DNA of 64,000 bases from Patescibacteria group bacterium (GTDB lineage: Bacteria; Patescibacteriota; Patescibacteriia; Patescibacteriales; GWC2-42-12). The stretch covers positions 65,331 to 129,330 of the forward strand of contig JBAZRI010000003.1 of NCBI GenBank assembly GCA_041662965.1, in the 5' to 3' direction. The notes below the pieces were generated by a model. That model searched no databases and had not been told where the DNA came from. It saw only the letters and a program-made list of their open reading frames with translations. Each line of letters begins with the position of its first letter. Within the stretch, counting starts at the first letter, position 1. Below, piece after piece: positions 1 through 64,000 of the stretch. The position numbers and the translations under genes are program-made.

Positions 1-99
1 CGCAACGAGAAAAAAACTAACCCAAGACTTCGCATTCTGTAAAAACCGACATCTTTGCGCGACAGGTTCTACTAAAAATTGTCAAAAAATAAACTATAA

Positions 100-3000
100 T
101 TAATCCGCTTTCTGTCGATACCCCGTGCCCGCCGGAATCGGCCGGCCGATAATGACATTTTCTTTAAGCCCTTCAAGATGATCAACCTTGCCGGTAACCG
201 CCGCGTCAATCAAGACTCTGGCGGTTTCCTGGAACGAAGCCGCTGATAAAAAGCTATTGGTGGTGAGCGATGATTTGGTTATGCCTAATAACAACTCTTC
301 GCCCTTGGCCGGCTTTTTATCTTTAGCTTTTACCTCTTCATTGGTCCGGTCAAAAATCGCTTTTTCTACGATTTCTCCGGGCAATAACTCCGTATCGCCG
401 GCGTCATTAACATAAACGCGCGCGAACATTTGTCTAGCGATTATCTCTATATGCTTGTCATTCAGCGGCTGGCCCTGGGAGGAATAAACGTACTGAATTT
501 CTTTAATAATATATTTTTGCGCTTCTAATTTGCCGCGCAGCTGGTACAATTGATGCAGATCCAAAGAGCCCTCGGTTAATTGGTCGCCAATTTTAACTTC
601 GTCGCCATCTTTAACCCAAACGCCAAAGCCTTTCGGCACGATAAACTCTTTAACCTTTTCCACGTCGCTCACAACTTTAATTAATTTTTCATTTAATTTA
701 ACCACGCCGGCCTTTCTGGCTTTAAAAACTTTTTTGCCGATAGCGAACAATTCGCTGTTTTTAACGACTTCGGCGCCGTCTTTAACCAATATTTTTACGT
801 CTTTCTTTTTATTGTCTTTATCTTCTAGAGAGGCTTCCTTAACCGCTTCGGTAAAATAATATTTATCGCTTTCCGCGCCTTGATAATATATCTTTAAAAT
901 TTTTGATTGCGGATTGGAAATAATCATTTCTCCGGCTTCGCCGGCGATTGTCCTTTGCGCCGTCTCAATTTTAACCTTGCCGGCAACGTCGGCGACAAAA
1001 GCTTTCTTTTTCGGCGGGCGCCCTTCAAAAATTTCTTCAACGCGAGGCAGACCTTGGGTAATATCTTCTTGGCCGGCTACGCCGCCGGTATGGAAGGTTC
1101 TCATGGTAAGCTGAGTTCCCGGCTCGCCGATTGACTGAGCCGCAATAATGCCTACGGCCGTGCCGATCGCTACCTTCTTGTTATATGCCAGGTCATAGCC
1201 ATAACATTTAGCGCAGATGCCACGGTGTATTTTACAAGTCAAAACCGATCTGACTTTGACTTCTAAAATATCTTCTTTAGCAATTTTTTCCCCGAGCTCT
1301 TCGGTAACTAGTTCCCCGGCTTTTATTAAAACCTTGCCTTTTGCGTTTTTTAAATCAGCGGCTAAAAATCTGCCGGTCATGCGCTTAACCAAGTTTTCAC
1401 CCATCTCTTCGCTTTCTTTTTTAATAATTAACAAGCCTTCTTTGTCTCCGCAATCATCTTTGACGATTATGACATCTTGGGAAACATCAACTAAGCGCCT
1501 GGTTAAATAACCGGCGTTAGAAGTACGGAGAGCCGTATCGGATAAACCTTTGCGTACGCCGTGCGTGGCGATAAAATATTCAAGAACCGAGAAGCCTTGC
1601 TTAAAATTTCCTTTAACCGGCAATTCAATAATGTCGCCGGACGGAGAAGTTACCAAGCCCTTCATGCCTAAAATTTGCGTCAGCTGGGCCCAGGAACCGC
1701 GAGCGCCTGATTCAATCATGGAATAAACCGGCCCGTCTTTCGGCAGATGGTGGCGGCAGATTTCCGTTACTTTTTCTTTGACCGTGGTCCAAAGCTCAAT
1801 AATTTTGCTGTAGCGCTCGCTGTCGGTTAACAATCCGTCATGATATTGCTCGCTGATTTCTTCAGCTTGCTTGGAAGCTTGAACCAGCATTTCGTCTTTC
1901 TCGTAAAGATGAGGTATGTCGTCCATGCCCCAGGATAAACCGCTTTTGGTAATATATTTAAAACTAGCCTTTTTCAAACTATCCAATAAATCAATCGTCG
2001 GCTGTTCGCCGTAGAATCTTAAGCATTCTTTAACTAAATTTTTTAGCTTGCTCTTACCCACGGTTTCGTTGACGAATCGCAGTTTCGGCGGCAAAACTTC
2101 ATTAAAAATAATCCGGCCGACGGTAGTAATTATTAATTTGCCGTCTATCATCGCCCTGATTTTCTGCTGTAATTTTATATTTTTCATGCTGTAAGACAGC
2201 TTGGCATCTTCGGGCGAATAAAAATTTTTCAGCTTTTTTTCATCAGCGTCCAAATAGGCCTGGTCAATATTGGTAATATAAAAAGCTCCCCAAACAATAT
2301 CCTGGTTGGGCGCCACGACCGGATCGCCGGTAGCCGGCTTGAGTAAATTATGGCTGGCCAGCATGATATCGCGAGCTTCGGCGATCGCCTCTTCGGTTAA
2401 AGGCACGTGAACCGCCATTTGGTCGCCGTCAAAATCGGCGTTAAACGCTGTACAAACCAAAGGATTGATCTGGATAGCTAAACCTTCAATTAAAATCGGC
2501 TTAAACGCCTGGATGCCTAAGCGGTGCAAAGTCGGCGCGCGGTTTAACATCACATATGATTTTTTAACAATATCCTCAAGAATATCCCAAACCTCGTCTT
2601 TGCCTGATTCAATATAGCGGGAAGCGCTTCTGACGTTATGGACGATTTCTTTGTTTATCAGCTGGCTGATTATAAAAGGCTTGAATAATTCTAAAGCCAT
2701 GCGCTTAGGCAAACCGCATTGGTCTAAATTCAAATTCGGGTTGACGACGATTACGCTGCGGCCGGAATAATCAATTCTTTTGCCAAGTAAATTCTGTCTG
2801 AATCTGCCCTGCTTGCCTTTTAATGAATCGGCGAGCGACTTAAGCATTCTTTTCTGCCCGGTAGAGGCGACAACCGTTTTGCCGTGCCTGATAGAATTAT
2901 CAATTAAAGCGTCAACCGCTTCCTGAAGCATCCTTTTTTCATTGCGGCAGATAACTTCCGGCGCGTTAAGGTCAATCAGCTGTTTTAAGCGATTGTTGCG

Positions 3001-4044
3001 GTTAATAATCCGGCGGTATAAATCATTTAAGTCTGACGTGGCGAAACGTCCGCCGTCAAGCGGCACCATAGGCCTTAAATCGGGCGGTATAACCGGCACC
3101 ATATTTAAAATCATCCATTCGGGCCTTAAATTATTGGCTCTCAAGCTTTTCAATAATTTTAAACGCCTGATCATTTTATCTTTTTTTGAGTCAATCGCGG
3201 TTAAAAGCTCTTTATCTATAATGGCAATCGTTTTATCCAAATCAATTCTTTCCAAAAGTTTCCTAATGGCGCTGGCGCCGATATCGGCGGTAAAAATATG
3301 CCCGTATTTTAAGCTTAAATTTTGATAAACGCTTTCGGAAATTATGGTTAAAGGCTTTAAGTCTTTTAATTCTTTCTGCGCCTGGTCAAAAGCCTGCTCT
3401 AGATTATTAATTTTGTCATTTTTTATTTTTTCCAAAGATTCAATTTCTTGGCTTAAAATATTGGCAATCTCAAACTCGCTCTTGCCTTGAGTCAGTAATT
3501 TGCCTTTTTTATTTTTAATTTCATTAACCTGCTTTTGCCAATCATTTTCAATGGATTTTCTCTTATTCTTATATTCCTGCTTAATTTGTTCAATGGTGGC
3601 CAAGCATAATTCTTGGTTAACATCGGAAATAATAAAACTGGCGAAATAGACCACTTTTTCTAAAGCCTGCATGGGTAAATCTAAAATTAAGCCGATTTTT
3701 GAAGAAGTGCCGCGCAGAAACCAAATATGGCTTACCGGCGCTTCAAGCTTAATATGCCCCATGCGCTCGCGCCTGACCAAGCTTCTGGTTACTTCCACGC
3801 CGCACCTGTCGCAAATTATGCCTTTATAGCGGATTTTTTTATATTTGCCGCAATAGCACTCCCAATCTTTTGACGGGCCGAAAATACGCTCGCAAAACAA
3901 GCCGTCTTTTTCCGGTTTTTGCGTGCGATAATTAATGGTTTCCGGGCGGATGACTTCGCCGTGGGACCAATGTAAAATTTCTTCAGGTGAAGCTAATTTT
4001 AATTTAATGGCGTCAAAATCGGTGGTCTTTATTGGATTAAGCAT
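100..4044 (-). CDS. rpoC: DNA-directed RNA polymerase subunit beta'
   Basis: 1314-aa ORF with the catalytic NADFDGDQMAVH motif and an N-terminal Zn-finger Cys pattern (CYCGKYKK...CDRCGVEV). Lies directly downstream of rpoB. Confidence 0.97.
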   Translation of the reverse strand: MLNPIKTTDFDAIKLKLASPEEILHWSHGEVIRPETINYRTQKPEKDGLFCERIFGPSKDWECYCGKYKKIRYKGIICDRCGVEVTRSLVRRERMGHIKLEAPVSHIWFLRGTSSKIGLILDLPMQALEKVVYFASFIISDVNQELCLATIEQIKQEYKNKRKSIENDWQKQVNEIKNKKGKLLTQGKSEFEIANILSQEIESLEKIKNDKINNLEQAFDQAQKELKDLKPLTIISESVYQNLSLKYGHIFTADIGASAIRKLLERIDLDKTIAIIDKELLTAIDSKKDKMIRRLKLLKSLRANNLRPEWMILNMVPVIPPDLRPMVPLDGGRFATSDLNDLYRRIINRNNRLKQLIDLNAPEVICRNEKRMLQEAVDALIDNSIRHGKTVVASTGQKRMLKSLADSLKGKQGRFRQNLLGKRIDYSGRSVIVVNPNLNLDQCGLPKRMALELFKPFIISQLINKEIVHNVRSASRYIESGKDEVWDILEDIVKKSYVMLNRAPTLHRLGIQAFKPILIEGLAIQINPLVCTAFNADFDGDQMAVHVPLTEEAIAEARDIMLASHNLLKPATGDPVVAPNQDIVWGAFYITNIDQAYLDADEKKLKNFYSPEDAKLSYSMKNIKLQQKIRAMIDGKLIITTVGRIIFNEVLPPKLRFVNETVGKSKLKNLVKECLRFYGEQPTIDLLDSLKKASFKYITKSGLSWGMDDIPHLYEKDEMLVQASKQAEEISEQYHDGLLTDSERYSKIIELWTTVKEKVTEICRHHLPKDGPVYSMIESGARGSWAQLTQILGMKGLVTSPSGDIIELPVKGNFKQGFSVLEYFIATHGVRKGLSDTALRTSNAGYLTRRLVDVSQDVIIVKDDCGDKEGLLIIKKESEEMGENLVKRMTGRFLAADLKNAKGKVLIKAGELVTEELGEKIAKEDILEVKVRSVLTCKIHRGICAKCYGYDLAYNKKVAIGTAVGIIAAQSIGEPGTQLTMRTFHTGGVAGQEDITQGLPRVEEIFEGRPPKKKAFVADVAGKVKIETAQRTIAGEAGEMIISNPQSKILKIYYQGAESDKYYFTEAVKEASLEDKDNKKKDVKILVKDGAEVVKNSELFAIGKKVFKARKAGVVKLNEKLIKVVSDVEKVKEFIVPKGFGVWVKDGDEVKIGDQLTEGSLDLHQLYQLRGKLEAQKYIIKEIQYVYSSQGQPLNDKHIEIIARQMFARVYVNDAGDTELLPGEIVEKAIFDRTNEEVKAKDKKPAKGEELLLGITKSSLTTNSFLSAASFQETARVLIDAAVTGKVDHLEGLKENVIIGRPIPAGTGYRQKAD

Positions 4045-4069
4045 ACTTTAATGCAAAATTAAAATTTTC

Positions 4070-4168
4070 TGTCATTGCGAGAAGCACGTAATCGGGCGAC
4101 GAAGCAATCTCCGGTTAAAATCAGAGTACGTGAGATTGCTTCGCTTCCTTCAGTCGCTCGCAATGACA
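4070..4168. repeat. TGTCAT-headed GC-rich palindromic repeat, two inverted half-units forming a ~99-nt hairpin in the rpoB-rpoC spacer
   Basis: TGTCATTGCGAG...GCGACGAAGCAATCTC is mirrored by GAGATTGCTTCGC...CTCGCAATGACA. The same unit recurs at 12602, 16086, 45290 and 59845. Confidence 0.9.
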
Positions 4169-4212
4169 ATAAAAAATAATTTTATATTTTAAATGTCATT
4201 TTTAATTATTTG

Positions 4213-7200
4213 TTATCTTTGCTCTCTTTCTCCAAAATTCTGCCTTCTCTCCCCTTCTTCCGCTGGTTTGTCATCGCCTTGCCGTTCTAGATTTACCACC
4301 TGATCGCCCTGTAAAAGCTCAACGTCTAAGCATAAACCTTTTAATTCCCTGACTAAAACGTTAAATGATTCCGGAACATTTAATTTTCTAATCGGCTCTC
4401 CTTTAATAATCGCCTCATAAGCCTTGCTCCGGCCCGGCACGTCATCCGATTTAATGGTTAATATTTCCTGCAGGCAATGAGCCGCGCCATAAGCCTCAAG
4501 CGCCCAAACTTCCATTTCGCCGAAACGCTGGCCGCCGAATTGGGCTTTGCCGCCTAGAGGCTGCTGGGTAATTAAAGAATAAGGCCCGATGGAACGCTGG
4601 TGCATTTTATCTTCAACCATATGGTTTAATTTCAGCATATATTTATAGCCAATCACCACCTGGTTGTCGTAAGCCTCGCCGGTTTTGCCGTCATAAAGAG
4701 TTACTTTGCCGTTGGTCGGCAGGCCGGCTTTCTTTAATTCTTCTTTAATTTGCGCCTCGCTAATGCCGTTTAAAGGCGGCACGGCAATTTTATAATTTAA
4801 TTTTTTTGCCGCGTAGCCTAAATGAGTTTCTAAAAGCTGGCCTAAATTCATTCTGGAAACAACGCCTAAAGGCGATAAAATTATTTCAATCGGCGTGCCA
4901 TCGGCTAAATAAGGCATATCTTCAATCGGCACGACTTTAGAAATAACTCCTTTGTTGCCGTGCCGGCCGGCCATTTTATCGCCGATTTGAATTTTTCTTA
5001 AGTTGGCCACGGTTACCTGAATTGACTGGATTACTCCGGCCGATAGCTTGTCGCCGTCTTCGCGGGAAAACAATTTAATATCAACCACTTTGCCGTGTTC
5101 ACCATGCTCTAAATACAGTGAAGAATCTCTAACGTCTTTGGCTTTTTCGCCGAAAATCGCGCGCAGAAGTTTTTCCTCGGCCGATAGTTCGGTTTCGCCC
5201 TTGGGCGTAATTTTACCGACTAAAATATCGCCTGAAGAAACTTCGGCGCCAATTCGGACAACGCCGCGCTCATCCAAGTCTTTTAATTTTTCCTCGCTGA
5301 TGTTAGGAATGTCATTAGTGATTAATTCCGGACCGAGCTTAGTGTCGCGCACGTCAATCGTATAATTTTCTATATGAATTGAAGAATAAACGTCTTCTTT
5401 CATTAAGCGCTCGGAGATAATCACCGCGTCTTCATAATTAAAGCCTTCCCAACTCATAAAAGCCACGAGCACATTGCGCCCCAGTGACAATTCGCCGTCA
5501 TCTACGGCCGAGCTGTTGGTTAAAACATCGCCTTTTTTTACTTTATCGCCGTGATTAACAATCGGGCGCTGATTTATGCAGGTTGAAGCGTTAGAGCGTA
5601 AAAATTTATTTAAAATATATTTGGTAGTCTGGCCTTTTTTACTTTTAAATTCAATTGAACCGCCGTCCATTTTAACGATTTCGCCGTCGTCAGGAGCTAA
5701 AATAATATGCCCTGAATCAGTAGCCGCCCGCGCTTCCATGCCCGTGCCGACGATCGGCGCTTCGGCGGTTATTAAGGGAACTGCCTGGCGCTGCATGTTT
5801 GTTCCCATTAAAGCCCTGATGCCGTCGTTATGCTCTAAAAAAGGAATTAAAGAAGTGGCCACGGAAACGATTTGATTCGGCGCCACGCCGATTAAATCTA
5901 TTTTTTCCACCGGCTCAAGCGAAGGCTGGCCGTATTTTCTGGCTTCGGCTTTTAGAACTTTAAAATAGCCGTTAGCGTCAACCGGAGTAGTCGCGGGCGT
6001 GGTAATATATTTTTCCTCTTCAAAAGCATCAAGATAAACAATCTCATCGCCTAAAACCGGCACGATCGGAATGGTAACATGGCCCATTTTCGCCTTTAAC
6101 TCGGCCGCGGTTTTTTTATCAATAACCTCGCCGGCCTTGATAATCAATTTGCCTTTTTTATCGCCCTTGATCTCATAAATATCTTCACGGGCGATTTTAT
6201 TAAGAGTCTTGGCCGGATCATTGGCTATGTCATGCAAAACCACGCGGTAAGGCGCTTCAATAAAACCATAACTGTTAAGGCGCGCGTAGCTGGCTAAATG
6301 GCCGACTAAGCCGATATTCGGGCCTTCCGGAGTAGCAATCGGGCAAATACGGCTATAATGGGTGGTATGCACGTCGCGCACTTCAAAGCCGGCGCGTTCG
6401 CGGGTTAAACCGCCCGGGCCCATGGCTGATAACCGGCGCTTATGTTCAAGCTCGGCCAAAGGATTGGTCTGATCCATGAATTGCGATAACTGCGAAGACA
6501 TGAAAAATTCCTTGACCACGCTGATGACCGGACGGGCGTTAATTAATTTATTTGGCGTCAGAGAGTCTATATCCATAATACTCATTCTGTCTCTGACGAT
6601 TCTTTCCATTCTGGCCAAACCGACTCTGAATTTATTTTGAATCAACTCGCCGATCGCTCTGACGCGGCGGTTGCCTAAATGGTCTATATCGTCTTCTCTC
6701 TCCTGGGTAATATTTAATCTGACGATTTCTTTAACGATGGCGATTAGATCTTCCCTTCTTAAAACTCTGTTTTCTTTATTATTGGGAATATTCTGGCCGA
6801 AGCGCTTATTCATCTTATAGCGGCCCACGCGGTCAAAGTCATAGCGGTCAAATCTGAAAAACATGGAATGGATTAATTGCCTGGCATTATCGGTCGTAGC
6901 TAAATCACCCGGCCTTATCCTCTTATATACTTCCTTAAGCCCTTCGGCCTCGTTTTTGGCCGCGTCTTTGGCTAAAGTGGCTTCAATATAGCCGGACAAA
7001 CTTTTCTGGCCGTCGATTCCGCCGGTCAATTCGTTTTTCTCGGTGAACAACTGCCTGATTTCTTCATCCGCTCCATAACCGAAAGCCCTGAATAAAGAAG
7101 TAATGGCGACTTTTCTTTTACGGTCAATTCTGACCCAGATGACATCATTCATGTCGGTTTCAATTTCCAGCCAAGCGCCGCGGTTAGGTATGACTTTGGC

Positions 7201-7674
7201 GCCGTAATATTTTTTGCCCTTAACGAATTCCGAAGTGAAAATAACGCCGGCGCTTCTGATCAACTGCGAAACCACGACTCTTTCAATGCCATTGACTATA
7301 AAAGTGCCGTTTTTAGTCATTAAAGGAAAATCGCCTAAAAACACCTCCTGAGTAACGGCTTGGCCGGTTTTTTTATTGGATAATTTAGCCTTGACTCTAA
7401 GCGAAGCTTCATAAGTGATATTTTTAGACTTACTCTCGCTTTCGTCAAATTTAGGCTCGTCCAAATAATAGTCTTCCAAAGACAATTCAAGGTCGCGGCC
7501 GATAAAATCGGTGATCGGAGAAACTTCTTCAAACAAATCTTTGAGTCCATCAGTCAAAAACCAATTATAAGAATCTTTTTGAATTTCAATTAAATCCGGC
7601 AAATCAATCGATGCCTTGGTATCGCTGAAAAATTTCCGGCCGGCTGATTTTATTTTCGTAGTCATAATATTCAA
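4213..7674 (-). CDS. rpoB: DNA-directed RNA polymerase subunit beta
   Basis: 1153-aa ORF with conserved beta-subunit blocks (GEMEVWALEAYGAA, NMQRQAVPL, GRHGNKGV). The true start may be a few codons inside. Confidence 0.97.
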   Translation of the reverse strand: MNIMTTKIKSAGRKFFSDTKASIDLPDLIEIQKDSYNWFLTDGLKDLFEEVSPITDFIGRDLELSLEDYYLDEPKFDESESKSKNITYEASLRVKAKLSNKKTGQAVTQEVFLGDFPLMTKNGTFIVNGIERVVVSQLIRSAGVIFTSEFVKGKKYYGAKVIPNRGAWLEIETDMNDVIWVRIDRKRKVAITSLFRAFGYGADEEIRQLFTEKNELTGGIDGQKSLSGYIEATLAKDAAKNEAEGLKEVYKRIRPGDLATTDNARQLIHSMFFRFDRYDFDRVGRYKMNKRFGQNIPNNKENRVLRREDLIAIVKEIVRLNITQEREDDIDHLGNRRVRAIGELIQNKFRVGLARMERIVRDRMSIMDIDSLTPNKLINARPVISVVKEFFMSSQLSQFMDQTNPLAELEHKRRLSAMGPGGLTRERAGFEVRDVHTTHYSRICPIATPEGPNIGLVGHLASYARLNSYGFIEAPYRVVLHDIANDPAKTLNKIAREDIYEIKGDKKGKLIIKAGEVIDKKTAAELKAKMGHVTIPIVPVLGDEIVYLDAFEEEKYITTPATTPVDANGYFKVLKAEARKYGQPSLEPVEKIDLIGVAPNQIVSVATSLIPFLEHNDGIRALMGTNMQRQAVPLITAEAPIVGTGMEARAATDSGHIILAPDDGEIVKMDGGSIEFKSKKGQTTKYILNKFLRSNASTCINQRPIVNHGDKVKKGDVLTNSSAVDDGELSLGRNVLVAFMSWEGFNYEDAVIISERLMKEDVYSSIHIENYTIDVRDTKLGPELITNDIPNISEEKLKDLDERGVVRIGAEVSSGDILVGKITPKGETELSAEEKLLRAIFGEKAKDVRDSSLYLEHGEHGKVVDIKLFSREDGDKLSAGVIQSIQVTVANLRKIQIGDKMAGRHGNKGVISKVVPIEDMPYLADGTPIEIILSPLGVVSRMNLGQLLETHLGYAAKKLNYKIAVPPLNGISEAQIKEELKKAGLPTNGKVTLYDGKTGEAYDNQVVIGYKYMLKLNHMVEDKMHQRSIGPYSLITQQPLGGKAQFGGQRFGEMEVWALEAYGAAHCLQEILTIKSDDVPGRSKAYEAIIKGEPIRKLNVPESFNVLVRELKGLCLDVELLQGDQVVNLERQGDDKPAEEGERRQNFGEREQR

Positions 7675-7682
7675 TTTATTTC

Positions 7683-7792
7683 ATCAAGTTAAAATTTAAT
7701 GGCCATAGAGCTTGGCTCGCTATTAAATTTTAACTTGATACATTATATTTTTTGAAAATATTAAAAACTTTTTTTGAAAAAGTTTTTAAAGG
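7683..7792 (-). promoter_or_regulatory. Hairpin plus TATAAT cassette (copy 1 of 3) immediately upstream of rpoB
   Basis: 18-bp AT stem (7683-7700 / 7722-7739) around the conserved loop GGCCATAGAGCTTGGCTCGCT. This is followed by a conserved 53-nt block that reads TATAAT on the minus strand and contains the AAAAACTTTTT/AAAAAGTTTTT palindrome. Copies at 10749 and 61051. Confidence 0.6.
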
Positions 7793-7912
7793 TTAAAAAA
7801 CAAAAAAACCCCAACCAGTTTTTTAATAGCTGTGAGTTAACGCGGAATATTTAATTAATGAGATAAGTCTTCACTTATTTTAGTTTTAAAATATGAACAG
7901 GATATTTTATCG

Positions 7913-7940
7913 CCCCCTTTGAACAAAGGGGGTTAAGGGG
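7913..7940. repeat. Small GC-rich palindrome plus G-run (CCCCCTTTG-AA-CAAAGGGGG-TTAAGGGG)
   Basis: Perfect 9-bp inverted repeat followed by a GGGG tail. Same architecture as the in-ORF elements at 8777, 44541 and 54365. Confidence 0.7.
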
Positions 7941-8030
7941 ATTTTATCTTTTTGATAACAAAAAAACGGCCAGTTTATACCTTTCCATCCTGCTTGTTAC
8001 TGCTTTGACGGAGCCGTTGAGTTTTTATTC

Positions 8031-8056
8031 TGTCATCCCCATATAACCGGGGACGT
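8031..8056. repeat. TGTCAT-headed mini-palindrome (TGTCATCCCC...GGGGACG)
   Basis: Shares the TGTCAT head with the other sub-families. A similar unit is at 45272. Confidence 0.6.
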
Positions 8057-8311
8057 AGAATGAGTTTTATTATGTATCAATTTTTAGCTTGTTGAAAACT
8101 TATTAAATACTAACAACAATCATTAGGCTTGTCAAGGGTTTTCGGTTTAAATTTTATAAAATTACGCAAGCCTATTTAATTTACTTTAATTTTAGCCATA
8201 ATACATAATTTTTTTATTATATCAACATACTGGAGGGCATAATTATCCACAGGTTAGACACGAAGGAAATAATTTTTCAAATTAGTGTTATAAAATATAA
8301 AATTGTTATTT

Positions 8312-9742
8312 TTATTTTTCCAACTCCTTCAATTCCTCCTTCACCACCTCCCTGTCATCCCAAGGAATTTTTACGCCTTCGGGCCCGCAAATAGCCTGCT
8401 CGCAGCCTTTGCCGGTAATTAAAACCATATCGCCTTCGCCGGCCAAAGACAAAGCTTTTTTAATAGCCGCGCGCCGATCTTCAATTTTAAATAAATTTTC
8501 ATTTTCTTTTTTGCCGGCGTTTTTCGCTCCGACCGCCACCTGATCAATAATTAATTTCGGATCGTCGTCGTAAGGATCTTCGTTGGTTACGATTACTATA
8601 TCGGCTTTTTCTCCGGCCAAGGCTCCGAGCTTCGGCCGCCTAGCAACGTCGCGCCCGCCCCCGGCAGAGCCTATTACATGGATTATTTTACTATGCTCTA
8701 ATTTTAAAATAGTGCCGTATATTTTTTTTAAAGCCTCAGGCTCAAAAGCATAATCAACTATAACCGTAAAGCTTCCCCCCTCTCCTTTAAAAGGAGAGGG
8801 GCGGGGTGAGGTTATCAGCTCCAGCCTGCCGGGAATGCCATCAATTTTTTCCAAACCGATTTTTATTTTTTCCAAATCCACCCCTTGGCTAAGCCCTAAA
8901 CAAACCGCGGCCATGGCGTTAGCCGCGTTATATTCGCCCAATTGCTTTAAATTTACTACTGCCTCATCTTTTACTTTAAAACTCACGCCATTTTGGCTTG
9001 ATTCAATATTGCCATATTTTACAATCTGCGTTTTATCATCCGCCGGCTTGGCTTTTAATTCGCCTTTGGCATATTGCCACTTTTCTTCAGCCCAAAAAGA
9101 CAAAAAGAAATCAGCATATTTGTCATCGCCGTTAGCGATAATGGTTTTTTTAACCCGGTTAGACTCTATTTTCTTAAAACCATTTTCAGTTTTAACCACT
9201 CGCTTTTTATCATCGGCATATTTTGTTTTGCCTTGTTTTAAATGAAAAAATAATTTGCCTTTAGCCTGCTTATAGTTGGCAAAACTGCCGTGGGCTTCAA
9301 TATGCTCGGGATAAAGGCCGGTAAAAATTAAGATGTCGTAATTTATAAATTTGTGGCGGAATTGTTCAATGCCTTGCGAAGTGGTTTCAACGATAGCGTA
9401 TTGGCAGTTATTTTTTACCATTTGTTTTAGCATTTTTTGGGTAAAAAACCTGCCGGCCATGGTCATTTTTTTGTTATTCAGCCATTCGCTTCGGCCGTCA
9501 TTAAAAATAGCCGTTGAGGTAAAGCCGGTTTTATAGCCGGCCGAAGCCAGCATTTTAGAGATTAAATAAACGCTGGTGGTTTTACCGGTTGTGCCGGTTA
9601 CGCCGATAACGATAAGTTTATTTGACGGCCAGCCGTACCAAGCAGAAGCAATCAGGCTTAATAAAAAATGATAGGCCGGTTGTAGGGCCTTAAATAACTT
9701 TGTGGGTATATATTGTTTAATTATGTGCAGTAATTGTTCCAT
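8312..9742 (-). CDS. Mur ligase family protein (MurE-like UDP-MurNAc-peptide ligase)
   Basis: 476 aa with the P-loop GVTGTTGKTT, central and C-terminal Mur-ligase blocks (VDYAFEP), and a FemAB neighbour. Which amino acid it adds cannot be told from sequence. Confidence 0.8.
   Translation of the reverse strand: MEQLLHIIKQYIPTKLFKALQPAYHFLLSLIASAWYGWPSNKLIVIGVTGTTGKTTSVYLISKMLASAGYKTGFTSTAIFNDGRSEWLNNKKMTMAGRFFTQKMLKQMVKNNCQYAIVETTSQGIEQFRHKFINYDILIFTGLYPEHIEAHGSFANYKQAKGKLFFHLKQGKTKYADDKKRVVKTENGFKKIESNRVKKTIIANGDDKYADFFLSFWAEEKWQYAKGELKAKPADDKTQIVKYGNIESSQNGVSFKVKDEAVVNLKQLGEYNAANAMAAVCLGLSQGVDLEKIKIGLEKIDGIPGRLELITSPRPSPFKGEGGSFTVIVDYAFEPEALKKIYGTILKLEHSKIIHVIGSAGGGRDVARRPKLGALAGEKADIVIVTNEDPYDDDPKLIIDQVAVGAKNAGKKENENLFKIEDRRAAIKKALSLAGEGDMVLITGKGCEQAICGPEGVKIPWDDREVVKEELKELEK
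8777..8811. repeat. GC-rich palindromic element inserted in frame inside the Mur ligase ORF
   Basis: CCCCTCTCCTTT-A-AAAGGAGAGGGG followed by CGGGGTGAGG. Translated on the minus strand as ...TSPRPSPFKGEGGS.... Near-identical element at 44541. Confidence 0.85.
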
Positions 9743-9767
9743 AATTTACTGACGAGTTAAAATTTTA

Positions 9768-10739
9768 TTAAAACGTTCTTCTGGCTTGCCTGACCATTTT
9801 ATAAATACTGTACCAATTTTGATCAAAAATATAATCAAACGTTCCCGGATAATCATGCTCAAAGCCGCCAAAGCCTTTTTTAAATCTGGTTACTCCCGGC
9901 CACCTTTTTTCATTAATGCCGCATAAATCATAATATTTGAAACCCGCGGCTTTAACTTCTTTAATTATTTGCCAATGAAGCAAATAAGGCGCCATGACTT
10001 CGCGATCATGATCGGCCGAAGCGCCGTGCAAATAAGAAACCGTATCGCCGAAATAAGAAAAAATACCCGTAACTAACGGCTTGCCCTTATATTCGGCAAA
10101 ATACAGTTTTATAAAATCGCTGTCCGCTTCCAGCATTTTTTTGTAATAATCTATGCCGTGCGGGCGAAAATTATCCCGCTCGCCGGTTAAATTCATTAAT
10201 CGCCAAAAATCATCAAAACGCTCCGGCCCGGCTTCGACCATTTTTACTTCTTTTTTGGCCGCAAGTTTTATATTATACCTGGTTTTCTGATGCATCTCTT
10301 TCAATAATTCTTCTTCCGATTTGGTTAAATCTAAAATCAAGGTTTTGCTTGGCTGAATATCAAGAGTTTTCTGGATTTCTATCGGAGAGATATCAATCTT
10401 AAAAACCGGCTCAAAGCGAAGGAAAATCACATCTTCATTTTCCGCGAATTTTTTCAGCGCGTCAAATAATTCTTTTAAAATTTTTAATTTATCCTGATTG
10501 GCCCCGATAATCGGCCCGCGCGGGCATAAAAAATAACTCTTGCCCATGGGCAAGGTTTTTTTGACAAAAGTGGCCGCGGCCGCCAATTCATTATTCTCCA
10601 AAACGCCTAATCTGATAATTTTCCCGGCCGCCTTGCCCTGGAATTCCCCCCATTCAAACGATTGCAAAAACTGGCTCATAGTCTCTCGGCTAACAAAATC
10701 ATTCAGCTGTTTTTTGTCTGTGATAGTGATTATTTGCAT
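9768..10739 (-). CDS. FemAB-family peptidoglycan bridge aminoacyltransferase
   Basis: 323 aa with a FemAB-like N-terminus (FLQSFEWGEFQ) and overall family pattern. Adjacent to the Mur ligase. Confidence 0.75.
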   Translation of the reverse strand: MQIITITDKKQLNDFVSRETMSQFLQSFEWGEFQGKAAGKIIRLGVLENNELAAAATFVKKTLPMGKSYFLCPRGPIIGANQDKLKILKELFDALKKFAENEDVIFLRFEPVFKIDISPIEIQKTLDIQPSKTLILDLTKSEEELLKEMHQKTRYNIKLAAKKEVKMVEAGPERFDDFWRLMNLTGERDNFRPHGIDYYKKMLEADSDFIKLYFAEYKGKPLVTGIFSYFGDTVSYLHGASADHDREVMAPYLLHWQIIKEVKAAGFKYYDLCGINEKRWPGVTRFKKGFGGFEHDYPGTFDYIFDQNWYSIYKMVRQARRTF

Positions 10740-10748
10740 ATTATATTT

Positions 10749-10858
10749 ATCAAATAAAAATTTTATGGCCGTAGGGCTTTGCCCGCTATAAAATTTATAT
10801 TTGATACATTATATTTTTTGAAAATATTAAAAACTTTTTCTAAAAAAGTTTTTAAAGG
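10749..10858 (-). promoter_or_regulatory. Hairpin plus TATAAT cassette (copy 2 of 3) between the ruvA stop and the FemAB-family start
   Basis: Different AT stem (10749-10766 / 10788-10805), conserved loop GGCCGTAGGGCTTTGCCCGCT, and a distal block (10806-10858) nearly identical to 7740-7792. Confidence 0.6.
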
Positions 10859-10859
10859 C

Positions 10860-11438
10860 TTATTTACCTAACTTTTTTAAAGCTTGCCTGATTCTTTCGC
10901 CCGAATCTTTAATTTTAGCGTCAACATTATTTAAAGCTTCCCGCGCTTGCGAAAGAGAATAGCCTAAAGCCATTAGCGCGTCAATCTCGTCGCTTGAGCC
11001 TAATTGGCTGCCGCCGGGCAGACCATCGCCAAAATTTAATTTGCCGATTTTTTCTCTTAATTCTAAAACCACCCTTTCCGCGGTTTTACGGCCGATGCCG
11101 GAAACCTTGGTTAAGAGCGCCGGATCGCCGCGGCCGATTGATTCTTTAATATCCGCTACTGTGGCGATGGACATAGCTCCTAAAGCCGATTTCGGGCCGA
11201 TGCCGGAAATGGAAAGCAATAATTCAAATAATTCCAGCTCTGCCGTACTTTTAAAACCGTATAAATTCAAAGCGTCTTCGCGCACCTGCTGATACGTATA
11301 AAATTCAATCTCTTGATTAAGGTTTAAGTCAACATAAAGCAAGGGCGAAATAAAAACTTGATAACCGATATTATTTACTTCAAGTATCACAAAACCCTGG
11401 CCTTTATGCTTAATTTTTCCTTTTAAATATGAGATCAT
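10860..11438 (-). CDS. ruvA: Holliday junction branch migration complex subunit RuvA
   Basis: 192 aa with a typical RuvA N-terminus (MISYLKGKI...) and HhH motifs (SGIGPKSA, VSGIGRKTAERV). Confidence 0.9.
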   Translation of the reverse strand: MISYLKGKIKHKGQGFVILEVNNIGYQVFISPLLYVDLNLNQEIEFYTYQQVREDALNLYGFKSTAELELFELLLSISGIGPKSALGAMSIATVADIKESIGRGDPALLTKVSGIGRKTAERVVLELREKIGKLNFGDGLPGGSQLGSSDEIDALMALGYSLSQAREALNNVDAKIKDSGERIRQALKKLGK

Positions 11439-11490
11439 AATACCTTTATTTTCTCATAAATTGCTTAAAGATGCAATCTATAATAATTTA

Positions 11491-11518
11491 AAAGAGCACG
11501 ACTACCGTCATGCTCTTT
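11491..11518 (-). terminator. Hairpin terminator after the membrane protein gene
   Basis: AAAGAGCA-CGAC-TACC-GTCA-TGCTCTTT hairpin flanked by A/T runs. Confidence 0.5.
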
Positions 11519-11541
11519 TATATATAATCTTCTAAATTTTC

Positions 11542-12525
11542 TTACGCCTTCACCATATTATTCACCGCCCTGACTAATTTGCTGACTCCGCCCTTTTTTT
11601 CCAGTTCCAAAAACAAGCCGGTCCAGGAAGAAATTTGGAAAACCGCCAAAGCCGCTCCGGCCGAAACAACAATGAATAAAAAACTGGCAAAAGCCAAAAT
11701 AGCGATCAGCCAAGAGCCGACTAAAGAAAAAGCATAGTAAAATATCAAACCTAAAAATAAAAACGGCACGGCTAAAATTAGAATCGCCAAAACTATAGCC
11801 AACCCGACCAGCAGGTTGATGAAAAATAAAATAATCGCCATCTCAAAGCTAATCAGCCAATTTTCCTTAAACAGGCGCCAGCCTTGCTTAATCGCCGGTA
11901 CAACTTTGCTTTTATTGATAACCGCGTAAGCCACGGCGTATTTCATGATAAAAGATAAAATAATAGCCACCGGCGCGACAATAATTAAAGCAAAAATATA
12001 AAAAAGTTTAGCGTTAAAATTCCCTTGGTAAAAAATCGCCGGCAGGCTGACGGCCACTAATAATATATAAATAATGGCTTTGATTATAATATTTAAAGTC
12101 AGCACCGGCCAAAAATTTAAAATTCCGGAATTAAAACCGTCCCGGAGAGTATGCTTTTTTTGCTTAATAACCGCGGCGGAATTATTAACTACGGCCGCCT
12201 GCGAAACTATAACCAGCCAAATTAAAAATAAGCAAACAGCCAAAACAATCAAGCAAGTAATTAAAACAAAAATCATATTTAAAGTATCCTGTTTTAATAA
12301 ATTGCCGATATTAGTAAGAGTATGGCCGCTGAATATTCCGGTAGAAAAAATCCTCTGCCAAGACGGAAATAAAGCCTGCCCGGGGTTGGCGCCCGAGTTA
12401 TTGAATAAAATTTCAAATTCTCCGCCATTGCCTAAGAGCGCGGCAAAAATGCCAAACCACCAGAGATATTTATTGCGCCAGGTTAATTGCCAGGCCTGTT
12501 TTAAAATATTTCTATAAAATGGCAT
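11542..12525 (-). CDS. Multi-pass membrane protein, unknown function
   Basis: 327-aa ORF with several long hydrophobic segments and no recognisable catalytic motif. Confidence 0.6.
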   Translation of the reverse strand: MPFYRNILKQAWQLTWRNKYLWWFGIFAALLGNGGEFEILFNNSGANPGQALFPSWQRIFSTGIFSGHTLTNIGNLLKQDTLNMIFVLITCLIVLAVCLFLIWLVIVSQAAVVNNSAAVIKQKKHTLRDGFNSGILNFWPVLTLNIIIKAIIYILLVAVSLPAIFYQGNFNAKLFYIFALIIVAPVAIILSFIMKYAVAYAVINKSKVVPAIKQGWRLFKENWLISFEMAIILFFINLLVGLAIVLAILILAVPFLFLGLIFYYAFSLVGSWLIAILAFASFLFIVVSAGAALAVFQISSWTGLFLELEKKGGVSKLVRAVNNMVKA

Positions 12526-12601
12526 AAAAAATCCTCCTAATACCGCTTTTAAAGCGAGGTTTAATTATTAATACTTATATTATACCACAAGATATATCGC
12601 C

Positions 12602-12645
12602 TGTCATTGCGAGAAGCCTGTAATCAGGAGACGCGGCAATCTCAC
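12602..12645. repeat. TGTCAT-headed repeat, single half-unit
   Basis: TGTCATTGCGAGAAGCCTGTAATCAGGAGACGCGGCAATCTCAC, followed by the GCCTGCCGGCAGGC palindrome at 12665-12678. Confidence 0.8.
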
Positions 12646-12725
12646 ATAGCAAATACGAGTTCCCTGCCTGCCGGCAGGCGCAGTAAAAAAAATCACTAAT
12701 CAAAGCCTTTGCCCGCTGTTAACAA

Positions 12726-14558
12726 TTATTCTCCTTCTTTTAGCTTAGGGCCGACAATTTTTTCAAACTCCTCTTTTTCCAAAGTCTCTTTAACTAACAG
12801 CTCGGCCACGACTTTTTCTAAAATTTCGCGTTTGGCTTTAACCAAGCCTTTGGCTTGATGCACGGCCTTATCAATAAAATTGGATATTTCTTTATCAATC
12901 TGCTCGGCCACTTTTTCGCTGTAATCGCGCTGCTCATGAATTTCCCGGCCTAAAAATATCATCTCGTCTTTTTCGCCGTAAGTGCGCGGTCCTAAAGTAT
13001 CGCTCATGCCGAAATCGGTAATCAATTTTCTGGCCAAATTAGTGGCACGGCGCAAATCAGATGTGGCACCGGTGGTAACTTCGCCGAAAATCTCTTCTTC
13101 TGTAATATAGCCGGCGAGCAAAACGGCGATTTCTTCAACATACTCGGTCTTAGAATACATATGTTTGTCTTCTAAGGGCAGCTTTAAAGTATAGCCGCCG
13201 GCTTGGCCGCGGGCGATAATGGAAACCTTTTGCACCGGATCGCTATGCAGTAGAAAGTGGGCGACAACGGCGTGCCCGGCTTCGTGGTAGGCGGTTATTT
13301 TTTTCTCTTTATCTGACAAAATTCTTGATTTTCTTTCCGGACCGAGCATGACTTTTTCAATGGAAGAAAAAATTTCTTCCAAATCAATTATTTTTTTATT
13401 CTTCATGGCGGCTAAAATCGCGGCTTCATTTAAAAGATTGGCTAAATCCGCGCCCGTAAAGCCCGGCGTTCTTTCCGCCACTCTCTTTAAGCTTACTTCT
13501 TTGCCTAACGGCTTTTTCTTGGAGTGAACCTTTAAAATCGCCTCGCGATCGGCCAGGTCTGGCTCGTCTAAAATAACCCGGCGGTCAAAGCGCCCGGGCC
13601 GCAGAAGCGCTGGATCTAAAACGTCGGGGCGGTTAGTGGCCGCGATAACAATAACGTTAGTAGTCACGTCAAAGCCGTCCATTTCCACTAAAATCTGGTT
13701 TAAAGTCTGCTCGCGCTCGTCATGCGAGCCGCCGAGTCCGGCGCCGCGCCGGCGGCCGACCGCGTCAATTTCATCAACAAAAATTATGCAAGGCGCGCTT
13801 TTTTTGGCTTTACGGAATAAATCTCTGACGCGCGAAGCGCCGACGCCCACGAACATTTCCACGAATTCGGAGCCGGAGATGGAAAAAAACGGCACGCTGG
13901 CCTCGCCGGCGACCGCGCGGGCCAGCAAAGTTTTACCCGTGCCCGGTGAACCCAAAAGTAAAACGCCGCGCGGCGTGCGCGCTCCCAGCTCGGAAAATTT
14001 CTTAGGATTTTTTAAAAATTCAACCACCTCGGATAATTCTTCTTTAGCCTCTTTGGCCCCGGCCACGTCTTTAAAAGTCACCTTGCCTTTAAATTCCCGG
14101 CCGGTTTCTCTGGCCTGGGACTGGCCGAACATCATAGCTTTGGAATTAGCGCCCTGGACCGAGCGCATCATGAAATAAATAAAAACGCTGATCAGTAAAA
14201 AAGGAATTAAAAACGGCAGAATCGTTGCCAGCCAAAAATCCAAGCCTTGATTATCCTGCACTTCAATCAATAGGCCGTTTAATTTGCTCGGATCAACATT
14301 ATAATTTTTAACAATCTGCGAAAAAGTGTCACCCGGCTCTTTTTTTACCACTTGGCTTTTTCCATCCTTTAAAGTCGTTCTTATTTCATTGCCGACAATG
14401 GCGATTTTGGCCACCGTCTGATTATTAATCTGGCCGATTAAAGTCTCCACTCCGACTTGCTCGGCTTTTTGCCCGCCGCCGCCGAAAAAACTGAAAAGCG
14501 CGGCAATCAGCAAAAATACCGTAAAAAATATTAAAAAGTTTTTGATTAAATTTTTCAT
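12726..14558 (-). CDS. ftsH: ATP-dependent zinc metalloprotease FtsH
   Basis: 610 aa with an N-terminal TM segment, Walker A GSPGTGKT, an AAA+ module and the HEAGHAV zinc site. Confidence 0.95.
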
Positions 14559-14571
14559 TTATTTTTCCGTT

Positions 14572-14619
14572 TGTCATTCCCGCGTAGGCCTGCCTGCCCG
14601 GTAGGTAGGCGGGAATCCA
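14572..14619. repeat. TGTCAT-headed repeat, TGTCATTCCCGC...GCGGGAATCCA sub-family
   Basis: TGTCATTCCCGCGTAGGCCTGCCTGCCCGGTAGGTAGGCGGGAATCCA. A related unit is at 45334-45360. Confidence 0.8.
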
Positions 14620-14665
14620 CTTCCTTAATTTAATAAATTATATAGCATTTACTCATTTCTGGCAA

Positions 14666-16072
14666 TCAGGCGGAAAATTTATCCCTGAAAAAATTATCCA
14701 AATCAGCTATTTTAACTCTCGCCTGTTCCATAGTATCGCGGTCGCGCACCGTTACGTCGCCTTTTTCCAAACTGTCAAAATCAACGGTTAAGCAATAAGG
14801 CGTGCCGATTTCATCCTGCCGGCGGTAGCGCTTGCCGATATTGCCGTGATCGTCAAATTCGCACATGTAATTAATTTTTAAATTTTTATAAATCTCTTTG
14901 GCTTTTTTAACCAGTTCCGGCTTATTTTTTAAAAGCGGGAAGATGGCGATTTTAATTGGCGCCAAATGCTTAGGAAATTTCATAACCACTCTAATTTCGC
15001 CTTTAACTTCTTCTTCAGAGTAGGCAAAATCAAGGAACATCAAAAGTAGCCGATTGAGTCCGACTGATGTTTCCATAATATGCGGAATAAATTTCTCGCC
15101 GGTTTTTTCATCGGTATAATTGAGTGGAACGCCGGAAAATTTTGCATGCTGGCTCAAATCCCAATTGCCTCTGGCGTGGATTCCTTCAACCTCGTCAAAT
15201 CCGCCGAATATTTTAAAATCGTACACAATATCGTAAGCCTCGGAAGCGTAATGAGCCAGTTTTTCGTGTTTAAACCATTTTATTTTATCCGCCGGAATGC
15301 CATTGGCTAAATACCACTGCCATCTTAAATCTTTCCACATTTCGTATTTCTCTTTCATCATGCTGGGATGGAGAAAATATTGCATTTCCATTTGCTCAAA
15401 TTCCCGCGTCCGAAAAATAAATTGCCGCGCTACAATTTCGTTTCGGAAAGCCTTGCCAACTTGGGCGATGCCGAACGGCAGTTTTTTATGGAGTGAATCG
15501 ACCGTATTTTTATATTCCAAATATATGCCGCCACAAGTTTCCGGCCTTAGATACACAACATTTTCTTCTTTTAGCTCTTCGGTCGGAGAACCGATGTTTG
15601 ATTTCACCATCAGCGAAAATATTTTCGCGTCGGTTAATTTATCCGAACCGCAATTAGGGCATTTTAACTTCTTCTTCTCCCGAAGTTCGGTCAAATGCTT
15701 ATTAATTTCTTCTAAAGTGGCTTTATCCGCTTCAATCCCGTAATTTTTCAGCAAATGATCCGCCCTAAATCTGTTTTTGCAATCTTTGCAGTCAATTTGA
15801 GGATCATTAAAACCGCCCACGTGCCCGGAAGCCACCCAGGTTGTCGGATGCATAAAAATCGCGCTATCAAGGCCGACAACATCATCCCGCGTTTGAATCA
15901 TGCTTTTCCACCACGAATCACGGATATTATTTTTTAACAGCGTTCCATAATGGCCATAATCATAAATCGCCGCCAAGCCGCCGTAAATTTCCGAAGACGG
16001 ATACACAAACCCCCGCCGCTTGCATAAAGAAGCGATTTTTTCCAATGTTGTGTTATCCTTTTTATTTGCCAT
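14666..16072 (-). CDS. glyQS: Glycine--tRNA ligase (dimeric class II GlyQS type)
   Basis: 468 aa with a typical N-terminus (RRGFVYPSSEIYGG) and class II motifs. Confidence 0.9.
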   Translation of the reverse strand: MANKKDNTTLEKIASLCKRRGFVYPSSEIYGGLAAIYDYGHYGTLLKNNIRDSWWKSMIQTRDDVVGLDSAIFMHPTTWVASGHVGGFNDPQIDCKDCKNRFRADHLLKNYGIEADKATLEEINKHLTELREKKKLKCPNCGSDKLTDAKIFSLMVKSNIGSPTEELKEENVVYLRPETCGGIYLEYKNTVDSLHKKLPFGIAQVGKAFRNEIVARQFIFRTREFEQMEMQYFLHPSMMKEKYEMWKDLRWQWYLANGIPADKIKWFKHEKLAHYASEAYDIVYDFKIFGGFDEVEGIHARGNWDLSQHAKFSGVPLNYTDEKTGEKFIPHIMETSVGLNRLLLMFLDFAYSEEEVKGEIRVVMKFPKHLAPIKIAIFPLLKNKPELVKKAKEIYKNLKINYMCEFDDHGNIGKRYRRQDEIGTPYCLTVDFDSLEKGDVTVRDRDTMEQARVKIADLDNFFRDKFSA

Positions 16073-16085
16073 ATTATTAACTCCC

Positions 16086-16208
16086 TGTCATTGCGAGGAG
16101 CGAATTAAGCGAAGCGTAATGAGCGACGCGGCAATCTCCGGTTCAATGGCATATACGTTGATTTTTACCAGAGATTGCTTCGCCATGAGTACATGGCTCG
16201 CAATGACA
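16086..16208. repeat. TGTCAT-headed repeat, two inverted half-units (long hairpin)
   Basis: TGTCATTGCGAGGAGCG...GCGGCAATCTC is mirrored by GAGATTGCTTCGCC...GCTCGCAATGACA, located upstream of glyQS. Confidence 0.85.
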
Positions 16209-16280
16209 AATATTATTTGTTATTAGCTAAACTATAGCTTAATTTATTATATCATTTTTTTATATCTTAAGTCTATTTTA

Positions 16281-16309
16281 AAAGCGCCTCTAATTCAGAA
16301 GCGCTTTTA
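16281..16309 (-). terminator. Intrinsic terminator after rpsA
   Basis: AAAAGCGC-loop-GCGCTTTT hairpin immediately after the stop, with a T-run on the minus strand. Confidence 0.55.
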
Positions 16310-16313
16310 AATT

Positions 16314-17570
16314 TTATTTTTCCTTTTTCTTCTTCGCCGATTTGTCCTTTTTCTCTGGCGCGTCATCAGCCTTTTCTTTCTTCACCTTTTTAGTTTTAGC
16401 CTTTTTTTCGCCTTCGTTTTTTTTATCTTCTTTATGTTTACTTTTTACGGCAGGCTGTTCGGCCTCGGCCGAAACGGACAAGCCTAAGCGGTGATCTTTC
16501 GGCTCAATGGAAACAATGGTAAAATCCCGTTTTTCTCCCGAGTGAAAAGCCTCGCTGATTTTTTGCCCCGCGGCCAAGCCGATCTGGCTGATATGCGCTA
16601 AGCCGTGGATATCCGGGTCCAACTCAACGAACAAGCCGAACGGGTTAACTTTAAGGATAGTGCCGGAAACCACCTGGCCGACTTTATATTTCTTTTCCAC
16701 GTCATGCCAAGGATCAGTTAAAAGCTTCTTGGCTGATAAAAATATTTTTGAGCCTTCAATGGAAATTATTTCGGCCTTGACTTTGTCCCCGACTTTAAAT
16801 AAGTCCGACGGATCATCAATGCGCTGCCAAGCCAATTCGGAAATATGAATCAAGCCTTCTAAGTTTTCGCCAAAGCTGACGAAGACTCCGAAGTCGGTTA
16901 AGGCCGTAATCGCGCCTTCGACCACGCTGCCGACTTTATATTTGGAAATTATGTCTTTTTGCTTTTCTTGCCAAGCTTCTTTCTCGCTGACAATTAATTT
17001 TTCGTCTTTTTCGTCCAAAGTCATAACTTTGACTTCAAAGTCAGTGCCGACGAAAGATTTTAACTTGTCTAAAATTCTGCCTTTATCGCCGCCGTTAACT
17101 CGCGGATAATTTTCCGGCGCTAATTGCGACACCGGTAAAAAGCCCTGAATTTGGCCATAGCTTACCAGTAAGCCGCCTTTATTGGCGTCTTGAACTCTGA
17201 ATTTCAATATGGTTCTATTTTCATAAGCATCAAATAAAGCGCTCCAGGCTTTTTGCTGGCCGGCGCTCCTGAATGACAGCTCTAAATCCCCGTTTTCATT
17301 TTCCTCTTCAACGATAGTCGCTTCAACTTCATCGCCCGGCTTTAAATTGGCGTATTCTTCGGCTTCAAAATAAAGCTCGCGGCCGCGCACCACGCCGGTA
17401 GCTATGCCGTCAATATCAAGCTTAACCTCGGCTTTTGAAGCGGACAAAACCGTACCCTTGATAATTTCTCCGACTTGAGGAATCTTGGCGTTTTCCGCGT
17501 CCAATAATTTTTGAAAATCATCGTTGGAAACGTCAGATTGCCCGTTATTTAACTTAGTTTCTTCCGTCAT
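16314..17570 (-). CDS. rpsA: 30S ribosomal protein S1 (four S1 domains) with a lysine-rich C-terminal tail
   Basis: 418 aa with repeated S1 OB-fold signatures (G.V.G.V..i..fG.FV) and a KKxK-rich tail. Confidence 0.85.
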   Translation of the reverse strand: MTEETKLNNGQSDVSNDDFQKLLDAENAKIPQVGEIIKGTVLSASKAEVKLDIDGIATGVVRGRELYFEAEEYANLKPGDEVEATIVEEENENGDLELSFRSAGQQKAWSALFDAYENRTILKFRVQDANKGGLLVSYGQIQGFLPVSQLAPENYPRVNGGDKGRILDKLKSFVGTDFEVKVMTLDEKDEKLIVSEKEAWQEKQKDIISKYKVGSVVEGAITALTDFGVFVSFGENLEGLIHISELAWQRIDDPSDLFKVGDKVKAEIISIEGSKIFLSAKKLLTDPWHDVEKKYKVGQVVSGTILKVNPFGLFVELDPDIHGLAHISQIGLAAGQKISEAFHSGEKRDFTIVSIEPKDHRLGLSVSAEAEQPAVKSKHKEDKKNEGEKKAKTKKVKKEKADDAPEKKDKSAKKKKEK

Positions 17571-17699
17571 AAAATAAAAAAATTATCCTAACCTCTCTTC
17601 GCAGAGAAGTCCTTTAGCCGCCTTGACTAAAGGCTTAATTATAGGCGTTATTTAATTTGTTTTTATATTATACACTATTAATTTAAAATTGCAAGCATT

Positions 17700-18119
17700 T
17701 CAATTAAACACCAGACTATTTTTTATATCTAATAAATATTTTCTACAAATATTTTTCTCTTCTTTATCTACCAATTCAAAAACCAAGTTATCAATATTTA
17801 TTTTGCCGCCGGTCTTTTTAATATAATGTTTAATCTCGCATTTTTTTTCACCCGCTTCTTCCATATAAAAACTAATATTTTTCGCGCCGATTGTTTTAAA
17901 GCCTTCGGGCAAATCAAAGCCATAGCCCATTAAAACATTGCTGATAAGCAAACCGTCTGCGGTCTCGGCTATAACGTAAGGCGAAACTTGATGGGCGATT
18001 TGCGAACTTAGCCAATCAACGCTTTCATCGCGCATTAAAGCGTACCAAATAGCGAAAATGCCGGCGCCGGTCGCTAAAAATAAAATTAAAAATTTTACAG
18101 TATAATTTTGCTCGCGCAT
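17700..18119 (-). CDS. Hypothetical membrane-anchored protein
   Basis: 139-aa ORF with one N-terminal hydrophobic helix. Confidence 0.5.
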   Translation of the reverse strand: MREQNYTVKFLILFLATGAGIFAIWYALMRDESVDWLSSQIAHQVSPYVIAETADGLLISNVLMGYGFDLPEGFKTIGAKNISFYMEEAGEKKCEIKHYIKKTGGKINIDNLVFELVDKEEKNICRKYLLDIKNSLVFN

Positions 18120-18313
18120 AATTAAAAAATAACAATATCTATAATCTATTCATATTTTATCTTTTTTACCAATTTTAGGCAAATAAAATATCAATATAAT
18201 TATAATTTGTATTTTAAAGGCGAGCCTAGAAAAATTTAGGTTTAAATTTGCGGAAAAAAATAATAAAATATAAAAAAGAGCGCTATTACGCGCCCTTTTT
18301 TCTAAAAATTATA

Positions 18314-19285
18314 TTAATTGCAACTGGCCGCCGCGCCGCCGGCCGCGGCCGCGGCCGCGCCAAAACCCGCGGCCGGAGCCGCGCTCGATACTTGCTGAGA
18401 ACATTCCGCCGGAGGAGTATTAAAGGCCGCGCAAATACCGGCTAAATAACTGGCCGAATCTCTGCCGGCGCTAGATTGAACGCCATTAATAACTAAGGTC
18501 GGGCTGCCGCCGATATTTTTAGATTGGGCGTTTGCTTCTTCTGCCGCGTATAAATTTACGCTGTCAGTTTTTATGCAAGCGTCTATCGTCGATTTATTGA
18601 TTCCGTATTTAGTATATAACACGTTTACTAATGGTTCTGAACATTGAGCGTCAGAGCCGCATGATCCGATTCCGGAATCAAGCGCAAAAGCCAAAACATA
18701 ATCTAATAATTTTGTAGGATATTTTTTCTCAATGCATAATTGTCTTTGAGCTTCAAGTTTTTCGTGCTCTCCATGCATCGCCCCAATCTGTCTTATTTTG
18801 AAATCAATTTTACTTCCTAATAATTTTACCGCGGGAATAATTCCTTTTTCAGATTGAGTCCCGTAAGGGCAATAAGTAAATACATATAATTCAACAGAAG
18901 GCTTATCGCTTTTTGGTACAACCGTAGGAGCGGCGGCTTGAGTATCGGCGGCCGGAGCGGCGGCTTGCTTCGCCTTTTCCTCGATGAAAGCCGCTATATC
19001 AATGCCTGATTGAAAAAATTTCCCCCCGTCTTTGGTCATGTACGAATTATATTTTTGGCCGCTGACATCCAATTCAATATTATAAACATCTCCTTCTAAA
19101 ACCGCGCTTTTAACCGTAGCCTTGGTATCGGCCGGCAGTAAATTTTCATTAATAAACTTTTCCGCCGCGGCCTTGGCTTCTTCCGGGTTAAGAGTTTTCT
19201 TAACATTTTTCGCCGTAGGAATGGCTAAAGAACAGCCGCTAACCAATAAAACCGACAACAAGCTTAATAGTATTAGTTTTTTCAT
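18314..19285 (-). CDS. Lipoprotein with thioredoxin/DsbA-like domain and Ala/Gly-rich C-terminal tail
   Basis: Signal peptide with lipobox LLVSGC, CPYG redox motif (YVFTYCPYGTQ), and the tail AAPAAGFGAAAAAAGGAAASCN. Confidence 0.65.
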   Translation of the reverse strand: MKKLILLSLLSVLLVSGCSLAIPTAKNVKKTLNPEEAKAAAEKFINENLLPADTKATVKSAVLEGDVYNIELDVSGQKYNSYMTKDGGKFFQSGIDIAAFIEEKAKQAAAPAADTQAAAPTVVPKSDKPSVELYVFTYCPYGTQSEKGIIPAVKLLGSKIDFKIRQIGAMHGEHEKLEAQRQLCIEKKYPTKLLDYVLAFALDSGIGSCGSDAQCSEPLVNVLYTKYGINKSTIDACIKTDSVNLYAAEEANAQSKNIGGSPTLVINGVQSSAGRDSASYLAGICAAFNTPPAECSQQVSSAAPAAGFGAAAAAAGGAAASCN

Positions 19286-19371
19286 GTTTTTGAGTTATAA
19301 ATTATTTATCTTAATAGAATAGCAAATAATGTATAAAGTATCAAGTATTATGGTTTCCGGGATACTTAATA

Positions 19372-21513
19372 CTATTTTGTTGGCAACTCAAAGCAAAACC
19401 TACTGCCCTTGCCTTCGCCGTCCGACTCGGCCCAGATCTTGCCGTGGTGCGCTTCAATCATCATGCGCGCCACGTACAGACCCAATCCTGTGCCTTCGGT
19501 ATGGATCAGCGACGTGCCGGTGCCGCGGGAAAATTTCTTAAACAGATTTACCATATCTTCCGGCCTAATGCCCATGCCCGAATCAGCCACGCAAAATTTT
19601 ATTTTATTTCCCGCCTGTTCAAGCTTAACCGTCACACTGCCCTGCTTAGTGTATTTTATGCCGTTATCAATCAAATTCATGACTACCTGCCTGATTTTTT
19701 CCTCGTCAATTTTTAAAAGCGGCAGAGGCTTAGCCGGCGGCTTGTATTGCAAAATCAAATTTTTCTTTTTGGCGTTGCCGGATAATTCCTCTACGACGCT
19801 CTCGGCCATCTTGTTTAAATCAACTTCCTGGAAATCAAACTGCAGGCGGCCGGATTCAATGCGGGAGATATTCAGCAGATTTTCCACCAGCTGAATTAAC
19901 CTTTCGTTGGATAAAAAAACTTTTTCTAAAGATTCGGTTTCCGGCTTGGTTAAGGCGCCGAAATTGCCTTCTAGCATCATGGAAATATAGCCTTTAATCA
20001 CGGTTAGCGGCGTGCGCAGTTGATGCGAAGCGATGGAAATAAATTCCGATTTGGCCGCGTCAAGCTTTTTTAGCTGGATGTTGGCTTTTCTTAAATCGCG
20101 CGTGGCTTTTTCCACTTCTTTTTCCATTTTAACGCTGAAATTTTTGGTTTCTTTGTATAGTAAGGCGTTTTCTAGGGCAATGGCGGTTTGCGCCCCGACC
20201 ACTTCTAAAACCTTTAAATCTTCTTCATTATACATATCGCCCGACTCTTTAGCGCCTAGAGCGATTAGGCCGATGGTTTTATCTTTAACGTTTAAGGGGG
20301 TTAATATCTCAACCCCTAATTTAAGCAGTATGCCTAAAGTTTTATTATTTTTAAATTGCGTTTTTATGTCATCGGTAATAATAGTTCGGTTTCTCTTTAT
20401 ATAAATTTCATTTAATTTTTTATCCTCATCAAATTCTTGCTGTCCGCCCGTGTTAAAGCCGTTATTGTAATTTATGATATATTTCTTGGTTTTCTCACTG
20501 TAAGTTAAAATGCCGATGGCTTTGGCATGGAAAGCGCTGGACAAGGTGTCAAAAATATAGCCGTAAATTTTTTCCGCCTCTAAAGTGGAGCGCAGTTTTT
20601 CCGATAGCGTGGCGATTACTTCACTGCTATCGTATAACGAAGAGAAAAAATATTTATTGGCCAGGCGGTAAAAACGGTGTCTGATGGACGGATAAACAGA
20701 AATTGACCCTATTAACATAAAAAGATTCGCCCAGTCGGAATATTGAGTAAAATATCTGTCAAAAAAATATTTTATGCCAACCGCGGCTAGCAGTATTGAA
20801 ATTAACGAAGATAAATAAACCGAGTAGCGCCGCATCACCAATTTAATATCCATGAGGCGATGAGCGATAATGGCGTAGGCGGTTAAAATAACGTACAATG
20901 ATACTAAAATATTTCCAATTGGTAAAATCGGTATATTATACCAAAGAAAAAAATTTGTTGAACCGCCTAAAAAACCTATGCCTGTCCCTAGAAGCAAAAA
21001 TTTAATTTGCAATCTTTTAGCCCCGATAGAATATTTATAATTAACTATAAACAAAACTACAGAATAAACAACGAAGCTAAAAAACATTAATAAAAATAAC
21101 CAATACAAACTACCCGCCACAGGCCAAAATTTAAAAGATAATTTTGAAGAAATCCTTTCGACTAATAAGTCGCTAGGTGATATAAAAGCTAAAAATACAA
21201 CAAATAAATATCCAACATATAACAAAATTCTATTATATAATATTTTATCTGCTTCTAAATAAAACAAAGTAAACCTTAAATAAAATAATGGAATAAAAAG
21301 TGAAAAAACTGTTAAAATTTTACACCATAATAATGCGCTTTGAGAATTGTCGGCAACCTGCCATAAAAAATAAGCGACGCTCCAAAAAGCTACGCTAAAA
21401 CAAAATAAAACAAAACTAATATTTATATTAGATTTCTTTTTGCGTAAAATAATTACGCCTAAAATTAAACTGGTTAAAGCATTTATTAATGCCGAAATAG
21501 CGTAAAAACTCAT
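19372..21513 (-). CDS. Sensor histidine kinase (multi-TM N-terminus, GAF-like region, HisKA, HATPase)
   Basis: H-box IASHQLRTPL and N/G boxes (DNGIKYT, DSGMGI, GTGLGL). I placed the start at MSFYAIS (21513) because the longer ORF runs through an upstream hairpin. Confidence 0.85.
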   Translation of the reverse strand: MSFYAISALINALTSLILGVIILRKKKSNINISFVLFCFSVAFWSVAYFLWQVADNSQSALLWCKILTVFSLFIPLFYLRFTLFYLEADKILYNRILLYVGYLFVVFLAFISPSDLLVERISSKLSFKFWPVAGSLYWLFLLMFFSFVVYSVVLFIVNYKYSIGAKRLQIKFLLLGTGIGFLGGSTNFFLWYNIPILPIGNILVSLYVILTAYAIIAHRLMDIKLVMRRYSVYLSSLISILLAAVGIKYFFDRYFTQYSDWANLFMLIGSISVYPSIRHRFYRLANKYFFSSLYDSSEVIATLSEKLRSTLEAEKIYGYIFDTLSSAFHAKAIGILTYSEKTKKYIINYNNGFNTGGQQEFDEDKKLNEIYIKRNRTIITDDIKTQFKNNKTLGILLKLGVEILTPLNVKDKTIGLIALGAKESGDMYNEEDLKVLEVVGAQTAIALENALLYKETKNFSVKMEKEVEKATRDLRKANIQLKKLDAAKSEFISIASHQLRTPLTVIKGYISMMLEGNFGALTKPETESLEKVFLSNERLIQLVENLLNISRIESGRLQFDFQEVDLNKMAESVVEELSGNAKKKNLILQYKPPAKPLPLLKIDEEKIRQVVMNLIDNGIKYTKQGSVTVKLEQAGNKIKFCVADSGMGIRPEDMVNLFKKFSRGTGTSLIHTEGTGLGLYVARMMIEAHHGKIWAESDGEGKGSRFCFELPTK

Positions 21514-21611
21514 AGTAATAAATAATATAATTATTATACCATATTTATTATTTTTAGATAAGAAAAGAGGGCGGAATTTTATCCGAAGATAATAATCCAC
21601 CCTCTGTAAGT

Positions 21612-22808
21612 CTACTCGATCACCGCAATGTTAAAAATACGATGCGGAGTCTGAATAACCCTAATTCCTCTTCCTTTATAAGCCTCGAAGAGAATATTCC
21701 TCCATTCTTTATCGGAGCGATATTTCATCTTCGGCCATTGAATTAGGATGTGCAAAAACGGTCGCTCAATAAAGTTATCAGCGATATTGGCCGTAATAAT
21801 TTTGGCATGGCCATTGATGCCGAAACTCGCGAGTAGAGCCTTAATACGTTTCGGGGTATAGTAGTAATCCCCTAAGCCAATGCATGTAATAATATTAAAG
21901 CGCTCTGATTGAACTCCGTTTTGGAAAAGAATATTTGATAGGTATTTTTCAGCTCGACTGGTAGAGACATTCGAACTAATAAATTTAAAACACTTTTCAT
22001 CGAGTTTAAATATCCCTATCAATTCACGAGCACGTTCACGAGCAAATAATGAATCAGGCTCAACCGATACTACGTGGTATTCAAATTTAGACCCATCGTC
22101 AATTGCTCGTCTGATTCCCATCATAGTGGCCTGAAGTTGACCCCCAGCGACCTCTAATATGGAAATCTTTCTCCCCGGATTTTTGGCAGCCAATCTGTTG
22201 ATGGTCCGTCGATATTCATCGGCTATAATTTCTAGCCGAGATCTGACGTCCTGGGCAATCGGCATACCGACCCAGAAAATTGACCACGTTTTAATTAGCT
22301 TGTTGACGATTCTAAAAGGCGTAATTTTATTTTCCCAGTCTTGGGAAAATTTAGCCGGCTTAATCCCAAAACGTTCGAAAGCGTTATAAATAACATCCAA
22401 CGAACGAGACAGGGCCGAGTATTGACGTATTTCTCTCAGCATCGGCGAACCGATAAAGAGAAATCCATCAAACCAAAAACTTGATGACCGGATGGTGTGA
22501 CGCGGATCTTTAATTCGCCTGATTTTAGCGATCGCGAGTCCTATTAAACCCTTAACGTATGGCCATAATAGAATTGCACTACCAATGAACAAAAGGCTGA
22601 TTAAAGAAAGGTTGGAAAAAAATAATCCAATAATCACTGTTGCCAATATCGGCCAACCGACATAAATCAAGCATTCTACCGTCTGATACCTGTTTTTATT
22701 TCCTGTCTCCAGAGGGTCATTAAAAACCTCCTGAATAATTATGGCCCCGTTTTTAATGTCAACGAAGCTCGCACTCTCTGTCTTCAAATTTTCGTTGACT
22801 AGCAACAT
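21612..22808 (-). CDS. Membrane-anchored protein with a C-terminal class I SAM-methyltransferase-like domain
   Basis: N-terminal TM helices, then ILEVAGGQ (motif I-like) and VVSVEPD (post-I acidic) motifs. GGAGGTG sits 6 nt before the ATG at 22808. Confidence 0.55.
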   Translation of the reverse strand: MLLVNENLKTESASFVDIKNGAIIIQEVFNDPLETGNKNRYQTVECLIYVGWPILATVIIGLFFSNLSLISLLFIGSAILLWPYVKGLIGLAIAKIRRIKDPRHTIRSSSFWFDGFLFIGSPMLREIRQYSALSRSLDVIYNAFERFGIKPAKFSQDWENKITPFRIVNKLIKTWSIFWVGMPIAQDVRSRLEIIADEYRRTINRLAAKNPGRKISILEVAGGQLQATMMGIRRAIDDGSKFEYHVVSVEPDSLFARERARELIGIFKLDEKCFKFISSNVSTSRAEKYLSNILFQNGVQSERFNIITCIGLGDYYYTPKRIKALLASFGINGHAKIITANIADNFIERPFLHILIQWPKMKYRSDKEWRNILFEAYKGRGIRVIQTPHRIFNIAVIE

Positions 22809-22823
22809 GCAATTCACCTCCCT

Positions 22824-23120
22824 TTAATTAATCGGCCCCTCGCGGAAGAACTTCCGCGGACCTTTAATAAAACCATAAAGCTGGCAGCCGACAAGAACGC
22901 CTAAGCTGCGCAAAAACATCAGCGGATACCGTAAAAAGTTTTTGATTATTGTAATTTCCTCTTCCCAAATATCTGCTAACTCTTCAGCTATCTTTAGAAT
23001 TAAAACGCTTACATAATAGCAGACGATAATTACCAACTCCGCCATCCAGATAATAAAAAGAATTCTCATTACCCACGAAGTCAAAATATAATCTACTAGG
23101 CCTATCAAGTTTTCCCACAT
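22824..23120 (-). CDS. Small membrane protein (98 aa)
   Basis: GGAGG-N7-ATG at 23120 and two hydrophobic helices. The longer 172-aa ORF has no RBS and a Cys-rich junk N-terminus. Confidence 0.55.
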   Translation of the reverse strand: MWENLIGLVDYILTSWVMRILFIIWMAELVIIVCYYVSVLILKIAEELADIWEEEITIIKNFLRYPLMFLRSLGVLVGCQLYGFIKGPRKFFREGPIN

Positions 23121-23182
23121 GTTTCTACCTCCATTTTTTTCAGAATTTTTCCACCGCCGAAAAGGAGGTGGTTTATTTTTTA

Positions 23183-23365
23183 TTAACTTCTGCATCTGCC
23201 AACCGGTAAATTCGGTGTGCCGATATATCTTTCCGCTATTTTTTCCTTTATTAGCTTCGGCAACTTTACAAACAGCCACAAAGCACCGCTTGCTACTGCT
23301 AAAAATAACAGCCCTAGCCAGACTACAACAACAATAAACCAATAAATTGGATTGCTCTTTTTCAT
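23183..23365 (-). CDS. Small membrane protein (60 aa)
   Basis: GAGGAG RBS before the ATG at 23365 and a hydrophobic core (IYWFIVVVVWLGLLFLAVASGALWLF). Confidence 0.5.
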   Translation of the reverse strand: MKKSNPIYWFIVVVVWLGLLFLAVASGALWLFVKLPKLIKEKIAERYIGTPNLPVGRCRS

Positions 23366-23776
23366 TTTATTCTCCTCTTTTCTTTTTGAAGTTTGTTTAT
23401 TTATATTTTCACCCTAAGGTGTTTTAACGAGCTTTTTGTTATTACCGACAGCTTAGTTAAAAACTGCCTAGCAAATAACAACTTTTATCTTGATTTTACC
23501 AATATTTAATTAAAATCAAATTAAAAAGTGTTATCCTAAATAACACTTTTATAATAAGCAAAAAATAAGATTTTGTCAATAGTTTATCAAAGGTTGGCTA
23601 ATTTTAGGTAAATTATAATAATTTTACCCTAGCTATGCTATTTTAAATTTATCCACTCCTCTGGCGATGGCAGGCGTAATAAATAAAATTGTTATATTAA
23701 TTAAACTTTTGATATAATATTGATATATTTGCTTCGCGTTATTCGGTATCATAAGAATAATAATAAATATAATTTA

Positions 23777-24985
23777 ATGGTATTATCAAAGAGAAGAGTA
23801 ATATTTGAATTTTGGCCTTTTTTTATTTATAAGTTTTTAAAAGGCGCCTGCTTTATCACTAGCATAACTTTCTTTTTGTATTTCAGGGAAAAAGGAATTG
23901 ATTTCTTTAAAGCTTCTTTCTTGCTTTCAATCCTTTTTTTATTGCCGATTTTTTTTGAAATAATCACCGGGGCAATCGCCGACACATTCGGCCGTAAATT
24001 TTCAGTGCTAACCGGCATCGCCGGGGAAATATTGATTCTTTTAGCAATTATTTATACCGCTAATTACTTCTTGCTTATTGGTTTTTTTGTTCTCTGGGGA
24101 ATCATCACAACTTTCACAACCGGCGCCGACGACGCCTGGGCGATTGAGCTCGCACCAGACGAGTTAAAGGAAGAATATCTTGATAACTTCTACCCGCTAT
24201 CATCAAGTTTCTATAGCGTTGGTATGATCGTTGCCGGTCTTTTATCGGGCTGGCTCTTGTTTTTTTCTAACAATCAGGCCGTTTGGGTTGCCCGCCTGAT
24301 TATTATAATAATCACCTTGCTTGTTTTGTCTTTTACAAAAGAAAATTTTAAAAAAGAAAAGGATGGCAGCTCAAAATTTTTTCAACTCAAAGCGAGCCTT
24401 AAAAAGGGATATGAATTTTTTATCATCAACGCAAACACTAAAAATATTATTTTGGGAGAATTTTTCGCTACAATTGCCTTGGTTGGAATCGGCAGTGTGG
24501 CAATGCAAAAATATCTTTTGGATTCAGGCCTAAAAGAAAGCAACTGGGGCTTGGTTTATTCATTGTCGGCTATCGCGGGTATTTTTATACCTTTATTGGC
24601 TATCGGAATGACAAAAAAGTTTTCAAATCAAAAAATTTATCTTATTATCGTTTATGCTTCCCAAATTATTTTATATCTTTCCGCCAGTCTTTTGCTTAAT
24701 CCCCTGTTTGCCGTTTTATTAATTTTTCTTCATAACAGCCTGGAAGATGCCTTCAACCCGGTTAACTCGGCCTTTTTTCAAAAAGAGATCCCATCGAAAA
24801 TCAGAGCCACCCTCGGCTCTCTCCGGGCCGCCTCGCTTGGCCTAGCCGCCTTTAGCGGCACAATTCTTGGCGGTTTTTTAACAAATTATAGCAGCGGTCA
24901 AGCGTCAATCTTCGGCCTTGCCCTGCTGATTATTCCAGCAATCATTTTCTATGCTAAAATTAAAACACCTGCCTTACAAAATTAA
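23777..24985 (+). CDS. MFS transporter
   Basis: About 12 predicted TM segments and the MFS loop motif (GAIADTFGRK). ATG at 23777 is preferred over the TTG at 23720; TATAAT lies at 23713-23718. Confidence 0.8.
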   Translation: MVLSKRRVIFEFWPFFIYKFLKGACFITSITFFLYFREKGIDFFKASFLLSILFLLPIFFEIITGAIADTFGRKFSVLTGIAGEILILLAIIYTANYFLLIGFFVLWGIITTFTTGADDAWAIELAPDELKEEYLDNFYPLSSSFYSVGMIVAGLLSGWLLFFSNNQAVWVARLIIIIITLLVLSFTKENFKKEKDGSSKFFQLKASLKKGYEFFIINANTKNIILGEFFATIALVGIGSVAMQKYLLDSGLKESNWGLVYSLSAIAGIFIPLLAIGMTKKFSNQKIYLIIVYASQIILYLSASLLLNPLFAVLLIFLHNSLEDAFNPVNSAFFQKEIPSKIRATLGSLRAASLGLAAFSGTILGGFLTNYSSGQASIFGLALLIIPAIIFYAKIKTPALQN

Positions 24986-25043
24986 TAAAAAATTTGAATA
25001 GATATTTGGCTAATTTTAGATATATAATTGCAATTTTATGTTT

Positions 25044-26447
25044 TTATATCATTAATAAAATTAAATAGTATGGAATAAAATACAAAACCTGGCCGTTCAC
25101 TTCTTTTCTATCCATTTCACTTTTTGTTACAACCACTCCGTATCCCAGCTTTTTCGCCTTTATATAATCTGCCAAAACCGAAAGTTCTTTAGAGCTGATA
25201 TTGTTTGAAAATTTAACTTCAACCGGCAAGTATTTATTATTAATATTAATTATAAAATCTATTTCCTTTTCTCCTTGCCGCCAAAAACTCAAGCTATCTA
25301 TTAATTTATTAGTTTTATATTTTAATTCAAACACGTTATAAACCACATTCTCAATAATTTTTCCAAAAGCCTGCGGAACTTCATCGACGTGATCCGCCCT
25401 GAAATGATTAAGAGCGCAGGTAAAGTTAATGCAGGGAGTATATAATTTTTTTAAAATTCTGCCTTGCTTAATCGGACTTTTGTGATATTTATAAAGTACT
25501 TCCACGACATAACTGTCTTTCAAATATTCCAAATATTTATTTAAAGTTATAAAAGACACTCCGGCCTCTTGGCCGATATTCTTTAGCTCGAAAATTGAGC
25601 CGGCATTATTGATTAATTGGCGCGTAATCAATTTGAATTGGTCGATTTTTTCAATATTAAAAATACGAATGCAGTCCTCCAATACTTTGCCTATCACCGA
25701 TTCGACGATATATTCGTGCTTTCTTTCCGGACTGGCAATTTGCCTGGTTTCGGGAAATTGGCCGACAGTTATATATTCTCTGCTCAAATCGGCAATTTCC
25801 TTGCCGTGGTGGGTGTTATAAATGCTTAATTTTCCGAACTGTTTCGGCAATTCAAACAAATCAAATTTTTCCGCTAAATTAGCTCTACCATAATTAATTT
25901 TTGCGAACTCCCTGAATGACATCGGCGGTAGATAAAAATCAAAAATTCTGCCAGCCAGACTTTCCCGATACTTGCCCCTTAATAAAACGCTTTGCGAGCC
26001 GGTAACAATAAACTTAATTTTTTTACCGGACAAATCATAGTATTTTTTCAAAACTGATTGCCAATCTTCAATATATTGAATCTCGTCCAATAAAATATAG
26101 ACCAGTTCATCTAAGGCGAGGCTCGGCCTAGCTATAATATCTCTAAAATAAACAGACAGAACCTCATCAAGAAATTCCGCCTTTTGTATTTGACTGGCAT
26201 AATCAAATAAAAAATAAAAAATATTTTTTGGTTGAACTTTTTCTTCTATCAGCCGGCCGATTAATTGCTTAACAATCGTACTCTTGCCAACGCGCCGCAA
26301 GCCAACGATATTAAGCATTAAAGGGTGCCCCAAATTGTTAATTATAACCTCATAGAGATCTCTTTTCTCCCATTTTGCCTCTTCCGCTTTATACTGATTA
26401 TTTTCCCACCAGCCATTTTTCAAGGCTAAATCTTGGCTTGTTATCAT
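25044..26447 (-). CDS. AAA+ ATPase of the AAA_14/DUF4143 type
   Basis: 467 aa with Walker A GLRRVGKST and Walker B LLDEIQ, plus a C-terminal region resembling the restriction-endonuclease-like DUF4143. Confidence 0.7.
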   Translation of the reverse strand: MITSQDLALKNGWWENNQYKAEEAKWEKRDLYEVIINNLGHPLMLNIVGLRRVGKSTIVKQLIGRLIEEKVQPKNIFYFLFDYASQIQKAEFLDEVLSVYFRDIIARPSLALDELVYILLDEIQYIEDWQSVLKKYYDLSGKKIKFIVTGSQSVLLRGKYRESLAGRIFDFYLPPMSFREFAKINYGRANLAEKFDLFELPKQFGKLSIYNTHHGKEIADLSREYITVGQFPETRQIASPERKHEYIVESVIGKVLEDCIRIFNIEKIDQFKLITRQLINNAGSIFELKNIGQEAGVSFITLNKYLEYLKDSYVVEVLYKYHKSPIKQGRILKKLYTPCINFTCALNHFRADHVDEVPQAFGKIIENVVYNVFELKYKTNKLIDSLSFWRQGEKEIDFIININNKYLPVEVKFSNNISSKELSVLADYIKAKKLGYGVVVTKSEMDRKEVNGQVLYFIPYYLILLMI

Positions 26448-26579
26448 ATATTTATAATTAAAGCGTTATATAACTAAATTACAATTTAACTATACTATAC
26501 ATAAGCTATAATGTCAAGAACTGGCTAATTTTAGTAATTTTATTGCAATTTTATACTTAATATGCTATTTTATTAATAT

Positions 26580-27284
26580 ATGGTAAATAAAATAACCAGC
26601 AATAAATCATATAAACAACTGGCTGAATATTACGATGAGCTTACCAATTTAAGGGTGTTTACCGTTTATAAATCTATTATCGGTAAAACTAAAGGTTCGC
26701 GTATGCTTGATCTGGGCTGTGGCACCGGGAATTTGCTTAAATATTATTCTTCAAAAAATGAAACATACGGCATTGACGGTTCGCCGGAGATGATTAAAAT
26801 CGCCGAAGCGAAAGATAAAAATACTTATTATTCCGTCGGCGATATAAGGAATTTTAAAAACAATAAAAAATTTGATCTTATTACCTGCACATTTGATGTA
26901 ATTAACCATCTGCCGACTTTAAAAGATTGGGAGCGACTATTTAAAATGGCGGCTGCCTGTCTTAGCGCTGGCGGCATATTTATTTTTGATTTTAATACGA
27001 TTGAAGGCTTTAAAAATTATGGCGGACGGACAATTTTTAAAAAAATCGGCCGAGATTACATTCTTATGCGGGTAAAAGCCGAGGGGCAAATTTGCTTTTG
27101 GATAATTGACGGCTTTATAAAAAAATCATCGGGATTATTTAAGCATAAAAAATTTATTATTGAGGAACGCTCTTATCCGAATAAATTGATTATAAAAAAA
27201 GTAAAAAAATATTTCTCTATCATAAAAATTATAAATCTGGACAACAACCGGATATATATTAAGGCAAAAAAGAGAGTGGCTTAA
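26580..27284 (+). CDS. Class I SAM-dependent methyltransferase
   Basis: Motif I LDLGCGTGN. 234 aa. Confidence 0.8.
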   Translation: MVNKITSNKSYKQLAEYYDELTNLRVFTVYKSIIGKTKGSRMLDLGCGTGNLLKYYSSKNETYGIDGSPEMIKIAEAKDKNTYYSVGDIRNFKNNKKFDLITCTFDVINHLPTLKDWERLFKMAAACLSAGGIFIFDFNTIEGFKNYGGRTIFKKIGRDYILMRVKAEGQICFWIIDGFIKKSSGLFKHKKFIIEERSYPNKLIIKKVKKYFSIIKIINLDNNRIYIKAKKRVA

Positions 27285-27299
27285 CGGTTAAGCCACTCT
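27273..27299. terminator. Bidirectional hairpin between the convergent methyltransferase and radical-SAM genes
   Basis: Perfect 13-bp stem AGAGTGGCTTAAC-G-GTTAAGCCACTCT overlapping the methyltransferase stop. Confidence 0.6.
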
Positions 27300-27309
27300 T
27301 AAATTTCAA

Positions 27310-28575
27310 CTAAATACTCAGCGCCGCCTCCACTCTTGATTGTTGAGTATAAGCGAAATCCTCTGGTGAGTGCAGGGAGCGCAGCTTATCCAGCCGCGAA
27401 TCATTCCACATTTCAAGAAGATCATCCGTCATAATGTTGCCTAGCTTTAATAATTCCTCGGCTCGTTGCTTGGCGTCCAAATAACAATCCCCTTTGCTGG
27501 AAATGGCAAAATTATAAATTCCCAAACTCATGGCGCTAAGAGTTCCGGCCAGCGGGTGATACTCATTATTTCCCAAATGATGCAATTCTGATTTCCAAAA
27601 AGGATTTCTCATTTTAACTTTACCTGCGGCCGCCCAGCGCAGACATGTTTGCGCCATATATTTTAAATCCTCGTCGTCAAGCAAAAAATCTTGCATTGTT
27701 TCCTTGGCTCGGCCATATGGAGTAACTGCGTTAAGATAAATGGAGGATGCTCCGTATTCACCGGCAAGCTCAGCAATTTCATCTAGCTCGCCGATATTTT
27801 TTTTATGGACCGCTGCCGCAACGGTAAAAGCCAAGCCGGCATCATTGAGCAGGCGCAGACGGCGCAAAGTTTTTAAAAATGACCCTTTGCCTCGCAGAAA
27901 ATCATGAGTTTCCGCCGTTGCTCCATCTAAACTGGTTTGTATACTGATAAGATGCTTTAAAGATTTAAGACCGGAAGCTTGCTGCTCATCGAGATTGTCA
28001 TAGTCAGTCAACAGAGTTAAGCCAAATTGCATCTCATCGGCGATTTCAAGAATCCGTTGTGTATATGGAAGTGATAATGGCTCTCCGCCGGAGATAACCA
28101 ACATAAGAACGCCGGCTTCTCGCAATCGTTGTATTATTTTCACCCAATCGTCAAAGATCAGCTCTTTTTGTCTGTTGATGCGACTGTTTGCATTCGTGGC
28201 GCAATGACGGCAATATTTCGGGCAATAGTCGGTAATATAAATTGTAACGCTAGATGGCGCCGCTAAGCAATCGGTTCTAAAATTATTTTTACTTTCGTTG
28301 AAAATCAAAATACCTGAAGCCTCATTTCGTCGGTCTATCAATCCTTGTTCATCATAAAAAGTGATAAAATCCTGAATTTCTTGATCGCCGATCATCATTC
28401 CCTTAACAATTAAATTTTTACGCAATTCACTTATAGTCAAAGGGGTATTGAGAAGACGGAGAATCTCAAAAGCATCTTCATTAAATTGCCAATAACGCCC
28501 GCTAAAAGATTGAAAGGCCAAACAGCCAAACCATTCATGACGCAATATAATTCCTTCCTTCAGCGCGTATTTCAT
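27310..28575 (-). CDS. Radical SAM enzyme with an N-terminal peptide-binding-like (RRE/PqqD-like) extension and no SPASM cysteine pattern
   Basis: CX3CX2C motif (CPKYCRHC) about 115 aa into the protein. GGAGGTAAA-ATG start at 28575. The C-terminal third has only two Cys. Confidence 0.8.
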   Translation of the reverse strand: MKYALKEGIILRHEWFGCLAFQSFSGRYWQFNEDAFEILRLLNTPLTISELRKNLIVKGMMIGDQEIQDFITFYDEQGLIDRRNEASGILIFNESKNNFRTDCLAAPSSVTIYITDYCPKYCRHCATNANSRINRQKELIFDDWVKIIQRLREAGVLMLVISGGEPLSLPYTQRILEIADEMQFGLTLLTDYDNLDEQQASGLKSLKHLISIQTSLDGATAETHDFLRGKGSFLKTLRRLRLLNDAGLAFTVAAAVHKKNIGELDEIAELAGEYGASSIYLNAVTPYGRAKETMQDFLLDDEDLKYMAQTCLRWAAAGKVKMRNPFWKSELHHLGNNEYHPLAGTLSAMSLGIYNFAISSKGDCYLDAKQRAEELLKLGNIMTDDLLEMWNDSRLDKLRSLHSPEDFAYTQQSRVEAALSI

Positions 28576-28595
28576 TTTACCTCCAATGGATTGAT

Positions 28596-28630
28596 GGTGA
28601 GGATTTACGCTATAGCCGTAAATCCTCACC
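28596..28630 (-). promoter_or_regulatory. Intercistronic hairpin between the peptide gene and the radical SAM gene
   Basis: Perfect 14-bp stem GGTGAGGATTTACG / CGTAAATCCTCACC with a 7-nt loop and no U-tract. Confidence 0.7.
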
Positions 28631-28650
28631 TGAGTTGTGCCACCGGTCAG

Positions 28651-28773
28651 TTATTTGGACCTGATAGCGGGTTGAATTTCCGATGGTGCCGGGGCCGATA
28701 CTTCGCCATGGTTAATCATCACGGCAGGCTGAGGCCGTATAACGACCACTTCCTTTGGATTTAGAGTGCGCAT
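28651..28773 (-). CDS. Candidate RiPP precursor peptide (40 aa): MRTLNPKEVVVIRPQPAVMINHGEVSAPAPSEIQPAIRSK
   Basis: Hand-translated small ORF. AAAGGAGGG lies 7 nt upstream of the ATG and the stop is TAA. It sits immediately upstream of, and on the same strand as, the radical SAM gene. Confidence 0.6.
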   Translation of the reverse strand: MRTLNPKEVVVIRPQPAVMINHGEVSAPAPSEIQPAIRSK

Positions 28774-29032
28774 CCCCATCCCTCCTTTCTTGAGCATAAA
28801 TTGTAAGGCATAACAACATCCTTACGCCCTCACCTAAAATAAAATATTCTCAACTTTTAGTATTTAGTATTAAGACATTTTAATGAGCTTTTTATTATCG
28901 CTAATAACCTTTTAAGCTATAACGATAACACCTTTAAAATAGTCTGAATTGCCGTGATTGTCAAGAATTGTGTCAGAAGAATGCGGGCGTAAAATTATCT
29001 CAACTAAAACGGCTTTTTTTATATAATCATTT

Positions 29033-29515
29033 TTGTTGTATAATTTAACTATGAACACCTATTTAAAAAAATTCATAGACGTTAAATTCAAAAAACCGGG
29101 TAAAGCCCTGGATTTGGGAGCCGGAGATTTTTCCGATATAACAGACTTAAAAAAACTTGGCTGGGAGGGTGAAGGCGTGGATATAAAAACCGGCGTGGAT
29201 TTGGAGAAACCATATCAATCAAAAAATAAGCCTTTTGATTTAGTATATACGAATTATGTTCTGCAAAAATTAAAAAATAAAGAACAGCTTATTAAAACAG
29301 CCTATAGTAATTTAAAAAACAGCGGTTGGTTTTTTATTCATACTTTTGATAAATCAGACCCTAACGGCAAATCCGATATAACCGCTGATTTTTTAGAAAA
29401 ATTATTAAAAAAACAAGGTTTTAAAAATATCGCCGTTAAAATATTTGATTTTTACGACGATGAAGCCGGACATAAGCATTGGCATAAAATTTTAGAGGCC
29501 AAGGCGCGAAAATAA
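29033..29515 (+). CDS. Small class I SAM-dependent methyltransferase
   Basis: Motif I LDLGAGDF. 160 aa. Divergent from the peptide gene. Confidence 0.7.
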   Translation: MLYNLTMNTYLKKFIDVKFKKPGKALDLGAGDFSDITDLKKLGWEGEGVDIKTGVDLEKPYQSKNKPFDLVYTNYVLQKLKNKEQLIKTAYSNLKNSGWFFIHTFDKSDPNGKSDITADFLEKLLKKQGFKNIAVKIFDFYDDEAGHKHWHKILEAKARK

Positions 29516-29576
29516 AAACCCGACAAATTAATGCCGGGTTTTATAATTTTAAACACAAACTTTTATAAAATATCGC

Positions 29577-29867
29577 CTACTCAATATTAAATCTATATCC
29601 ATTAACTTCTTCCAATAATTTCAAAGTGGCGATTACCGACTGATTATCGGAACGCTTTATAATAAATTTTCTGCCGTACTTTTTTACCAGCGGAGTTAAG
29701 AACTCATCGCCCCAGGACGGCGAAAAAGTATTGACCCCGTAAAAATCAGCCTCAACATTTTCTATTTTATCTGCGCTTGGCAAAGAAGGCATAAAAGCGG
29801 CTAAAGCTTCTTTGCCTAATTGCCTTGAAGTTAAAGTTGCGCCGAATTTTTTTAGTTGTATTATCAT
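29577..29867 (-). CDS. STAS-like small protein (DUF4325-like)
   Basis: 96 aa. The pattern (LTSRQLGKE...FYGVNTFSPSWGDEF) resembles the STAS-like DUF4325 family that partners with GHKL ATPases. Confidence 0.55.
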   Translation of the reverse strand: MIIQLKKFGATLTSRQLGKEALAAFMPSLPSADKIENVEADFYGVNTFSPSWGDEFLTPLVKKYGRKFIIKRSDNQSVIATLKLLEEVNGYRFNIE

Positions 29868-29892
29868 ATTATTTATTTTATCAATAACACTT

Positions 29893-30627
29893 TTAAAACT
29901 TAACTAACGCCAAACAACCGTTAACCGGCGTTTTCGCTTCAGCTATGTCTATGCCATGGCTTTTTTTATTTATTCTTAATTCGGCCTGCCCGCTCTTGAA
30001 TAAAAAATCATATTTGTTTTCCGCAACTATTTTTCTAACAAATTTAAGACCGTTGCCCCGGCTTTCCGGCGCCCGCCCGGATATTATTTCGGTAAAAGCC
30101 ATTTTTACCGCGTCTTGATCATCTTTTAAATCTGGCCTGACCTTTCTTAAGGTAGTTAAAACTCCCTGGCCTCGATCGGCAATCGCCAATTGCCGGTTAT
30201 TAAGATTATAGATAAAAAACACCCCCGGAACATCCGGCCAGTTGCCGAGATTGTGGTCATAGGCATTATTGCCGATTTCTCCGACGACGGAAGTAATTAA
30301 AGAAAACCTGTCTTGCAGAATGCCGGATTTAATAAGTTCGGTTTCCAGCCTTGACAGCCGCGCCTGAAAAATTGAACTGTTGGGACAGTAAAAATCGGCC
30401 AGAGGTTCAACGGCTGTATCGCCGCTTGCCCATTTTAAAGCCAGTTTATAAATATCCAAATTAGGCATCAATTCGGCCAATAAATTTCTGTCATAGTATC
30501 TATGCCCGGAGCTTTTAAGGCGAACCGCCGGCAATTTTCCGCTTTTATCCCAGCGGCGAAGCGTATCTAGAGAAACTCCTAATATTTGCGTGGCCTGATT
30601 AATTGTTATTAACTCTTTATTTTGCAT
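29893..30627 (-). CDS. MerR/excisionase-type HTH fused to a GHKL (histidine-kinase-like) ATPase domain
   Basis: N-terminal HTH (ITINQATQILGVSLDTLRRWDKSGKL). C-terminal N-box-like EIGNNAYDH, and G-boxes DRGQGV and GNGLKFV. Confidence 0.65.
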   Translation of the reverse strand: MQNKELITINQATQILGVSLDTLRRWDKSGKLPAVRLKSSGHRYYDRNLLAELMPNLDIYKLALKWASGDTAVEPLADFYCPNSSIFQARLSRLETELIKSGILQDRFSLITSVVGEIGNNAYDHNLGNWPDVPGVFFIYNLNNRQLAIADRGQGVLTTLRKVRPDLKDDQDAVKMAFTEIISGRAPESRGNGLKFVRKIVAENKYDFLFKSGQAELRINKKSHGIDIAEAKTPVNGCLALVKF

Positions 30628-30657
30628 AATAGTATTATACCTTATTTTTTAAAACTA

Positions 30658-30685
30658 TGCAAATACTGATTTTAAATAATTTGCA
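30658..30685. promoter_or_regulatory. Inverted repeat TGCAAAT-N14-ATTTGCA upstream of the HTH-GHKL gene (candidate operator)
   Basis: Perfect 7-bp arms 31-58 bp upstream of the start at 30627. A third TATGCAAAA half-site lies at 30754-30762. Confidence 0.4.
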
Positions 30686-30763
30686 AAAATAATTAAATTT
30701 AGCTAAAATTAAACAAAAATATTAAATAATATGATATTACTAAGATTACAATCTATGCAAAAT

Positions 30764-30795
30764 AGAAAAGGCCTGATTTTACTCAGGCCCTTTTT
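30764..30795 (-). terminator. Intrinsic terminator after the ArgA-like GNAT gene
   Basis: GGCCTGA-loop-TCAGGCC with T-runs on both strands. Confidence 0.6.
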
Positions 30796-30796
30796 G

Positions 30797-31273
30797 TTAA
30801 AAATTTTTGATGAGCGCGATTTCCTTGCAGTCTACTGACCCCGGTACGGCGATATTGCGCGGACAGCGGATACAATCTGTCCACATTTTTTTAGGCAGCA
30901 TCTCCATGCCAACTTTTTTAAAACCGTGCTTTTCAAAAGTATTAGGGCGTAAAGTTAAAGTGTAAACTATTTTTATGCCCAGATCCTCTATCCTCTCCAT
31001 CACTGCCGAAATTAGCATAGAGCCTATGCCGTGATTAAAATATTTTTTATCCACAACCCAAGAAACTATTTCCGCTTTTTCATCTTCACCGATTTTAAAA
31101 GCCACGCTGCCGGCAAATTGGCCATCATAGTCAGCCGCCAAAAAATTCGGCAACATGACCGTTAGCTCGGCTCTGCTTTTTGGCAGAAGCAACTCTTCCT
31201 TAGCATAGAGCTTGATTAAATCGTGAATTTTTACTATATCACTAACTACCGCTTGTCTAATTATTATTTTCAT
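30797..31273 (-). CDS. GNAT acetyltransferase of the short ArgA-like (COG1246, N-acetylglutamate synthase-like) type
   Basis: 158 aa. The N-terminal IRQAVVSDIVKIHDLIKLYAKEELLLPKS pattern, the GNAT core, and the C-terminal KMWTDCIRCP...C motif are typical of this subfamily. AGGAG RBS. Confidence 0.65.
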   Translation of the reverse strand: MKIIIRQAVVSDIVKIHDLIKLYAKEELLLPKSRAELTVMLPNFLAADYDGQFAGSVAFKIGEDEKAEIVSWVVDKKYFNHGIGSMLISAVMERIEDLGIKIVYTLTLRPNTFEKHGFKKVGMEMLPKKMWTDCIRCPRNIAVPGSVDCKEIALIKNF

Positions 31274-31371
31274 GATGAATCTCCTTTTTTGATTAAAATT
31301 TAACCGGTTGTTTCGTTTACCCTTTACGCTCCCCTATGCGCAGCATCACCTCCTTTCATTTTCAAAGAACT

Positions 31372-31394
31372 AAAAAACGGCCTTTTTGAGGCCG
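31372..31394 (-). terminator. Second short intrinsic terminator in the GNAT leader (CGGCC-TCAAAAA-GGCCG-T6)
   Basis: 5-bp all-GC stem with a 7-nt loop, followed by TTTTTT on the minus strand. Confidence 0.5.
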
Positions 31395-31421
31395 CTTGAT
31401 AGTTCGTAAAGTATAAATATT

Positions 31422-31505
31422 TTAAACACTAACAAACAGCCTCAAAAAAATAGTTTGAGTTGCGCGGCGTCTGTTTATAATTGCGTGTATTTTATTTTTT
31501 GCCAT
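31422..31505 (-). CDS. Candidate Arg-rich leader peptide (27 aa): MAKNKIHAIINRRRATQTIFLRLFVSV
   Basis: Hand-translated. AGA-CGC-CGC triplet of Arg codons. The ORF overlaps alternative hairpins upstream of the terminator at 31372-31394. No Shine-Dalgarno sequence is seen. Confidence 0.35.
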   Translation of the reverse strand: MAKNKIHAIINRRRATQTIFLRLFVSV

Positions 31506-31513
31506 ATAATATT

Positions 31514-31789
31514 AAAAAACCTCGTCTTCAAATAGAAAAAATTCTATTCAAGGACGAGGTTATTTAGTCTCGTGGTACCACCCTGATTCCCCAATTTTAT
31601 TATCGGAGCGCTCATTAAGCTATTTGCCCGCGGTAGCAAACCGCTCCGGCCTACTTAGGTTCAGCCGGCAATCTCCGGAAGCGCGTTCAGCATTACTGGC
31701 CTGCCGGGCTCGCACCATTACCCGGCTCGCTTAGAGGCTTAAATATTGCTTACTATTTTCCTTCAATGATTAGGTTGATTTTTAAGATC
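31514..31789 (-). promoter_or_regulatory. T-box riboswitch leader (specifier most likely CGC, Arg) with a terminator/antiterminator
   Basis: T-box sequence AATCAGGGTGGTACCACGAG (31569-31588). Stem I AG-bulge AGCGA and distal loop GGTGCGA. AGTA S-turn and GAA-CGC-G specifier loop. Terminator CCTCGTCC...GACGAGG plus T6 (31514-31559). Confidence 0.8.
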
Positions 31790-31795
31790 AATTAT

Positions 31796-31824
31796 ATTGT
31801 AATATATAAATAATTTTTTGTCAA
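31796..31824 (-). promoter_or_regulatory. Sigma-70-type promoter for the T-box leader
   Basis: TTGACA (31824-31819), a 17-nt spacer, and TACAAT (31801-31796). Confidence 0.6.
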
Positions 31825-31838
31825 ACTGACAAACTTTT

Positions 31839-32357
31839 TTACAAAACTTTCTCAAGAATAATCCCTCGTCGGCGATACCTTTCCTTCATTTCAGCAAAAG
31901 TAACTACGCCTAAATTTTCATGTATTTCATGGTTTATTTCGGTTATTTCACCGCCGAACCATTCGGGCGGAATAAAATTAAGCATGTCTTCATCATTATC
32001 AAATTCAACTTCCACTCTAACATAACCGCTTAATTTTTCTTTATAAATATCTAGCTCGCATATCAAATTATTAAGCGGTAACAAGTATCTTAATTTTTTA
32101 TGAGATTGGACGGTAGCGCCGATCAGGGCTTTAAACTCTCCTTCTTTAATATGAATAACATGCTCAATTCTTTCCTGCGCGGAATTATCTTCTTTTTTGA
32201 TTAAATGATAATCATTGCCTTTTTGGCGAATTTTTAAAGCATCAACCGCGTTAGAATCAAAAAAATCTCCGATTTGAATTTCAATCGGCTTGAATTGATT
32301 TAAATTATTGGGCAAATATTTTACTAAATAAACCCGTTCTCTTTCTGTTTGTTTCAT
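31839..32357 (-). CDS. CYTH-domain (triphosphate tunnel metalloenzyme) protein
   Basis: 172 aa with an N-terminal ExExK-like signature (TERERVYLVK) and a beta-barrel-type pattern. Confidence 0.6.
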   Translation of the reverse strand: MKQTERERVYLVKYLPNNLNQFKPIEIQIGDFFDSNAVDALKIRQKGNDYHLIKKEDNSAQERIEHVIHIKEGEFKALIGATVQSHKKLRYLLPLNNLICELDIYKEKLSGYVRVEVEFDNDEDMLNFIPPEWFGGEITEINHEIHENLGVVTFAEMKERYRRRGIILEKVL

Positions 32358-32379
32358 AAAAATTAATACAAACTATTGC

Positions 32380-32925
32380 TTATAAAACTTTCGCGTATGA
32401 ATAGCAATCTTTCATTTTTCCGTCTTTCTCTTTTAGCGCTTTCCGCATCCGCCCTTCTTTCCGGTAGCCGTTTTTTATAGCCACTTTTTCGCTGGCAATA
32501 TTGGCCGGCTGCATTAATATTTCAATCCTCATAAGCTTTAGTTTCTTAAAGCAAACATCTTCCATTAATTTAACTGCTCTACTGGCAATGCCTTTACCCC
32601 AATATTTTTCATCTATAAAATAACCGATTTCTCCAACATATCTCCGGTGATAATTTATTTTCACGCCAATCGCGCCAACAACCTCTTCGCCATAAATAAT
32701 CGCGTAATTCCATTCGGTATTCTCTTTCTGCCGTTTCGTATTGCCTTTAAGCCAATTTTTCTCGGCTAAAACAGACTTCGGCCGGACGCTTGTCAGATAA
32801 ACAAAATTCTGGTTATTTAAAATCTCGTAAAATTTTTTGGCGTCGCTGATTTTTTGCGGCCTTAATTTTATTTTTGGCATAAAATTAAATATTAGTCTCT
32901 TATGCGCGAATTTTATCATATTCAC
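32380..32925 (-). CDS. GNAT acetyltransferase (RimJ/RimL-like)
   Basis: GNAT motif A (YWGKGIASRAV). The start is uncertain; an alternative ATG is at 32880. Confidence 0.7.
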   Translation of the reverse strand: MNMIKFAHKRLIFNFMPKIKLRPQKISDAKKFYEILNNQNFVYLTSVRPKSVLAEKNWLKGNTKRQKENTEWNYAIIYGEEVVGAIGVKINYHRRYVGEIGYFIDEKYWGKGIASRAVKLMEDVCFKKLKLMRIEILMQPANIASEKVAIKNGYRKEGRMRKALKEKDGKMKDCYSYAKVL

Positions 32926-33002
32926 TGATAATTTTCAATAAAATATATCTGCTTTAAATTAATTTTGACACTTCTCTAATCTTCCTCTAAAATTAACTAC
33001 AT

Positions 33003-34232
33003 ATGAAACAATCCCAACTTTTCACCAAAACTGAACGCTTCGCTCCTAAGGACGAAGAAACTATAAATGCTCAACTTTTAACGCGGGCCGGTTTTACCGA
33101 GAAGCTAATGGCCGGAGTCTATAATTACCTGCCCCTAGGGCTTTTGACCCTTAGGAAAATTGAACAGGTAGTTAGGGAAGAAATGAATAAAATCGGCGGA
33201 CAGGAAATTTTAATGGCCATGCTGCATCCTAAGGAAAACTGGGAGAAAACCGGTGGCTGGGATAATATTGACATTCTTTTTAAAATTAAAAGCCGAACGG
33301 AAAAAGAATACGCGCTGGGGCAAAGCGAAGAAGAAGTGGTTACTCCCCTAATCATGCACCGGGTGCAGACAAGCAAAAACCTACCTTTGGCGGTTTACCA
33401 GATTCATTGGAAATTCCGCGATGAGCTAAGGGCTAAATCAGGGCTCTTAAGAGGCCGGGAATTTTTAATGAAAGACATGTACAGTTTCCATGCCGATCAG
33501 GACGACTTTGATAAATTTTATAAAATCGCCAAACAGGCCTACTTAAAAATATTTGAACGCCTGGGCTTAACGGCAAAAGTGACCGAAGCTTCAGGCGGAA
33601 GTTTCAGTAAAAAAATATCCTATGAATTCATGGTTCTGACCGACGCCGGAGAAGACGATATTCTGTATTGCGATGAATGTGTTTTTTGCGTTAATAAAGA
33701 AATCGCCGAACAAAAAGAATTTGATTCTTGCCCGAAATGCAAAAAGGGCAAATTAAACCGCGCTAAAGCCTCCGAGGTTGGCAATGTTTTTGATTTAGGG
33801 CAAAAATACGGCCAAGATTTTGGCTTGTCATTCAAAGATGAAAAAGGAGCAAAAAAATATCCGGTTATGGGCTGTTATGGCATCGGCATCTCGCGCCTTA
33901 TCGGCGTAATTGTTGAAAAAATGCATGATGACAAGGGCATTATTTGGCCGGAAGCGGCCGCGCCGTTTAAAACCCATCTTATTTCTTTGGGGCAAAACGA
34001 GCGGGCGGAAAAAATTTATTCCGACTTGAACAAAAATCAAATTGAAGTTTTATATGACGACCGAGAAGTAAGCGCCGGCGAAAAATTCGCTGACGCGGAT
34101 TTAATCGGCCTGCCTTATCGCTTAGTGGTGAGCGAAAAATCTCTTAAAGCCGGCGGAGTTGAATTAAAAAAACGAGCGGAAAAAGAAAGTAAAATTATTG
34201 AAGAAAAGAATGTAATAAAAGAGTTAAAATAA
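33003..34232 (+). CDS. proS: Proline--tRNA ligase, short form lacking the INS editing domain
   Basis: 409 aa. Bacterial ProRS N-terminus (LLTRAGF...YNYLPLGL), class II motifs, and GCYGIGISR. The INS position is occupied by a ~37-aa CxxC...CxxC segment. Confidence 0.85.
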   Translation: MKQSQLFTKTERFAPKDEETINAQLLTRAGFTEKLMAGVYNYLPLGLLTLRKIEQVVREEMNKIGGQEILMAMLHPKENWEKTGGWDNIDILFKIKSRTEKEYALGQSEEEVVTPLIMHRVQTSKNLPLAVYQIHWKFRDELRAKSGLLRGREFLMKDMYSFHADQDDFDKFYKIAKQAYLKIFERLGLTAKVTEASGGSFSKKISYEFMVLTDAGEDDILYCDECVFCVNKEIAEQKEFDSCPKCKKGKLNRAKASEVGNVFDLGQKYGQDFGLSFKDEKGAKKYPVMGCYGIGISRLIGVIVEKMHDDKGIIWPEAAAPFKTHLISLGQNERAEKIYSDLNKNQIEVLYDDREVSAGEKFADADLIGLPYRLVVSEKSLKAGGVELKKRAEKESKIIEEKNVIKELK

Positions 34233-34298
34233 ATACAATAGAAAAAAGACGAGATTAAAAAACTCGCCTTTTTTATTGTAATTTTAAATTTTTAAGGC

Positions 34299-34428
34299 GA
34301 GCCTAGAAAAATTTAGGATAAAATTTATGGCAAAATTTCTTTACAAAATTTTCCTGTTTGAGCCGTTAGGCGAGTTGAAAATTTTGTTAGAAATTATTGG
34401 CATAAATTCCTAAATTTTTCTCCAGCTC
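34299..34428. repeat. ~130-nt imperfect long hairpin with the core CTGTTTGAG-hairpin-CGAGTT
   Basis: ~50-bp imperfect inverted arms around 34354-34376. The left arm begins with the recurrent GCGAGCCTAGAAAAATTTAGG motif. Confidence 0.7.
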
Positions 34429-34483
34429 GCGATTTTTGCGCCGCTTTTTCTAAAAAAGCGGCCCCGAGCGGAGCGGAAACATA

Positions 34484-36010
34484 TCACTTAAACACCTGCG
34501 CCGTGAACGTTAAAATTTGCGTGCTTTTATCCTTGTAGCAATCCGGCGCCAGCCCGGCTTTTTGCCAGCAGAGTTCTGATAAAAATTCTTCTAGGGTCCA
34601 ACCGGTGTCGGTGGCTACTTGGGGTAAAAACACTCCGCTTTGCGCGCCTCGCCTTATAATCACGCCGTGCCGGCCTAACTCTATTTTTTGCCAATCATCA
34701 ATCGGTTCCGGTGTTGATAAAACACTAACTTCATATTCTAACTTGCTTAATTCATCTTCGCTTACCGGGTTAAAACGCCCGTCTTCCGAACAGGCGGCCA
34801 CCGCCATGTCGCGCACTACCTGCCACAGCGGCTCGTCTGACGGCACAATTTGCCCGATACAGCCGCGCAGTCGCCCGTCTTTTTCTAGCGTCACGAACGC
34901 ACCCTGTTTTTGATTTAATCTCTCATCGGTAACATTAAATTCCGGAATCTTACTATTCTTCACATAGCTTTCCACTGTCTGTCTCGCTATATCTAGAAGC
35001 TTCTTCTTCTGCTCATCACTTAATTCGTTAATATTTTTAAATTTTTCATTGTCATTTTGCATTTTGCTATTTACATTTTCCATTTTAGCAAAAGCGACCG
35101 TCCCGTATCCGACCACCCTTGCTTTATCGCCGATTAACGGCGCGTCGCCGCTATTGGCATATTTTAAAATTTCAACTTTATCCCAGCCGGCTAATCGCGC
35201 TAACTCTATAGCGGTTTTAACCGCGTCAATGCCGCAAAGCGCGGTTTGCTCGTTAGCGTAGCCGGCGCTTTCCACGCCCTTGATATAACCGACGAATTCT
35301 TCGGCAGTAGCGGTTTTTATTTTTTCCAAAGTTTCTTTATCAATTTTATTAGCGTCTTCATACTCCGGGTAATGCGACATGTCAGTGGAAATTATTACTA
35401 TGTCATCCTGGCTTAAATTATCTTTTAAAGCCTCGGCTAATTTTTTATAACTATCTTCATCTTGGTTGCCGAATAAAATCGGCAAAATTTTAAAATCGCC
35501 CTCTAAAACCGTTTGTAAAAACGGAATTTCCACTTCTAAAACATGATCTTCTTTATGGATTGAGCCGTCATATTTTATGTCGCCGCCTGCCGCGATTAAT
35601 TTTTCCGCCAACTCTTTATCTACCGCTACGGTTCCGAGCGGCGTCTGCCAGCCGTCGCTATCATCAATGGCTATGCCGTCAAAATAGGCTTTATGGGAAT
35701 TACTGATAATCACGGCTGTGTTAATTTTTTTGCCCTCTAGTTGTTTAAAGGCATAAGCCGCCGCCGCTCCGCTATAATCATAGCCCGCGTGCGGCACTAT
35801 AATGGCTTTAACCCGGCCTTCTATTTTCTCCGCCAGCGCCTGTTTTAAATACCTCCGGATTTGATCGGTAATCGCGCCCGGCTCATTTGGATAAAATTGC
35901 CCGGCTACGGCCGCCGGTCTGATGGTTTTTAACATATCATTAGTCGCCTGTTTCTGACCGCAGGCGGTTAAAAGCATTAAAACTAAGAATAAAAATAATA
36001 ATTTCTTCAC
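34484..36010 (-). CDS. Fusion protein: Memo-like (AmmeMemoRadiSam protein B) plus AMMECR1 (protein A) domains, with a lipoprotein signal peptide
   Basis: Lipobox LLTAC. Memo block AGQFYP...VPHAGYDYSG. AMMECR1 block GAFVTLEKDGRLRGCIG. Confidence 0.75.
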   Translation of the reverse strand: MKKLLFLFLVLMLLTACGQKQATNDMLKTIRPAAVAGQFYPNEPGAITDQIRRYLKQALAEKIEGRVKAIIVPHAGYDYSGAAAAYAFKQLEGKKINTAVIISNSHKAYFDGIAIDDSDGWQTPLGTVAVDKELAEKLIAAGGDIKYDGSIHKEDHVLEVEIPFLQTVLEGDFKILPILFGNQDEDSYKKLAEALKDNLSQDDIVIISTDMSHYPEYEDANKIDKETLEKIKTATAEEFVGYIKGVESAGYANEQTALCGIDAVKTAIELARLAGWDKVEILKYANSGDAPLIGDKARVVGYGTVAFAKMENVNSKMQNDNEKFKNINELSDEQKKKLLDIARQTVESYVKNSKIPEFNVTDERLNQKQGAFVTLEKDGRLRGCIGQIVPSDEPLWQVVRDMAVAACSEDGRFNPVSEDELSKLEYEVSVLSTPEPIDDWQKIELGRHGVIIRRGAQSGVFLPQVATDTGWTLEEFLSELCWQKAGLAPDCYKDKSTQILTFTAQVFK

Positions 36011-36495
36011 AAAAGTTCTAATATTTTAAGCTCTAGCCTGCCGCTTCCGCTGTCATAAACCGCGAAGCTGGCTTTATTAAAAACTCCGCCTAAAGTTCCC
36101 GGATTGGCCGTAGTAATTCCGTCCTTAGCTTCAATCCACGGCTCATGCGTATGGCCGTAAAAAACCACAACGCATTTTTTTTGTTCTAAAACTTTTTTGA
36201 TAAACCAGGGCTCATGGCATAAGCCGACGGTTTTTCCCTCAATCTCAAACGCGCCGAACCTGCCTAAATAATTTATATTGCTATGTTTGCCGATCTCCGG
36301 CTCTTGATAAATTTCCAAATTGCCTCTAATTAAATAAACAGCTTTAAAACTCGCCGCCAGATGTTTCAAAGTTTCCGCATTCACCACGTCGCCGCAGCAA
36401 ATCGCGCTGGTAATTTCCTGGTCTCTGCCCCAATTTATACATTTTTCCAGATTAACCAAATTATCGTGAATATCCGCTATAACTAAAAATTTCAT
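36007..36495 (-). CDS. YfcE/MJ0936-type metallophosphoesterase
   Basis: Motifs DIHDN, GDV and GHTH. 162 aa. Confidence 0.8.
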   Translation of the reverse strand: MKFLVIADIHDNLVNLEKCINWGRDQEITSAICCGDVVNAETLKHLAASFKAVYLIRGNLEIYQEPEIGKHSNINYLGRFGAFEIEGKTVGLCHEPWFIKKVLEQKKCVVVFYGHTHEPWIEAKDGITTANPGTLGGVFNKASFAVYDSGSGRLELKILELL

Positions 36496-36508
36496 AGTTT
36501 TTATTAAT

Positions 36509-36613
36509 AATTCAGCTGCAAAAAATTGTTTTTATCGCGCATACGAAATTGTAGCGACCGCAGGGAGACCAAATTTCGTCTAAGCAGAAAAAACAATTTT
36601 TTGCAGCTGAATT
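36509..36613. repeat. Conserved-core / locus-specific-stem hairpin, family B' copy 1
   Basis: 25-bp outer stem AATTCAGCTGCAAAAAATTGTTTTT / its complement. Core GCGCATACGAAATTGTAGC...AAATTTCGTCTAAGC is shared with 42455-42601. Confidence 0.75.
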
Positions 36614-36622
36614 ATGCGTAAG

Positions 36623-37759
36623 CTATTTCAACGTCGCCCAAATCTCATAAACTACCCCTAAAATAAGCAGTAGCGATAAAAAATAAGCCATGGGTTTAGT
36701 TAATTTATTCTTTATAATTGAGACCTGCTCCGGCTTAGCTTTGACTCTGAATACCAGCCAAATTAAAATGATGCCGGATAATCCGCCGGCCACGGCTCCG
36801 GTAAAGCTGATAACTTTAGTTAAGTTGGCCCAGCCGACCAAATATAAAAAATAAGGAATAAAACAAGCTAAAAACCAGGACAATTTATTGCTTAAACCAA
36901 GATCCCATTGATAAATTTCTTCCATGGCTTGAGCAGTGACTATGTATGATGTGATTATGGCTAAAAGCCCGAAAATCAAAGAAAAAATAATAACGCCGTC
37001 ATTTAAAACCAAACTTAAGCCGGCTAAAGTATCGGGCGTTGTGCTCGCGCCGGTTATGCCTAAGATTGCCAAGACAAAAATTAGCGTCAACACGGCCGGA
37101 ATAAAAGTGCCCCAGGCGATGGCGCTTTTAATTTTTTCTTTTTCATAAGCTAGCAAGCGGCAAATTTCAGGAATGGCCGCGCCGCCGCTGACGGCGAAAA
37201 ATATCGGCCCATAAGGCAAAAAGACGTTTCTCCATTCCACTAAATGATAATTGGCCAATTGGATATGGCCAAAGCCTCGCCAGATGATCAAACCGATGGC
37301 GATTACTAAAAAAGAGGTTAAAACCAATTCGGTGCCGGCGATCATTTTTATGTCAAAAAAAGTAATTAAAGAAACGCCGGCGAAAATAACGGTTGAATAC
37401 AAAAAAATACTGCCGCCCAAATAAGGATTCAATAATTGGTGTAAAAAAAGGCCGCCGACAATAATATAGGCCAAAACCGAACCGTAGCTGCCGATGGCGT
37501 CAATGATAAAAGTCAATTTCTTGCTTTTTTGATTAACATATCTGCCGACAAAACCGGGCAGACGATGCTTATTCTTAGTTGATAAAACCACTTCAGCGAA
37601 AAGCAGATGAAAAAAATATTGAATCGCGGCCAAGGCCGCTATATAAACAAACAGCGGTATAATGCCTGATTTATTTATAACAAAAGGTATGGCGAATAAA
37701 CCCACGCCGATAATCGTACCCATTAAGGTTGCCACGGCCAAAAGATAATTTTTTGACAT
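36623..37759 (-). CDS. Amino acid permease-like membrane transporter
   Basis: 378 aa with about 11 TM segments. Resembles the aromatic/hydroxy amino acid permease family. Confidence 0.6.
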   Translation of the reverse strand: MSKNYLLAVATLMGTIIGVGLFAIPFVINKSGIIPLFVYIAALAAIQYFFHLLFAEVVLSTKNKHRLPGFVGRYVNQKSKKLTFIIDAIGSYGSVLAYIIVGGLFLHQLLNPYLGGSIFLYSTVIFAGVSLITFFDIKMIAGTELVLTSFLVIAIGLIIWRGFGHIQLANYHLVEWRNVFLPYGPIFFAVSGGAAIPEICRLLAYEKEKIKSAIAWGTFIPAVLTLIFVLAILGITGASTTPDTLAGLSLVLNDGVIIFSLIFGLLAIITSYIVTAQAMEEIYQWDLGLSNKLSWFLACFIPYFLYLVGWANLTKVISFTGAVAGGLSGIILIWLVFRVKAKPEQVSIIKNKLTKPMAYFLSLLLILGVVYEIWATLK

Positions 37760-37780
37760 AAAATATGTTCTCTATTAACT

Positions 37781-37880
37781 AATTGGGCTAAATTTGTAAA
37801 ATTTTCGTACGAGGACTGTTTGAGCCCGAGTACTCTCGGGCGAGTTCCGCAGTAGAAAATTTAATAAATTTAGCCCAATT
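37781..37880. repeat. Conserved-core / locus-specific-stem hairpin, family B copy 1
   Basis: Outer stem AATTGGGCTAAATTT.. and conserved arms TTTTCGTACGAGGACTGTTTGAG / CGAGTTCCGCAGTAGAAAAT around the central hairpin CCCGAG-TACT-CTCGGG. Confidence 0.8.
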
Positions 37881-37903
37881 ATCATGTATTTTAACTAAAA
37901 AAT

Positions 37904-38491
37904 CTATTTTCTCAAATTTATCTCGTAATTTATCTGCTCAATCTTCCTTAAATGCCCTTTGGCCTGATCATATTTGGTGCGCAGATAGCTCCTCATATCA
38001 AATTCAACCAATTCAGCCATAATGTCGTTGGCAATCTGATTAATTTTTTTCACTTCGTTAATATTACCCAGGGTAGCCATTTTTATGGCCTGGCGGACTA
38101 ACTCGCCGATTAAATCGCTGATCCCGCCGAGATAACTTTCATAGTCAACTTTTATGCCCTGAATTTTATCGACTTTTTTTCCAATCATTACTAAATAAAA
38201 CATTTTCGCTTCAACGTATTCTTCTAAAGCCGCCTTATAAGACCCTTCCTGCATTAAGCGGGAGGAATTGAATTTTTTTTCCAAATTTTTTAAAATCTCT
38301 TCAAGCTCCTTAAGTGTCTTTTCCGCGCCGGCTATATCGTCTCGATGCAGGGAAAATATTGCTTTTTTAGAATCATGCAAAACTATATTAGCTAAGCTAA
38401 TAATTTGCCGGCGCTCATTACCATGCGCGTCAAAATCTTTTTTTAACTGCTGGACGAATTTTTTATTGATCATAGATAGTGTAAAATGCAA
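37904..38491 (-). CDS. Translin-family-like protein (COG2178-like)
   Basis: All-helical 195 aa with YLGGISDLIGELVR, which resembles the translin signature. Confidence 0.45.
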   Translation of the reverse strand: MHFTLSMINKKFVQQLKKDFDAHGNERRQIISLANIVLHDSKKAIFSLHRDDIAGAEKTLKELEEILKNLEKKFNSSRLMQEGSYKAALEEYVEAKMFYLVMIGKKVDKIQGIKVDYESYLGGISDLIGELVRQAIKMATLGNINEVKKINQIANDIMAELVEFDMRSYLRTKYDQAKGHLRKIEQINYEINLRK

Positions 38492-38535
38492 AAATCAAAA
38501 TGTAAAATTTTTGATTTTTTAATTTTTAATTTATT

Positions 38536-40239
38536 TTACTCCGCTACTCTGAATATTTCTTCAACGGATGTGATGCCGTCAAGCGCTTTTAAAAGCCCGT
38601 CCTGGGCCATGGTAATCATGCCGTTTTTCTTGGCGTTATCGCGCATGTCATATTCGCTGGCCGCGCCGCCTAAAATTAATTTTTCAATTTCCTTATTCAT
38701 GGTTAAAACTTCATAAATGCCGATTCGCCCTTTATAGCCGATGCCTTGGCAAGTTTCACAGCCCTGGCCCTGAAAAAATTTTAAATTGTTAAAATCAATT
38801 TTTTTCTTGTCTTCTTCCAAAAGCTCGCCTAAAAGGCTTTTCACTCTGTCTAAAACTTCGTCTACCAATTTTATTTCCTGCTTGCATTTCTGGCAAATTT
38901 TTCTAACCAATCTTTGCCCAAGCATGGCGTTTAAAGCCGGCGCCAATAAATACGGTTTAGTCCCCATGGATAAAAATCTTGGCACCGTGCCGGCCGCGTC
39001 GTTAGTATGGATAGTGGATAAAACCAAATGGCCGGTTAAAGCGGCTTGAATGGCGATTTCCGCCGTTTCTAAGTCGCGGATTTCGCCAACCATGACAATA
39101 TCCGGATCTTGGCGCACGATTGAGCGCAGCCCTTGGGCAAAAGTATAATTTTTACTGGCTTGCGATTGGTTTATGCCGGCGAGCTGATATTCAATCGGGT
39201 CTTCAATGGTTATGATTTTAGTTTCTTGATTATTTAATTTTTTAAGTATGGCGTAAAGCGTGGTGGTTTTGCCCGAACCGGTCGGGCCGGTAGTAATAAT
39301 CATGCCGTTAGGCCGCTCAACTTCTCTTTTTAACTGATCAAAAGCTCGGTCGCGGATGCCTAAATCAGTAAATTCCAAACCAACGGCGCTGGAACGCAAT
39401 AAGCGCATAACCACGCTTTCGCCGAAATTAGTGGGTAAAAACGAAACCCTGATATCAATGCGGTCATCTTTCATGTAGATTGACAGCCGGCCATCCTGGG
39501 GCTTATCCGTAATATTTATTTTTACCGCGGCTAAAAGTTTCATGCGGGAAATTATTTTATCCCAAGACGATTTATCTAAACTGGCCACGTCATGCAAAAC
39601 GCCGTCAATCCTAAACCTGACCTTTATTAATTTTTCTTCGGCTTCAATATGGACATCCGAAGAGTCTGATTTTACGGCCGCGGCCATGATCATGGTGACG
39701 ATTTCGGTAATTTGCGCCCGGCTTATCTCGGCCTGCAAATCCTTAAAGCTGGAAAATTTTTCTCCATATTTATTTAATTCTTCTTCCGTGATTTTAATGC
39801 CCCTGACGACTTCCCTGACTTTTGGCATGGTTTTATACATCTCTAAGCCGAAATTGAAGCTATTCTCGGTGATTAAATAAATGCTGACCTCTGAAAAATA
39901 TTTTTCTGATAAACTTTTAGCCAAAGCCTGCACTTTTTCATCTTGGGGCGCTAAGCTGGCTAATTTAATATTTTTGCCGTCATAATAAAAACACAGCGTT
40001 TCCAGCGCCTTAACCTCCTCTTCATTAATTAAAATTAAAGCTTCCGGGCTGATAGGAAAACCGAATAAATCAACATAAGGCAAGCCGGCGCCATCCGCCG
40101 CCTGTTTGGTTAAACGCTCCAGCTCTTTTATTTTCAGCTTTTTTTCTTTAACTTTAAACTTAGCCGCCGCGCTTTCATCGTTAACGTCCTGCCCGGCGGC
40201 GCTACTGAATAAATCATTGATGGATTGGTTGTTTGGCAT
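38536..40239 (-). CDS. Type II/IV secretion system ATPase (GspE/PilB family)
   Basis: Walker A GPTGSGKTTT, Asp and His boxes, and a C-terminal tetracysteine (CQKC...CETC). Confidence 0.9.
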   Translation of the reverse strand: MPNNQSINDLFSSAAGQDVNDESAAAKFKVKEKKLKIKELERLTKQAADGAGLPYVDLFGFPISPEALILINEEEVKALETLCFYYDGKNIKLASLAPQDEKVQALAKSLSEKYFSEVSIYLITENSFNFGLEMYKTMPKVREVVRGIKITEEELNKYGEKFSSFKDLQAEISRAQITEIVTMIMAAAVKSDSSDVHIEAEEKLIKVRFRIDGVLHDVASLDKSSWDKIISRMKLLAAVKINITDKPQDGRLSIYMKDDRIDIRVSFLPTNFGESVVMRLLRSSAVGLEFTDLGIRDRAFDQLKREVERPNGMIITTGPTGSGKTTTLYAILKKLNNQETKIITIEDPIEYQLAGINQSQASKNYTFAQGLRSIVRQDPDIVMVGEIRDLETAEIAIQAALTGHLVLSTIHTNDAAGTVPRFLSMGTKPYLLAPALNAMLGQRLVRKICQKCKQEIKLVDEVLDRVKSLLGELLEEDKKKIDFNNLKFFQGQGCETCQGIGYKGRIGIYEVLTMNKEIEKLILGGAASEYDMRDNAKKNGMITMAQDGLLKALDGITSVEEIFRVAE

Positions 40240-40274
40240 AATTACATTATAACTTATTTTTTCAATAAAAAAAA

Positions 40275-40301
40275 GGCGTTTGCCATAATCTCAAAAACGC
40301 C
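40275..40301 (-). terminator. Intrinsic terminator after the M18 aminopeptidase gene
   Basis: GGCGTTT-loop-AAACGCC flanked by A8/T7 runs. Confidence 0.6.
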
Positions 40302-40314
40302 TTTTTTTATTTAT

Positions 40315-41739
40315 TTAATTTTCTAAAAATGCCTTATAAGCTAAATAAGCGCAATACAAATCGGCTTTAGAAGAAATCTCCAGCGGCGCGTGCATATTGA
40401 ATAAAGGCACGCCGGCGTCAATTACCTCCATATTGCGATTGGCTAAATATTTGGCGATTGTGCCGCCGCCGCCTTTGTCAATTTTACCCATGCCGCCGAC
40501 CAACTGATAAACAATAGCTTTATTCTTATTATATAATTCTACCAACTCCCGCATGAATTTCCCCGATGCTTCGCTGGTTGAATATTTGCCGCCATGGCCG
40601 GTGTATTTTTCAATAGCTAGGCCGTAGCCTAAGCGGCAAGTATTGCGAACGTCAAAAACATCTTTGTAATCCGGATCCAATCCGGCCGTAACGTCAGCGC
40701 TAATTGCCTGACTCTTGGCAAAAATTTTATAAACACGATCAAGGTCATCTTCCCCGTCGACTAGCTCTGACAAATCAGAAATAAAAATTTCTAAAAAATA
40801 TGAATTGGCGCCGGTATTGCCGGCCGAACCGATTTCTTCTCGGTCTACCATGGCTAAAACCTGCGTTTTTTCACTCGTCTTTGATTCTATAATGCCCATC
40901 AAGGCGGTATAAGCGCAAATCAGATCATCTTGGCTGAAAGCTGAGATCAAACTGCGGTCAAAACCTAAATCGCGAGCCTTTTCGCAAGGCACGGCTCTAA
41001 GTTCAGCGCTGGCCAAATCAATTTCTTTCATGCCATACTCGACCCACAAATATTCTAAAATAGCCAATTTAACTTTTTCTTTTATTTTTTCATCTTTAAC
41101 CGGAATTGAGCCAACTACTAAATTTAATTCTTCGCCCAGCACCTCCTTTGATTCAACTTTTGAGCCCGGGGCGCCGTGGCGGTCTATATGAGGCAATAAA
41201 TCAGTAATCATAAAAATCGGATCGCTGTCTTTCTCGCCGATATTAATTTCTACTTTCTTGCCGTTTTCCAAATAAACCTGGCCGTGCAAAGCCAAAGCGA
41301 TGGTCGGCCACTGGTATTTTTTTATGCCGCCATAATAATGAGTTTTCAAAAAGGCCAAGCTTTCATCTTCGTATAAAGGCATGACTTTTAAATCCAAGTG
41401 CGGCGAATCAATATGAGGCATAATCATATTAAAGCCATGGTTTAGCGGCTTTTTCCCGACCTTAGCTAAAAATAAGCTCTTGTCGCGGTTAACCGCGTAA
41501 ACTTTATCGCCTGCTTTAAGCGATTTTAGCTCGGCCATATCTTTAAATCCGGCCTGTTTAACTAAAGCCATGCTCGCGGCTACGGCTTCAGGTACGGTTT
41601 TTGACTGATTTAAAAACTTTTTATAACCTTCGGAAAATTTAAAAGCTGACTGTTTAGTTTTCTCATCCCAAACCTCCCAGGCATTTCTCTTCTGCATGGT
41701 TAACTTTTTTTCCAAATCTTTATAATTTGTTTTTGACAT
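40315..41739 (-). CDS. M18-family aminopeptidase
   Basis: 474 aa with the overall M18 (aspartyl aminopeptidase-like) pattern, including HIDSPHLDLK. Confidence 0.75.
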   Translation of the reverse strand: MSKTNYKDLEKKLTMQKRNAWEVWDEKTKQSAFKFSEGYKKFLNQSKTVPEAVAASMALVKQAGFKDMAELKSLKAGDKVYAVNRDKSLFLAKVGKKPLNHGFNMIMPHIDSPHLDLKVMPLYEDESLAFLKTHYYGGIKKYQWPTIALALHGQVYLENGKKVEINIGEKDSDPIFMITDLLPHIDRHGAPGSKVESKEVLGEELNLVVGSIPVKDEKIKEKVKLAILEYLWVEYGMKEIDLASAELRAVPCEKARDLGFDRSLISAFSQDDLICAYTALMGIIESKTSEKTQVLAMVDREEIGSAGNTGANSYFLEIFISDLSELVDGEDDLDRVYKIFAKSQAISADVTAGLDPDYKDVFDVRNTCRLGYGLAIEKYTGHGGKYSTSEASGKFMRELVELYNKNKAIVYQLVGGMGKIDKGGGGTIAKYLANRNMEVIDAGVPLFNMHAPLEISSKADLYCAYLAYKAFLEN

Positions 41740-42446
41740 ATGGTTGTAATTATTAATTTATAATTTTCATCAATATAGAAATCAATTTCGCTTCTAACGC
41801 CGAACTTATTTTTAAAATAAATTCCCGGCTCAATCGTATAGCCGATATTAAGCGGCAGCGATTGCCGGCCTTTTCTGCTGATTCTGGTCCTTCTGCCATG
41901 AGGGCTAACCAAACCCAGTGAATGCCCGGTACTATGCAAAAATTTTTCGGCCAGTCCATGATCATTTAAATAATTTCTGGCCGCGTCATCAATCTCTTTA
42001 CCCAACGGTATTGTTTTATTTTTTAAATTGCTTTGTAAATACTTTATTGCCATCTCTCTGGCTTGCGCCACAATTCTAAACGCATCAACATGCTGTTTCG
42101 GTAGCTTCCTGCCATAATACATCATCCAGGTAATATCCGCAAACGGCGCGCCAATTTCCTCTAACCTTGCCCAAATATCAATCATTATTATGTCGCCTTT
42201 TTTTAATCGGCGCGGTTTCTCGGCATAATAGTGGACATGAGCCGTACTTTTGCCAAAAGCCACGATTGATTTCTGTTTATCGGATTTTAGATGATATCTT
42301 TTATATCGCTTTTTTATAAATTGCCTGATTGCTACATCCGTAGTCTCTGGATTATATTTTATAAATTCAACAATTTTTTTTATTATCTTGCGTAAAGCTT
42401 CGGCGGCCTGTTTATGCTGTTTTATTTGTTTTTTAGTCCAAGACAT
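41700..42446 (-). CDS. M24-family peptidase (creatinase/aminopeptidase P fold, catalytic domain only)
   Basis: 248 aa with HSTGHSLG and the pita-bread fold pattern. The 3' end overlaps the next gene by 40 nt. Confidence 0.7.
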   Translation of the reverse strand: MSWTKKQIKQHKQAAEALRKIIKKIVEFIKYNPETTDVAIRQFIKKRYKRYHLKSDKQKSIVAFGKSTAHVHYYAEKPRRLKKGDIIMIDIWARLEEIGAPFADITWMMYYGRKLPKQHVDAFRIVAQAREMAIKYLQSNLKNKTIPLGKEIDDAARNYLNDHGLAEKFLHSTGHSLGLVSPHGRRTRISRKGRQSLPLNIGYTIEPGIYFKNKFGVRSEIDFYIDENYKLIITTICQKQIIKIWKKS

Positions 42447-42454
42447 TATAATAT

Positions 42455-42601
42455 TGTCCGGTTTGGGAAAATTATTTTATAGCGCATACAAAATTGTAGC
42501 TGATTTTTTTCAAAAAATAATCATCTAATATAATAAAATATTCTTTGAAAAAAATCACCAAAATTTTGTCTAAACGGGAAAATAATTTTCCCAAACCGGA
42601 C
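42455..42601. repeat. Conserved-core / locus-specific-stem hairpin, family B' copy 2
   Basis: 24-bp outer stem TGTCCGGTTTGGGAAAATTATTTT / its complement. Core arms GCGCATACAAAATTGTAGC and AAATTTTGTCTAAAC, with an AT-rich central insert. Confidence 0.7.
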
Positions 42602-42636
42602 ATTAAGCATGCTGATTTAAAAAACCAATTTTTATT

Positions 42637-43509
42637 TTACCAACTCCCGCTCGACCCGCCGCCGCCGGACGACCCGCCGCCGAAGCCGCCGAAACCGCCG
42701 CCGCCGAATCCACCTGATCCGCCGCGTCCGCCGCCGATCCACCAAGGTATATGGCCGCCGGCCTTGCCGGCCTGATATTTTTTAGAAACTACATAATCAA
42801 ATAACAAGCCGAACGGAATTAAAAAACCGATAGCGGCTATGCCGAAAAATAAAAAGCCTTTGATTATGCCGATTACTATCCCAATAACCGCGCCGACGAT
42901 GCCGCCGGCCCACCACGATTTGCTTCTGCCTAAGATGCTGGCCAGCCACATAAAACCGAAAATAACTATATAAAAAATAAATTCCGGATCAAACGACGAT
43001 TTTTTATCGCCGCTGTTTTGGCTGTCGCTTGGCACATATTCTCCTTTAGTCGCGGCCATTATCTGGTCAACTGCTTTATCCAGCCCGCCGTAAAAATCAT
43101 TAGCGCGAAAAGCCGGCTGCATCATCTGATTGATAATCCAATTGGATTGGGCGTCGGTTAAAGCGCCTTCTAAACCATAGCCGACTTCAATCCGCATTTC
43201 CCGGTCATCTTTGGCTACCAATACTAAAACACCGTTATCTTTTCCTTGCTTGCCGATCTGCCAATCTTCAAATAGTTTAACCGCGAAATTTTCAATCGTA
43301 TCGCCTTCAAGGCTGGCTATTAAAACCACGGCGATTTCATTGCTGGTTTCTTGATTAAACTGCGCTAATTTATTCTCCAGCGCTTGTTTTTGTTCAGAAG
43401 AAAAAGTTCCGGCATAATCATTAACAAAACCGCTGGGCTGCCCGGGATTATAGTAGGCAAAAACCGGCCAAGCAAAAAATAATAATAAAATTATGATTAT
43501 TTTTTTCAT
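42637..43509 (-). CDS. TPM-domain (YgcG-like) protein with a C-terminal TM region and a Gly-rich tail
   Basis: Signal peptide MKKIIIILLLFFAWPVFA, the TPM pattern, and a GGFGGGG tail. The longer ORF start at 43626 reads through a repeat and was rejected. Confidence 0.8.
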   Translation of the reverse strand: MKKIIIILLLFFAWPVFAYYNPGQPSGFVNDYAGTFSSEQKQALENKLAQFNQETSNEIAVVLIASLEGDTIENFAVKLFEDWQIGKQGKDNGVLVLVAKDDREMRIEVGYGLEGALTDAQSNWIINQMMQPAFRANDFYGGLDKAVDQIMAATKGEYVPSDSQNSGDKKSSFDPEFIFYIVIFGFMWLASILGRSKSWWAGGIVGAVIGIVIGIIKGFLFFGIAAIGFLIPFGLLFDYVVSKKYQAGKAGGHIPWWIGGGRGGSGGFGGGGFGGFGGGSSGGGGSSGSW

Positions 43510-43524
43510 AATTAGAAATCTCAA

Positions 43525-43624
43525 GATTGGGCAAGGCTTATTTAATTTTCGTGCGAGGACTGTCTGAGGCCGAGCAATCTCGACCGAGTTCCGCAGTAGA
43601 AAATTAAATAAGCCTTGCCCAATC
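43525..43624. repeat. Conserved-core / locus-specific-stem hairpin, family B copy 2
   Basis: Outer stem GATTGGGCAAGGCTTATTTAATTTTC / its complement. Same conserved arms as 37781. Central hairpin GGCCGAG-CAAT-CTCGACC. Confidence 0.8.
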
Positions 43625-43659
43625 ATTTATGCTATAACTTACATTTTGCTAAACTGTTA

Positions 43660-44214
43660 TTAGAAATTTACCGCTGGCGCGTTTTCCGCTCCGGCCGCGG
43701 CTTCAAAATAAGCTTTTTCCGAAAAGCCGAACATAGAGGCAAGCCATTTGGCCGGGATGCGTTTTACCATAACATTGAAATCACGCGCCGCGTCATTAAA
43801 TCTTTTTCTTTCCACGCTGATTCTGTTTTCCGTGCCTTCTAACTGCACCATCAAAGTCTGCACGGTTTCTATGGATTTTAACTGCGGATAATTTTCCATA
43901 ATTACGAGCAGCCGCCCTAAAGCGCTTTCAACTTGCGTCGCGGCATCGGCTTTTTCGTTGACGGTTTGGGCGCCGGCATAACGCGTGCGAGCATCGGCTA
44001 AATCACCGAATACTTTCTGCTCCTGGCCCATAGCGCCTTTAACGGAATTAACTAAATTCGGAATCAAATCAAAACGCCTTTGGTATTGGGTTTCAACTTG
44101 CGCCCACATATTGTCTACGCCTTCATTGGCCGTAACCATTTTGTTGTAAGTGCCCCAGACATAAAGCGCCAGGACGGCGGCAACAACCGCCAGAATGATA
44201 AGAACTTTTTTCAT
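43660..44214 (-). CDS. LemA family protein
   Basis: 184 aa with an N-terminal TM segment and the LemA pattern (YNKMV...RRFDLIPNLV). Classic pairing with the TPM protein. Confidence 0.85.
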   Translation of the reverse strand: MKKVLIILAVVAAVLALYVWGTYNKMVTANEGVDNMWAQVETQYQRRFDLIPNLVNSVKGAMGQEQKVFGDLADARTRYAGAQTVNEKADAATQVESALGRLLVIMENYPQLKSIETVQTLMVQLEGTENRISVERKRFNDAARDFNVMVKRIPAKWLASMFGFSEKAYFEAAAGAENAPAVNF

Positions 44215-44221
44215 AGTTTTT

Positions 44222-45262
44222 TTACTTATTAATTATATTTAATTTTAATTTTTTCCCTCTGCTTTTAGTCGCATAATAACCGGTCAGCATCGTAGCCAGT
44301 TTAATAATTTCTTCTTGGCTTTTCGAATCGCCTAATTTTAATTCGCTCATTTTCAATTCTTCAAGAACTTGAATTTCCCTTTCCATTATACTTGATACAT
44401 TATACTGTATACCTCTTAAAAGGCTCGTCGGCCCGTTTTCGTCAGCTAATTGTATTATCACGTCTCCCTTTTGCGCTAATTTTTCCAAATTTTCATTATC
44501 CTTTTCATCTCGCCCGATTACTAATAAAATATTTTTTTCTCCCTCTCCTTTATAAGGAGAGGGTTGGGGTGAGGTATCTTTAAGCCAAAACGCCCGGCCG
44601 TATTTTAATAATGCGATATCATTGCTAGCGCAATCAGGCCAATATCCAAGAATTTTAAGCAATTTTTCGCTAAATTCCGGATCGGTTAAAAGGCAGCCGC
44701 CGCCCGGGCTGGCATATTCTTTTATACCATATTTTTTTACCAGCTCTAATTGGCGCTGGCGCGATCGGCCGCTTATATCCAATAACTTCCCCCTGATTAA
44801 TTTGCCCTGTTTTTCCGGTTCGCTTATATTAAGTAATTTTGCCGACAGCGGCCTGACTAATTTGCCTTCCAACCCGGCTATTTTTTCCACTATTTTTAAA
44901 GCTTCTTTATTTTGCGACATCGGCCTTTGCCCTAAGACTTCGCCGGTCGCCACAAAATCAAATTTTTCTTTCTCCATTATCTCTTTAGCCTTTTTTAGCA
45001 TTAGGCCGTGGCAATCAACGCAAGGATTCATGTTTTTACCATAGCCATGAGCCGGATTTTTTACCATTTTTAAATGTTCATCCGAAAAATCAATTTCAAT
45101 TAATTTTATGCCTAACTCTCCGGCCGCTTTTTTAGCCCTGTCCGCGCTAAAAAAATTACTTTTAAAGCTTAATCCGGTAACTTCAACGCCTTGCTCCATT
45201 AAAACGCGCGCCGCCAGCATTGAGTCCAGCCCACCCGATAATAGCACTAGGGCTTTAGTCAT
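44222..45262 (-). CDS. PP-loop ATPase (ThiI/MnmA-like tRNA thiolation family)
   Basis: SGGLDS PP-loop. The start is set at MTKALVLL because the longer ORF translates a TGTCAT repeat (LRSLWSLAMT). Confidence 0.65.
   Translation of the reverse strand: MTKALVLLSGGLDSMLAARVLMEQGVEVTGLSFKSNFFSADRAKKAAGELGIKLIEIDFSDEHLKMVKNPAHGYGKNMNPCVDCHGLMLKKAKEIMEKEKFDFVATGEVLGQRPMSQNKEALKIVEKIAGLEGKLVRPLSAKLLNISEPEKQGKLIRGKLLDISGRSRQRQLELVKKYGIKEYASPGGGCLLTDPEFSEKLLKILGYWPDCASNDIALLKYGRAFWLKDTSPQPSPYKGEGEKNILLVIGRDEKDNENLEKLAQKGDVIIQLADENGPTSLLRGIQYNVSSIMEREIQVLEELKMSELKLGDSKSQEEIIKLATMLTGYYATKSRGKKLKLNIINK
44541..44574. repeat. GC-rich palindromic element inserted in frame inside the PP-loop ATPase ORF
   Basis: CCCTCTCCTT-TAT-AAGGAGAGGG followed by TTGGGGTGAGG. 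Translated as ...SPQPSPYKGEGEK.... Same family as 8777. Confidence 0.85.
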
Positions 45263-45271
45263 AATATTATC

Positions 45272-45360
45272 TGTCATCCCCGCCCCGTTTGTCATTGCGA
45301 GCGACCAGAGGGAGCGAAGCAATCTCATTTATTTGTCATTCCCGCACAGGCGGGAATCCA
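45272..45360. repeat. Three different TGTCAT-headed units in tandem
   Basis: TGTCATCCCCGCCCC, TGTCATTGCGAGCGACCAGAGGGAGCGAAGCAATCTC and TGTCATTCCCGCACAGGCGGGAATCCA. Confidence 0.85.
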
Positions 45361-45452
45361 TTTTCTACTTAAACCCAATAATCTGATACCCGTATTTCTC
45401 AACATTTTCTTTAATTATTTTCTTTATTTATTTAGTGCGAGCCTAGAAAAAT

Positions 45453-48395
45453 TTATATTTTTCTTATTCCTAACTTTACCATTTCCCCATTTACCTTAAT
45501 TCCCTCGCCTTTAACTTCGCTTTCCATTATTTTTTCGCATAAAACATCTCTTTTTAGCTCCTCTGCCATTTTTGCAAAAACATTTTTTATCAATTCACTA
45601 TCGCTCTGCCAGGACAAAACAATTTTATCTTTAATAGTCAACCCGGCGTTTTTGCGCATACTATTAACCATACGTACAATTTCCCGCTTTAAGCCTTCAA
45701 GCTTTAATTCGGGTGTTAAGGTCGTATCAATTTTAACTTCAATATTTCCATCGCCATATTCGCTAACAACATTTTTAACATTTAATTCATCTTTTATCAA
45801 TTCAACATATTCATCTCTTAATTCGTGGCTCGTAAATCGTAATTCCGAGAGCGGCTGCCTAACTTTAATGCCCGCTTTATCCCTTTCCGCTAATCCCAGC
45901 TCTACAATTTCTCTCACCATCTCCATCTGTGTAATTATTTTTATATCTTCGGCTTCCATCGGGTCGTTATATTCCACCCAAGCGGTTAAATGCACTGACT
46001 TATTTTCATCTTTAAAATTCAATCCGGTTACTTTCTGCCAAATAGTCTCGGCCATAAACGGCATAACCGGAGCGATAATTTTAGCTAATTCCAGCAAAAC
46101 AAACCTGGTTATTATAACCGCCGCTTTTTGATCGGCTTGATCGTCGGATTTAAATCTATCGCGCGATCTTCTTAAATACCAGGTAGAAAAATCATTGATA
46201 AAATCGCTTATCGGCCGAGTGGCTTTAGGCAGATTATAATTTTTCATGTTTTCGGTTACGTCTTTCGCTAAAATATTTAATTTCGCCAGTATCCATTTAT
46301 CCAAAATATTTTCGCCTTCCGGCCTGGCGCATTCTTCGCCGGCGGCTTCTTCCTGATACATTTCATAAAATTTATACACATTCCATAAAATCATGATATT
46401 TTTTCTGAAAACATCTCTTAAATCGCGCTCATTAAAAAATAAATTTTCCGCTTGCATCACGGCTGAACTCATTAAATAAAAACGCAAAGCGTCCACGCCG
46501 TATTCGTTAATCACTTTCCAGGGGTCGGGATAATTCTTTTTTGATTTGCTCATCTTATCGCCTTTTTCATTTAAAATTACGCCGGTGGCGATAACGTTTT
46601 CAAAGCTGTTGGAATCAAATAAAGCCGCGGCTAAGACGTGCATAACGTAAAACCAGGCCCTGGTCTGGGAAATATATTCGCTGATGAATTGCGCGGGAAA
46701 ATTGGCTTCAAATTTTTCTTTATTGGCAAATGGATAATGCATTTGAGCGAAAGACATGGAGCCGGATTCTACCCAGCAATCCAAAACTTCGCTGATGCGT
46801 TTCATCTGGCCGTCGCGCTTGGCGCATGGCCAGGTTAAGCCGCTAACTTTATGGATATGAATATCGGTAATATTTTTCTCACCGCTTTTTTCTTGCAATT
46901 CTTTAACCGAGCCGATTACTTCCAGCTCACCGCATTTATCGCATTGCCAAACCGGAATCGGCGTGCCGAAATAGCGGTTGCGTGAAATATTCCAGTCCGG
47001 CGCCTGCTCAATGCCTAAAGCGAACCTCCCCCCTTTTAAATATTCAGGGAACCAATTTATCCGTTCGTTTAATTCCAACATCCGCTTTTTTAGTTTGCTG
47101 ACGGCCATAAACCAGGCTGGAATGGCGTTATAAAATAATTGGGTATCACAGCGATGGCAAAATGGATAAGAATGGGTTGTTTGTTCGGTGGTAAAAACCA
47201 AGCCGCGCTTTTCTAAATCTTCAATTACCATTTTATTGGCTTTTTTAAAATATATGCCCTTAAATTTTGGCACGGTTTCGTTAAAAATCCCTTTTTCGTC
47301 CAGCATGGGTATAACCGGCAAATCATATTTTAAGCCAAGGTTGTAATCGTCTTCGCCATAAACCACGGCCGTATGCACTACGCCCGTACCGTCTTCGGTG
47401 GTAACGAAATCAGCCGCGAAAACTTTATAAACCGGTTTGCCACTATCCTTAAACGCCGGCACTTCAAATAATGGCTCGTATTCCAAACCAACCAAATCTT
47501 TACCCTTAATGTCATCGTGCACAATCTCAATTTCTTTATTTTTGAAAATTACGCCGGACAAAACTTTTGAGGCGGCAATTAACATCTCTTTTACTCCTTT
47601 AATCCTGAAGGCAGTATAATCAATATCTTCTCCGACCGCTAAGGCCACATTTCCCGGAAGCGTCCAGGGGGTGGTTGTCCAGGCGAGTATATAAGCTGAA
47701 TCTTTTGTTTCTTTGCCTTCGCCGTATTTTTGGCCTGGCTTTAATTTAAATTTCGCATAAACACTCTGTTCGGTTATTTCTTTATAACTATTATCCATAG
47801 CCACTTCAAAATTGGAAATCGGGGTTTCGCATCTGGGACAATAAAGTTGGACTTTCCGGCCCTGATAAATCAAGTCTTTTTCCCATAAATTCTTAAAGGC
47901 CCACCAGACCGATTCCATATAATTAACATCCATGGTTTTATAAGAATCTTTAAATTCCACCCAGCGGCCGATGCGCCGGATCATAACTTCCCAGATGTCG
48001 GCGTATTCTAAAACGCGCGAACGGCAGGTTTCGCAAAACTCTCCCACGCCGATTTTTTCAATTTCTTTTTTGCCGCTGATTTTTAAATCCTGCTCAATGA
48101 TATTTTCAATCGGCAGGCCGTGGCAATCCCAGCCCCAGCGCCGCTCAACGCGGTAGCCCTGCATAGTCCAAAATCTAGGTATAACGTCTTTGGAAATGCT
48201 GGATAAGAGATGCCCGTAATGCGGCTCGCCCGTGCCGAACGGCGGGCCGTCATAAAAAACATAATCGCCCCGCGGCGCGGATTTTTCAACTGACTTCTTA
48301 AAAATTTCATTTTTATCCCAAAAATTCAAAACCTCCTCTTCCATAGCCGGAAAAGGGCTTTTAATCTGTTCTCTTTCCTGTTTTTTATTAGGCAT
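45453..48395 (-). CDS. ileS: Isoleucine--tRNA ligase
   Basis: 980 aa with the HIGH-type motif (PHYGHLL), KMSKS, and a CP1 editing domain. Confidence 0.93.
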   Translation of the reverse strand: MPNKKQEREQIKSPFPAMEEEVLNFWDKNEIFKKSVEKSAPRGDYVFYDGPPFGTGEPHYGHLLSSISKDVIPRFWTMQGYRVERRWGWDCHGLPIENIIEQDLKISGKKEIEKIGVGEFCETCRSRVLEYADIWEVMIRRIGRWVEFKDSYKTMDVNYMESVWWAFKNLWEKDLIYQGRKVQLYCPRCETPISNFEVAMDNSYKEITEQSVYAKFKLKPGQKYGEGKETKDSAYILAWTTTPWTLPGNVALAVGEDIDYTAFRIKGVKEMLIAASKVLSGVIFKNKEIEIVHDDIKGKDLVGLEYEPLFEVPAFKDSGKPVYKVFAADFVTTEDGTGVVHTAVVYGEDDYNLGLKYDLPVIPMLDEKGIFNETVPKFKGIYFKKANKMVIEDLEKRGLVFTTEQTTHSYPFCHRCDTQLFYNAIPAWFMAVSKLKKRMLELNERINWFPEYLKGGRFALGIEQAPDWNISRNRYFGTPIPVWQCDKCGELEVIGSVKELQEKSGEKNITDIHIHKVSGLTWPCAKRDGQMKRISEVLDCWVESGSMSFAQMHYPFANKEKFEANFPAQFISEYISQTRAWFYVMHVLAAALFDSNSFENVIATGVILNEKGDKMSKSKKNYPDPWKVINEYGVDALRFYLMSSAVMQAENLFFNERDLRDVFRKNIMILWNVYKFYEMYQEEAAGEECARPEGENILDKWILAKLNILAKDVTENMKNYNLPKATRPISDFINDFSTWYLRRSRDRFKSDDQADQKAAVIITRFVLLELAKIIAPVMPFMAETIWQKVTGLNFKDENKSVHLTAWVEYNDPMEAEDIKIITQMEMVREIVELGLAERDKAGIKVRQPLSELRFTSHELRDEYVELIKDELNVKNVVSEYGDGNIEVKIDTTLTPELKLEGLKREIVRMVNSMRKNAGLTIKDKIVLSWQSDSELIKNVFAKMAEELKRDVLCEKIMESEVKGEGIKVNGEMVKLGIRKI

Positions 48396-48505
48396 AATAT
48401 AAAAAATTTCACGAATTATTTATTTATTTTAGCCTAAATTAAGCTAAATGTCAAAGAAAATTATAGGCTTGATTAAATCGGTAATTTTGTTAGAATTTAA
48501 TCAAT

Positions 48506-49132
48506 ATGATTATTTCTTTCATCGGCATGTCAAACGTCGGCAAGTCAACCTGGTCGACTAAACTGGAAAAATTAAAAGGCTTTAAAAAATATTGCTGCGA
48601 CGATTTGATCGAAAGCTATTTAAGCCCGGAATTAAAAGCCTTGGGCTACGCCGGCATAAATGACTTAAGCCGCTGGCTGGGTCAGCCTTACGACCGGAGG
48701 TATAAAAAAAACAGCCAAAAATTTTTAGAGCTTGAGGCTAAATCTTTAAAAGACAGTTTTGAAAGAATTGACAGCCTAACAAGCGAAATTGACGTTGTGT
48801 TGGATACGACCGGCAGCGTTATTTATCTATTCGAGGAAATATTGAAAACCTTAGCCGGCCGGACAAAAATAATATATCTTGAAGCTCCGATCGGCATGAT
48901 GGAGCTGATGATTAAAAATTATATCGCCAACCCTAAACCGGTAATCTGGGGGGATTTATACCGACCGCTGGCCGGAGAAAATAAAGCCGAAACTTTAAAA
49001 AGATGCTATCCTGAATTATTAAAATATCGAACCGGCCTATATGAAAAGCTAGGCGCGATCAAGCTTGATGACTTTACTAGGACAAAAAAAGATTTTACTT
49101 TAGAAAATTTGCTTGAGCTGGTCAATGGATAA
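48506..49132 (+). CDS. P-loop NTPase / small-molecule kinase-like protein
   Basis: Walker A GMSNVGKST at the N-terminus. 208 aa. Substrate unknown. Confidence 0.45.
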   Translation: MIISFIGMSNVGKSTWSTKLEKLKGFKKYCCDDLIESYLSPELKALGYAGINDLSRWLGQPYDRRYKKNSQKFLELEAKSLKDSFERIDSLTSEIDVVLDTTGSVIYLFEEILKTLAGRTKIIYLEAPIGMMELMIKNYIANPKPVIWGDLYRPLAGENKAETLKRCYPELLKYRTGLYEKLGAIKLDDFTRTKKDFTLENLLELVNG

Positions 49133-49150
49133 CTATTTCTCAATTTAAAA

Positions 49151-49177
49151 AATAACCCCGCGCTTTACGGGGTTATT
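49151..49177. terminator. Bidirectional intrinsic terminator between convergent genes
   Basis: AATAACCCCG-CGCTTTA-CGGGGTTATT flanked by A6 and T5 runs. Confidence 0.75.
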
Positions 49178-49191
49178 TATTTTTAAGTATC

Positions 49192-50736
49192 TTATTCCCA
49201 TTCAATCGTTCCGGGCGGTTTTGAAGTTATGTCATAAACCACGCGATTAATTCCTTTAACTTCATTAGTAATGCGCGTTGAAATTTTAGCTAAAAGTTTA
49301 TAAGACAAAAATGCCCATTGAGCTGTTAAAAAATCATTCGTGGTAAATGACCTGACAATAATAGGATAACCATAACTTCTGGCGTCTCCTTGCACGCCCA
49401 CAGAACGTATTGTTGGCAAAACCGCAAAATGTTGAGTGCTATTTTCTCCGCTTTTTTCAATTTCACCACACACAATGGCATCGGCCTGCCTTAAAATTTT
49501 TAATTTTTCTTTAGTTACCTCGCCAATAATTCTAATCGCTAATCCCGGCCCCGGGAACGGAGTACGGTAGACTATTTTTTTTGGCAAACCTAATTTGTCC
49601 CCAATTTTACGAACTTCATATTTATATAGATCGCGCAACGGTTCAATTAATTTAAAGCCAATTTTTTCCGGCAGACCGCCGACATTATGATGGGATTTTA
49701 TAACTGCCGTGTGCTTTCCCCCGGAACTTACGCCCGAACTAACAGCATCAGTATATAAAGTGCCTTGAACAAGCCATCTGGTTTTAAAAAGTTTCTTGGC
49801 TTCTCTTTCAAAAATTCTTATGAATAATTCTCCAATAACCTTTCGCTTTTTTTCTGGATCTGTTACCCCCTTTAGTTTCTCTAAAAATTCTTTTTCCGCA
49901 TACACTATCCGCAAATTCATTTTCATGTAAGTTTTAAAAACTTTTTTTAACTCTCTAGTTTCGCCTTCTCGCATAAGACCAGTATCCACATAAACGCAGG
50001 TAAGATTTCTGCCAATGGCCCTATGAACAATAGTGGCAGCCACCGCGGAATCGACCCCGCCCGAGAGTCCGCAAACCGCTCGATCATTGCCAATTTGTTT
50101 CCGAATATTTTTTATTGATTCCTTAATAAAATCCTCCATTAACCAAGATCTCTTAACTCCGGTTATTTCAATAAAATTTATGATGATCATATGGCCGTTA
50201 GTAGTATGCAGTACTTCTGGATGAAACTGCAATCCATAAATTTTACGTTTTTCATCCGCCATTGAAGCAATTAAACAATTATTCGAACTGGCAATTTTCA
50301 TAAACCCTTTAGGTAGCTTAATAACAGAATCGCCATGGGACATCCAAGTATCTTGAATTTTCTTTAAGCCGATAAAAATTTTGCTGGGTTTGTTTATGGT
50401 AATTTGCGCGGGGCCATATTCTCGTTTTTTTCCAGCCTTTACTGTACCTCCCAACATAAATGCAGTTAATTGCATGCCATAGCAAATTCCTAGAATTGGG
50501 ACTCCCAAATCAAAAATTTTTTTATTTACCCGCAAAGCGCTTTTATCTGACAGATTTTGCGGTCCACCCGACAAAATGATGCCTTTACTCTGCGCTAATT
50601 TGTCTATGGGAAAATCGGGGGAAACAAGTTCAGCCAAAACGCCGGCCTCGCGAATACGCTTGGTAATTAAATGCGAATATTGCGAGCCAAAATCTAAAAC
50701 ATATATTATGTCTTTCGTTGGTAATGTTTGTAGCAT
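49192..50736 (-). CDS. guaA: GMP synthase (glutamine-hydrolysing)
   Basis: 514 aa with a GATase domain (ICYGMQ), the PP-loop SGGVDS, and the typical C-terminal ...PPGTIEWE. Confidence 0.95.
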   Translation of the reverse strand: MLQTLPTKDIIYVLDFGSQYSHLITKRIREAGVLAELVSPDFPIDKLAQSKGIILSGGPQNLSDKSALRVNKKIFDLGVPILGICYGMQLTAFMLGGTVKAGKKREYGPAQITINKPSKIFIGLKKIQDTWMSHGDSVIKLPKGFMKIASSNNCLIASMADEKRKIYGLQFHPEVLHTTNGHMIIINFIEITGVKRSWLMEDFIKESIKNIRKQIGNDRAVCGLSGGVDSAVAATIVHRAIGRNLTCVYVDTGLMREGETRELKKVFKTYMKMNLRIVYAEKEFLEKLKGVTDPEKKRKVIGELFIRIFEREAKKLFKTRWLVQGTLYTDAVSSGVSSGGKHTAVIKSHHNVGGLPEKIGFKLIEPLRDLYKYEVRKIGDKLGLPKKIVYRTPFPGPGLAIRIIGEVTKEKLKILRQADAIVCGEIEKSGENSTQHFAVLPTIRSVGVQGDARSYGYPIIVRSFTTNDFLTAQWAFLSYKLLAKISTRITNEVKGINRVVYDITSKPPGTIEWE

Positions 50737-50958
50737 ATTTATTATTAATTAAACTCCTTGCTAAATGTAATAAAAAATTATCACAATTGTTATTATCAAT
50801 CAGTCTAAATCAAATAACAAACATTGTCAAAATAATTTATTTTCTGCGGGGATTTTTATTTAAAAAATTGGATTAATTAATTTCAGGCGGGTATCATTTT
50901 TTATCTTTTTATGGTATAATATTGTTAATGAAAATAATTTTACTTTAAGAATAAGACT

Positions 50959-52950
50959 ATGTGGCAAGAAAATATAATACTTATATTAATTTTCTTAGCA
51001 GGCCTTTCTAATTTCAGCTTAGCCGCTTATGTTTATAGAAATGGACCGGGCAAGAGGCTTAATAGGAATTTTTCATATCTTGGGTTTGTAATTTTTTTAT
51101 GGTGCCTTAGTAATTTTGTCTCCTTAATCAGCCGCAACTTGGCTTGGATTCGCTTAACTTACGCCTTAGGCTTGCTCGTGGTTTTATTTTCATTTTTTTT
51201 GGCCGGCGCAATAGCTGAAAAAGAGATAAAGAAATCAATAAAATTCTTCTTATTCTTGATAAGCGCTATATTATTTATTGCTTGTTTCTCCCCCTTGTTT
51301 ATATATAATATCAACAGTTATGGAGTAAGCGGCGTTGATGCCAGATTCGGACCTTTGTTCAGATGGTGGGAAGTTTATATGATAGTTATAGGCGCTGTCG
51401 GAATATATCTGCCTATTAAAGCTTTGCCGCTGCTTGATGACCGCAGGAAAAAACAAATAGCATATTTTTATGTCGGCTGCTTTTCCTTCGGGATCTGGTC
51501 AAGTTTTACCAGCGTTATTCTGCCGTTTTTCGGATATACAAAACTTTTGAATCTTGACGCTCCGAGTACTATTTTTTTTACCGGCCTTACCAGCTACGCC
51601 ATAATTAAATATGAAATAATGGGAATAAAATCATTATTTTTCAAAGCCTTTGCCTATTCATTAATTATAGGATTCATTAGCGGTGTATTAGCGGTTGTTA
51701 TTTTCCTGGTATCATGGTTTTTTAACAACTTCGGTTCAACCGCGGCCTATTTAATTTCAATTATTGTTTCTATTATAATCTTTTTAATTGGCAGATCTTT
51801 TTATAAAGAAACTAAAGAGCTGGAAATGGCGAAAAAAAGCCTTACGGCAATGCTCCAAAAATCAGAAGAAGATCGATTGAAAGCTGAAGCAGAGAAAAAT
51901 AAAACTTTAACAATCATCAAAAATTTCAGCGATGGGCTTTTAATTATTAACGAGGAAGGCAAAATTATTATCGTCAATCCTGTGGCTGAAAATTATTTAG
52001 GGCTTAAGTCCAATAATATTCTGAAAAAAAATATAACCAGCTTATTTGAAAATCTACCCGGTTTAAAAGCGATAGCTTCTGATTTGCCGATAACCGCGGA
52101 TAAAATAGTTAAAAAAGAAATTGAAATAAACAAAAATTTAATCATTGAAATATCAGCCATTAAGCTAAACTTCAAAAAAAAGAATATCGGCAATTTAATT
52201 ATTATGCACGATATAACCAGGGGTAAAAATGTAGAAAGATTAAAAACTGAGTTCGTTACCTTGGCCGCCCATCAACTCCGCACGCCTTTAACGGCGATTA
52301 AGTGGTCATCGCGAGCGCTTTTAGACGGAGATGCCGGTCATATCGTTCCGGAGCAGCGTGAATATATCGAAAAAATAGATATTAGCACTGAACGAATGAT
52401 TTATTTAATAAAAGATCTTTTGAATGTCGGACGTTTGGAAGAAGGCCAGTATATATATAAAGCATCAAAATTCAAAATTAAAGACGCTTTTTTTAATGTT
52501 TTATCTAATATAAAAGAAAAGATTGACCATAAAAAAATTAAGTTAGACTACAAGCTGCCGGCTGATGAGCTGCCGTCGATCAGCGCCGATCAAGAAAAAA
52601 TAGAGATAGTTATGCAAAATTTTATAGAGAATGCGATTAACTATTCATTCGAGGGAGGCCTGATCTTAATTACGATTGAAAGGAGCGGAGAAAAATGGTT
52701 TTTTAAAGTGGCTGACTCGGGCATCGGAATTTCAGAAGAGAGCAAAGGACGAATTTTTAAAAAATTTTATAGAAGCGAAGAAGCATTTAAAAAAAATACT
52801 GAGGGGTCAGGCCTCGGCCTGTTTATGTGCAAAAATATCATTGAAAATCATGGAGGGGAAATCGGCTTTGAATCTGCGATGGGCAAAGGCTCAACTTTTT
52901 ATTTTTCATTACCGCTCAAATCTGCGATAAAAGAAAAACCTACTAATTAA
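50959..52950 (+). CDS. Sensor histidine kinase (multi-TM N-terminus, PAS-like, HisKA, HATPase)
   Basis: H-box AAHQLRTPL and G-boxes DSGIGI and GSGLGL. Extended -10 TGGTATAAT at 50912-50920. Confidence 0.85.
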   Translation: MWQENIILILIFLAGLSNFSLAAYVYRNGPGKRLNRNFSYLGFVIFLWCLSNFVSLISRNLAWIRLTYALGLLVVLFSFFLAGAIAEKEIKKSIKFFLFLISAILFIACFSPLFIYNINSYGVSGVDARFGPLFRWWEVYMIVIGAVGIYLPIKALPLLDDRRKKQIAYFYVGCFSFGIWSSFTSVILPFFGYTKLLNLDAPSTIFFTGLTSYAIIKYEIMGIKSLFFKAFAYSLIIGFISGVLAVVIFLVSWFFNNFGSTAAYLISIIVSIIIFLIGRSFYKETKELEMAKKSLTAMLQKSEEDRLKAEAEKNKTLTIIKNFSDGLLIINEEGKIIIVNPVAENYLGLKSNNILKKNITSLFENLPGLKAIASDLPITADKIVKKEIEINKNLIIEISAIKLNFKKKNIGNLIIMHDITRGKNVERLKTEFVTLAAHQLRTPLTAIKWSSRALLDGDAGHIVPEQREYIEKIDISTERMIYLIKDLLNVGRLEEGQYIYKASKFKIKDAFFNVLSNIKEKIDHKKIKLDYKLPADELPSISADQEKIEIVMQNFIENAINYSFEGGLILITIERSGEKWFFKVADSGIGISEESKGRIFKKFYRSEEAFKKNTEGSGLGLFMCKNIIENHGGEIGFESAMGKGSTFYFSLPLKSAIKEKPTN

Positions 52951-53015
52951 TAAAATAATTTCTAGCATTCTCCGATAAAATTAACTATAAAAAATATTTT
53001 TTGCGAAAACTCTTG

Positions 53016-53041
53016 TTGACAATTTTTTTTCATGGTATAAT
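53016..53041 (+). promoter_or_regulatory. Promoter with TTGACA and extended -10 TGGTATAAT
   Basis: TTGACA at 53016-53021 and TGGTATAAT at 53033-53041. The spacer is short, so it probably functions through the extended -10. Confidence 0.55.
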
Positions 53042-53126
53042 AAAAATACAGTTAAAAAAATTTCACATAACCGGCAGAATTTTTTACAAAAAATCTTTTG
53101 CTAAAACGAGAGGGGGTGCAAAAAAT

Positions 53127-53204
53127 ATGGCAAAGAAAAAAGCTAAGAAGAAAGCGACCAAGAAAGTTGCTAAGAAGAAAGCGACCAAGAAAAAGAAAAA
53201 ATAG
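53127..53204 (+). CDS. Polybasic micro-protein (25 aa): MAKKKAKKKATKKVAKKKATKKKKK
   Basis: RBS GAGAGGGGGTG about 8 nt upstream of the ATG. Has its own promoter and terminator and an internal direct DNA repeat (24-nt unit, 27-nt period). Confidence 0.5.
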   Translation: MAKKKAKKKATKKVAKKKATKKKKK

Positions 53205-53232
53205 TTTATAAAGTTTTGCTTTATAAATAAAA

Positions 53233-53266
53233 AATAGAAGCGGTTTGAATCGTTTCTATTTTTTAT
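53233..53266. terminator. Hairpin terminator shared by the micro-ORF and the convergent PHP gene
   Basis: AATAGAAGCG-loop-CGTTTCTATT followed by T6. Confidence 0.6.
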
Positions 53267-53277
53267 TCGGATAAATT

Positions 53278-54576
53278 TTAAAATAAACTTCTTTGTTTGT
53301 TTTTTTCTTTTTCTTGTTCGCTGAAAATTTTAATTTCTCCGTATTGCCCGTCAAAGCCAGGCTTGATGATTAAATTGCCTTGGCGCGCCCGCTTTACGGC
53401 CTCGGCTATTGCCGGATCGGTTATAGCCGTTAAATCTTTTAGGCTAATATTTAATAAAATATTAAGCTCGTTAGCTCCTGATTTTATTAAATTATTATAC
53501 GCTGACCGCACTCTTTTTGAATACCTTGATTTAACGTCTAAAGCTTCGGCGATTATTTTATCAAGCTCAACTAATTTAATAAACGGCGCAGCCGATAAAG
53601 GTTTAAAGCCTAAAGGTCGGTCAGCCAGTTCGTCAACTCGGTTCATCACGCCGATAGTTAAAGATTTTTTGCAAACCGGACAAATATTTTTATGTTTTTT
53701 AGTTTGTTCCGGAGTAAAGCTTACGCCGCAGGCGCGATGGCCGTCATAATGGTACATGCCTTCTTCCGGATAAAATTCTATAGTGTATTTAATGCCGGCG
53801 GCGCCATTCTGAGAAATTTTTTTATTTTTAATAATATCATAAATTTCATCATAGTTGATAATTTTCATCTCAAACACATTGGCTTCGCGCGCGATATTCG
53901 GTAAAGAATGAGCGTCGGAATTGGAAAGCACGGTTAATTTATCCAAAGCCGATAAGCGCCAATTCATCTCCGGGTCGCTTGAAAGTCCGGTTTCTATGGC
54001 GTAAATATTTTCCGTATACTCGTGAAAGCATTCTTCCATTTTATCAAAGCCTGATTTTGAACCGAAAACCGCGAACCACGGCGTCCAAATATGCGCCGGA
54101 TAAATTAAAAATCTTTTATCAATCCCTAGGCACAATTTCATTAAAGTCGGGGCGCTCATGCCTAATATCGGCCGTCCGTCCGAGCGAATATTATATTTTT
54201 TATCTAAAAAATTATTTAATTCCTCAACCGCTTTTATGTTGGGCGCGTGGATTACTAAGTGAATGCGCCTGGCTTTGCCCCCGTCTTTATAAATTAAGGC
54301 TACTTCGGTTGATAAAATAAATTTTACCCTATCGTCTTTAGCGCTTTTTAGTTTATATAGCCCGGCTCCTCCTCCTGGCAAGGGGGAGCTAGAGGGGGTT
54401 ATTTCTTCCAATTTATTTTTTATATCGGAAAACCAAAGAGGATAAGTAAAATCACCGGTAGCGATTATATCAACGCCCTTAATTCGGCAGGCGGCGTCAA
54501 TATTTTCCAATGTCAGCTCCGGCGAGCAGGAGCGGGAATATTTAGAATGGATATGTAAATCTAAAATTTGCTGCAT
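53278..54576 (-). CDS. PHP-domain protein, endonuclease Q-like
   Basis: N-terminal LDLHIHSKYSRSCS PHP motif and an internal CPVC zinc-ribbon-like motif. 432 aa. Confidence 0.6.
   Translation of the reverse strand: MQQILDLHIHSKYSRSCSPELTLENIDAACRIKGVDIIATGDFTYPLWFSDIKNKLEEITPSSSPLPGGGAGLYKLKSAKDDRVKFILSTEVALIYKDGGKARRIHLVIHAPNIKAVEELNNFLDKKYNIRSDGRPILGMSAPTLMKLCLGIDKRFLIYPAHIWTPWFAVFGSKSGFDKMEECFHEYTENIYAIETGLSSDPEMNWRLSALDKLTVLSNSDAHSLPNIAREANVFEMKIINYDEIYDIIKNKKISQNGAAGIKYTIEFYPEEGMYHYDGHRACGVSFTPEQTKKHKNICPVCKKSLTIGVMNRVDELADRPLGFKPLSAAPFIKLVELDKIIAEALDVKSRYSKRVRSAYNNLIKSGANELNILLNISLKDLTAITDPAIAEAVKRARQGNLIIKPGFDGQYGEIKIFSEQEKEKNKQRSLF
54365..54398. repeat. GC-rich hairpin plus G-run inserted in frame in the PHP/EndoQ-like ORF
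   Basis: GCTCCTCCT-loop-AGGGGGAGC followed by TAGAGGGGG. Translated as ...PSSSPLPGGGAGLY.... Confidence 0.6.
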
Positions 54577-54597
54577 AAAATATATTATAATATACCT

Positions 54598-54692
54598 AAA
54601 AATTCCGCAAATAATAGTAAATTTTCGTGCGAGGACTGTTTGAGGACGCCATTAGGCGGACGAGTTCCGCAGTAGAAAATTTGCTGTTATTT
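54598..54692. repeat. Conserved-core / locus-specific-stem hairpin, family B copy 3
   Basis: Outer stem AAAATTCCGCAAATAA.. / its complement. Conserved arms TTTTCGTGCGAGGACTGTTTGAG and CGAGTTCCGCAGTAGAAAAT. Central CGCC-ATTA-GGCG. Confidence 0.8.
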
Positions 54693-54734
54693 GCGGAATT
54701 TTATCTGTTTAATAATTTAAGAAGCTAGGCTATT

Positions 54735-55241
54735 TTACCCAAAATATTTTAAATGCTTGCCAATCGGCAGGCCTCTTTGCTTCTCGCCGACATCAACGTC
54801 CAGCCATTTATCATTAATTTTTACCTGCAAATATTGATGTAATATAAAATTAACAAACACATGCCGGCGCCTTATATCCTCTTCTTTAAACCAGCCGCTA
54901 CTAACCAAAAAAATTTTCAATAAATAATTATTTACCGTACACGGTAAATAACCGCCCATCCGCCAGGCCTCGTCTAAAGATTTAAACAAATAATTGAATT
55001 TTAAAAAAGTATTAAAGCGCTCGGAGCGATATCTTGAGCCAAGATAATCATAAGCTAATCGTAAAAATTCTTCGTCCGTACGCGACTGCGCTTTATACTC
55101 TTCAATTTTTACTCGCATTTCAGCCGGCATCTGCTCGGGAATTTTTTCTTCAGAAAAACCCAAATGCGGAATAACTAAACGAGATAAAACAAAAACTAAT
55201 AAAATATAAATTGCGATAATATAGACAATATAATAGATCAT
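54735..55241 (-). CDS. Membrane-anchored protein with a possible transglutaminase-like Cys-His-Asp core
   Basis: N-terminal TM segment, then an ordered C (GYLPCT), H (ILHQY) and D (WLDVD). Confidence 0.35.
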   Translation of the reverse strand: MIYYIVYIIAIYILLVFVLSRLVIPHLGFSEEKIPEQMPAEMRVKIEEYKAQSRTDEEFLRLAYDYLGSRYRSERFNTFLKFNYLFKSLDEAWRMGGYLPCTVNNYLLKIFLVSSGWFKEEDIRRRHVFVNFILHQYLQVKINDKWLDVDVGEKQRGLPIGKHLKYFG

Positions 55242-55244
55242 ATA

Positions 55245-55997
55245 TTAAATATTTTTTCTTCTGTCCGCTTCGGCTAACTGCTCCGGCGTATTTATACCAA
55301 ACCATTGATCGGGATTTTTTAATTTTACCGCGGCCAGTTTAGACCGGCTGGCTAAAGCCTCTTCTATGAAACTGGGCAACCCGTATTCTCCTAGGCCGCT
55401 GATCGGCTTTAAATTTAAATAATGCTTTTTAAACCAAGCCCTTTTAAAGCAAAAAGTGTTAGTGTTAATTTCTCTAACTTCCTCTAATTCCGGCGTCATA
55501 TTTTCTTTTTCCACGATTTTCATCACCTGGCCGTTCTCCCCGCGGACAACGCGCCCCAGCCCCTTAGGGTCAGGCGGCTCGCAAGTCAAAATGCTGATAT
55601 CATTATTATTTTCTAGATGCAATTCAATTAATTCAAAAAGCGAATTGAATTTATAAAAAGCCGAATCATCGCCGTTTATTACCAAAAAATTAGTAAAATT
55701 TGCCGGCAACGCGCTTTCACCTATCAGCGCGGCATGAGCCGTGCCTAAACGCTCAGTTTGCGCGGCATAAATATAACCTTGGCCGATGGTTTCTTTAACT
55801 AATTCGGCCTTAAAACCGACTACTAAAAAAATTTGGCTTTTATCCAGCCCTCCCTTTTCTAATTCTTCTAAAATATAACTGATAATCGGCCGCTCGTTTA
55901 TTTTATAAAGCACCTTGGGCAAATCAACGCAACCCAGCCTTTTACCCTGGCCGGCCGCTAAAATCACTATAGCGAAATTTTTTAATTTCTGCTCCAT
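55245..55997 (-). CDS. Sugar-1-phosphate nucleotidyltransferase, GlmU N-terminal-domain-like (no LbH acetyltransferase domain)
   Basis: LAAGQGKRLG signature. 250 aa. Last gene of the glmS-glmM cluster. Confidence 0.75.
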   Translation of the reverse strand: MEQKLKNFAIVILAAGQGKRLGCVDLPKVLYKINERPIISYILEELEKGGLDKSQIFLVVGFKAELVKETIGQGYIYAAQTERLGTAHAALIGESALPANFTNFLVINGDDSAFYKFNSLFELIELHLENNNDISILTCEPPDPKGLGRVVRGENGQVMKIVEKENMTPELEEVREINTNTFCFKRAWFKKHYLNLKPISGLGEYGLPSFIEEALASRSKLAAVKLKNPDQWFGINTPEQLAEADRRKNI

Positions 55998-55998
55998 A

Positions 55999-57363
55999 TT
56001 AATTTAATTTATTTTCAATAACCTCTCCTATTTTTTCAGCCAAATTTTTAATTTCTTTTTCATCTTTTCCCTCAACCATTATCCGGCATAAAAGCTCGGT
56101 GCCGCTATAGCGCACTAATACCCTGCCTTCTGCGCCTAAATATTTTTCCGTGTCTTTTATCGCCTTGTTAATTTCCGGCACGGTAGAAAAATCCGGTTTA
56201 GTTTTTACTTTGACATTAATTAATATTTTAGGCGCCAAATAAACTTCTTTGGCTAATTCCGACAGCGGTTTATTAAAATATTTCATTGCCGAAAGCAGCA
56301 TCAAACCGCTTAATATGCCGTCGCCGGTCGTATGATAATCTAAAAAAATAATATGCCCGGATTCTTCGCCTCCTAAAACTGCTTTTTCATTTACTAACGC
56401 CCTATAAACTTGCCTATCACCTACGTCAGTTTGGAAATGCCTAATTCCCAAATTTCTTAAACCATTAATGAAACCGATATTACTCATCGATGTACTAGCA
56501 ACCAGATTATTTTTTAAAATATCTTTTTTCTTTAGCATTTTAGCGCAGATATAAAGCAAGTGGTCTCCGGTTAAACGCTCTCCTTTTTCATCAATAGCGA
56601 TTAATCTGTCGCCGTCCCCGTCAAAAGCCAAGCCGATATCGGCTCGCTTTTTAAGAACCGCTTTTTGCAAATCTTCGGCGTGCTCGGATCCGCAAGCTTT
56701 GTTTATATTTTTCCCGTTCGGAGAATTAAAAATCACCGCTGCTTCCGCGTCCAATTTCTTAAAAATATAGGGAGCAACTTTAAATGTTGCTCCGTTAGCG
56801 CAGTCTAAAACAATCTTTAAGCCTTTTAAATTGCCGCCATTTAAAATATTTATCAAAAATTCGGCGTATTTTTTATTATAATCATTAAGTGATCTCGCGT
56901 TAGAATCAGCTATAATTTCTAGGGCGGCCGGGTAAGCTCTCCTCCCGGCGCGGGCCTTCCCTCCGGCTATTAATTTTTCTATCTGCTCTTCTTCAAGGTC
57001 CGTTAATTTCGCGCCGTCGTTTTTAAAAATTTTAAAGCCGTTATGGTTGTAAGGATTATGCGAAGCTGAAATCACTAATCCTAAACCGGCGCTTTCCTTT
57101 TTTGCTAAATAAGCTATGGCCGGAGTCGGGATTATTCCGGCTGAAATTATTTTACCGCCAGACTCTACTATGCCCCGTGAAACCGCCAATTCCAATAAAG
57201 GGCCGGACGCCCTGGTGTCTCGGCCGATAATTATTACCGGCGTGATTTTGTTTTTTCGGCAATACTGCATTAAAGCCTTGCCCAGTTTAAATGCCAGCAC
57301 TTCATTCATGGTTTCGCTTCCCGCCACGCCCCTGATGCCGTCGGTGCCGAATAATTTTTTCAT
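55999..57363 (-). CDS. glmM: Phosphoglucosamine mutase
   Basis: 454 aa with the active-site loop SASHNP and the alpha-D-phosphohexomutase pattern. Confidence 0.9.
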   Translation of the reverse strand: MKKLFGTDGIRGVAGSETMNEVLAFKLGKALMQYCRKNKITPVIIIGRDTRASGPLLELAVSRGIVESGGKIISAGIIPTPAIAYLAKKESAGLGLVISASHNPYNHNGFKIFKNDGAKLTDLEEEQIEKLIAGGKARAGRRAYPAALEIIADSNARSLNDYNKKYAEFLINILNGGNLKGLKIVLDCANGATFKVAPYIFKKLDAEAAVIFNSPNGKNINKACGSEHAEDLQKAVLKKRADIGLAFDGDGDRLIAIDEKGERLTGDHLLYICAKMLKKKDILKNNLVASTSMSNIGFINGLRNLGIRHFQTDVGDRQVYRALVNEKAVLGGEESGHIIFLDYHTTGDGILSGLMLLSAMKYFNKPLSELAKEVYLAPKILINVKVKTKPDFSTVPEINKAIKDTEKYLGAEGRVLVRYSGTELLCRIMVEGKDEKEIKNLAEKIGEVIENKLN

Positions 57364-57384
57364 AAAATAAAAAATATTTTACCA

Positions 57385-57993
57385 TTATTTAACTACAACC
57401 AGCCAATTAGCCGCCAAATCCGAATTTTCTTCGTCAGCCTTAAAGCCAAGCGCTAAACTAAATTTTACTGATGCGTTGTTTTTATTATCCATTCCAGCCC
57501 AAAACCTAAGGCCGGAAAATTTTTTCTCATAAATATCCATCGCGAATAAGGTGAAATTTTTCATCAGCCCCTTACCCCGAAAACTTGGATAAGAACGCCA
57601 AACGGCCGTATGCCAATAAGTTTGCTCTTTATCTTTTTCCTCGATTCCAAACTTTATTGATTTTTTACCCAGTGATTTTGGTCCAAACCAAACTAATGCG
57701 GCTAAGGCATCAGTTCGTTTGTGAATAAGCATAAATGGCGTGCGATCTTTCCTATACCAATCTTCATAAGAGCCTTCGCCAAAACGCCTTCTGTCGCCAG
57801 TATTATTTTGCAGATCAACGTCGGTTTTATCCAGAGATAATCGTTGAAGTTGCTCGGTATATTTTTTATCAAGCCCGATAAAAATACTAAATTCTTCGCC
57901 GTCTTTAGTTATGGCGTCGGCAATATGAACCGAACTGTAAATCGGCAGAGGCAGCGAAAAATTTTCTAAATTTTTTTTAGAAATAATTTTCAT
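57385..57993 (-). CDS. GNAT-like protein embedded between glmS and glmM
   Basis: 202 aa with the motif-A-like FRGKGLM and overall beta-alpha GNAT-like spacing. Weak call. Confidence 0.35.
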   Translation of the reverse strand: MKIISKKNLENFSLPLPIYSSVHIADAITKDGEEFSIFIGLDKKYTEQLQRLSLDKTDVDLQNNTGDRRRFGEGSYEDWYRKDRTPFMLIHKRTDALAALVWFGPKSLGKKSIKFGIEEKDKEQTYWHTAVWRSYPSFRGKGLMKNFTLFAMDIYEKKFSGLRFWAGMDNKNNASVKFSLALGFKADEENSDLAANWLVVVK

Positions 57994-57997
57994 ATAT

Positions 57998-59836
57998 TTA
58001 TTCCACGGTTACCGACTTTGCTAAATTCCTCGGCTTATCAACGTCCCGGCCGTTTAACACCGCCATATGATAAGCGAATAATTGCAAAGGAATGGTGGCC
58101 AAGATCGGCGTCAACATTTCCAAAGTTTTCGGTATATAAATTACTTGGTCCGCCACTTCTTTTATTTTAGTATCGCCTTCCGTGGCGATGGCGATAATTT
58201 TCCCGCGGCGCGCTTTTATTTCCTGCATGTTGGAATAATTCTTTTCATAAACGCTGTCGGCCGGCGCGATGACTAAAGAAGGAAAATTTTCGTCCAGTAA
58301 AGCGATAGAGCCATGCTTCATTTCGCCGGAAACAAAGCCTTCGGCATGAATATAGGAAATTTCTTTTAATTTAAGCGCGCCTTCAAAGGCCACCGGGTGA
58401 TTATATTTCCTGCCCAGATAAGCAAAATGCTTAGATTGATAAAACTCTTGGGCAATTTTCTTTATCTCTTTTTCAGTGGATAAAACCTGCTTTATTTTAT
58501 CCGGCAGCTTAATCAATTCCTGAAGGATTCTCTGCCCCATGACTAAAGACATTTGCCTTTGCCGGCCCATCATTACAGCCATTAAAGCCAGAATCGCGAC
58601 TTGCGAGGTAAAAGCCTTGGTTGAAGCCACGGAAGTTTCCGGCCCGATATGATTATAAATTCCGGCGTCGGTCTCGCGGGCGATAGTTGAGCCAACGACG
58701 TTAACAATGCCTAAAACCAGCGCGCCTTTTTCTTTAGCTTCCCTCAGCGCGGCCAAAGTGTCGGCGGTTTCACCCGATTGGCTTAAAGCGATAACTAAAG
58801 TTTTATTGTCTAAAACCGGCTTGCGATAGCGAAACTCGGACGCATAATCAACTTCCGTTGATATGCCGGCGTATTCTTCAAACATATATTCGCCGACCAA
58901 ACCGGCATGGCGCGCCGTGCCGCAGGCAACGATTACAATTTTTTCTATTCCTCTTATTTTATCAACCACTTGATCCAAACCGCCTAATTTAGCCTTGCCT
59001 TCGTCTAAAATAATCCGGCCGCGCAGGCTATTGGCGATTGAAGCCGGCTGTTCAAATATCTCTTTAAGCATAAAATGCGGAAAGCCGCCTTTTTCGCTTT
59101 CTTCTAAGTTCCAATCAATCTCTGTGGTTTCCTTGGCCACAGTTTCATTTTTTAAATTATAAATTTTAAGGCCGTCGCCGTTTATTTCGGCTATTTCATT
59201 ATCATCCAAATATATAACTTGCTTAGTGTAGCGGATTATGGCCGAAACGTCGGAAGCAATGATAGTTTCATTGTCGGCCAAGCCTAAAACCAAAGGCGAA
59301 CCGCATCTGGCCGCCAATAATTTGTCCGGTTCGTCAACGTGATAAAGCGCCAAGCCGTATGTGCCTTTTAAAATTTTTAAAGCCTTGATTAAAGTAGTTG
59401 TTAAGTTGCCGTCATATAAATCTTCTAAAAGATGCGCGATCACTTCCGTGTCGGTTTGCGAAACGAATTTATGCCCTTTGGCGATTAACCGGGTTTTTAA
59501 TTCCTGATAATTTTCTATAATGCCGTTATGCACCAGCCAAATTTTTTTCTGGCAATCGCAATGCGGATGCGCGTTTTCTTCCGACGGCGCGCCATGAGTG
59601 GCCCAGCGCGTATGAGCGATGCCTAAGCCCGACCCCTTAACCGAAGACAAATCCATAAGATTTAATTTCTTCTCTAGCTCCGCGATTTTACCCACAGCCT
59701 TAGACGTAAAAACGCCAGCCGCGGTTTTTATTGATATGCCCGAGCTGTCATAGCCCCGATATTCAAGCCGCTTTAAGCCATCAAGCAAAATCGGCAAAAC
59801 ATTATTTTTTCCAATATAACCGACGATTCCACACAT
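57998..59836 (-). CDS. glmS: Glutamine--fructose-6-phosphate aminotransferase
   Basis: 612 aa with the MCGIVGY Ntn start, two SIS domains, and the C-terminal ...KSVTVE. Confidence 0.96.
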   Translation of the reverse strand: MCGIVGYIGKNNVLPILLDGLKRLEYRGYDSSGISIKTAAGVFTSKAVGKIAELEKKLNLMDLSSVKGSGLGIAHTRWATHGAPSEENAHPHCDCQKKIWLVHNGIIENYQELKTRLIAKGHKFVSQTDTEVIAHLLEDLYDGNLTTTLIKALKILKGTYGLALYHVDEPDKLLAARCGSPLVLGLADNETIIASDVSAIIRYTKQVIYLDDNEIAEINGDGLKIYNLKNETVAKETTEIDWNLEESEKGGFPHFMLKEIFEQPASIANSLRGRIILDEGKAKLGGLDQVVDKIRGIEKIVIVACGTARHAGLVGEYMFEEYAGISTEVDYASEFRYRKPVLDNKTLVIALSQSGETADTLAALREAKEKGALVLGIVNVVGSTIARETDAGIYNHIGPETSVASTKAFTSQVAILALMAVMMGRQRQMSLVMGQRILQELIKLPDKIKQVLSTEKEIKKIAQEFYQSKHFAYLGRKYNHPVAFEGALKLKEISYIHAEGFVSGEMKHGSIALLDENFPSLVIAPADSVYEKNYSNMQEIKARRGKIIAIATEGDTKIKEVADQVIYIPKTLEMLTPILATIPLQLFAYHMAVLNGRDVDKPRNLAKSVTVE

Positions 59837-59844
59837 ATATTTCT

Positions 59845-59880
59845 TGTCATTGCGAGGAGCCTCAGCGACGAAGCAATCTC
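59845..59880. repeat. TGTCAT-headed repeat, single half-unit, directly upstream of glmS
   Basis: TGTCATTGCGAGGAGCCTCAGCGACGAAGCAATCTC. Confidence 0.8.
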
Positions 59881-59895
59881 ACGAACGACATATTA

Positions 59896-60642
59896 TTATA
59901 TAAATTTCCACAGTTGCAAAAATATTGTTTTCTGCGTCTGATAGATCATTTCATTCTCTATAATCACCCCCACCGGATTATTGCGGCTGTCGCGGGAGAT
60001 AAAAGCGCATTTATCCGCGTAAATTAAAATATAAGTCATATTATCTTCACTCTCCCGATCGGTTTTAAGCCATTTTCTTTCGTCTAGGCCGTAAGTGCCG
60101 CCGCCGGAAGATAAAGAAATAGTATTAACTTTTATCTTGCTCTTAATTCTCTTTTTATTAAAATCCGGATAAGCGCCATAAACGTCTTCGCGCACCCCGG
60201 CCGCGGAATAAACATAATATTCTTTAACTTCAAGCTCTTTAGCCGAATTTAAAATATCATCTAAAATAAACTTTATGCCTGCTTTGCCTTCATAAAATTT
60301 AGTCACCGGCTTATTGCCGCCCTTTTCCTGAAGCGATTTCAGCTCGGGAATTAATTCTTTGATTTTTTCCCCGGCGTTTTTAAGCTCGTCCGCGCGGTCA
60401 GCCAGTAATTTTAAAATTTTTTCCGGATCTTCAGCCACGAAATGTTGCCTGGTGTTTTTATGGAAAAAGCTCACCAGCCCGGCTTCCTGCAGTTTTTTTA
60501 AAATGTCGTAAGTCGTGCCGCGATTTAAATTAGTTAAGGAAGCTAAATTTCTAACCGAGCCGGCGCCATGCTCTAAGAGCGATAAATAAACAGCGGTTTC
60601 TTTATCGCCTAAGCCTAATTTTTTTAAAATGGCTATGTCCAT
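59896..60642 (-). CDS. TrmB-family transcriptional regulator
   Basis: N-terminal wHTH (LGLGDKETAVYLSLLEHGAGSVRNLASLTNLNRGTTYDILKKLQEAGLV). Confidence 0.8.
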   Translation of the reverse strand: MDIAILKKLGLGDKETAVYLSLLEHGAGSVRNLASLTNLNRGTTYDILKKLQEAGLVSFFHKNTRQHFVAEDPEKILKLLADRADELKNAGEKIKELIPELKSLQEKGGNKPVTKFYEGKAGIKFILDDILNSAKELEVKEYYVYSAAGVREDVYGAYPDFNKKRIKSKIKVNTISLSSGGGTYGLDERKWLKTDRESEDNMTYILIYADKCAFISRDSRNNPVGVIIENEMIYQTQKTIFLQLWKFI

Positions 60643-60673
60643 ATTATTTTCTCCTCTTCTCGCGAAGGAGAGG

Positions 60674-60880
60674 CTAAGTAAGACTAATATTTTTAATAAT
60701 TTGTTGGCCGGTTTGGCAATTAAATTTTATTCCATCATGCCCTTCAGCTTTAGCTTTATTTATTAACTGCCTTAATTTATTTAGATCTTCTTTTTGGCAA
60801 AATTTCTGGCAATTAACGCAATTTATATTTTTAAGCTTCTTGCCGCTAGATTTCTTCTTAAACATAATAAATTTTCTCAT
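60674..60880 (-). CDS. Small basic Cys-containing protein, unknown function
   Basis: 68-aa ORF with CVNCQKFC...C. No RBS recognised. Confidence 0.35.
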   Translation of the reverse strand: MRKFIMFKKKSSGKKLKNINCVNCQKFCQKEDLNKLRQLINKAKAEGHDGIKFNCQTGQQIIKNISLT

Positions 60881-61050
60881 CGTAAATTGTTATTTAATCA
60901 GCATAACTCAATAATTTATTATTGTCAATAATTTTTCTACAATAATATAATATAATAAAATAAATAGCTTAAATTAGCTATTTATTTATAATATACTTGT
61001 CAACTAATATAACTACAATTATAAAGTTATCCACAGTAAAAGGCATTATA

Positions 61051-61176
61051 GTTTTATTAAAATTTTTGGCCGTAGAGCTTTGCTCGCTAAAAATTTTAAT
61101 AAAACACATTATATTTTTGGAAAATATTATTTATCCCCGTAGGGGGAAAACCTTTTTTGAAAAGGTTTTTAAAAAC
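61051..61176 (-). promoter_or_regulatory. Hairpin plus TATAAT cassette (copy 3 of 3), downstream of the 5S rRNA
   Basis: Stem 61051-61067 / 61089-61105 and loop GGCCGTAGAGCTTTGCTCGCT. The distal block carries an extra CCCCGTAGGGG palindrome. Confidence 0.55.
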
Positions 61177-61194
61177 AATTAAAAAAGCACCATG

Positions 61195-61312
61195 GTTCCG
61201 GCGCTGGCCTACTCTCCCAGGGCTTATGCCCAAGTACCATCGGCGCTGATGAGCTTGACTTCCGTGTTCGGGATGGGAACGGGTATGGCCTCATCGCTAG
61301 AAGCACCAGAAC
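61195..61312 (-). rRNA. rrf: 5S ribosomal RNA
   Basis: The minus strand reads GTTCTGGTGC...CCCGTTCCCATCCCGAACACGGAAGTCAAGC...GGGAGAGTAGG...GCGCCGGAAC. Helix I closes with 10 bp including G-U pairs. Confidence 0.9.
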
Positions 61313-61386
61313 TATGATGCCTTTTTATATGTTTATCAAAAAAGTATAGAGATTGCTTAAGCAATTTATTTTTTCAAAACAAAAAT

Positions 61387-64000
<2,614 letters not shown>

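What the first reader, a model, noticed from the sequence alone, without database searches (positions are those of the whole stretch)
29577..30685. Two-gene module: MerR-type HTH fused to a GHKL ATPase, plus a STAS-like partner, with a candidate palindromic operator
Seen:
- A 244-aa protein has an N-terminal MerR/excisionase-type HTH. Its C-terminal half carries GHKL (Bergerat-fold) ATPase boxes (EIGNNAYDH; DRGQGV; GNGLKFV).
- 25 nt downstream is a 96-aa protein whose pattern resembles STAS-like DUF4325.
- Upstream of the pair is a perfect inverted repeat, TGCAAAT-N14-ATTTGCA (30658-30685), plus a third half-site (30754-30762).

From established knowledge, a GHKL kinase with a STAS protein is the SpoIIAB/SpoIIAA-type partner-switching logic. 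Here the kinase-like protein is itself fused to a DNA-binding domain, and no sigma factor is nearby. This suggests a self-contained partner-switching transcription switch, or a conflict/defence-type sensor module.

It sits in the accessory stretch between a methyltransferase and the T-box/GNAT locus.
Basis: partly seen in the sequence, partly recalled or inferred. Interest (0 to 1): 0.55.

Follow-up and report, generated by a model that had tools for sequence, protein, structure and literature searches.

The report
Self-regulating kinase-like DNA switch in Patescibacteria

Summary
Both genes and their motifs are present as described. Protein A (244 aa) has a MerR/BldC-like HTH and a C-terminal Bergerat-fold domain. 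That domain is homologous to the GHKL kinase domain of a CapK-like protein (hhalign 96%, E 2e-9). Protein B (96 aa) is a DUF4325/STAS-like protein with an invariant Ser51 at the start of helix α2.

The pair is a conserved, self-contained operon. All 77 orthologous loci with room downstream carry B next to A. At least 505 species genomes, nearly all titled as Patescibacteria, encode A. No third gene is conserved, and the module is almost absent from viral contigs.

The proposed palindromic operator is not supported: it is chance-level and present in 1 of 78 loci. The real cis-element is an oriented direct repeat, TG[C/T]ATAGNTT. It occurs in 2-5 copies, usually 21 bp apart, over the core promoter, and is about 675-fold enriched there. 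Motif position 3 covaries with HTH residue 21 (Asp with C, 38/38; Gln/Met with T, 25/25; Asn with a G-type variant). This argues that A binds its own promoter.

The closest known systems are CapK/CapS and VapK/VapS (EMBO J 2026). This module lacks CapK's internal STAS domain, CapS's wHTH and any effector operon. I rate it a new variant of a known kind. Phosphorylation of B and the input signal remain inferred.

The parts
30766..30793 (-). Intrinsic terminator of the upstream GNAT gene. It isolates the A-B operon as its own transcription unit.
   Evidence: 11-bp stem with 5 GC pairs, followed by a T-run. The sequence is visible.
30750..30760 (-). Distal operator copy, TTGCATAGATT.
   Evidence: one of only two TGYATAGNTT matches in the 64 kb window; direct repeat D1, 98 nt from the proximal copy. 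The same distal/proximal layout occurs in the closest orthologues L001 and L002.
30679..30685 (-). It is probably not functional.
   Evidence: not conserved in L001 or L002, nor in any of the 77 other loci. Inverted repeats of this size are expected by chance here.
30652..30662 (-). Proximal operator copy, TTGCATAGTTT. It overlaps the -35-like hexamer TTGCAT (30657-30662).
   Evidence: In Asp21-type orthologues, copies start at -22 and -43 relative to the -10 hexamer in a stereotyped way.
30634..30639 (-). -10 hexamer TATAAT. It lies 17 nt after TTGCAT and 6 nt before the ATG, so a leaderless or near-leaderless mRNA is likely.
   Evidence: (promoter-like site 30663..30634, 10 of 12 matches), and (a 6-9 nt gap between the -10 and the ATG in at least 22 of 74 loci).
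29893..30627 (-). Gene A: HTH fused to a GHKL kinase-like domain, 244 aa.
30469..30612 (-). MerR/BldC-like winged HTH (aa 6-53). The recognition helix reads S19-L-D21-T-L-R-R-W26. The Asp21 codon GAT lies at 30565-30567.
   Evidence: Pfam. (BldC, BrlR and BmrR are the nearest matches). (residue 21 covaries with motif position 3).
29896..30378 (-). GHKL (Bergerat-fold) domain, aa about 84-244. N-box E117/N121/D124/H125; G1 D151-R-G-Q-G155; G2 R190-G-N-G-L194.
   Evidence: invariant columns. (AF2 model, pLDDT 81). (Foldseek matches to Hsp90, TRAP1, GyrB and HtpG, probability up to 0.99). (hhalign to a CapK-like protein, probability 96.2%, E 2.4e-9). (sub-threshold HATPase_c and HATPase_c_2 hits in distant family members).
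29577..29867 (-). Gene B: 96-aa STAS-like (DUF4325) protein. Invariant motif [S/T]49-P-S51-W-G-D-E-F at the start of helix α2. The Ser51 codon lies at 29715-29717.
   Evidence: AF2 pLDDT 92; best structural matches are RsbS and SLC26 STAS domains.
29515..29542 (-). Intrinsic terminator after B. It overlaps the end of the convergent methyltransferase gene.

Best explanation
A and B form a self-contained, autoregulated two-protein switch, conserved across the Patescibacteria.

Step 1 (strongly supported by comparative evidence). A binds, through its MerR/BldC-like winged HTH, to oriented direct repeats TG[C/T]ATAGNTT. These are spaced mostly two helical turns (21 bp) apart and cover the core promoter of its own operon. 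Residue 21, in the first turn of the recognition helix, reads motif position 3.

Step 2 (inferred from site positions). Binding represses the operon. In the window, the proximal site is the -35 element itself. In Gln21-type relatives, the sites cover the spacer, the -10 and the transcription start.

Step 3 (inferred by homology to CapK/CapS, VapK/VapS and SpoIIAB/SpoIIAA). The GHKL domain of A binds ATP and docks B. It phosphorylates B on the invariant Ser51 at the N-terminus of STAS helix α2.

Step 4 (speculative). Occupancy of the kinase domain by unphosphorylated B changes A's oligomeric state or the freedom of its HTH, and hence its DNA binding. An input would then be converted into transcription of the operon and perhaps a few unlinked promoters. 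Candidate inputs are the ATP/ADP ratio, an unlinked phosphatase, or a ligand of the invariant W66/F79-Y80-C81 linker.

In this reading, DNA takes the place that the sigma factor holds in classical partner switching.
For: Module:
- 77 of 77 orthologous loci with room downstream have B 3-57 nt after A, with one gap of 229 nt.
- No third gene is conserved within +/-4 kb.
- The operon has its own promoter and flanking terminators.
- At least 505 species genomes encode A; nearly all of the 80 loci kept are titled as Patescibacteria lineages. The A search returned 5361 clusters.
- HTH-less homologues of A are also followed by a DUF4325 gene.

Operator:
- 139 forward versus 2 reverse motif copies occur in 78 x 150 nt upstream regions. 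The remaining 597 kb holds 21 copies, about 675-fold enrichment.
- Copy spacing peaks at 21 bp (43 cases) and 20 bp (10 cases), with further cases near 10, 31 and 42-43 bp.
- Copies sit at stereotyped positions relative to the -10 hexamer.
- The only two matches in the 64 kb window are upstream of A.

Covariation:
- Asp21 goes with TGCATAG in 38/38 loci. Gln/Met21 goes with TGTATAG in 25/25. Mutual information is 0.97 bit, against at most 0.59 for any other column.
- Asn21 goes with TG(G/A/T)GTAG-type repeats in L003, L058, L065 and L107; L075, also Asn21, has a looser GTTGTAG repeat.
- About 12 state changes occur on a tree built from residues 62-244.
- In an independent set chosen by DNA pattern alone, 44/44 downstream A proteins have Asp21.

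HTH type:
- The nearest solved and curated relatives include BldC. BldC binds direct repeats head-to-tail (PMC5859096).

Kinase and substrate:
- The N, G1 and G2 boxes are invariant and the fold is GHKL.
- hhalign gives 96.2% probability, E 2.4e-9, to a CapK-like protein that sits beside a STAS-wHTH-like gene and a ThiF/DUF6527 operon.
- B has a STAS-like fold with invariant Ser51 at the start of α2. This matches the position of CapS Ser54, VapS Ser48 and SpoIIAA Ser58 (PMC13373217).
Against: - No experiment supports any step.
- Pfam HATPase models do not reach threshold on A.
- hhalign of A against SpoIIAB is not significant (E 0.23). B against SpoIIAA or against the CapS-like protein is also not significant.
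- Foldseek E-values for B are weak (0.085, TM about 0.6).
- Foldseek ranks dimerising ATPases (Hsp90, GyrB) above kinases for A.
- A lacks the STAS domain that forms CapK's ssDNA-sensing groove, so the input signal cannot be transferred from CapK.
- In CapK, deleting the HTH had no phenotype.
- Covariation could partly reflect co-inheritance or recombination of the adjacent promoter and the 5' end of the gene. Even so, it implies functional matching.
- Sites at -34 and -55 in Asp21-type promoters are also compatible with activation.
- No phosphatase was identified.
Confidence: 0.55

Rival explanations
1. A is the autoregulator and the kinase, as in the best explanation. However, B is the real output. 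Like VapS with VapC, unphosphorylated B sequesters an unlinked protein target, and phosphorylation releases it. B does not feed back on A's DNA binding.
For: - VapS, a STAS protein with a conserved Ser, works this way (PMC13373217).
- B-only genes sit directly behind TGCATAG repeat pairs without an adjacent A (L081 and L104). This suggests B dosage matters on its own.
- B is very highly conserved (mean column identity 68%). That would be expected if it has more than one binding partner.
Against: - No conserved third gene lies within +/-4 kb in 80 loci.
- B is only 96 aa and lacks the C-terminal extension that VapS uses to block VapC.
Confidence: 0.2
2. The GHKL domain is not a protein kinase. 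It is an ATP-driven dimerisation or clamp module of the MutL/MORC/Hsp90 type. It brings HTH domains together on the 21-bp-spaced repeats. B is a non-phosphorylated cofactor or inhibitor of that ATPase cycle.
For: - Foldseek's best matches are Hsp90/TRAP1, GyrB and HtpG.
- The N-box reads E-x-x-N-N-S/A-x-D-H. It has the Asp typical of GyrB, Hsp90 and MutL (comparison from general knowledge).
- The 21-bp spacing fits paired HTH domains lying on one face of the helix.
Against: - The domain is only about 160 aa and has no transducer domain.
- The only significant profile match is to a CapK-like kinase domain. That protein itself scores best on HATPase_c_2, the SpoIIAB-type model.
- The partner has an invariant Ser exactly at the STAS phospho-acceptor position.
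Confidence: 0.15
3. The pair is a conflict or defence sensor of the CapKS/VapKSC type. It would control an immune effector or toxin, as the first reader alternatively suggested.
For: - The GHKL domain is homologous to that of a CapK-like protein.
- DUF4325 genes are coupled to PIN.4 VapC toxins elsewhere (PMC5499597).
- One contig (L107) has four TTTGCATAGTTT copies at a 20-bp period upstream of a type I R-M hsdM-like gene.
- In L081, a Panacea-like gene follows a B-only gene (domain assignment is my reading of the sequence).
Against: - PADLOC matches only the HTH, via mad1.
- Neighbours vary and are mostly housekeeping genes; no toxin or effector is conserved.
- In the window, the neighbours are small-molecule methyltransferases, GNATs, a radical SAM enzyme and ProRS.
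- One locus was found in 2.9 million viral contigs. Plasmid matches to A are distant and partial, none covering 80% of it.
- The gene is conserved across the phylum rather than patchily distributed.
Confidence: 0.07
4. The TGYATAGNTT repeats are a promoter or UP-like element read by RNA polymerase, not by A. The HTH of A would have other targets, or none.
For: - In Asp21-type loci, the proximal copy supplies the -35-like TTGCAT hexamer at a 17-nt spacing.
Against: - The motif is essentially absent from 597 kb of flanking DNA and from the rest of the 64 kb window. These regions contain many other promoters.
- Copies also lie in the spacer, over the -10, and downstream of the start site in Gln21-type loci.
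- The motif changes in step with residue 21 of A.
Confidence: 0.03

Closest known systems
CapK + CapS (Chambers et al., EMBO J 2026, PMC13373217)
   Same: - A two-gene, kinase-first operon: an N-terminal HTH fused to a GHKL kinase, followed by a STAS-family substrate.
- The substrate has an absolutely conserved Ser at the start of STAS helix α2.
- The output is transcriptional, with autoregulation.
- A's GHKL domain is profile-homologous to that of a CapK-like protein.
   Different: - A has no STAS domain between the HTH and the GHKL domain. CapK is HTH-STAS-GHKL, and its ssDNA-sensing groove needs that STAS domain.
- B has no wHTH. In CapKS, CapS is the DNA-binding repressor and binds palindromes, and the CapK HTH has no known role.
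- Here the operator covaries with the kinase protein's own HTH and consists of direct repeats.
- No downstream immune operon is present.
- This module is found mainly in Patescibacteria, whereas CapKS was described upstream of immune operons in diverse other bacteria.
- No significant sequence match was found between B and a CapS-like STAS domain.
VapK-VapS-VapC (same paper); PIN.4 VapC genes coupled to DUF4325 (PMC5499597)
   Same: - A GHKL kinase paired with a small stand-alone STAS-type protein carrying a conserved Ser.
- B belongs to DUF4325. DUF4325 genes are reported as transcriptionally coupled to PIN.4 VapC.
   Different: - No PIN/VapC toxin is present.
- B lacks the C-terminal inhibitory helix of VapS.
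- VapK has a STAS domain and no HTH.
- That VapS itself is a DUF4325 protein is my inference and was not tested.
SpoIIAB/SpoIIAA and RsbW/RsbV partner switching
   Same: - A minimal GHKL Ser-kinase of about 150 aa plus a single-domain STAS antagonist of about 100 aa. The phospho-acceptor Ser sits at the N-terminus of α2.
- The N-box and G1 box of A align in register with SpoIIAB.
   Different: - There is no sigma-factor target; a DNA-binding domain is fused to the kinase instead.
- Sequence-level similarity is not significant.
- No PP2C phosphatase was identified.
BldC (Streptomyces; PMC5859096) and Xis-type MerR-like wHTH proteins
   Same: - A MerR-like wHTH without the MerR coiled-coil.
- The cis-elements are oriented direct repeats of variable copy number on one face of the helix.
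- BldC Arg30 aligns with A's invariant Arg25.
   Different: - BldC is a 68-aa stand-alone protein. Its repeats (AATTXXXX(C)) are contiguous, two per 22 bp, not 21 bp apart.
- A scores 19.9 bits against the BldC model's 77-bit cutoff, so it is not a BldC family member.
Classical MerR regulators (MerR, CueR, BmrR)
   Same: The HTH domain passes the Pfam MerR and MerR_1 thresholds.
   Different: - There is no dimerisation coiled-coil or effector domain.
- The operator is not a palindrome within a 19-bp spacer.

Membership tests
GHKL / Bergerat-fold ATPase superfamily | N-box (E-x-x-x-N-x-x-D/H), with the Mg-binding Asn | tested here: met
   G116 E117 G119 N121 D124 H125 are invariant in 37 sequences.
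GHKL / Bergerat-fold ATPase superfamily | G1 box (DxGxG) and a Gly-rich G2 box | tested here: met
   D151 R152 G153 G155 and R190 G191 N192 G193 L194 are invariant.
GHKL / Bergerat-fold ATPase superfamily | α/β sandwich Bergerat fold | tested here: met
GHKL / Bergerat-fold ATPase superfamily | Match to the Pfam HATPase_c or HATPase_c_2 models above the gathering score | tested here: not met
   A has no hit at E<=1. Distant family members reach only 19-24 bits against cutoffs of 26-27.
CapK/CapS regulators | Kinase domain homologous to the CapK GHKL domain | tested here: met
   hhalign of A1 against a Cytobacillus plasmid protein (290 aa) gives probability 96.2%, E 2.4e-9, over 110 columns. That protein is followed by a 192-aa protein with a C-terminal wHTH and by ThiF and DUF6527 genes. 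Calling it CapK is inferred from architecture and the Bub-like context.
CapK/CapS regulators | CapK architecture HTH-STAS-GHKL | tested here: not met
   Only about 30-50 residues (one short helix, 59-68) separate the HTH from the first GHKL helix. There is no room for a STAS domain.
CapK/CapS regulators | CapS architecture STAS plus a C-terminal wHTH; CapS is the DNA binder | tested here: not met
   B is 96 aa with a single STAS-like domain. The operator covaries with A's HTH.
CapK/CapS regulators | Conserved Ser on STAS helix α2 as the phospho-acceptor | tested here: met
   P50, S51 and W52 are invariant in A2. S51 remains invariant in the broader alignment A3, and α2 starts at residue 50 in the AF2 model. 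Phosphorylation itself is not testable here.
CapK/CapS regulators | Located immediately upstream of an immune or stress operon that it regulates | tested here: not met
   A terminator follows B. No downstream gene is conserved in 80 loci.
SpoIIAB/SpoIIAA-type partner switching | STAS-fold antagonist | tested here: met
   The best Foldseek matches for B are RsbS, stressosome STAS and SLC26 STAS, with TM 0.6 and probability 0.94-0.96, but E is only 0.085. Orthologues match DUF4325, a 'STAS-like' Pfam family.
SpoIIAB/SpoIIAA-type partner switching | Sigma factor as the sequestered target | tested here: not met
   No sigma factor gene is conserved nearby, and none lies in the window neighbourhood.
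SpoIIAB/SpoIIAA-type partner switching | Sequence homology to SpoIIAB and SpoIIAA | tested here: inconclusive
The N-box and G1 box are in register.
SpoIIAB/SpoIIAA-type partner switching | Cognate PP2C phosphatase | not tested
   None is adjacent. A genome-wide search was not possible with these tools.
DUF4325 (PF14213) | Pfam model match above the gathering score | tested here: inconclusive
   B itself scores 20.5 against a cutoff of 23. Most orthologues carry PF14213. Partners of HTH-less homologues score 43.4 and 35.7 bits.
Classical MerR family | MerR-type HTH | tested here: met
   PF00376 scores 40.2 bits (cutoff 28.2) and PF13411 scores 37.1 bits (cutoff 21.6).
Classical MerR family | Dimeric binding to a palindrome in a long promoter spacer | tested here: not met
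   The repeats are direct and oriented, 139 forward versus 2 reverse. The palindrome is not conserved. The spacer is 17 nt.
BldC family | NCBIfam HTH_BldC model above cutoff; small stand-alone protein | tested here: not met
   A scores 19.9 bits against a cutoff of 77, and it is a 244-aa fusion protein.

The most novel reading that the evidence does not exclude
The pair may be a phylum-wide regulatory switch of Patescibacteria in which classical partner switching has been rewired. The anti-sigma-type kinase carries its own BldC-like DNA-binding domain, so the STAS partner would compete with, or gate, DNA binding instead of sigma binding. Paralogous pairs would use a simple one-residue/one-base code (Asp21 with C, Gln/Met21 with T, Asn21 with G-type repeats) to keep their operators separate. 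They would also control a small unlinked regulon, for example a type I R-M hsdM promoter and stand-alone B genes. Given the homology to CapK, the input could be DNA damage or energy state. That would give these minimal genomes a stress response built from two small proteins.
Probability: 0.3. Interest if true: 0.75.

Novelty: new variant of a known kind. Interest (0 to 1): 0.6.

Why it matters
Patescibacteria (CPR) have very small genomes and few recognisable regulators, and almost none of their transcription factors has a known binding site. This analysis yields three things from sequence alone:
- a regulator found in at least 505 species genomes, nearly all titled as Patescibacteria;
- its operator;
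- a residue-to-base specificity rule.

All three can be tested with EMSA and a single point mutant.

The work also extends the just-described CapK/CapS and VapK/VapS kinase-STAS paradigm to a stripped-down form. In this form the kinase protein is the DNA binder and no effector operon is attached. That suggests GHKL-STAS pairs are a general, modular signalling device well beyond sigma-factor control and phage defence.

Tried and rejected
- **Palindromic operator.** Tested by shuffling and by conservation, and rejected.
- **Pfam, NCBIfam and PADLOC on A's C-terminal half.** No family was assigned. The PADLOC mad1 hit covers only the HTH.
- **Sequence and profile searches of the PDB.** Only HTH matches were found.
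- Not significant. B against the CapS-like protein was also not significant.
- **Search for a conserved third gene** (phosphatase, sigma factor, toxin) within +/-4 kb of 80 loci. None was found.
- **Regulon search in the window.** Only the two self sites match. One-mismatch hits are at chance level, 9 against 7.6 expected.
- **Regulon search in metagenomes using a two-copy pattern.** Of 120 loci, 45 are self-promoters and 3 are B-only. A few are suggestive: hsdM in L107, an array 256 nt upstream of rpoB in L189, and an HNH/NUMOD-like gene in L195. The rest are coding repeats or tandem repeats. No coherent regulon emerged.
- **Phage or plasmid origin.** One viral contig was found. There is no plasmid match for B, and matches for A are only distant.
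- **Inverted partial motif copy over the A start codon (30618-30628, + strand).** Judged to be a coding coincidence, because the N-terminus is not conserved.
Full report
**1. What is in the sequence**

On the minus strand there are two ORFs. A lies at 29893..30627 (244 aa) and B at 29577..29867 (96 aa), with 25 nt between them.

The pair is bracketed by intrinsic-terminator-like hairpins. One, at 30793..30766, ends the upstream GNAT gene. The other, at 29542..29515, follows B.

A sigma-70-like promoter sits directly upstream of A. TTGCAT (30662-30657) is followed by a 17-nt spacer and TATAAT (30639-30634). The tool's own call is TTTGCA-18-TATAAT at 30663..30634. Only 6 nt separate the -10 hexamer from the ATG, so the mRNA is probably leaderless or nearly so. 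The same 6-9 nt gap is seen in at least 22 of 74 orthologous loci.

The operon is therefore a self-contained transcription unit.

**2. Protein A**

Residues 6-53 pass the Pfam thresholds for MerR, MerR_1 and HTH_17. The nearest solved and curated relatives of this HTH include BldC (6amk, 6ama; NCBIfam HTH_BldC, sub-threshold), BrlR and BmrR.

No library assigns the C-terminal half. However, a 37-sequence alignment shows invariant GHKL boxes:
- N-box: G116-E-I-G-N-N121-x-x-D-H125
- G1 box: D151-R-G-x-G155
- G2 box: R190-G-N-G-L194

An AlphaFold2 model (pLDDT 81) has the expected helix/sheet order. All 50 listed Foldseek matches in the PDB are GHKL proteins: Hsp90/TRAP1, GyrB and HtpG, with probability up to 0.99 and E down to 1.5e-4.

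An exhaustive phmmer search with residues 75-244 found only 336 clusters at 50% identity, so this is a compact, distinct family. A few divergent members touch HATPase_c or HATPase_c_2 below threshold.

tblastn against plasmids found a Cytobacillus 'ATP-binding protein' of 290 aa. It is followed by a 192-aa protein with a C-terminal wHTH and by ThiF and DUF6527 genes. This is the architecture and Bub-type context described for CapK/CapS (PMC13373217).

hhalign of the A family against that protein gives 96.2% probability and E 2.4e-9 over the kinase domain. The N, G1 and G2 boxes align. That protein's best Pfam match is HATPase_c_2, the SpoIIAB-type model.

A is therefore an HTH fused to a CapK-related GHKL domain. 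It lacks the STAS domain that CapK has between the two.

**3. Protein B**

B scores just under the DUF4325 cutoff, but most of its orthologues carry PF14213.

Its AF2 model (pLDDT 92) best matches RsbS, stressosome STAS and SLC26 STAS domains. TM is about 0.6 and probability 0.94-0.96, but E-values are weak.

The motif [S/T]49-P-S51-W-G-D-E-F is conserved, and Ser51 is invariant. This holds even in partners of HTH-less A homologues. Ser51 sits at the start of helix α2. This is the position of the phospho-acceptor in SpoIIAA (Ser58), CapS (Ser54) and VapS (Ser48).

**4. Conservation of the module**

Nearly all of the 80 loci kept are titled as Patescibacteria lineages: Parcubacteria groups, Microgenomates such as Roizman- and Levybacteria, Peregrinibacteria, Doudnabacteria and others. 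A few MAGs are labelled otherwise.

In 77 of 77 loci with room downstream, a B homologue follows A after 3-57 nt, with one gap of 229 nt. Clustering all ORFs within +/-4 kb showed no third conserved gene. The next most frequent family occurs in only 5 of 80 loci.

Only one of 2.9 million viral contigs carries the module. PADLOC recognises only the HTH. Homologues of about 195 aa that lack the HTH are also followed by a DUF4325 gene. The GHKL-DUF4325 pair is therefore the ancient core, and the HTH is an addition.

**5. The operator**

Such repeats are expected by chance in this AT-rich spacer (1.5 per shuffle). It occurs in only 1 of 78 orthologous upstream regions.

What is conserved is an oriented direct repeat, T-G-[C/T]-A-T-A-G-N-T-T:
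- 139 forward and 2 reverse copies occur in 78 x 150 nt of upstream sequence.
- Only 21 copies occur in the other 597 kb of the same loci, about 675-fold enrichment.
- 54 of 78 loci have at least 2 copies.
- Start-to-start spacing peaks sharply at 21 bp (43 cases) and 20 bp (10 cases). Further cases lie near 10, 31 and 42-43 bp, which places copies on one face of the helix.

In the window, the only two matches in 64 kb are TTGCATAGTTT (30652-30662) and TTGCATAGATT (30750-30760). The first overlaps the -35 element and forms the right arm of the 'palindrome'.

Positions relative to the -10 hexamer are stereotyped:
- Loci with TGCATAG repeats: copies start at -43 and -22.
- Loci with TGTATAG repeats: copies start at -32, -11, +11 and +32. 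They cover the spacer, the -10 and the start site.

**6. Evidence that A reads this operator**

Residue 21 lies in the first turn of the recognition helix (S19-x-D21-T-L-R-R-W26). It covaries with motif position 3:
- Asp21 with TGCATAG: 38/38 loci.
- Gln21 or Met21 with TGTATAG: 25/25 loci.

Mutual information is 0.97 bit, against at most 0.59 for any other column.

Asn21 proteins have TG(G/A/T)GTAG-type repeats in L003, L058, L065 and L107. L075, also Asn21, has a looser GTTGTAG repeat.

On a tree built from residues 62-244, the residue changes state about 12 times, and in the loci scored the motif matches the residue. Examples are Asp-type L064, L055 and L034 nested among Gln-type neighbours.

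As an independent test, I scanned metagenomes for the DNA pattern TGCATAGNTT-N10-12-TGCATAGNTT alone. Of 120 loci, 45 have an A gene immediately downstream. All 44 whose alignment covers position 21 have Asp. Asp contacting cytosine and Gln contacting the adenine of a T:A pair are chemically plausible contacts; this is general knowledge, not tested here.

The invariant Arg25 aligns with BldC Arg30, which is BldC's base-contacting residue. BldC is the precedent for a MerR-like wHTH that binds direct repeats head-to-tail (PMC5859096).

One caveat applies. The promoter and the 5' end of the gene are adjacent, so recombination can move them together. That still implies the two are functionally matched.

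**7. Mechanism**

- *Shown by comparative evidence:* A recognises repeats that cover its own core promoter.
- *Inferred from site positions:* the result is negative autoregulation.
- *Inferred from homology to CapK/CapS, VapK/VapS and SpoIIAB/SpoIIAA:* A binds ATP and phosphorylates B on Ser51.
- *Speculative:* B gates A's DNA binding, with DNA replacing the sigma factor of classical partner switching. Alternatively, B controls an unlinked protein.

The input signal is unknown. CapK senses ssDNA in a groove formed partly by its STAS domain, and A lacks that domain. A does have an invariant aromatic/Cys cluster (W66, F79, Y80, C81, F87) in the linker.

**8. Possible targets beyond the operon**

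No coherent regulon emerged, but there are hints:
- L107 has four TTTGCATAGTTT copies at an exact 20-bp period upstream of a type I R-M hsdM-like gene. The A-B operon on the same contig is Asn21-type with its own GTAG-type repeats. This suggests paralogues with separate operator codes.
- B-only genes sit directly behind TGCATAG pairs in L081 and L104.
- Most other pattern matches are coding or tandem repeats.

**9. Comparison with known systems, and novelty**

The closest known systems are CapK/CapS and VapK/VapS/VapC (Chambers et al. 2026).

Shared features:
- a homologous GHKL domain;
- a STAS-type partner with a conserved α2 Ser;
- kinase-first gene order;
- a transcriptional, autoregulated output.

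Defining features not met:
- no internal STAS domain in A;
- no wHTH in B;
- no adjacent effector operon;
- direct repeats rather than palindromes;
- the kinase protein, not the STAS protein, is the DNA binder.

I found no description of this Patescibacteria module in the searchable literature. I therefore rate it a new variant of a known kind, not a member of CapKS.

**10. Verdict**

The partner-switch-like reading is the best supported. The defence reading is weak.

Interest is moderate to high. The module is a widely conserved regulator of a poorly understood phylum, with a predicted operator and a one-residue specificity code that can be tested directly.

Noticed in passing
window 31547-31775 (-), with the GNAT gene at 30797-31273 (-): A full-length T-box leader (RF00230, 115 bits) lies upstream of a GNAT acetyltransferase rather than an aminoacyl-tRNA synthetase or transporter gene. 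About 270 nt separate it from the GNAT start codon. This is an unusual T-box cargo.
   Followed up: no
window 27310-28629 (-) and 28651-28797 (-): A radical SAM/SPASM enzyme has a 48-aa ORF immediately upstream. This may be a RiPP maturase with its precursor peptide.
   Followed up: no
L107 739-808 (-), upstream of an hsdM-like ORF: Four TTTGCATAGTTT copies at an exact 20-bp period lie about 70 nt upstream of a type I R-M methylase-like gene. The A-B operon on the same contig (L107 5807-6846) has Asn21 and GTAGATT-type repeats. This suggests paralogous regulators with distinct operator codes, and non-self targets.
   Followed up: partly
L081 8050-8322; L104 7014-7280: Stand-alone B (DUF4325) genes lie directly behind a pair of TGCATAG repeats, with no A gene on the 9 kb contig. 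In L081, a gene that looks Panacea/DUF4065-like (my reading) and another small ORF follow.
   Followed up: partly
window 30627-30639, and 74 orthologous loci: The -10 hexamer ends only 6-9 nt before the start codon in the window and in at least 22 of 74 loci, with no Shine-Dalgarno sequence. This implies leaderless translation of the regulator in many Patescibacteria.
   Followed up: partly
L204 2378-3238; L205 162-1009: Homologues of A's GHKL domain that lack the HTH (192-199 aa) are also followed by a DUF4325 gene. In L204 the neighbours (photolyase, cytochrome b5) suggest a non-Patescibacteria genome, although I did not check the taxonomy. One cluster carries an ArsR-type HTH instead (P0266).
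   Followed up: partly
L189 95-125: A pair of TTGCATAGATT repeats lies 256 nt upstream of an rpoB-like gene. The significance is unknown.
   Followed up: no
window 25044-26447 (-): An AAA_14 + DUF4143 ATPase gene lies nearby. A similar AAA-type ATPase family recurs near the module in 4 of 80 loci. This is probably a coincidence.
   Followed up: no

Follow-up and report, generated by a model that had tools for sequence, protein, structure and literature searches.

In a 64,000-nucleotide stretch of DNA from a Patescibacteria group bacterium (hereafter, the window), a T-box leader is separated from the gene for a GNAT acetyltransferase by a further segment, which holds a short open reading frame (ORF) with three consecutive Arg codons and an intrinsic terminator of its own. 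The question that this locus raises is whether the segment is a second regulator of the gene, read by the ribosome, or whether its ORF is incidental. An earlier note on this DNA had proposed an arginine attenuator of the trp/his kind, and all the elements of that proposal were found again in the sequence and the ORF list, on the minus strand, at the positions given below. On the sequence analysis described here, we consider it probable that a ribosome-mediated Arg transcription attenuator lies in series behind an Arg T-box, and that both gate an ArgA-like gene.

Layout of the leader and of the gene behind it

The leader transcript putatively starts at a promoter-like site, TTGACA-17-TACAAT (31796-31824, minus strand, as are all the features that follow), which has 11/12 matches and is the top site of the scanned region. 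It is followed by a T-box leader (31775-31547; Rfam RF00230, 115.2 bits, gathering score 93), the specifier loop of which is aligned as GAA-CGC-G-C, so that the specifier is CGC (Arg), as had been read before. The T-box terminator (31514-31559), placed by sequence and by the 3' end of the T-box alignment, consists of a hairpin (31559-31520) and a U-tract (31519-31514). The segment 31372-31505 lies outside the T-box and has no T-box match of its own.

About 8-9 nt past the T-box U-tract, the ATG at 31505 opens the 27-codon leader ORF, MAKNKIHAIINRRRATQTIFLRLFVSV (31422-31505), which contains the Arg codons AGA-CGC-CGC (31464-31472) and ends in the stop codon UAA (31424-31422); this ORF and the GNAT start at 31273 are as the earlier note had described them. 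No internal promoter was found before the leader ATG in the window at the threshold of the scan.

Four repeated or complementary stretches define the possible pairings: CTCAAA (31459-31454), TTTGAG (31446-31441), TTTTTGAGGC (31448-31439), and GCCTCAAAAA (31392-31383). Region 1, the 5' strand of the anti-antiterminator (31454-31476), consists of AAACAG, the loop ACGCCGCGCAA and CUCAAA; together with UUUGAG[G]CUGUUU in region 2 it forms the hairpin P1, the internal loop of which holds the Arg codons. Region 2, UUUUUGAGGCUGUUUGUUAGU (31428-31448), has either region 1 or region 3 as its partner, and the UAA at 31424 lies 4 nt past its end. Region 3, ACUAUCAAGCGGCCUCAAAAA (31383-31403), is the 3' strand of an antiterminator of about 21 bp and shares the 5' arm and loop of the second terminator. 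The complementarity between regions 2 and 3 had been put at 10 nt; those segments are present, but the true pairing joins 31448-31428 with 31403-31383 over 21 positions with one U-U mismatch, at a duplex energy of -27 to -29 kcal/mol.

The second intrinsic terminator (31367-31405) has an outer stem, GAACUA/UAGUUC, an inner stem, AAGCGGCCU/AGGCCGUUU (31397-31375), and a U-tract (31377-31372). A terminator scan also detected it (31397-31372; stem of 9 bp, five of them G-C pairs, followed by T6), and its folding energy is -21.4 kcal/mol. The earlier note had recognized CGGCC...GGCCG with T6 at 31394-31372 and had taken the stem to be only 5 bp long; the terminator is there, and its stem amounts to 9 bp plus the outer 6 bp. 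Between this terminator and the gene lie a conserved extended block resembling a Shine-Dalgarno (SD) sequence, GAAAGGAGGUGA (31346-31357), without a conserved ORF behind it, and a block conserved in primary sequence, GGGGAGCGUAAAGGGUAAACGAAACAACCGG (31304-31334), without conserved structure; RNAalifold found no conserved structure 3' of the second terminator. The SD of the GNAT gene is at 31284-31281, about 140-150 nt 3' of the leader-ORF stop, with the terminator in between.

When the region 31150-31900 was compared with Rfam at E <= 10, the second element gave only chance miRNA matches and Phe_leader, the latter being the best leader match but below threshold (23.8 bits, where the gathering score is 55; E = 0.17). 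With nhmmer, neither the window nor any of the contigs fetched yielded a second copy of the module, and the reverse-strand matches reflect only the palindromic 2:3 helix.

The putative regulated gene (30797-31273) encodes a GNAT protein of 158 aa that is most similar to short N-acetylglutamate synthases (ArgA). It scores 127 bits against PRK07757, the cut-off of which is 154, and also matches, in each case below the cut-off, three family models of ArgA/NAGS and, in the argininosuccinate-lyase model PRK12308, the part at the acetyltransferase end. Its only relatives in the PDB are entries named "amino-acid acetyltransferase", that is, the N-acetylglutamate synthases 5yge and 5yo2 (both from M. 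tuberculosis), 3e0k, and 2r8v (from N. gonorrhoeae). Judged by these similarities, the GNAT is ArgA/NAGS-like, a candidate rather than an assigned member of the NAGS family, and would fit an arginine regulon.

Conservation of the module, its ORF and its helices

Relatives of the locus were collected as the contigs of GNAT homologues at 61-88% identity, and further ones were drawn from a metagenome scan with the invariant 17-mer GAGGCTGTTTGTTAGTG, about 20 of the 50 matches being true members and about 30 chance matches. The resulting set contains 15 distinct leaders, and the downstream GNAT is 61-88% identical where it is an orthologue. Where relatives have retained the T-box, the segment behind it is strongly conserved, whereas the flanking intergenic DNA is not. 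Searches further afield gave no additional members: a scan of genome contigs with the GNAT protein returned only distant GNATs at 33-40% identity (Planctomycetota, Bacillota, Proteobacteria), in the contigs of which nhmmer found no attenuator; a pattern scan of viral contigs gave five matches, none of them related; and a protein search with the GNAT of leader L032 matched only itself.

A T-box lies just upstream in 12 of the 15 leaders, 11 reaching the Rfam gathering score and the twelfth, L036, scoring 70 bits; a thirteenth T-box is present in L055, where the contig ends inside it. L025 lacks a T-box, and its module is preceded by a weak promoter-like site. The T-box of L032 has the specifier CGA, and the gene of this leader begins immediately behind the terminator and SD. 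In L036 the specifier is aligned as AAG (Lys-like) and the leader precedes an unrelated protein of 178 aa; Pfam gave no match either for this protein or for an inserted ORF of about 90 aa. In both L032 and L036, the regulated gene has the SD-like block GAAAGGAGGUGA as its actual SD. Because the module is found without a T-box, with other T-boxes, and before another gene, it is separable, and L036, with its Lys-like specifier, suggests that it can be paired with a T-box of another specificity. Two peculiarities of these leaders tell against an attenuator: a promoter-like site overlaps the leader ATG in L032, and the U-tract of L036 is weak.

The conservation of the leader ORF, which the earlier note had proposed as a check, is borne out: the ATG is kept, as TATG, in all 15 distinct leaders, and its frame includes the Arg run in 14. 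The stop codon has a constant position, 19 nt into the anchor of region 2 and just past region 2, in 12 of the 15. The Arg run itself varies as AGA-CGC-CGT (L044), AGA-CGA-CGC-AGA (L032), AGG-CGC-CGA (L036) and AGA-CGC-CAC, that is RRH (L025), which amounts to four synonymous third-position changes against one non-synonymous change, with an extra fourth Arg codon in L032. The N-terminal codons of L032 and L036 cannot be aligned with the others, yet in both the ORF runs in frame from the ATG to the Arg run, with 10 and 12 codons, respectively, before it as against 11. In addition, the +1 insertion before CUC in these two leaders is balanced by a -1 change in the hairpin loop, so that the frame into region 2 is restored.

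How often would such a frame arise by chance? When the sequence 5' of the Arg run was shuffled, an in-frame, stop-free ATG arose with a probability of about 0.06-0.2 per lineage, and the product over the three lineages is about 1-2e-3. In the long ORFs of the window, moreover, RRR occurs only four times in 17,679 codons. The caveat that a short AT-rich ORF can arise by chance is therefore disfavoured by the shuffles, by the rarity of RRR and by the conservation of the segment. That none of about 15 N-terminal substitutions creates a stop codon adds nothing significant, as this has, by rough estimate, about one chance in three.

Codons 2-11 vary mostly at positions 1 and 2, and largely non-synonymously; in other words, the frame is kept and the peptide is not. 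There is no excess of changes at the third codon position of the kind that marks a conserved peptide, which fits a leader peptide, while giving no independent proof of translation. In L055 the peptide is cut to 20 aa by a UGA inside region 2. Such variation is what one would expect for a leader peptide, and not for a small protein with a function of its own. A search for annotated copies of the peptide gave only a spurious 73-aa ORF in L032. The exceptions to the general pattern, the first two of which count against the attenuator reading, are three: L025 with its RRH; L012, which is represented by four contigs from different samples and in which a 1-nt deletion makes the ATG frame stop after six codons and leaves the Arg frame without a canonical start, with all helices and the gene intact; and L083, which has a GNAT 73% identical and no leader at all.

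The lack of an SD before the leader ATG had been entered as a caveat, and this caveat falls away. Of the 43 window ORFs with 150 aa or more, only 6 have GGAG, GAGG or AGGA no more than 18 nt from their first ATG and 37 have none of these, and many have a TATAAT-like box just 5' of them. SD-less or leaderless initiation is thus the norm here, and the A/U-rich surroundings of the leader ATG are typical. The commonest Arg codons in the window are CGC (27.5%) and AGA (25.4%); since the leader uses both, it samples both major decoding routes, whereas the T-box specifier samples only the decoder of CGC.

Base pairs were counted in an anchor-based ungapped alignment of 13 distinct sequences. The covariation statistics are modest, since the sequences differ little (they represent three effective lineages) and the search pattern itself fixed 17 nt of region 2. 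In the 2:3 helix, 91.9% of the cells are paired, against 32-55% in slid registers, and compensatory changes lead from U-A to A-U (L032, L036) and from U-A to C-G (L036); its covariation score was matched by 15 of 500 shuffles, and its three doubly changed cells by 1 of 500. The 1:2 helix (P1) is paired in 96.7% of the cells (40-56% in slid registers), with a change from A-U to G-C in L036 and G-U-compatible one-sided changes in L012 and L015, and 44 of 500 shuffles matched its score. For the 3:4 helix the figures are 84.1% against 27-65%, with a change from A-U to G-C in L032; its score was matched by 71 of 500 shuffles, and the terminator alone is not significant. Compensatory changes in the 1:2, 2:3 and 3:4 pairings, by which the earlier note had suggested judging them, are thus found in L032 and L036. 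At position 31446 of L036, C replaces U, and it meets a G partner in both 1:2 (CUCAAG:CUUGAG) and 2:3, which means that both alternative partners of this nucleotide have changed in step. In region 3 of L032, all four one-sided changes are transitions that still pair with U.

A proposed ribosome-dependent switch and its rivals

The three helices compete for the same bases, in that the antiterminator overlaps both the terminator and the anti-antiterminator. The fold of the 156-nt segment is more stable than those of dinucleotide shuffles (z = -2.97). By constrained folding of 31505-31362, the state with P1 and the terminator has -34.1 kcal/mol and the antiterminator state -32.3 kcal/mol, a gap of less than 2 kcal/mol; for transcripts ending at 31385-31370, when RNA polymerase would be on the U-tract, the antiterminator is the minimum free energy fold. 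On the point of whether 2:3 can compete with 3:4, which had been named as a way of refuting the proposal, the energies are therefore favourable to it.

The geometry agrees with the same scheme if the leading edge of the ribosome is taken to lie about 12-13 nt 3' of the A-site codon, the textbook toeprint distance that we assumed. From the coordinates, a ribosome with the third Arg codon (31466-31464) in its A site would have its leading edge at about 31454, the end of CUCAAA; it would thus cover region 1 and leave region 2 (from 31448) free. With the UAA in the A site, the ribosome would lie over about 31439-31410, that is, over the 3' two-thirds of region 2. Helix covariation, energetics and this geometry together support the 1:2 / 2:3 / 3:4 logic of the trp and his attenuators, as had been proposed for this segment.

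We propose that the switch works as follows. Transcripts extended past the T-box terminator would offer ribosomes an AUG that has no SD and lies in A/U-rich sequence. With ample Arg-tRNA, translation would proceed across AGA-CGC-CGC and bring the ribosome onto region 2 and the UAA, where it would cover about 31439-31410 and prevent the 2:3 pairing; behind it, a small 1:2 stem could re-form between the exposed UUUGAG and CUCAAA. The 3:4 terminator would then form, and transcription would end at 31377-31372. When Arg-tRNA is scarce, the ribosome would stall with an Arg codon in its A site, covering region 1 to about 31454, and region 2 would remain free to form the antiterminator of about 21 bp as region 3 emerges, giving read-through into the gene. 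Since 2:3 is the preferred pairing of naked RNA at the point of decision, read-through rather than super-attenuation would be the default of untranslated RNA, which would explain the intact gene in the frameshifted L012. The two stages would form an AND gate, in which the T-box responds to the uncharged tRNA-Arg that decodes CGC, and the leader to how fast the two major types of Arg codon, AGA and CGC, are decoded.

The observed basis of the attenuator reading is the sequence anatomy, the conservation, the covariation and the energetics; from these we infer translation of the leader ORF, stalling, termination and the direction of regulation. At the level of sequence, the defining features of a leader-peptide attenuator (ORF, cognate codons, terminator, mutually exclusive helices and geometry) are all present. 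We favour this reading because the module is conserved, the ORF and its Arg run are kept, the helices covary and the two states are nearly isoenergetic, and because the module stands between an Arg T-box and a NAGS-like gene.

The main rival is a translation-independent RNA switch, in which a protein, a tRNA or a small ligand would bind the asymmetric loop ACGCCGCGCAA of P1 and the ORF would be incidental. We regard this as unlikely, even though the loop is almost invariant at the nucleotide level in the window family, where the high conservation around the Arg codons would also fit a constraint on the RNA. [quoted passage not shown] These points speak against a switch of that kind, whereas the L012 lineage, which keeps every helix in spite of its broken ORF, and the lack of an SD before the leader ORF speak on its side.

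Two other explanations seem much less probable. The basic +x+ motif of the RRR run could belong to a drug- or peptide-dependent arrest leader, in which ribosomes stalled by an antibiotic or some other effector would induce the acetyltransferase in the manner of erm or ABC-F leaders: leader peptides with R/K-x-R/K motifs are known to stall ribosomes in dependence on antibiotics (mentioned in PMC8632094), and resistance enzymes occur among the GNATs. This reading is very improbable: the module lies directly behind a T-box, with an Arg specifier, in 12 of the 15 leaders, the only structural relatives of this GNAT are N-acetylglutamate synthases, and the peptide around the motif is not conserved. 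Slighter still is the chance that the ORF is a functional small protein gene, or an accident beside a fail-safe second terminator with no switch at all. Such a peptide should not be free of purifying selection and truncated in L055, as it is, and, common as short AT-rich ORFs are and though tandem terminators exist, an accident would leave unexplained why the alternative helix of 21 bp covaries and is isoenergetic with the terminator state, and why the segment is strongly conserved when the flanking intergenic DNA is not. The ribosome-mediated attenuator thus remains our preferred reading, and the comparisons below are made on that basis.

Comparison with known regulatory systems

The classical leader-peptide transcription attenuators are trpL, hisL, leuL, thrL and pheL of E. 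coli and Salmonella. They have in common with the window element a short ORF containing consecutive cognate codons, three mutually exclusive helices, a stop codon placed for the masking of region 2, and an intrinsic terminator before the gene, which in the window is a putatively biosynthetic one. The window element differs in its predicted Arg specificity, in its patescibacterial host, in its SD-less start, and in an antiterminator of unusual length (about 21 bp); moreover, the classical attenuators stand directly after a promoter, whereas the window element is downstream of a complete T-box. Leader-peptide attenuators are also described for the trp, leu and ilv leaders of Actinobacteria (PMC1262725), and in B. 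subtilis yfmH-yfmG a leader peptide acts through an anti-antiterminator, an antiterminator and a terminator, again outside the Proteobacteria (PMC7491331).

Consecutive Arg codons are used by orf34 of Salmonella speF, where pausing at them selects alternative mRNA structures according to the supply of arginine (PMC6386406). The output of orf34 is sensitivity to RNase G and Rho-dependent termination, for a polyamine gene, and there is neither an intrinsic terminator nor a T-box. Full-text literature searches found no Arg-codon leader peptide that controls an intrinsic terminator, and no report of a T-box for Patescibacteria or the CPR.

Two attenuators in series, as in tandem riboswitches and T-boxes, should give a steeper, AND-like response. 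Such pairs are usually two copies of one mechanism, whereas the two stages of the window differ in kind. If the attenuator reading is true, the locus would be a natural transcriptional AND gate of two mechanistically different tRNA sensors, arginine would be added to the few amino acids to which classical attenuators respond, and coupled transcription-translation control would operate in Patescibacteria. To our knowledge, these bacteria cannot yet be grown alone, their gene regulation is almost unknown, and the lineage is generally thought to lack amino-acid biosynthesis. An ArgA-like acetyltransferase would, if the reading holds, be flagged here as an arginine-starvation gene. Being small (about 140 nt) and self-contained, the module could be tested directly in heterologous or cell-free systems.

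The serial arrangement itself has a precedent. In B. subtilis rtpA (anti-TRAP), a T-box is followed by translational control through tRNA-dependent stalling (Chen and Yanofsky, Science 2003 and Mol Cell 2004, as cited in PMC10327191). Common to rtpA and the window leader are the T-box, which responds to uncharged tRNA, and behind it a short ORF with three consecutive cognate codons, which responds to decoding speed. The stalling in rtpA reportedly takes place in a leader ORF, rtpLP, with three Trp codons, and the ribosome at the rtpLP stop codon is said to block the rtpA Shine-Dalgarno. The leader stop of the window does not abut the SD of the gene in this way. The second stage of rtpA is translational and specific for Trp, whereas that of the window is predicted to be transcriptional and specific for Arg; as the window ORF is embedded in a terminator/antiterminator switch, both of its stages would act on transcription. 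The suggestion that two mechanistically different sensors in series are new in themselves therefore goes too far, since the combination of a T-box with a cognate-codon leader peptide is already known from rtpA; what would be new is only the all-transcriptional, Arg-specific version in the CPR. On balance, we lean towards regarding the window element as the first described Arg-codon leader-peptide attenuator and the first ribosome-mediated one of the CPR: a portable, SD-less module in series with a T-box, with two terminators and two read-outs of tRNA-Arg, which could also be combined with T-boxes of other specificity.

Variants of the Arg leader among relatives

The Arg leader, a 27-codon ORF with its three alternative helices, occurs among relatives in several arrangements. 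In the contig L036 (937-1424), which represents an independent lineage, the same Arg leader (MVSTQQTSFRAIRRRGNSRFYLRLFVSVQKLKL) lies behind a T-box, and the downstream ORF (1420-1965) encodes an unrelated 178-aa protein for which a Pfam search returned no hit. The T-box upstream of this leader scores 70 bits, which is sub-threshold, and its specifier aligns as AAG (Lys). The T-box and the Arg leader may together form a mixed Lys/Arg gate. In L025 (1-300), the leader is present as an RRH variant, and no T-box was found in the 110 nt upstream of it; the Arg-leader module can stand alone. In L083 (1-104), GNAT is preceded by a promoter only, without T-box or leader. Several relatives carry an ORF of ~90 aa (MKK.RRF.VLQVTF...) inserted between the T-box/Arg leader and GNAT (L016 1657-1926, L019 165-446, L020 1210-1494, and L067 2763-3047). 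This ORF has no Pfam match, and the leader in these relatives is predicted to control a two-gene operon.

In the lineage of L012 (1768-1911; also L013, L014, and L059), a 1-nt deletion shortens the leader ORF to MAKIKY*, and GNAT, the T-box, and all three helices are intact despite this deletion. This lineage offers a natural test case for the default state of an untranslated leader. In L032, another independent lineage, a promoter-like site (TTGACT-17-AATAAT; 5121-5149, minus strand; 10/12 matches) overlaps the leader ATG. If it is active, its transcripts would skip the T-box and would be without the leader start codon.

Translation starts and rRNA genes in the window

An SD-like motif precedes only six of the 43 long ORFs of the whole window. 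Because TATAAT-like boxes lie 5-8 nt upstream of the ATG in many of these ORFs (e.g., starts 30627, 29051, 40239, and 54576), leaderless mRNAs are suggested to be widespread in this organism. The window also holds a 23S rRNA gene (61387-64000, minus strand), followed by a 5S gene (61196-61310). Compared with the bacterial model, the 23S rRNA gene has large insertions close to model positions 583 (~100 nt) and 690 (79 nt).

Conserved blocks between the second terminator and GNAT

Upstream of GNAT, a block GGGRAGCGTAAAGCGTAAAC..AAYAACCGG (31304-31334, minus strand) is conserved in the window family. It has TAA in two frames, and contains no ORF, no Rfam match, and no conserved structure by RNAalifold.

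A 12-nt, perfect extended Shine-Dalgarno block, GAAAGGAGGUGA (31346-31357, minus strand), is kept 3' of the second terminator, although such motifs are rare in this genome. No conserved start codon or ORF lies downstream of it. In L032 and L036, the block is the actual Shine-Dalgarno sequence of the regulated gene, and in L015 it is deleted. The block resembles the mRNA stabiliser STAB-SD (GAAAGGAGG) of B. thuringiensis cryIIIA.

Follow-up and report, generated by a model that had tools for sequence, protein, structure and literature searches.

A tRNA-sensing T-box leader followed by a second conserved terminator/antiterminator pair upstream of an N-acetylglutamate-synthase-like GNAT gene in Patescibacteria

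The T-box leader and the GNAT gene

The window analyzed here, a 64-kb stretch of Patescibacteria DNA, carries on its minus strand a promoter, a T-box leader, a second terminator/antiterminator pair and the gene for a GNAT acetyltransferase. The sigma-70-type promoter TTGACA-17-TACAAT (31796..31824, 11 of 12 positions matching) was the top promoter-like site in a 2-kb scan; in the aligned related loci, TTGACA was invariant and the -10 element was TAYWAT-like. With the use of cmscan, a match to RF00230 was found at 31775-31547 (115.2 bits against the gathering score of 93, E = 9e-25), and the alignment spanned model positions 1-219 without truncation. The leader is a member of this tRNA-sensing T-box family. 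Its Stem I has the GGAA/UUCC base, the AGUA S-turn, the AG bulge AGCGA at 31731 and a distal loop holding GGUGCGA; the K-turn, S-turn specifier loop, AG bulge and distal loop each aligned to the model. Stem I is followed by Stem II with an S-turn, the IIA/B pseudoknot, Stem III and the antiterminator.

The T-box sequence AAUCAGGGUGGUACCACGAG occupies 31569..31588 (model positions about 183-200), and its UGGU at 31580-31577 would pair with the ACCA 3' end of a tRNA. Across all loci GGGUGGUACC was unchanged and the UGGU bulge never varied. Folding gave -9.8 kcal/mol for the antiterminator, with the 7-nt bulge UGGUACC, and -22.9 kcal/mol for the terminator hairpin, which ends in U6 (31514..31559, z = -8.2 versus shuffles) and was almost invariant across eight loci. 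The terminator 5' strand CCUCGUCC is common to both structures, so the two folds are mutually exclusive. A sequence-only reading of this DNA had recognized the T-box, its promoter, the Stem I motifs, the GAA-CGC-G strand, the T-box sequence and the terminator competing with the antiterminator; all were recovered on the minus strand where it had placed them, and the suspected CPR-like host agrees with the Patescibacteria source. Even at E <= 1e-3, the 64-kb window yielded no other T-box, hence the three aminoacyl-tRNA synthetase genes of the window (ileS, glyQS and proS) lack one, as had been noticed before.

The GNAT gene (30797..31273) encodes a protein of 158 aa with matches to Pfam Acetyltransf_1/7/10, assigned to the N-acetylglutamate synthase (NAGS)-like subfamily. 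It is the only cistron of the transcript: a terminator with an 11-bp stem and a T-run lies directly after the stop codon (30766..30793), and the next gene is preceded by a separate promoter-like site (30663-30634). The spacer ahead of the gene, region 3 (31274..31371), was characterized from the alignments. It contains a conserved Shine-Dalgarno-like sequence AAAGGAGGUGA (31356-31346) and a AGCGUAAAG(G/C)GUAAAC repeat (31330-31315); the true Shine-Dalgarno of the GNAT gene is AAAGGAGA (31287-31280), 6 nt upstream of its ATG. We considered and rejected a small conserved ORF downstream of AAAGGAGGUGA, as its start and stop codons vary among loci.

The nearest characterized relatives of the GNAT protein, by both sequence and predicted fold, are N-acetylglutamate synthases. 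Every PDB sequence match of the single protein, as well as the top four matches of the family profile, was a NAGS or an 'amino-acid acetyltransferase'. The best NAGS matches of the profile were Rv2747/ArgA of Mycobacterium tuberculosis (5yge/5yo2, E 1.6e-13) and the GNAT domain of Neisseria gonorrhoeae NAGS (2r8v, E 7.6e-14). In Foldseek, the top five matches to the predicted GNAT fold were to 2r8v, 5yo2 and 5yge, with E of about 1e-9 to 3e-10 for Rv2747 and the N. gonorrhoeae enzyme. Like the protein studied here, Rv2747 has a single domain of about 160 aa; identity to both enzymes is 21-25%, and the alignments to NAGS structures end near query residue 135, leaving an invariant C-terminal Cys motif (C134, C137, C149) uncovered. 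The NCBIfam models of ArgA/ArgHA type matched below their cut-offs (PRK07922, 69 vs 180; TIGR01890, 55 vs 203), as did the generic N-acetyltransferase model PRK07757 (127 bits vs 154). Outside the CPR, the nearest homologues (about 40% identical) carry the name 'N-acetyltransferase' only, and one distant homologue (36% identical) adjoins argJ in another organism. No other arginine-pathway gene was found among 30 large ORFs of the window. We also considered a toxin-antitoxin pair, in which the GNAT would be a toxin that acetylates tRNA and the upstream ORF of ~90 aa in L008, L010 and L017 would be its antitoxin. This reading was rejected: the ORFs had no PADLOC or NCBIfam match and only non-significant Pfam matches, the small ORF was missing from most loci and the best GNAT matches were NAGS.

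The same leader was found upstream of an orthologous GNAT gene in 10 further distinct Patescibacteria contigs (L003, L005, L007, L008, L016, L017, L018, L019, L037 and L039), with RF00230 scores of 100-127 bits. The T-box, the second element and the GNAT gene stay together in these 11 contigs, while the neighboring genes vary from contig to contig. RNAalifold analysis of eight orthologous leaders revealed compensatory changes at 10 base pairs, most of them located in Stem I. The leader is better conserved than the gene, with pairwise DNA identities of 83-90% for the T-box halves versus 71% for the GNAT coding sequence. No T-box motifs were found upstream of the distant GNAT homologues at the Cohnella locus L035 or at L036. 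Among the contigs inspected, L007 retains amino-acid pathway genes such as hisG.

The second terminator/antiterminator pair and the 27-codon ORF

The T-box does not abut the gene. The ArgA-like GNAT that the sequence-only reading placed downstream agrees with the NAGS identity of the best NCBIfam, PDB and Foldseek matches. About 240 nt, overlooked in that reading, separate the T-box terminator from the GNAT gene, and they contain a second, highly conserved terminator/antiterminator pair (31448-31372, minus strand). The antiterminator hairpin, formed by segments 2 and 3 (31383..31448), folded with -25.7 to -27.1 kcal/mol (z -5.4). The terminator scan detected a second intrinsic terminator, AAGCGGCCU-CAAAA-AGGCCGUUU with a U-run (31372..31397, -12.6 kcal/mol), the 5' arm of which doubles as the 3' arm of the 2:3 hairpin. 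The hairpin exceeds this terminator in stability by about 13 kcal/mol. The alternative 1:2 pairing is weak (-5.4 kcal/mol). In 12 sequences, pairing was kept at 97.4% in the hairpin and at 97.2% in the terminator, the element was 92% identical per column and the terminator with its U-run was conserved in 12/12 copies. No compensatory changes were found in these helices, which hardly vary among the 12 sequences. One contig, L011, retains the second element without the T-box. A permissive Rfam search of the spacer returned only hairpin-like miRNA matches and a non-significant Phe_leader (E 0.26). In a pattern scan, the element was absent from viral contigs and present once in the window, and the GTDB species genomes yielded one chance match, in a GC-rich contig without a T-box. 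The alternative structures of the T-box and of the second switch are accordingly both conserved.

The second switch is overlapped by a short ORF, MAKNKIHAIINRRRATQTIFLRLFVSV, of 27 codons (31422..31505, minus strand), which is presumed to be translated. It contains three consecutive Arg codons, AGA CGC CGC, at 31472-31464, and its codons 20-26 form the 5' arm of the 2:3 hairpin. The ATG was present in all 12 copies of the element, and nine of them had 27 codons with the RRR triplet. The variants were L011, with RRH, L016, with 20 codons, and a frame-shifted L005, whose sequence recurs in an ENA contig (L005) and a JGI contig (L013). Altogether, the triplet was in frame as RRR in 10 copies and as RRH in one, the frame being lost in one; ATG and frame were kept in 11/12, with the stop inside or just past segment 2. 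The deletion in L005 downstream of the Arg codons comprises 3 nt, so the frame is kept there. The Arg codons changed from CGC to the synonymous CGT (L019, L037) and in one case from CGC to CAC; otherwise they were invariant. This invariance of the ORF reaches third codon positions, and its substitutions showed no synonymous bias, non-synonymous changes being as common as synonymous ones. No Shine-Dalgarno was found at proper spacing: a GAGG located 14-15 nt upstream sits in the 3' arm of the T-box terminator, and L011 has none, whereas the real genes of the host carry strong Shine-Dalgarnos.

Constraint folding was used to mimic the ribosome at different places. With codons 20 onwards masked, the terminator alone folded, and with the footprint masked at codons 12-14, the antiterminator remained. 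The geometry thus fits an attenuator in which the terminator becomes free when the ribosome translates through and stays blocked when it stalls.

Specificity of the T-box, the proposed mechanism and its alternatives

The 3' strand of the specifier loop reads GAA-CGC-G-C (31681..31688, minus strand), and its eight bases were invariant in 11 loci. The proposed specifier, CGC at 31685-31683, stands for arginine. Comparison of the loci with one another was uninformative as to the register, since all 11 have the identical strand GAACGCGC. According to the described rules, C is the last base of a specifier codon and a purine comes next (PMC7583486); CGC, with G after it, fits both. In TBDB, CGC is the commonest Arg specifier (52%) and GCG constitutes 1% of Ala specifiers. 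We calibrated the register on eight T-boxes of known target. The codon followed GAA directly in five of them (valS, leuS, leuA, alaS and Bacillus pheS), and four had an extra base between the codon region and the stem. The Bacillus pheS T-box (GAA-UUC-A-C-stem) has the layout of GAA-CGC-G-C-stem at the studied locus. The NNC-R-N-stem arrangement was shared by Bacillus pheS, Listeria pheS and B. velezensis ileS, and Acetoanaerobium alaS (GAA-GCU-A-A-stem) was equivalent. Altogether, the final C, the purine next to it, the TBDB usage and the Bacillus pheS layout favor CGC, and the T-box is, judging from its sequence, very probably specific for tRNA-Arg. The default '+0' frame of TBDB (PMC7778990) would read GCG (Ala), and so would the RF00230 covariance-model columns; the Arg specifier of the sequence-only reading stands as the best reading under the rules, TBDB usage and calibration, albeit not under the model columns. 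No tRNA genes were found in the window or in the 16 related loci scanned. The T-box of the related contig L013, located upstream of thrS, is of a different architecture (short Stem I, ACC in the terminal loop) and was dropped as a calibrator from a related genome.

We propose that two switches in series, the T-box and then the second attenuator, gate GNAT expression, which we consider likely. Transcription would start at the promoter 31824-31796 and enter a complete transcription-terminating T-box leader, in which by default the strong terminator (31559-31514) would form and the transcript would end. When uncharged tRNA-Arg accumulates, its anticodon would pair with CGC at 31685-31683 and its free ACCA with UGGU at 31580-31577; both contacts together would stabilize the weak antiterminator and RNA polymerase would continue. 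The second switch, about 10 nt downstream, appears to be clade-specific and to have the opposite default, as the hairpin 31448-31383 masks the 5' arm of the terminator 31397-31372, leading to readthrough unless the hairpin is opened. The opener would most likely be a ribosome translating the 27-codon ORF (31505-31422), and the chances that the second stage depends on the ribosome seem about even. With Arg-tRNA plentiful, the ribosome would cross the 5' arm of the hairpin, the second terminator would form and the transcript would end. With Arg-tRNA scarce, the ribosome would stall at AGA-CGC-CGC (31472-31464), upstream of the hairpin, which would persist and let transcription proceed into the single GNAT gene (31273-30797). 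Two such stages in series could make GNAT expression steeply dependent on the charging of arginine tRNA. The full picture, in which a small Patescibacteria clade would sense arginine on a single mRNA in two protein-free stages and thereby gate a lone NAGS-like enzyme, is put forward tentatively, its chances lying somewhat below even.

What the T-box senses and what the enzyme does could each be read differently. Specificity for tRNA-Ala, with GCG (31684-31682) as the specifier one base before the stem, would follow from the priority given in TBDB to bases 2-4 counted from the 3' end of the specifier bulge, and from the Rfam consensus 'GAAauuca', which has its NNC-purine signature in the GCG columns. 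A73 of tRNA-Ala would pair with UGGU as well as tRNA-Arg does, and a Listeria T-box before a SAM-related gene is readable as GAA-A-AUG-G. We nevertheless regard this as improbable: GCG violates both conserved rules, with G as its last base and the pyrimidine C next to it, and it is rare among Ala specifiers; the codon abuts GAA in most of the calibration T-boxes, the Acetoanaerobium alaS one reading GAA-GCU-A; the downstream ORF has conserved Arg codons with no Ala codons in their place, and the controlled gene is NAGS-like. A coherent Arg-tRNA target, as proposed in the sequence-only reading, may be read from the NAGS family resemblance; the 30 ORFs included no other arginine-pathway gene. 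The GNAT might instead acetylate a different compound that is important once tRNA-Arg is uncharged. This could be an antimetabolite of arginine or an inhibitor of ArgRS, which would be detoxified, or another amino acid or an amine. The failure to reach the curated cut-off of any NAGS model, the plain naming of the nearest non-CPR homologues, the lack of pathway genes in the window, the invariant Cys motif outside the NAGS structure alignments and the general lack of amino-acid biosynthesis in CPR genomes speak for such an enzyme. With the top sequence and fold matches all being NAGS, one distant homologue adjoining argJ and L007 showing that some such genomes keep pathway genes, e.g., hisG, we find a role outside arginine biosynthesis quite possible, if less likely than not, and favor a NAGS-like substrate for the putative Arg-controlled enzyme.

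The second stage poses a harder choice. The second element may work independently of translation, the 27-codon ORF being a by-product of sequence conservation. It could be a constitutive stable 5' UTR hairpin with a role in mRNA stability or processing, in which case the terminator would be cryptic and would never form. Alternatively, it could be an attenuator that some protein, RNA or ligand opens. The lack of a suitably spaced Shine-Dalgarno, the disruption of the ORF in L005 and its shortening in L016, the invariant third codon positions with no excess of synonymous changes, the helices without covariation and the lack of an Rfam match, the non-significant Phe_leader aside, all point in this direction. 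On the other hand, the hairpin is a long, simple helix that has none of the junctions expected of an aptamer, the U-run terminator sharing an arm with it occurs in every copy, and the ATG, frame, Arg triplet and a stop near segment 2 are kept in 11/12; the 3-nt deletion of L005 preserves the frame downstream of the Arg codons, and AGA and CGC agree with the specificity suggested for the T-box. Translation-independent action is, in our opinion, a serious possibility that falls short of being probable. A further option, that the T-box controls only a short transcript ending at terminator 2 (a small RNA or peptide gene) and the GNAT is transcribed independently, could explain a full intrinsic terminator between the T-box and the gene and the strong SD-like box in region 3. 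It is very unlikely: the promoter scan found no minus-strand promoter-like site at 31372-31273, the antiterminator hairpin has a stability advantage of about 13 kcal/mol over terminator 2, two lineages have a truncated or broken version of the small peptide, and T-box, second element and GNAT co-occur in 11 contigs with differing neighbors. We retain the serial arrangement, with a ribosome as the candidate reader of its second stage.

Significance and relation to known regulatory systems

T-boxes are textbook regulators of Firmicutes. A complete, covarying T-box before one orthologous gene in 11 contigs indicates that tRNA-sensing riboregulation works in reduced CPR genomes, and the thrS T-box of L013 points the same way. 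The leader also offers a functional handle on an uncharacterized GNAT, suggesting an enzyme that is wanted when tRNA-Arg is uncharged. If the proposal is true, it would mean an arginine-starvation response in organisms thought to be without amino-acid biosynthesis. Current understanding is not overturned; what is gained is a host range and a target that are both new, together with a tandem architecture that can be tested.

The leader resembles the RF00230 transcriptional class with Stem II in having all domains present and alignable, the AGUA/GAA S-turn, the UGGN bulge and the U-run, and CGC, the specifier proposed here, is the commonest one of the Arg T-boxes in TBDB. Known T-boxes regulate synthetases, recognized pathway operons and transporters, whereas the one described here precedes a lone GNAT gene and a second attenuator. 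In T-box surveys, Firmicutes accounted for >95% of matches, the others coming from Actinobacteria, Chloroflexi, Deinococcus and a few Proteobacteria; the host lineage of the present locus, Patescibacteria (CPR), is not among them (PMC2494555). Our search of a literature library found no paper linking T-boxes with CPR/Patescibacteria or with N-acetyltransferases.

The second switch shares with the trp, his, leu, thr and pheA leaders of Proteobacteria a short ORF, tandem codons, competing hairpins and a U-run terminator, and in both a ribosome stalled at the codons would spare the antiterminator. It differs in having no significant match to an Rfam leader family, Arg not being among the Trp, His, Leu, Thr and Phe_leader families, and no well-placed Shine-Dalgarno. 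The weak 1:2 pairing implies that the untranslated default would be readthrough rather than super-attenuation. As in tandem riboswitches and T-boxes, a single 5' UTR holds two switches based on terminators, and readthrough has to be permitted at each of them; the stages here differ in mechanism and probably read the same signal.

A close parallel is the Bacillus subtilis at (rtpA/yczA) operon, in whose leader the rtpLP leader-peptide region, with its three Trp codons, comes after a Trp T-box (Chen and Yanofsky 2003, 2004, cited in PMC10327191). In both leaders, a T-box and a short ORF with three consecutive cognate codons are arranged in series and would respond to the charging of the same tRNA, the T-box to the uncharged form and the ORF, by way of ribosome stalling, to the charged one; the amino acid is Trp in the at operon and would be Arg here, where the leader ORF is presumably translated. 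The leader peptide of the at operon controls translation initiation of rtpA through the position of the ribosome near its Shine-Dalgarno. At the locus studied here, the leader ORF overlaps the antiterminator/terminator pair, so the second stage would act on transcription. To our knowledge, rtpA is the only known example of the 'T-box plus leader peptide' dual-sensing design. A ribosome-read second attenuator would extend this design to arginine and to transcription termination; we know of no earlier Arg leader-peptide attenuator and of no other T-box/leader-peptide tandem acting twice on transcription. The T-box itself is a further member of a known family, and the putative second attenuator is its one moderately novel feature.

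The T-box leader and its conservation

After re-reading of the minus strand at 31830-31500, all the motifs listed by the sequence-only reading were found in place, and the Infernal/Rfam scan that it had proposed established the identity of the T-box. The leader (31775-31547, minus strand) matched RF00230 untruncated over model positions 1-219 with 115.2 bits (cmscan, E = 9e-25), above the gathering score of 93. The K-turn, the AGUA/GAA specifier loop, the AG bulge, and the distal loop all aligned to the model, as did Stem II with the GAA...AGUA S-turn, the IIA/B pseudoknot region, Stem III, and the T-box sequence. The promoter TTGACA-17-TACAAT (31824-31796, minus strand), with 11 of 12 consensus positions, was the best of the promoter-like sites in a 2-kb scan. 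The antiterminator, with a 7-nt bulge (UGGUACC), folded at -9.8 kcal/mol and the terminator at -22.9 kcal/mol (z = -8.2); the two share CCUCGUCC, and U6 follows the terminator. Judged from its sequence, the leader is an ordinary RF00230 T-box, full-length and transcriptional. No further T-box was detected in the 64-kb window even at E <= 1e-3; hence, as had been noted before, the three synthetase genes, one of class I (45453-48395) and two of class II (14666-16072 and 33003-34232), lack one.

Contigs encoding GNAT homologues at 61-88% identity were fetched (L numbers), and they yielded 10 additional distinct leaders, recognised by an RF00230 match or by these motifs, on L003, L005 (=L013), L007, L008 (=L021), L016 (leader cut at the 5' end), L017, L018, L019, L037, and L039. 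The flanking genes varied from contig to contig, so the leader and the GNAT gene form a conserved unit. RNAalifold of eight leaders returned 79 pairs; compensatory double changes affected 10 of these, chiefly in Stem I. Over ten loci, mean pairwise DNA identity reached 83% in the Stem I/II half and 90% in the T-box 3' half versus 71% in the GNAT coding sequence, so the RNA is more strongly constrained than the protein.

The specifier codon and the regulated GNAT gene

Within the specifier loop, the 3' strand reads GAA CGC G C, eight unpaired bases followed by the stem UUCC. These bases were identical in 11 of 11 loci, so the comparison cannot pick the register. The UGGU points to A73 (or G73) as the discriminator, compatible with both tRNA-Arg and tRNA-Ala, and no tRNA genes were found in the window or in the 16 related loci scanned. 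The TBDB rule gives preference to the triplet at bases 2-4, counted from the bulge's 3' end (PMC7778990); this frame is GCG (Ala) here, and both alternative frames give CGC (Arg). A conserved purine immediately follows the specifier codon, and in T-boxes containing Stem II the codon ends in C in the overwhelming majority of cases (PMC7583486); CGC-G has both features, whereas GCG-C has neither. In TBDB usage, CGC accounts for 52% of Arg specifiers and GCG for 1% of Ala specifiers.

To calibrate the layout, T-boxes whose target is known were taken from chromosomes of Firmicutes that had been mis-filed as plasmids: P. polymyxa valS (GAA-GUC-G-[stem]), Brevibacillus leuS (GAA-CUC-C-[stem]), Niallia leuA (GAA-CUC-A-[stem]), Acetoanaerobium alaS (GAA-GCU-A-A-[stem]), Bacillus sp. 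pheS (GAA-UUC-A-C-[stem]), Listeria pheS (GAA-CAU-UUC-A-C-[stem]), B. velezensis ileS (AG-AUC-A-G-[stem]), and the ambiguous Peptoclostridium glyS (GAA-GGG-A-G or GAA-G-GGA-G). The codon usually stood directly after GAA, and the purine was often separated from the stem by one more base. The Bacillus pheS layout matches GAA-CGC-G-C-[UUCC] exactly, and its UUC falls outside the consensus "codon" columns in cmscan. Since the purine and C rules, TBDB usage, and the calibration layouts all fit CGC, the T-box is very probably specific for Arg, as the sequence-only reading had proposed, with the register deduced from these rules against the default TBDB frame.

The GNAT acetyltransferase gene (158 aa; 31273-30797, minus strand) has its own Shine-Dalgarno sequence and is directly followed by a terminator (30793-30766, minus strand; terminator scan), and is therefore the sole cistron. 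The protein is named in the database [quoted passage not shown]. Its best NCBIfam model, PRK07757 ("N-acetyltransferase"), scored 127 bits, below the cut-off of 154; the ArgHA, short ArgA, and classical ArgA models came next, each below cut-off. All PDB sequence matches were N-acetylglutamate synthases or "amino-acid acetyltransferase" entries, as were the top four of a PDB profile search with the family (N. gonorrhoeae 2r8v, 7.6e-14; M. tuberculosis Rv2747, 1.6e-13; also Vibrio 3e0k), and the same N-acetylglutamate synthases led the Foldseek matches of the AlphaFold model (pLDDT 73). By sequence and predicted fold, the label "ArgA-like" given earlier is thus correct as a family resemblance; its role in arginine synthesis is putative. 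The CPR clade, comprising 16 clusters, is set apart from its next relatives (~40% identity; methanogens, Cohnella), which are named just "N-acetyltransferase". Among 30 large ORFs in the window, none was an arginine-pathway gene. The one genomic connection of the family with arginine synthesis was found on contig L036 of another organism (GCA_007676345.1), where a homologue of 36% identity (2501-2956, plus strand) lies divergently beside argJ (1168-2322, minus strand).

Directly downstream of GNAT lie two genes (29893-30627 and 29577-29867, minus strand) with a promoter-like site of their own; their products are a MerR-type HTH protein (PADLOC mad1 (mads_1), E 1e-11) and a small protein with a weak, below-cut-off match to the STAS-like DUF4325. 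Just past the GNAT stop codon, on the opposite strand, two contigs (L015, 509-587, minus strand; L016, 934-1012, minus strand) gave a weak Thr_leader match (34.8 bits vs a cut-off of 55, E 0.005), probably a shared terminator hairpin only.

A putative second attenuator between the T-box and the gene

About 240 nt separate the T-box terminator from the GNAT start codon, and a second intrinsic terminator (31397-31372, minus strand; -12.6 kcal/mol by terminator scan and folding) was found between them; the T-box is thus not directly before the gene, an arrangement that the sequence-only reading had missed. In a long hairpin (31448-31383, minus strand; -25.7 to -27.1 kcal/mol, z = -5.4), the 5' arm of this terminator serves as the 3' arm. 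As the hairpin is far more stable than the terminator, the default of the second switch would be readthrough, opposite to that of the T-box, and the hairpin must be opened for termination. A 27-codon ORF, MAKNKIHAIINRRRATQTIFLRLFVSV (31505-31422, minus strand), starts 8 nt past the T-box U-run and has AGA CGC CGC as codons 12-14; its codons 20-26 form the 5' arm of the hairpin, and its stop codon lies in the apical loop. In constraint folding, a ribosome footprint at codons 12-14 left the hairpin intact, and with a ribosome at codon 22 or the stop codon terminator 2 alone remained.

These features raised the hypothesis of an Arg attenuator that is read by ribosomes and acts in series with the T-box, to which we assign an even chance. 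A ribosome reading through the ORF would open the hairpin and free terminator 2; one held at codons 12-14 would leave the hairpin, and hence readthrough. The start ATG was kept in 12 of 12 copies of the element, and the frame with RRR was intact in nine of the 12, with synonymous CGC to CGT changes in L019 and L037. L011 has RRH instead, L016 has lost one T so that the ORF ends at UGA within the hairpin arm, and in L005 a 1-nt deletion closes the ATG frame six codons in, the sequence being identical in two contigs, L005 from ENA and L013 from JGI. The closest SD-like motif, GAGG, stands 14-15 nt upstream of the ORF, and L011 has none; the ORF substitutions showed no bias to synonymous sites; the two helices of the switch, though 97% paired, showed no compensatory changes; and no Rfam family matched the element (Phe_leader, E = 0.26). 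All four points would count against translation of the ORF. Alternatively, the element may be a structure opened by some other factor, or a constitutive hairpin.

The second attenuator showed 92% identity per column (n = 12 sequences). Contig L011 carries it, but the 120 nt upstream of the leader ATG (L011/L020 1-120), at which the contig ends, contain no T-box, so it appears to be a module separable from the T-box. This contig (GCA_041666345.1, JBAYHE010000059.1) also bears the following spacer and GNAT, and the absence of the T-box could be a real loss or an assembly boundary.

The spacer after terminator 2 (31274-31371, minus strand) contains a conserved, near-perfect SD-like box, AAAGGAGGUGA (31356-31346), with no conserved start codon or ORF after it; RNAalifold paired the box with UUAGUUCUUU just upstream. 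A direct repeat, AGCGUAAAG(G/C)GUAAAC, lies at 31330-31315 (minus strand). Three lineages have a conserved ORF of ~90 aa between the leader and GNAT (L008, 2657-2926; L010, 165-446; L017, 1134-1418), with 47-49% mutual identity, no match in PADLOC or NCBIfam, and Pfam matches that were all non-significant; it is missing from the window and most other loci.

Other features and comparison with known systems

The window also contains a 5S rRNA gene (61196-61310, minus strand) and a 23S rRNA gene cut at its edge (61387-64000, minus strand), the latter with large insertions relative to the bacterial model (~80 nt near 64000-63920, 79 nt near 63750). A 439-aa ORF (27310-28629, minus strand), called radical-SAM (PF04055) on contig L001, which matches this region, lies downstream of small ORFs of ~40-48 aa (28651-28797, minus strand); together they could be a peptide-modification cluster. 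A FemAB-family gene (9768-10739, minus strand) lies beside a Mur ligase gene. FemAB enzymes are aminoacyl-tRNA-dependent transferases of peptidoglycan peptide bridges, and this gene would add a further tRNA-consuming function to the small genome. These CPR genomes have at least one other T-box, observed upstream of thrS (L013, 927-763, minus strand; same region in L005) and divergently transcribed from the GNAT leader. It is short, with a score of 49.5 bits that falls under the Rfam cut-off (E 5e-10), and has a Stem I reduced to a hairpin carrying ACC-A in the terminal loop, a UGGA bulge, and then a terminator and U-run.

In a genome survey, >95% of T-boxes belonged to Firmicutes, the remainder to Actinobacteria, Chloroflexi, Deinococcus, and two Proteobacteria (PMC2494555). 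No paper linking T-boxes with CPR was found in the literature searched. Unusual here are the CPR host, the target, which is a lone GNAT, and the second switch that follows the T-box. The GNAT T-box leader is best regarded as an addition to the known family RF00230, and the putative second attenuator would be its one moderately novel feature. In B. subtilis, the rtpLP leader peptide of the at operon contains three Trp codons, and its action is on the initiation of translation. The closest precedent for such a tandem is this at/rtpA operon, in which tRNA-dependent stalling of ribosomes comes after a Trp T-box (Chen and Yanofsky 2003, 2004, cited in PMC10327191). Unlike the rtpLP stage, the second stage here would act on termination.

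Follow-up and report, generated by a model that had tools for sequence, protein, structure and literature searches.

The window, the whole stretch of 64,000 nucleotides analysed here (contig JBAZRI010000003.1 of a Patescibacteria group bacterium), carries between two minus-strand genes a hairpin of about 100 nt at 37781-37880. What is this hairpin, and does it act as RNA or as DNA? The first-pass annotation had placed further copies at 43525-43624 and 54598-54692 and had left two readings, a structured RNA of the operon transcript and a small element that inserts into the loops of terminator hairpins. Our preferred reading is another one and is still tentative, with a probability of about 45%. 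The window hairpin would be one copy of a non-coding palindromic family of the MITE/REP type, ~100-125 nt long, whose core acts as a folded single strand, probably of DNA, for a trans-acting enzyme. The family is abundant in Falkowbacteria-like CPR genomes.

All three copies were recovered by the pattern and inverted-repeat scans. A fourth locus that had been thought related (34299-34428) proved to be a real short form, so the window holds four copies in 64 kb, three long-form and one short-form (Table 1). In all four, a long AT-rich stem encloses non-complementary arms that are conserved and an apical hairpin (P2) that varies. In each long copy, the inverted-repeat scan found outer stem arms of 26-28 nt with 48 nt between them. 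The 15-nt left arm CGAGGACTGTYTGAG has exactly three matches in the window, and so has the 20-nt right arm CGAGTTCCGCAGTAGAAAAT, which was found 0 times in 100 shuffles of the window. The arms had been called conserved, and they are conserved single-stranded sequence across the family. In the short form, a stem of ~55 bp surrounds CTGTTTGAG-CCGTTAGG-CGAGTT alone (34354-34376). Copies 1 and 2 have the stem ends ATTGGGC...GCCCAAT in common.

On the + strand every long copy forms one long hairpin, with folding energies between -48 and -57 kcal/mol and z-scores of roughly -9 to -10, and the hairpins of the window copies are very stable on both strands. As first described, all long copies are in + orientation with minus-strand ORFs on both sides. 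The products of these ORFs are unrelated: a permease and a translin-like protein at copy 1, TPM and LemA at copy 2, and two ORFs without Pfam match at copy 3.

Table 1. Positions of repeat copies and their parts in the window, of family B elements, of orthologous sites and of cargo units.
Feature	Position	Strand	Remarks
Copy 1, long form, stem subfamily 1	37780..37881	+	Pattern match, inverted-repeat scan, folding
Copy 1, outer stem arms	37780-37806 / 37855-37881		Complementarity 93%
Copy 1, left arm CGAGGACTGTTTGAG	37810-37824	+	
Copy 1, apical hairpin P2	37825-37840	+	
Copy 1, right arm CGAGTTCCGCAG	37841-37852	+	20-nt form CGAGTTCCGCAGTAGAAAAT spans 37841-37860
Copy 1, 3' tail TCATGTAT	37882..37889	+	Part of the weak subfamily-1 ATGT motif
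Copy 2, long form, stem subfamily 1	43525..43624	+	
Copy 2, outer stem arms	43525-43550 / 43599-43624		Complementarity 100%
Copy 2, left arm	43554-43568		
Copy 2, P2	43569-43584		
Copy 2, right arm	43585-43596		20-nt CGAGTTCCGCAGTAGAAAAT at 43585-43604
Copy 3, long form, stem subfamily 2	54599..54702	+	
Copy 3, outer stem arms	54599-54626 / 54675-54702		Complementarity 93%; two G:T pairs on + strand
Copy 3, left arm	54630-54644		
Copy 3, P2	54645-54660		
Copy 3, right arm	54661-54672		20-nt CGAGTTCCGCAGTAGAAAAT at 54661-54680
Short-form copy	34297..34430	+	Between convergent genes
Family B element	36507..36615	+	Long stem, TATCGCGCATAC, inner hairpin, GTCTAAGCAG; architecture like the core family, other arms
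Second family B element	42452..42605	+	ATAGCGCATAC ... GTCTAAACGGG within a 150-nt palindrome
Family B in relatives	L126 3545-3680 and 10560-10700; L127 1620-1760		
LemA-TPM spacer			Window: copy 2. L127: orthologous element, five left-arm differences, all compensated in the right arm. L126: different 125-nt palindrome. L128, L131-L133: 27- and 23-nt spacers without hairpin
Site upstream of MQQILDLHIH gene			Window: copy 3. L126, L127: family B. L128: 3-nt spacer
Translin-permease spacer			Window: copy 1. L126-L128: plain terminator and promoter-like sequence
Cargo unit	L079 1669-5533		McrB-like AAA_5 and McrC, within 385-nt inverted ends
Cargo unit	L001 9041-10267		DUF2971
Cargo unit	L069 1-1459		8xMP membrane protein
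Cargo units	L063, L052		ORFs without Pfam match
Unit	L050		IS4-type IS with its own different inverted ends, inserted centrally

These elements matter for annotation, as they create spurious ORFs and can lengthen real genes. The reading frame of the TPM-domain gene (window 42637-43626, minus strand; L125 937-1926) runs open through copy 2. The longest TPM ORF and the public gene call both have 329 aa, which is 39 codons too long; the start is probably at 43509, giving 290 aa. Two more long intergenic inverted repeats of the window, at 4050-4188 and 7673-7749, are in neither the core family nor family B, and the former encloses the GC-rich segment CATTGCGAG ... CTCGCAATG. A T-box leader was also seen on the minus strand (31547-31775, 115 bits). 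The next minus-strand ORF after it encodes a 158-aa GNAT acetyltransferase (30797-31273), not an aminoacyl-tRNA synthetase.

A metagenome scan for the CPR-type left arm gave at least 112 loci with about 100 distinct copies. The family is therefore far larger than three copies. The outer stems had been taken as unique to each locus, and a MITE had been excluded for want of conserved termini. Neither claim survives the larger sample. The ~100 related copies fall into two conserved stem subfamilies, each with its own conserved pair of termini (GATTGGGC...GCCCAATC and GCTCCGCGG...CCGCGGAGC). The stem of subfamily 1, to which copies 1 and 2 belong, is GATTGGGCTAAATTTGTAAAAT ... ATTTTATAAATTTAGCCCAATC, and that of subfamily 2, which includes copy 3, is GCTCCGCGGATAATGGCAAAT ... 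ATTTGCTGTTATCCGCGGAGC. Single copies depart from the subfamily consensus by compensated changes. P2 occurs in the CPR copies as a few discrete types, which combine freely with either stem subfamily.

For the covariation analysis, 92 copies were aligned, trimmed and fitted to the proposed structure. In this alignment 83.7% of the cells were paired, against 59.6% in shuffles, and 403 cells were changed on both sides, against 154. The covariation score was 0.529, compared with 0.14 for shuffles and at most 0.149 for slid partners. Both stems, the outer one and that of the central hairpin, covary strongly. A coding role was rejected because P2 lengths are not multiples of three and the translations have no Pfam match.

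Subfamily 1 has a weak ATGT motif (0.6-1.2 bits) on the + strand, 4-5 nt past the right end of the hairpin. The mirrored left flank of this subfamily has no ATGT-like motif, only AT-rich background. The weak 3' tail may belong to the mobile unit. When the flanks of 93 copies were listed, no direct repeat was evident by inspection, with the exact ends uncertain given the one-sided tail. The first-pass annotation had named conserved outer ends with target-site duplications as the sign of an ordinary MITE. The conserved ends are there, and a target-site duplication was not seen. As in classical MITEs, the copies are short, non-coding, multi-copy and variable in presence, with conserved terminal inverted repeats.

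Homologues of LemA with 88-91% identity served to gather syntenic relatives. What is gained or lost is the whole ~100-125 nt hairpin, outer stem included, because the relatives have hairpin-free spacers of 3-27 nt at two of the sites. A comparison of orthologous spacers had been proposed, in which a simple hairpin might occupy the same place; hairpin-free alleles were found at these two sites, and a plain terminator with a promoter-like sequence at the third. One and the same site holds two different repeat families in different genomes. Beside the translin-like gene, L126 has a gene for a 23S rRNA intervening-sequence protein (PF05635; 15726-16070), which is absent from the window.

The core of the family reads CGAGGA CTGTYTGAG - hairpin - CGAGTT CCGCAG, and its minimal form CTGTYTGAG - hairpin - CGAGTT; one minimal copy has the sequence GGGCGAGGACTGTCTGAGCGAAGCGAGTTCCGCAGCCC. 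One genome per species was scanned with the pattern CTGTYTGAG-N4-30-CGAGTTCCGCAG, which gave at least 120 loci. Among the loci listed, the core matches carry the labels of about 11 bacterial phyla: Pseudomonadota (with many Gallionella, Methylotenera, Dechloromonas and Sulfuricella), Nitrospirota, Bacillota, Bacteroidota, Spirochaetota, Actinomycetota, Patescibacteria, Gastranaerophilales, Omnitrophota, Myxococcota and Thermodesulfobacteriota. Nearly all matches listed have a common anatomy, namely a variable stem P1, CGAGGA, CTGTYTGAG, the variable hairpin P2, CGAGTTCCGCAG and P1'; a few are chance matches in coding sequence (L002, L038). CGAGGA was present in 110 of 125 copies though it lay outside the required pattern, in which 21 letters had to be exact. 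Three copies have the variant CGAGCA...GCGCAG, a compensated change from G-C to C-G, which supports a GGA/UCC mini-helix inside the loop.

Also widespread is the short form, in which P1 directly borders CTGTYTGAG-P2-CGAGTT; one host is Ralstonia pseudosolanacearum GMI1000, with a unit at 302.7-303.1 kb of its megaplasmid. Fuzzy searches of the collected loci added only 13 matches, mostly short-form or variant. No copy was found in 5,426 E. coli genomes. In the plasmid collection, copies were found in Ralstonia megaplasmids only, where they are unannotated. A phage-borne element was rejected, as the viral contigs held only 3 real copies. The termini vary by lineage, and the same core lies inside elements with unrelated termini. 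The core is a cross-phylum module within unrelated lineage-specific repeat families.

Rfam searches with five kinds of copy, at gathering and at permissive thresholds, gave nothing relevant. CPR, Ralstonia and betaproteobacterial copies hit weak microRNA or unrelated hairpin models, far below threshold. The motif had been recognised from no known RNA family, and this now holds for every form. A literature search by sequence and peptide strings and by keywords returned no description of the motif, and the keyword matches were general MITE, REP and HUH papers alone. The core is apparently undescribed before; a prior description under another name is possible. Translations of such repeats are found as spurious ORFs in proteobacterial genomes.

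Some proteobacterial loci combine modules. Where two were paired in one locus, the left one was on the minus and the right one on the plus strand in 10 of 10 cases. The pairs are the arms of palindromic units of ~0.4-0.5 kb (L029, L004, L124), in which P1 and P2 differ between the arms and are compensated within each. The units made by proteobacterial inverted pairs measure 0.4-3.9 kb and have long inverted ends. Some of these modules flank defence-type cargo genes (Table 1), and the units in L079, L001 and L069 look like cargo-carrying cassettes with inverted ends of 180-385 nt. The Ralstonia glgX-glgB spacer (L124 2150-2680, L246, L247) occurs in three strain states: a 440-nt unit, a 75-nt palindrome and a 24-nt hairpin. 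These states are consistent with stepwise deletion between internal repeats. The palindromes are nested, and that of Ralstonia continues well past either edge of the unit.

Conserved synteny of the Nitrospirales copies was rejected. Beside the core in L080 (1977-2318) and in neighbouring Nitrospirales loci, spurious ORFs encode peptide strings such as SLRYAQDRPFDKLRT, which we take to be the translated products of a different GC-rich repeat of wide distribution. Several shared modules may thus be joined in composite repeats. The inner loop of a family B element (36551-36570, GTAGCGACCGCAGGGAGACC) is similar to the GAGTAGCGCAGGGAAC junction found in the proteobacterial units.

Several features indicate which strand folds. 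G:T mismatches exceed A:C mismatches 65 to 21 in diverse copies, under a scoring that treats both alike, and 61 to 23 in the CPR stems with the consensus wobble column left out; the excess is 2-3 fold only and, as the copies are related, these are not independent counts. The two stem consensus sequences contain three imperfections, each of them G:T on the window + strand. The UGA/GAG flanks of P2, as read from the sequence, could form tandem sheared G-A pairs on the + strand only. Minimal copies fold better than their complements under RNA and under DNA parameters. From this we infer that the folding strand is probably the window + strand. That strand is C-rich throughout the window and antisense to most genes and to the rRNA operon, which lies on the minus strand; it would thus be the leading-strand template. 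The 23S rRNA gene (window 61387-64000) has long GC-rich palindromic insertions typical of CPR, especially at 62517-62632 and 63892-63998. One of them has CTTCGGCGAGGCGCAGCC, which is like the outer core arms with the inner part missing.

The apical hairpin P2 bears on whether DNA or RNA is the active form. Its length runs from 5 to 29 nt across copies, so nothing but folding, of a single strand or into a cruciform, brings the two arms together; this excludes a double-stranded binding site of fixed spacing. Triloops make up 66 of the 123 P2 loops, and 54 of these are GNA (GAA 28, GTA 15, GCA 11). In 24 copies the insert has only 5 nt (e.g. CGAAG) and forms GCGAAGC with the flanking G and C. The DNA d(GCGAAGC) is an exceptionally stable mini-hairpin, whereas its RNA equivalent is weak. 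The CPR copies have tetraloops, not GNA triloops. On balance DNA is somewhat favoured over RNA, roughly 60:40.

These results bear directly on the structured RNA of the operon transcript that had been proposed at first. Such an mRNA element would be an RNase III-type processing site or a stabiliser, with internal loops that bind protein. The strong covariation stands in its favour, as does the great stability of the hairpins from either strand. Its copies lie almost only in short co-directional spacers, and in the CPR loci the hairpin ends ~20 nt from the preceding stop and ~20 nt from the next start codon; these distances largely reflect the short spacers of these genomes. Effects of REP-type repeats on the stability of mRNA are documented (PMC3733652, PMC6006769). 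The orientation weakens the proposal. Both neighbours run opposite to the motif in 73 CPR copies and in the same direction in 9 (convergent 3, divergent 3), so the mRNA mostly carries the complement of the better-folding strand. On this complement the tandem G-A pairs become C/U mismatches and G:T becomes A:C. Moreover, the neighbour genes are unrelated, relatives lack the element at the same sites, the proteobacterial pairs have one module in each orientation, and a 2-bp P2 with a GNA loop would be weak as RNA. We therefore consider an mRNA element unlikely. An intrinsic terminator was rejected separately, as the terminator scan contained no copy and no T-run follows the stem on either strand, and consensus scans did not support a promoter role.

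The + strand might instead be active as RNA, either as a self-cleaving ribozyme or as an antisense RNA. Sense insertions in operons would then be purged, which would produce the orientation bias. This strand does fold better as RNA, the bias is strong, and invariant unpaired nucleotides stand between covarying helices across phyla, as in small ribozymes. The likeness to the hammerhead is only superficial. The hammerhead has a CUGAUGA ... GAAA core at a three-helix junction; the present core is CUGUYUGA ... GAGUU with two helices, and no match to the hammerhead was obtained at E-values up to 10. No ribozyme family scores, there is no conserved promoter upstream on the + strand, and GNA triloops outnumber GNRA or UNCG tetraloops. 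The nine sense copies inside gene arrays appear intact; they do not lie in islands of minority gene orientation. An active + strand RNA is thus quite doubtful. Kink-turn, sarcin-ricin loop, group II domain 5, LexA box and ECF-sigma promoter were also compared by eye on the alignment and rejected, as register or spacing fails across copies.

We return to the MITE/REP-type family, which we prefer. Its mobility is read from the filled and empty orthologous sites, the two subfamilies, the freely assorting P2 types, the unrelated neighbour genes and the proteobacterial inverted pairs with their cargo. In the proposed mechanism, the + strand would fold as single-stranded DNA and expose the small GNA-looped hairpin with its conserved unpaired flanks. 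A trans-acting, strand-specific enzyme would recognise the folded core and copy or move the element, by analogy with REPs and RAYT or with IS200/IS605 ends and the TnpA transposase. The element would function independently of the neighbouring genes. The window has 48 non-overlapping ORFs with 90 aa or more; neither the 30 of them that were scanned nor the DNA between paired modules yielded a transposase, HUH enzyme or reverse transcriptase, and the sole transposase met was the IS4 in L050. Besides this negative result, the modest G:T excess and the tetraloops of the CPR copies, three points count against this reading. The element always lies within transcribed spacers, the favoured strand is opposite to that used by IS608-type elements, and the core is identical across phyla, whereas REP and IS200/IS605 hairpins are species-specific (PMC6006769).

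The absence of a transposase in these two sets also fits a host DNA structural signal, that is, a cruciform or a site for topology or replication proteins, spread by recombination and not by a dedicated transposase. CGTC-type REPs are likewise without a dedicated transposase (PMC3733652). Independent assortment of P1 and P2 suggests recombination among copies, and the nested palindromes and deletion derivatives in Ralstonia point the same way. A host signal should occupy conserved sites, yet close relatives vary in presence and absence. E. coli has no copy in the genomes searched, and the cargo-bearing inverted pairs resemble mobile cassettes. We regard this as improbable.

It is very improbable that a small core inserts into the loops of pre-existing terminator hairpins, because, although the stems look locus-specific inside the window, the Ralstonia unit lies within a larger palindrome and other long window hairpins have no core, the empty alleles refute such insertion at two sites, the stems are two conserved subfamilies over unrelated loci, the core-less hairpins form a second family with arms of its own, and no T-runs follow the stems.

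The MITE/REP-type palindrome is itself an ordinary kind of element; the unusual point is a cross-phylum core in unrelated repeats. To our knowledge, bacterial palindromic repeats are regarded as lineage-specific, the only widely shared tags being the 4-nt GTAG and CGTC, and we know of no Y1 system that explains a core identical across phyla. Such a core implies a common trans-acting partner or an intrinsic activity. It is possible, if somewhat less likely than not, that the core is a new horizontally spread structured module, captured independently by unrelated repeats in many phyla. It could then be a third, much longer class of REP-like ssDNA tag served by some widespread enzyme, or else a small RNA of a new kind that is catalytic or binds protein. 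The motif gives a handle for finding the partner, and cultured hosts include Ralstonia pseudosolanacearum GMI1000 and Dechloromonas hankyongensis.

Finally, we compared the element with known systems. The attC site of integrons is an imperfect hairpin with RYYYAAC at its 5' and GTTRRRY at its 3' end; the ends are conserved, the centre varies, and the sites in cassette arrays lie in direct orientation. Subfamily 1 ends in GTTGGGC...GCCCAAC, which is the reverse order, and here the centre is conserved and not the ends, so attC was rejected. RNase III hairpins of the phage T7 type are also long, intercistronic and have an asymmetric internal loop. The present element differs in its sequence conservation across phyla, its mobile behaviour and a better-folding strand that is antisense to the mRNA.

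MITEs and mobile insertion cassettes (Correia, ERIC, MIC231) are likewise small, non-coding, palindromic, intergenic and variable in presence. Passenger genes between long inverted ends, as in mobile insertion cassettes, are seen in the proteobacterial forms. No target-site duplication was evident in the flanks listed, and no parent IS with the same ends was found among the 30 window ORFs scanned or between paired modules. Its most conserved part is the arm centre, not the terminus, and the core sits within elements of unrelated termini.

With IS200/IS605 ends and their non-autonomous derivatives (PATEs) the element shares a one-strand hairpin and a strong strand bias; no target duplication was seen, and a weak motif stands on one flank only. 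It has one nested hairpin, not distinct left and right ends, and no TnpA was found. IS608-type elements act on the lagging-strand template (PMC6006769), whereas the leading-strand template is apparently used here.

Closer still, ahead of REP/RAYT and IS200/IS605 ends, are the GTAG/CGTC-tagged REP superfamilies. These are small hairpins whose unpaired tags are conserved, and they are known from 8 phyla (Di Nocera et al. 2013, PMC3733652). The differences concern the tag and the body. P2 is flanked by CTGTYTGAG and CGAGTT and not by GTAG/CGTC at the foot of a 20-40 nt hairpin; GTAG was found in CPR copies only, next to the outer right arm. The unpaired part has 15 + 12 nt (9 + 6 in the short form), compared with a tetranucleotide, and it stands on both sides of the hairpin, buried in a further stem of 20-50 bp. 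REP bodies are species-specific and have a cognate single-copy RAYT gene with REPs on either side, whereas the present core is identical across phyla, and the scan of 30 window ORFs showed no RAYT or other Y1 gene. The likenesses to tagged REPs and REPINs are nevertheless extensive. Each is a palindrome present in many intergenic copies, mainly where the adjoining genes are co-directional or convergent. In both, conserved unpaired motifs border a small hairpin whose loop often has 2-3 nt. Both also fall into subfamilies in which stem changes are compensated and G:T pairs are frequent, occur frequently as inverted dimers and carry tags that span several phyla.
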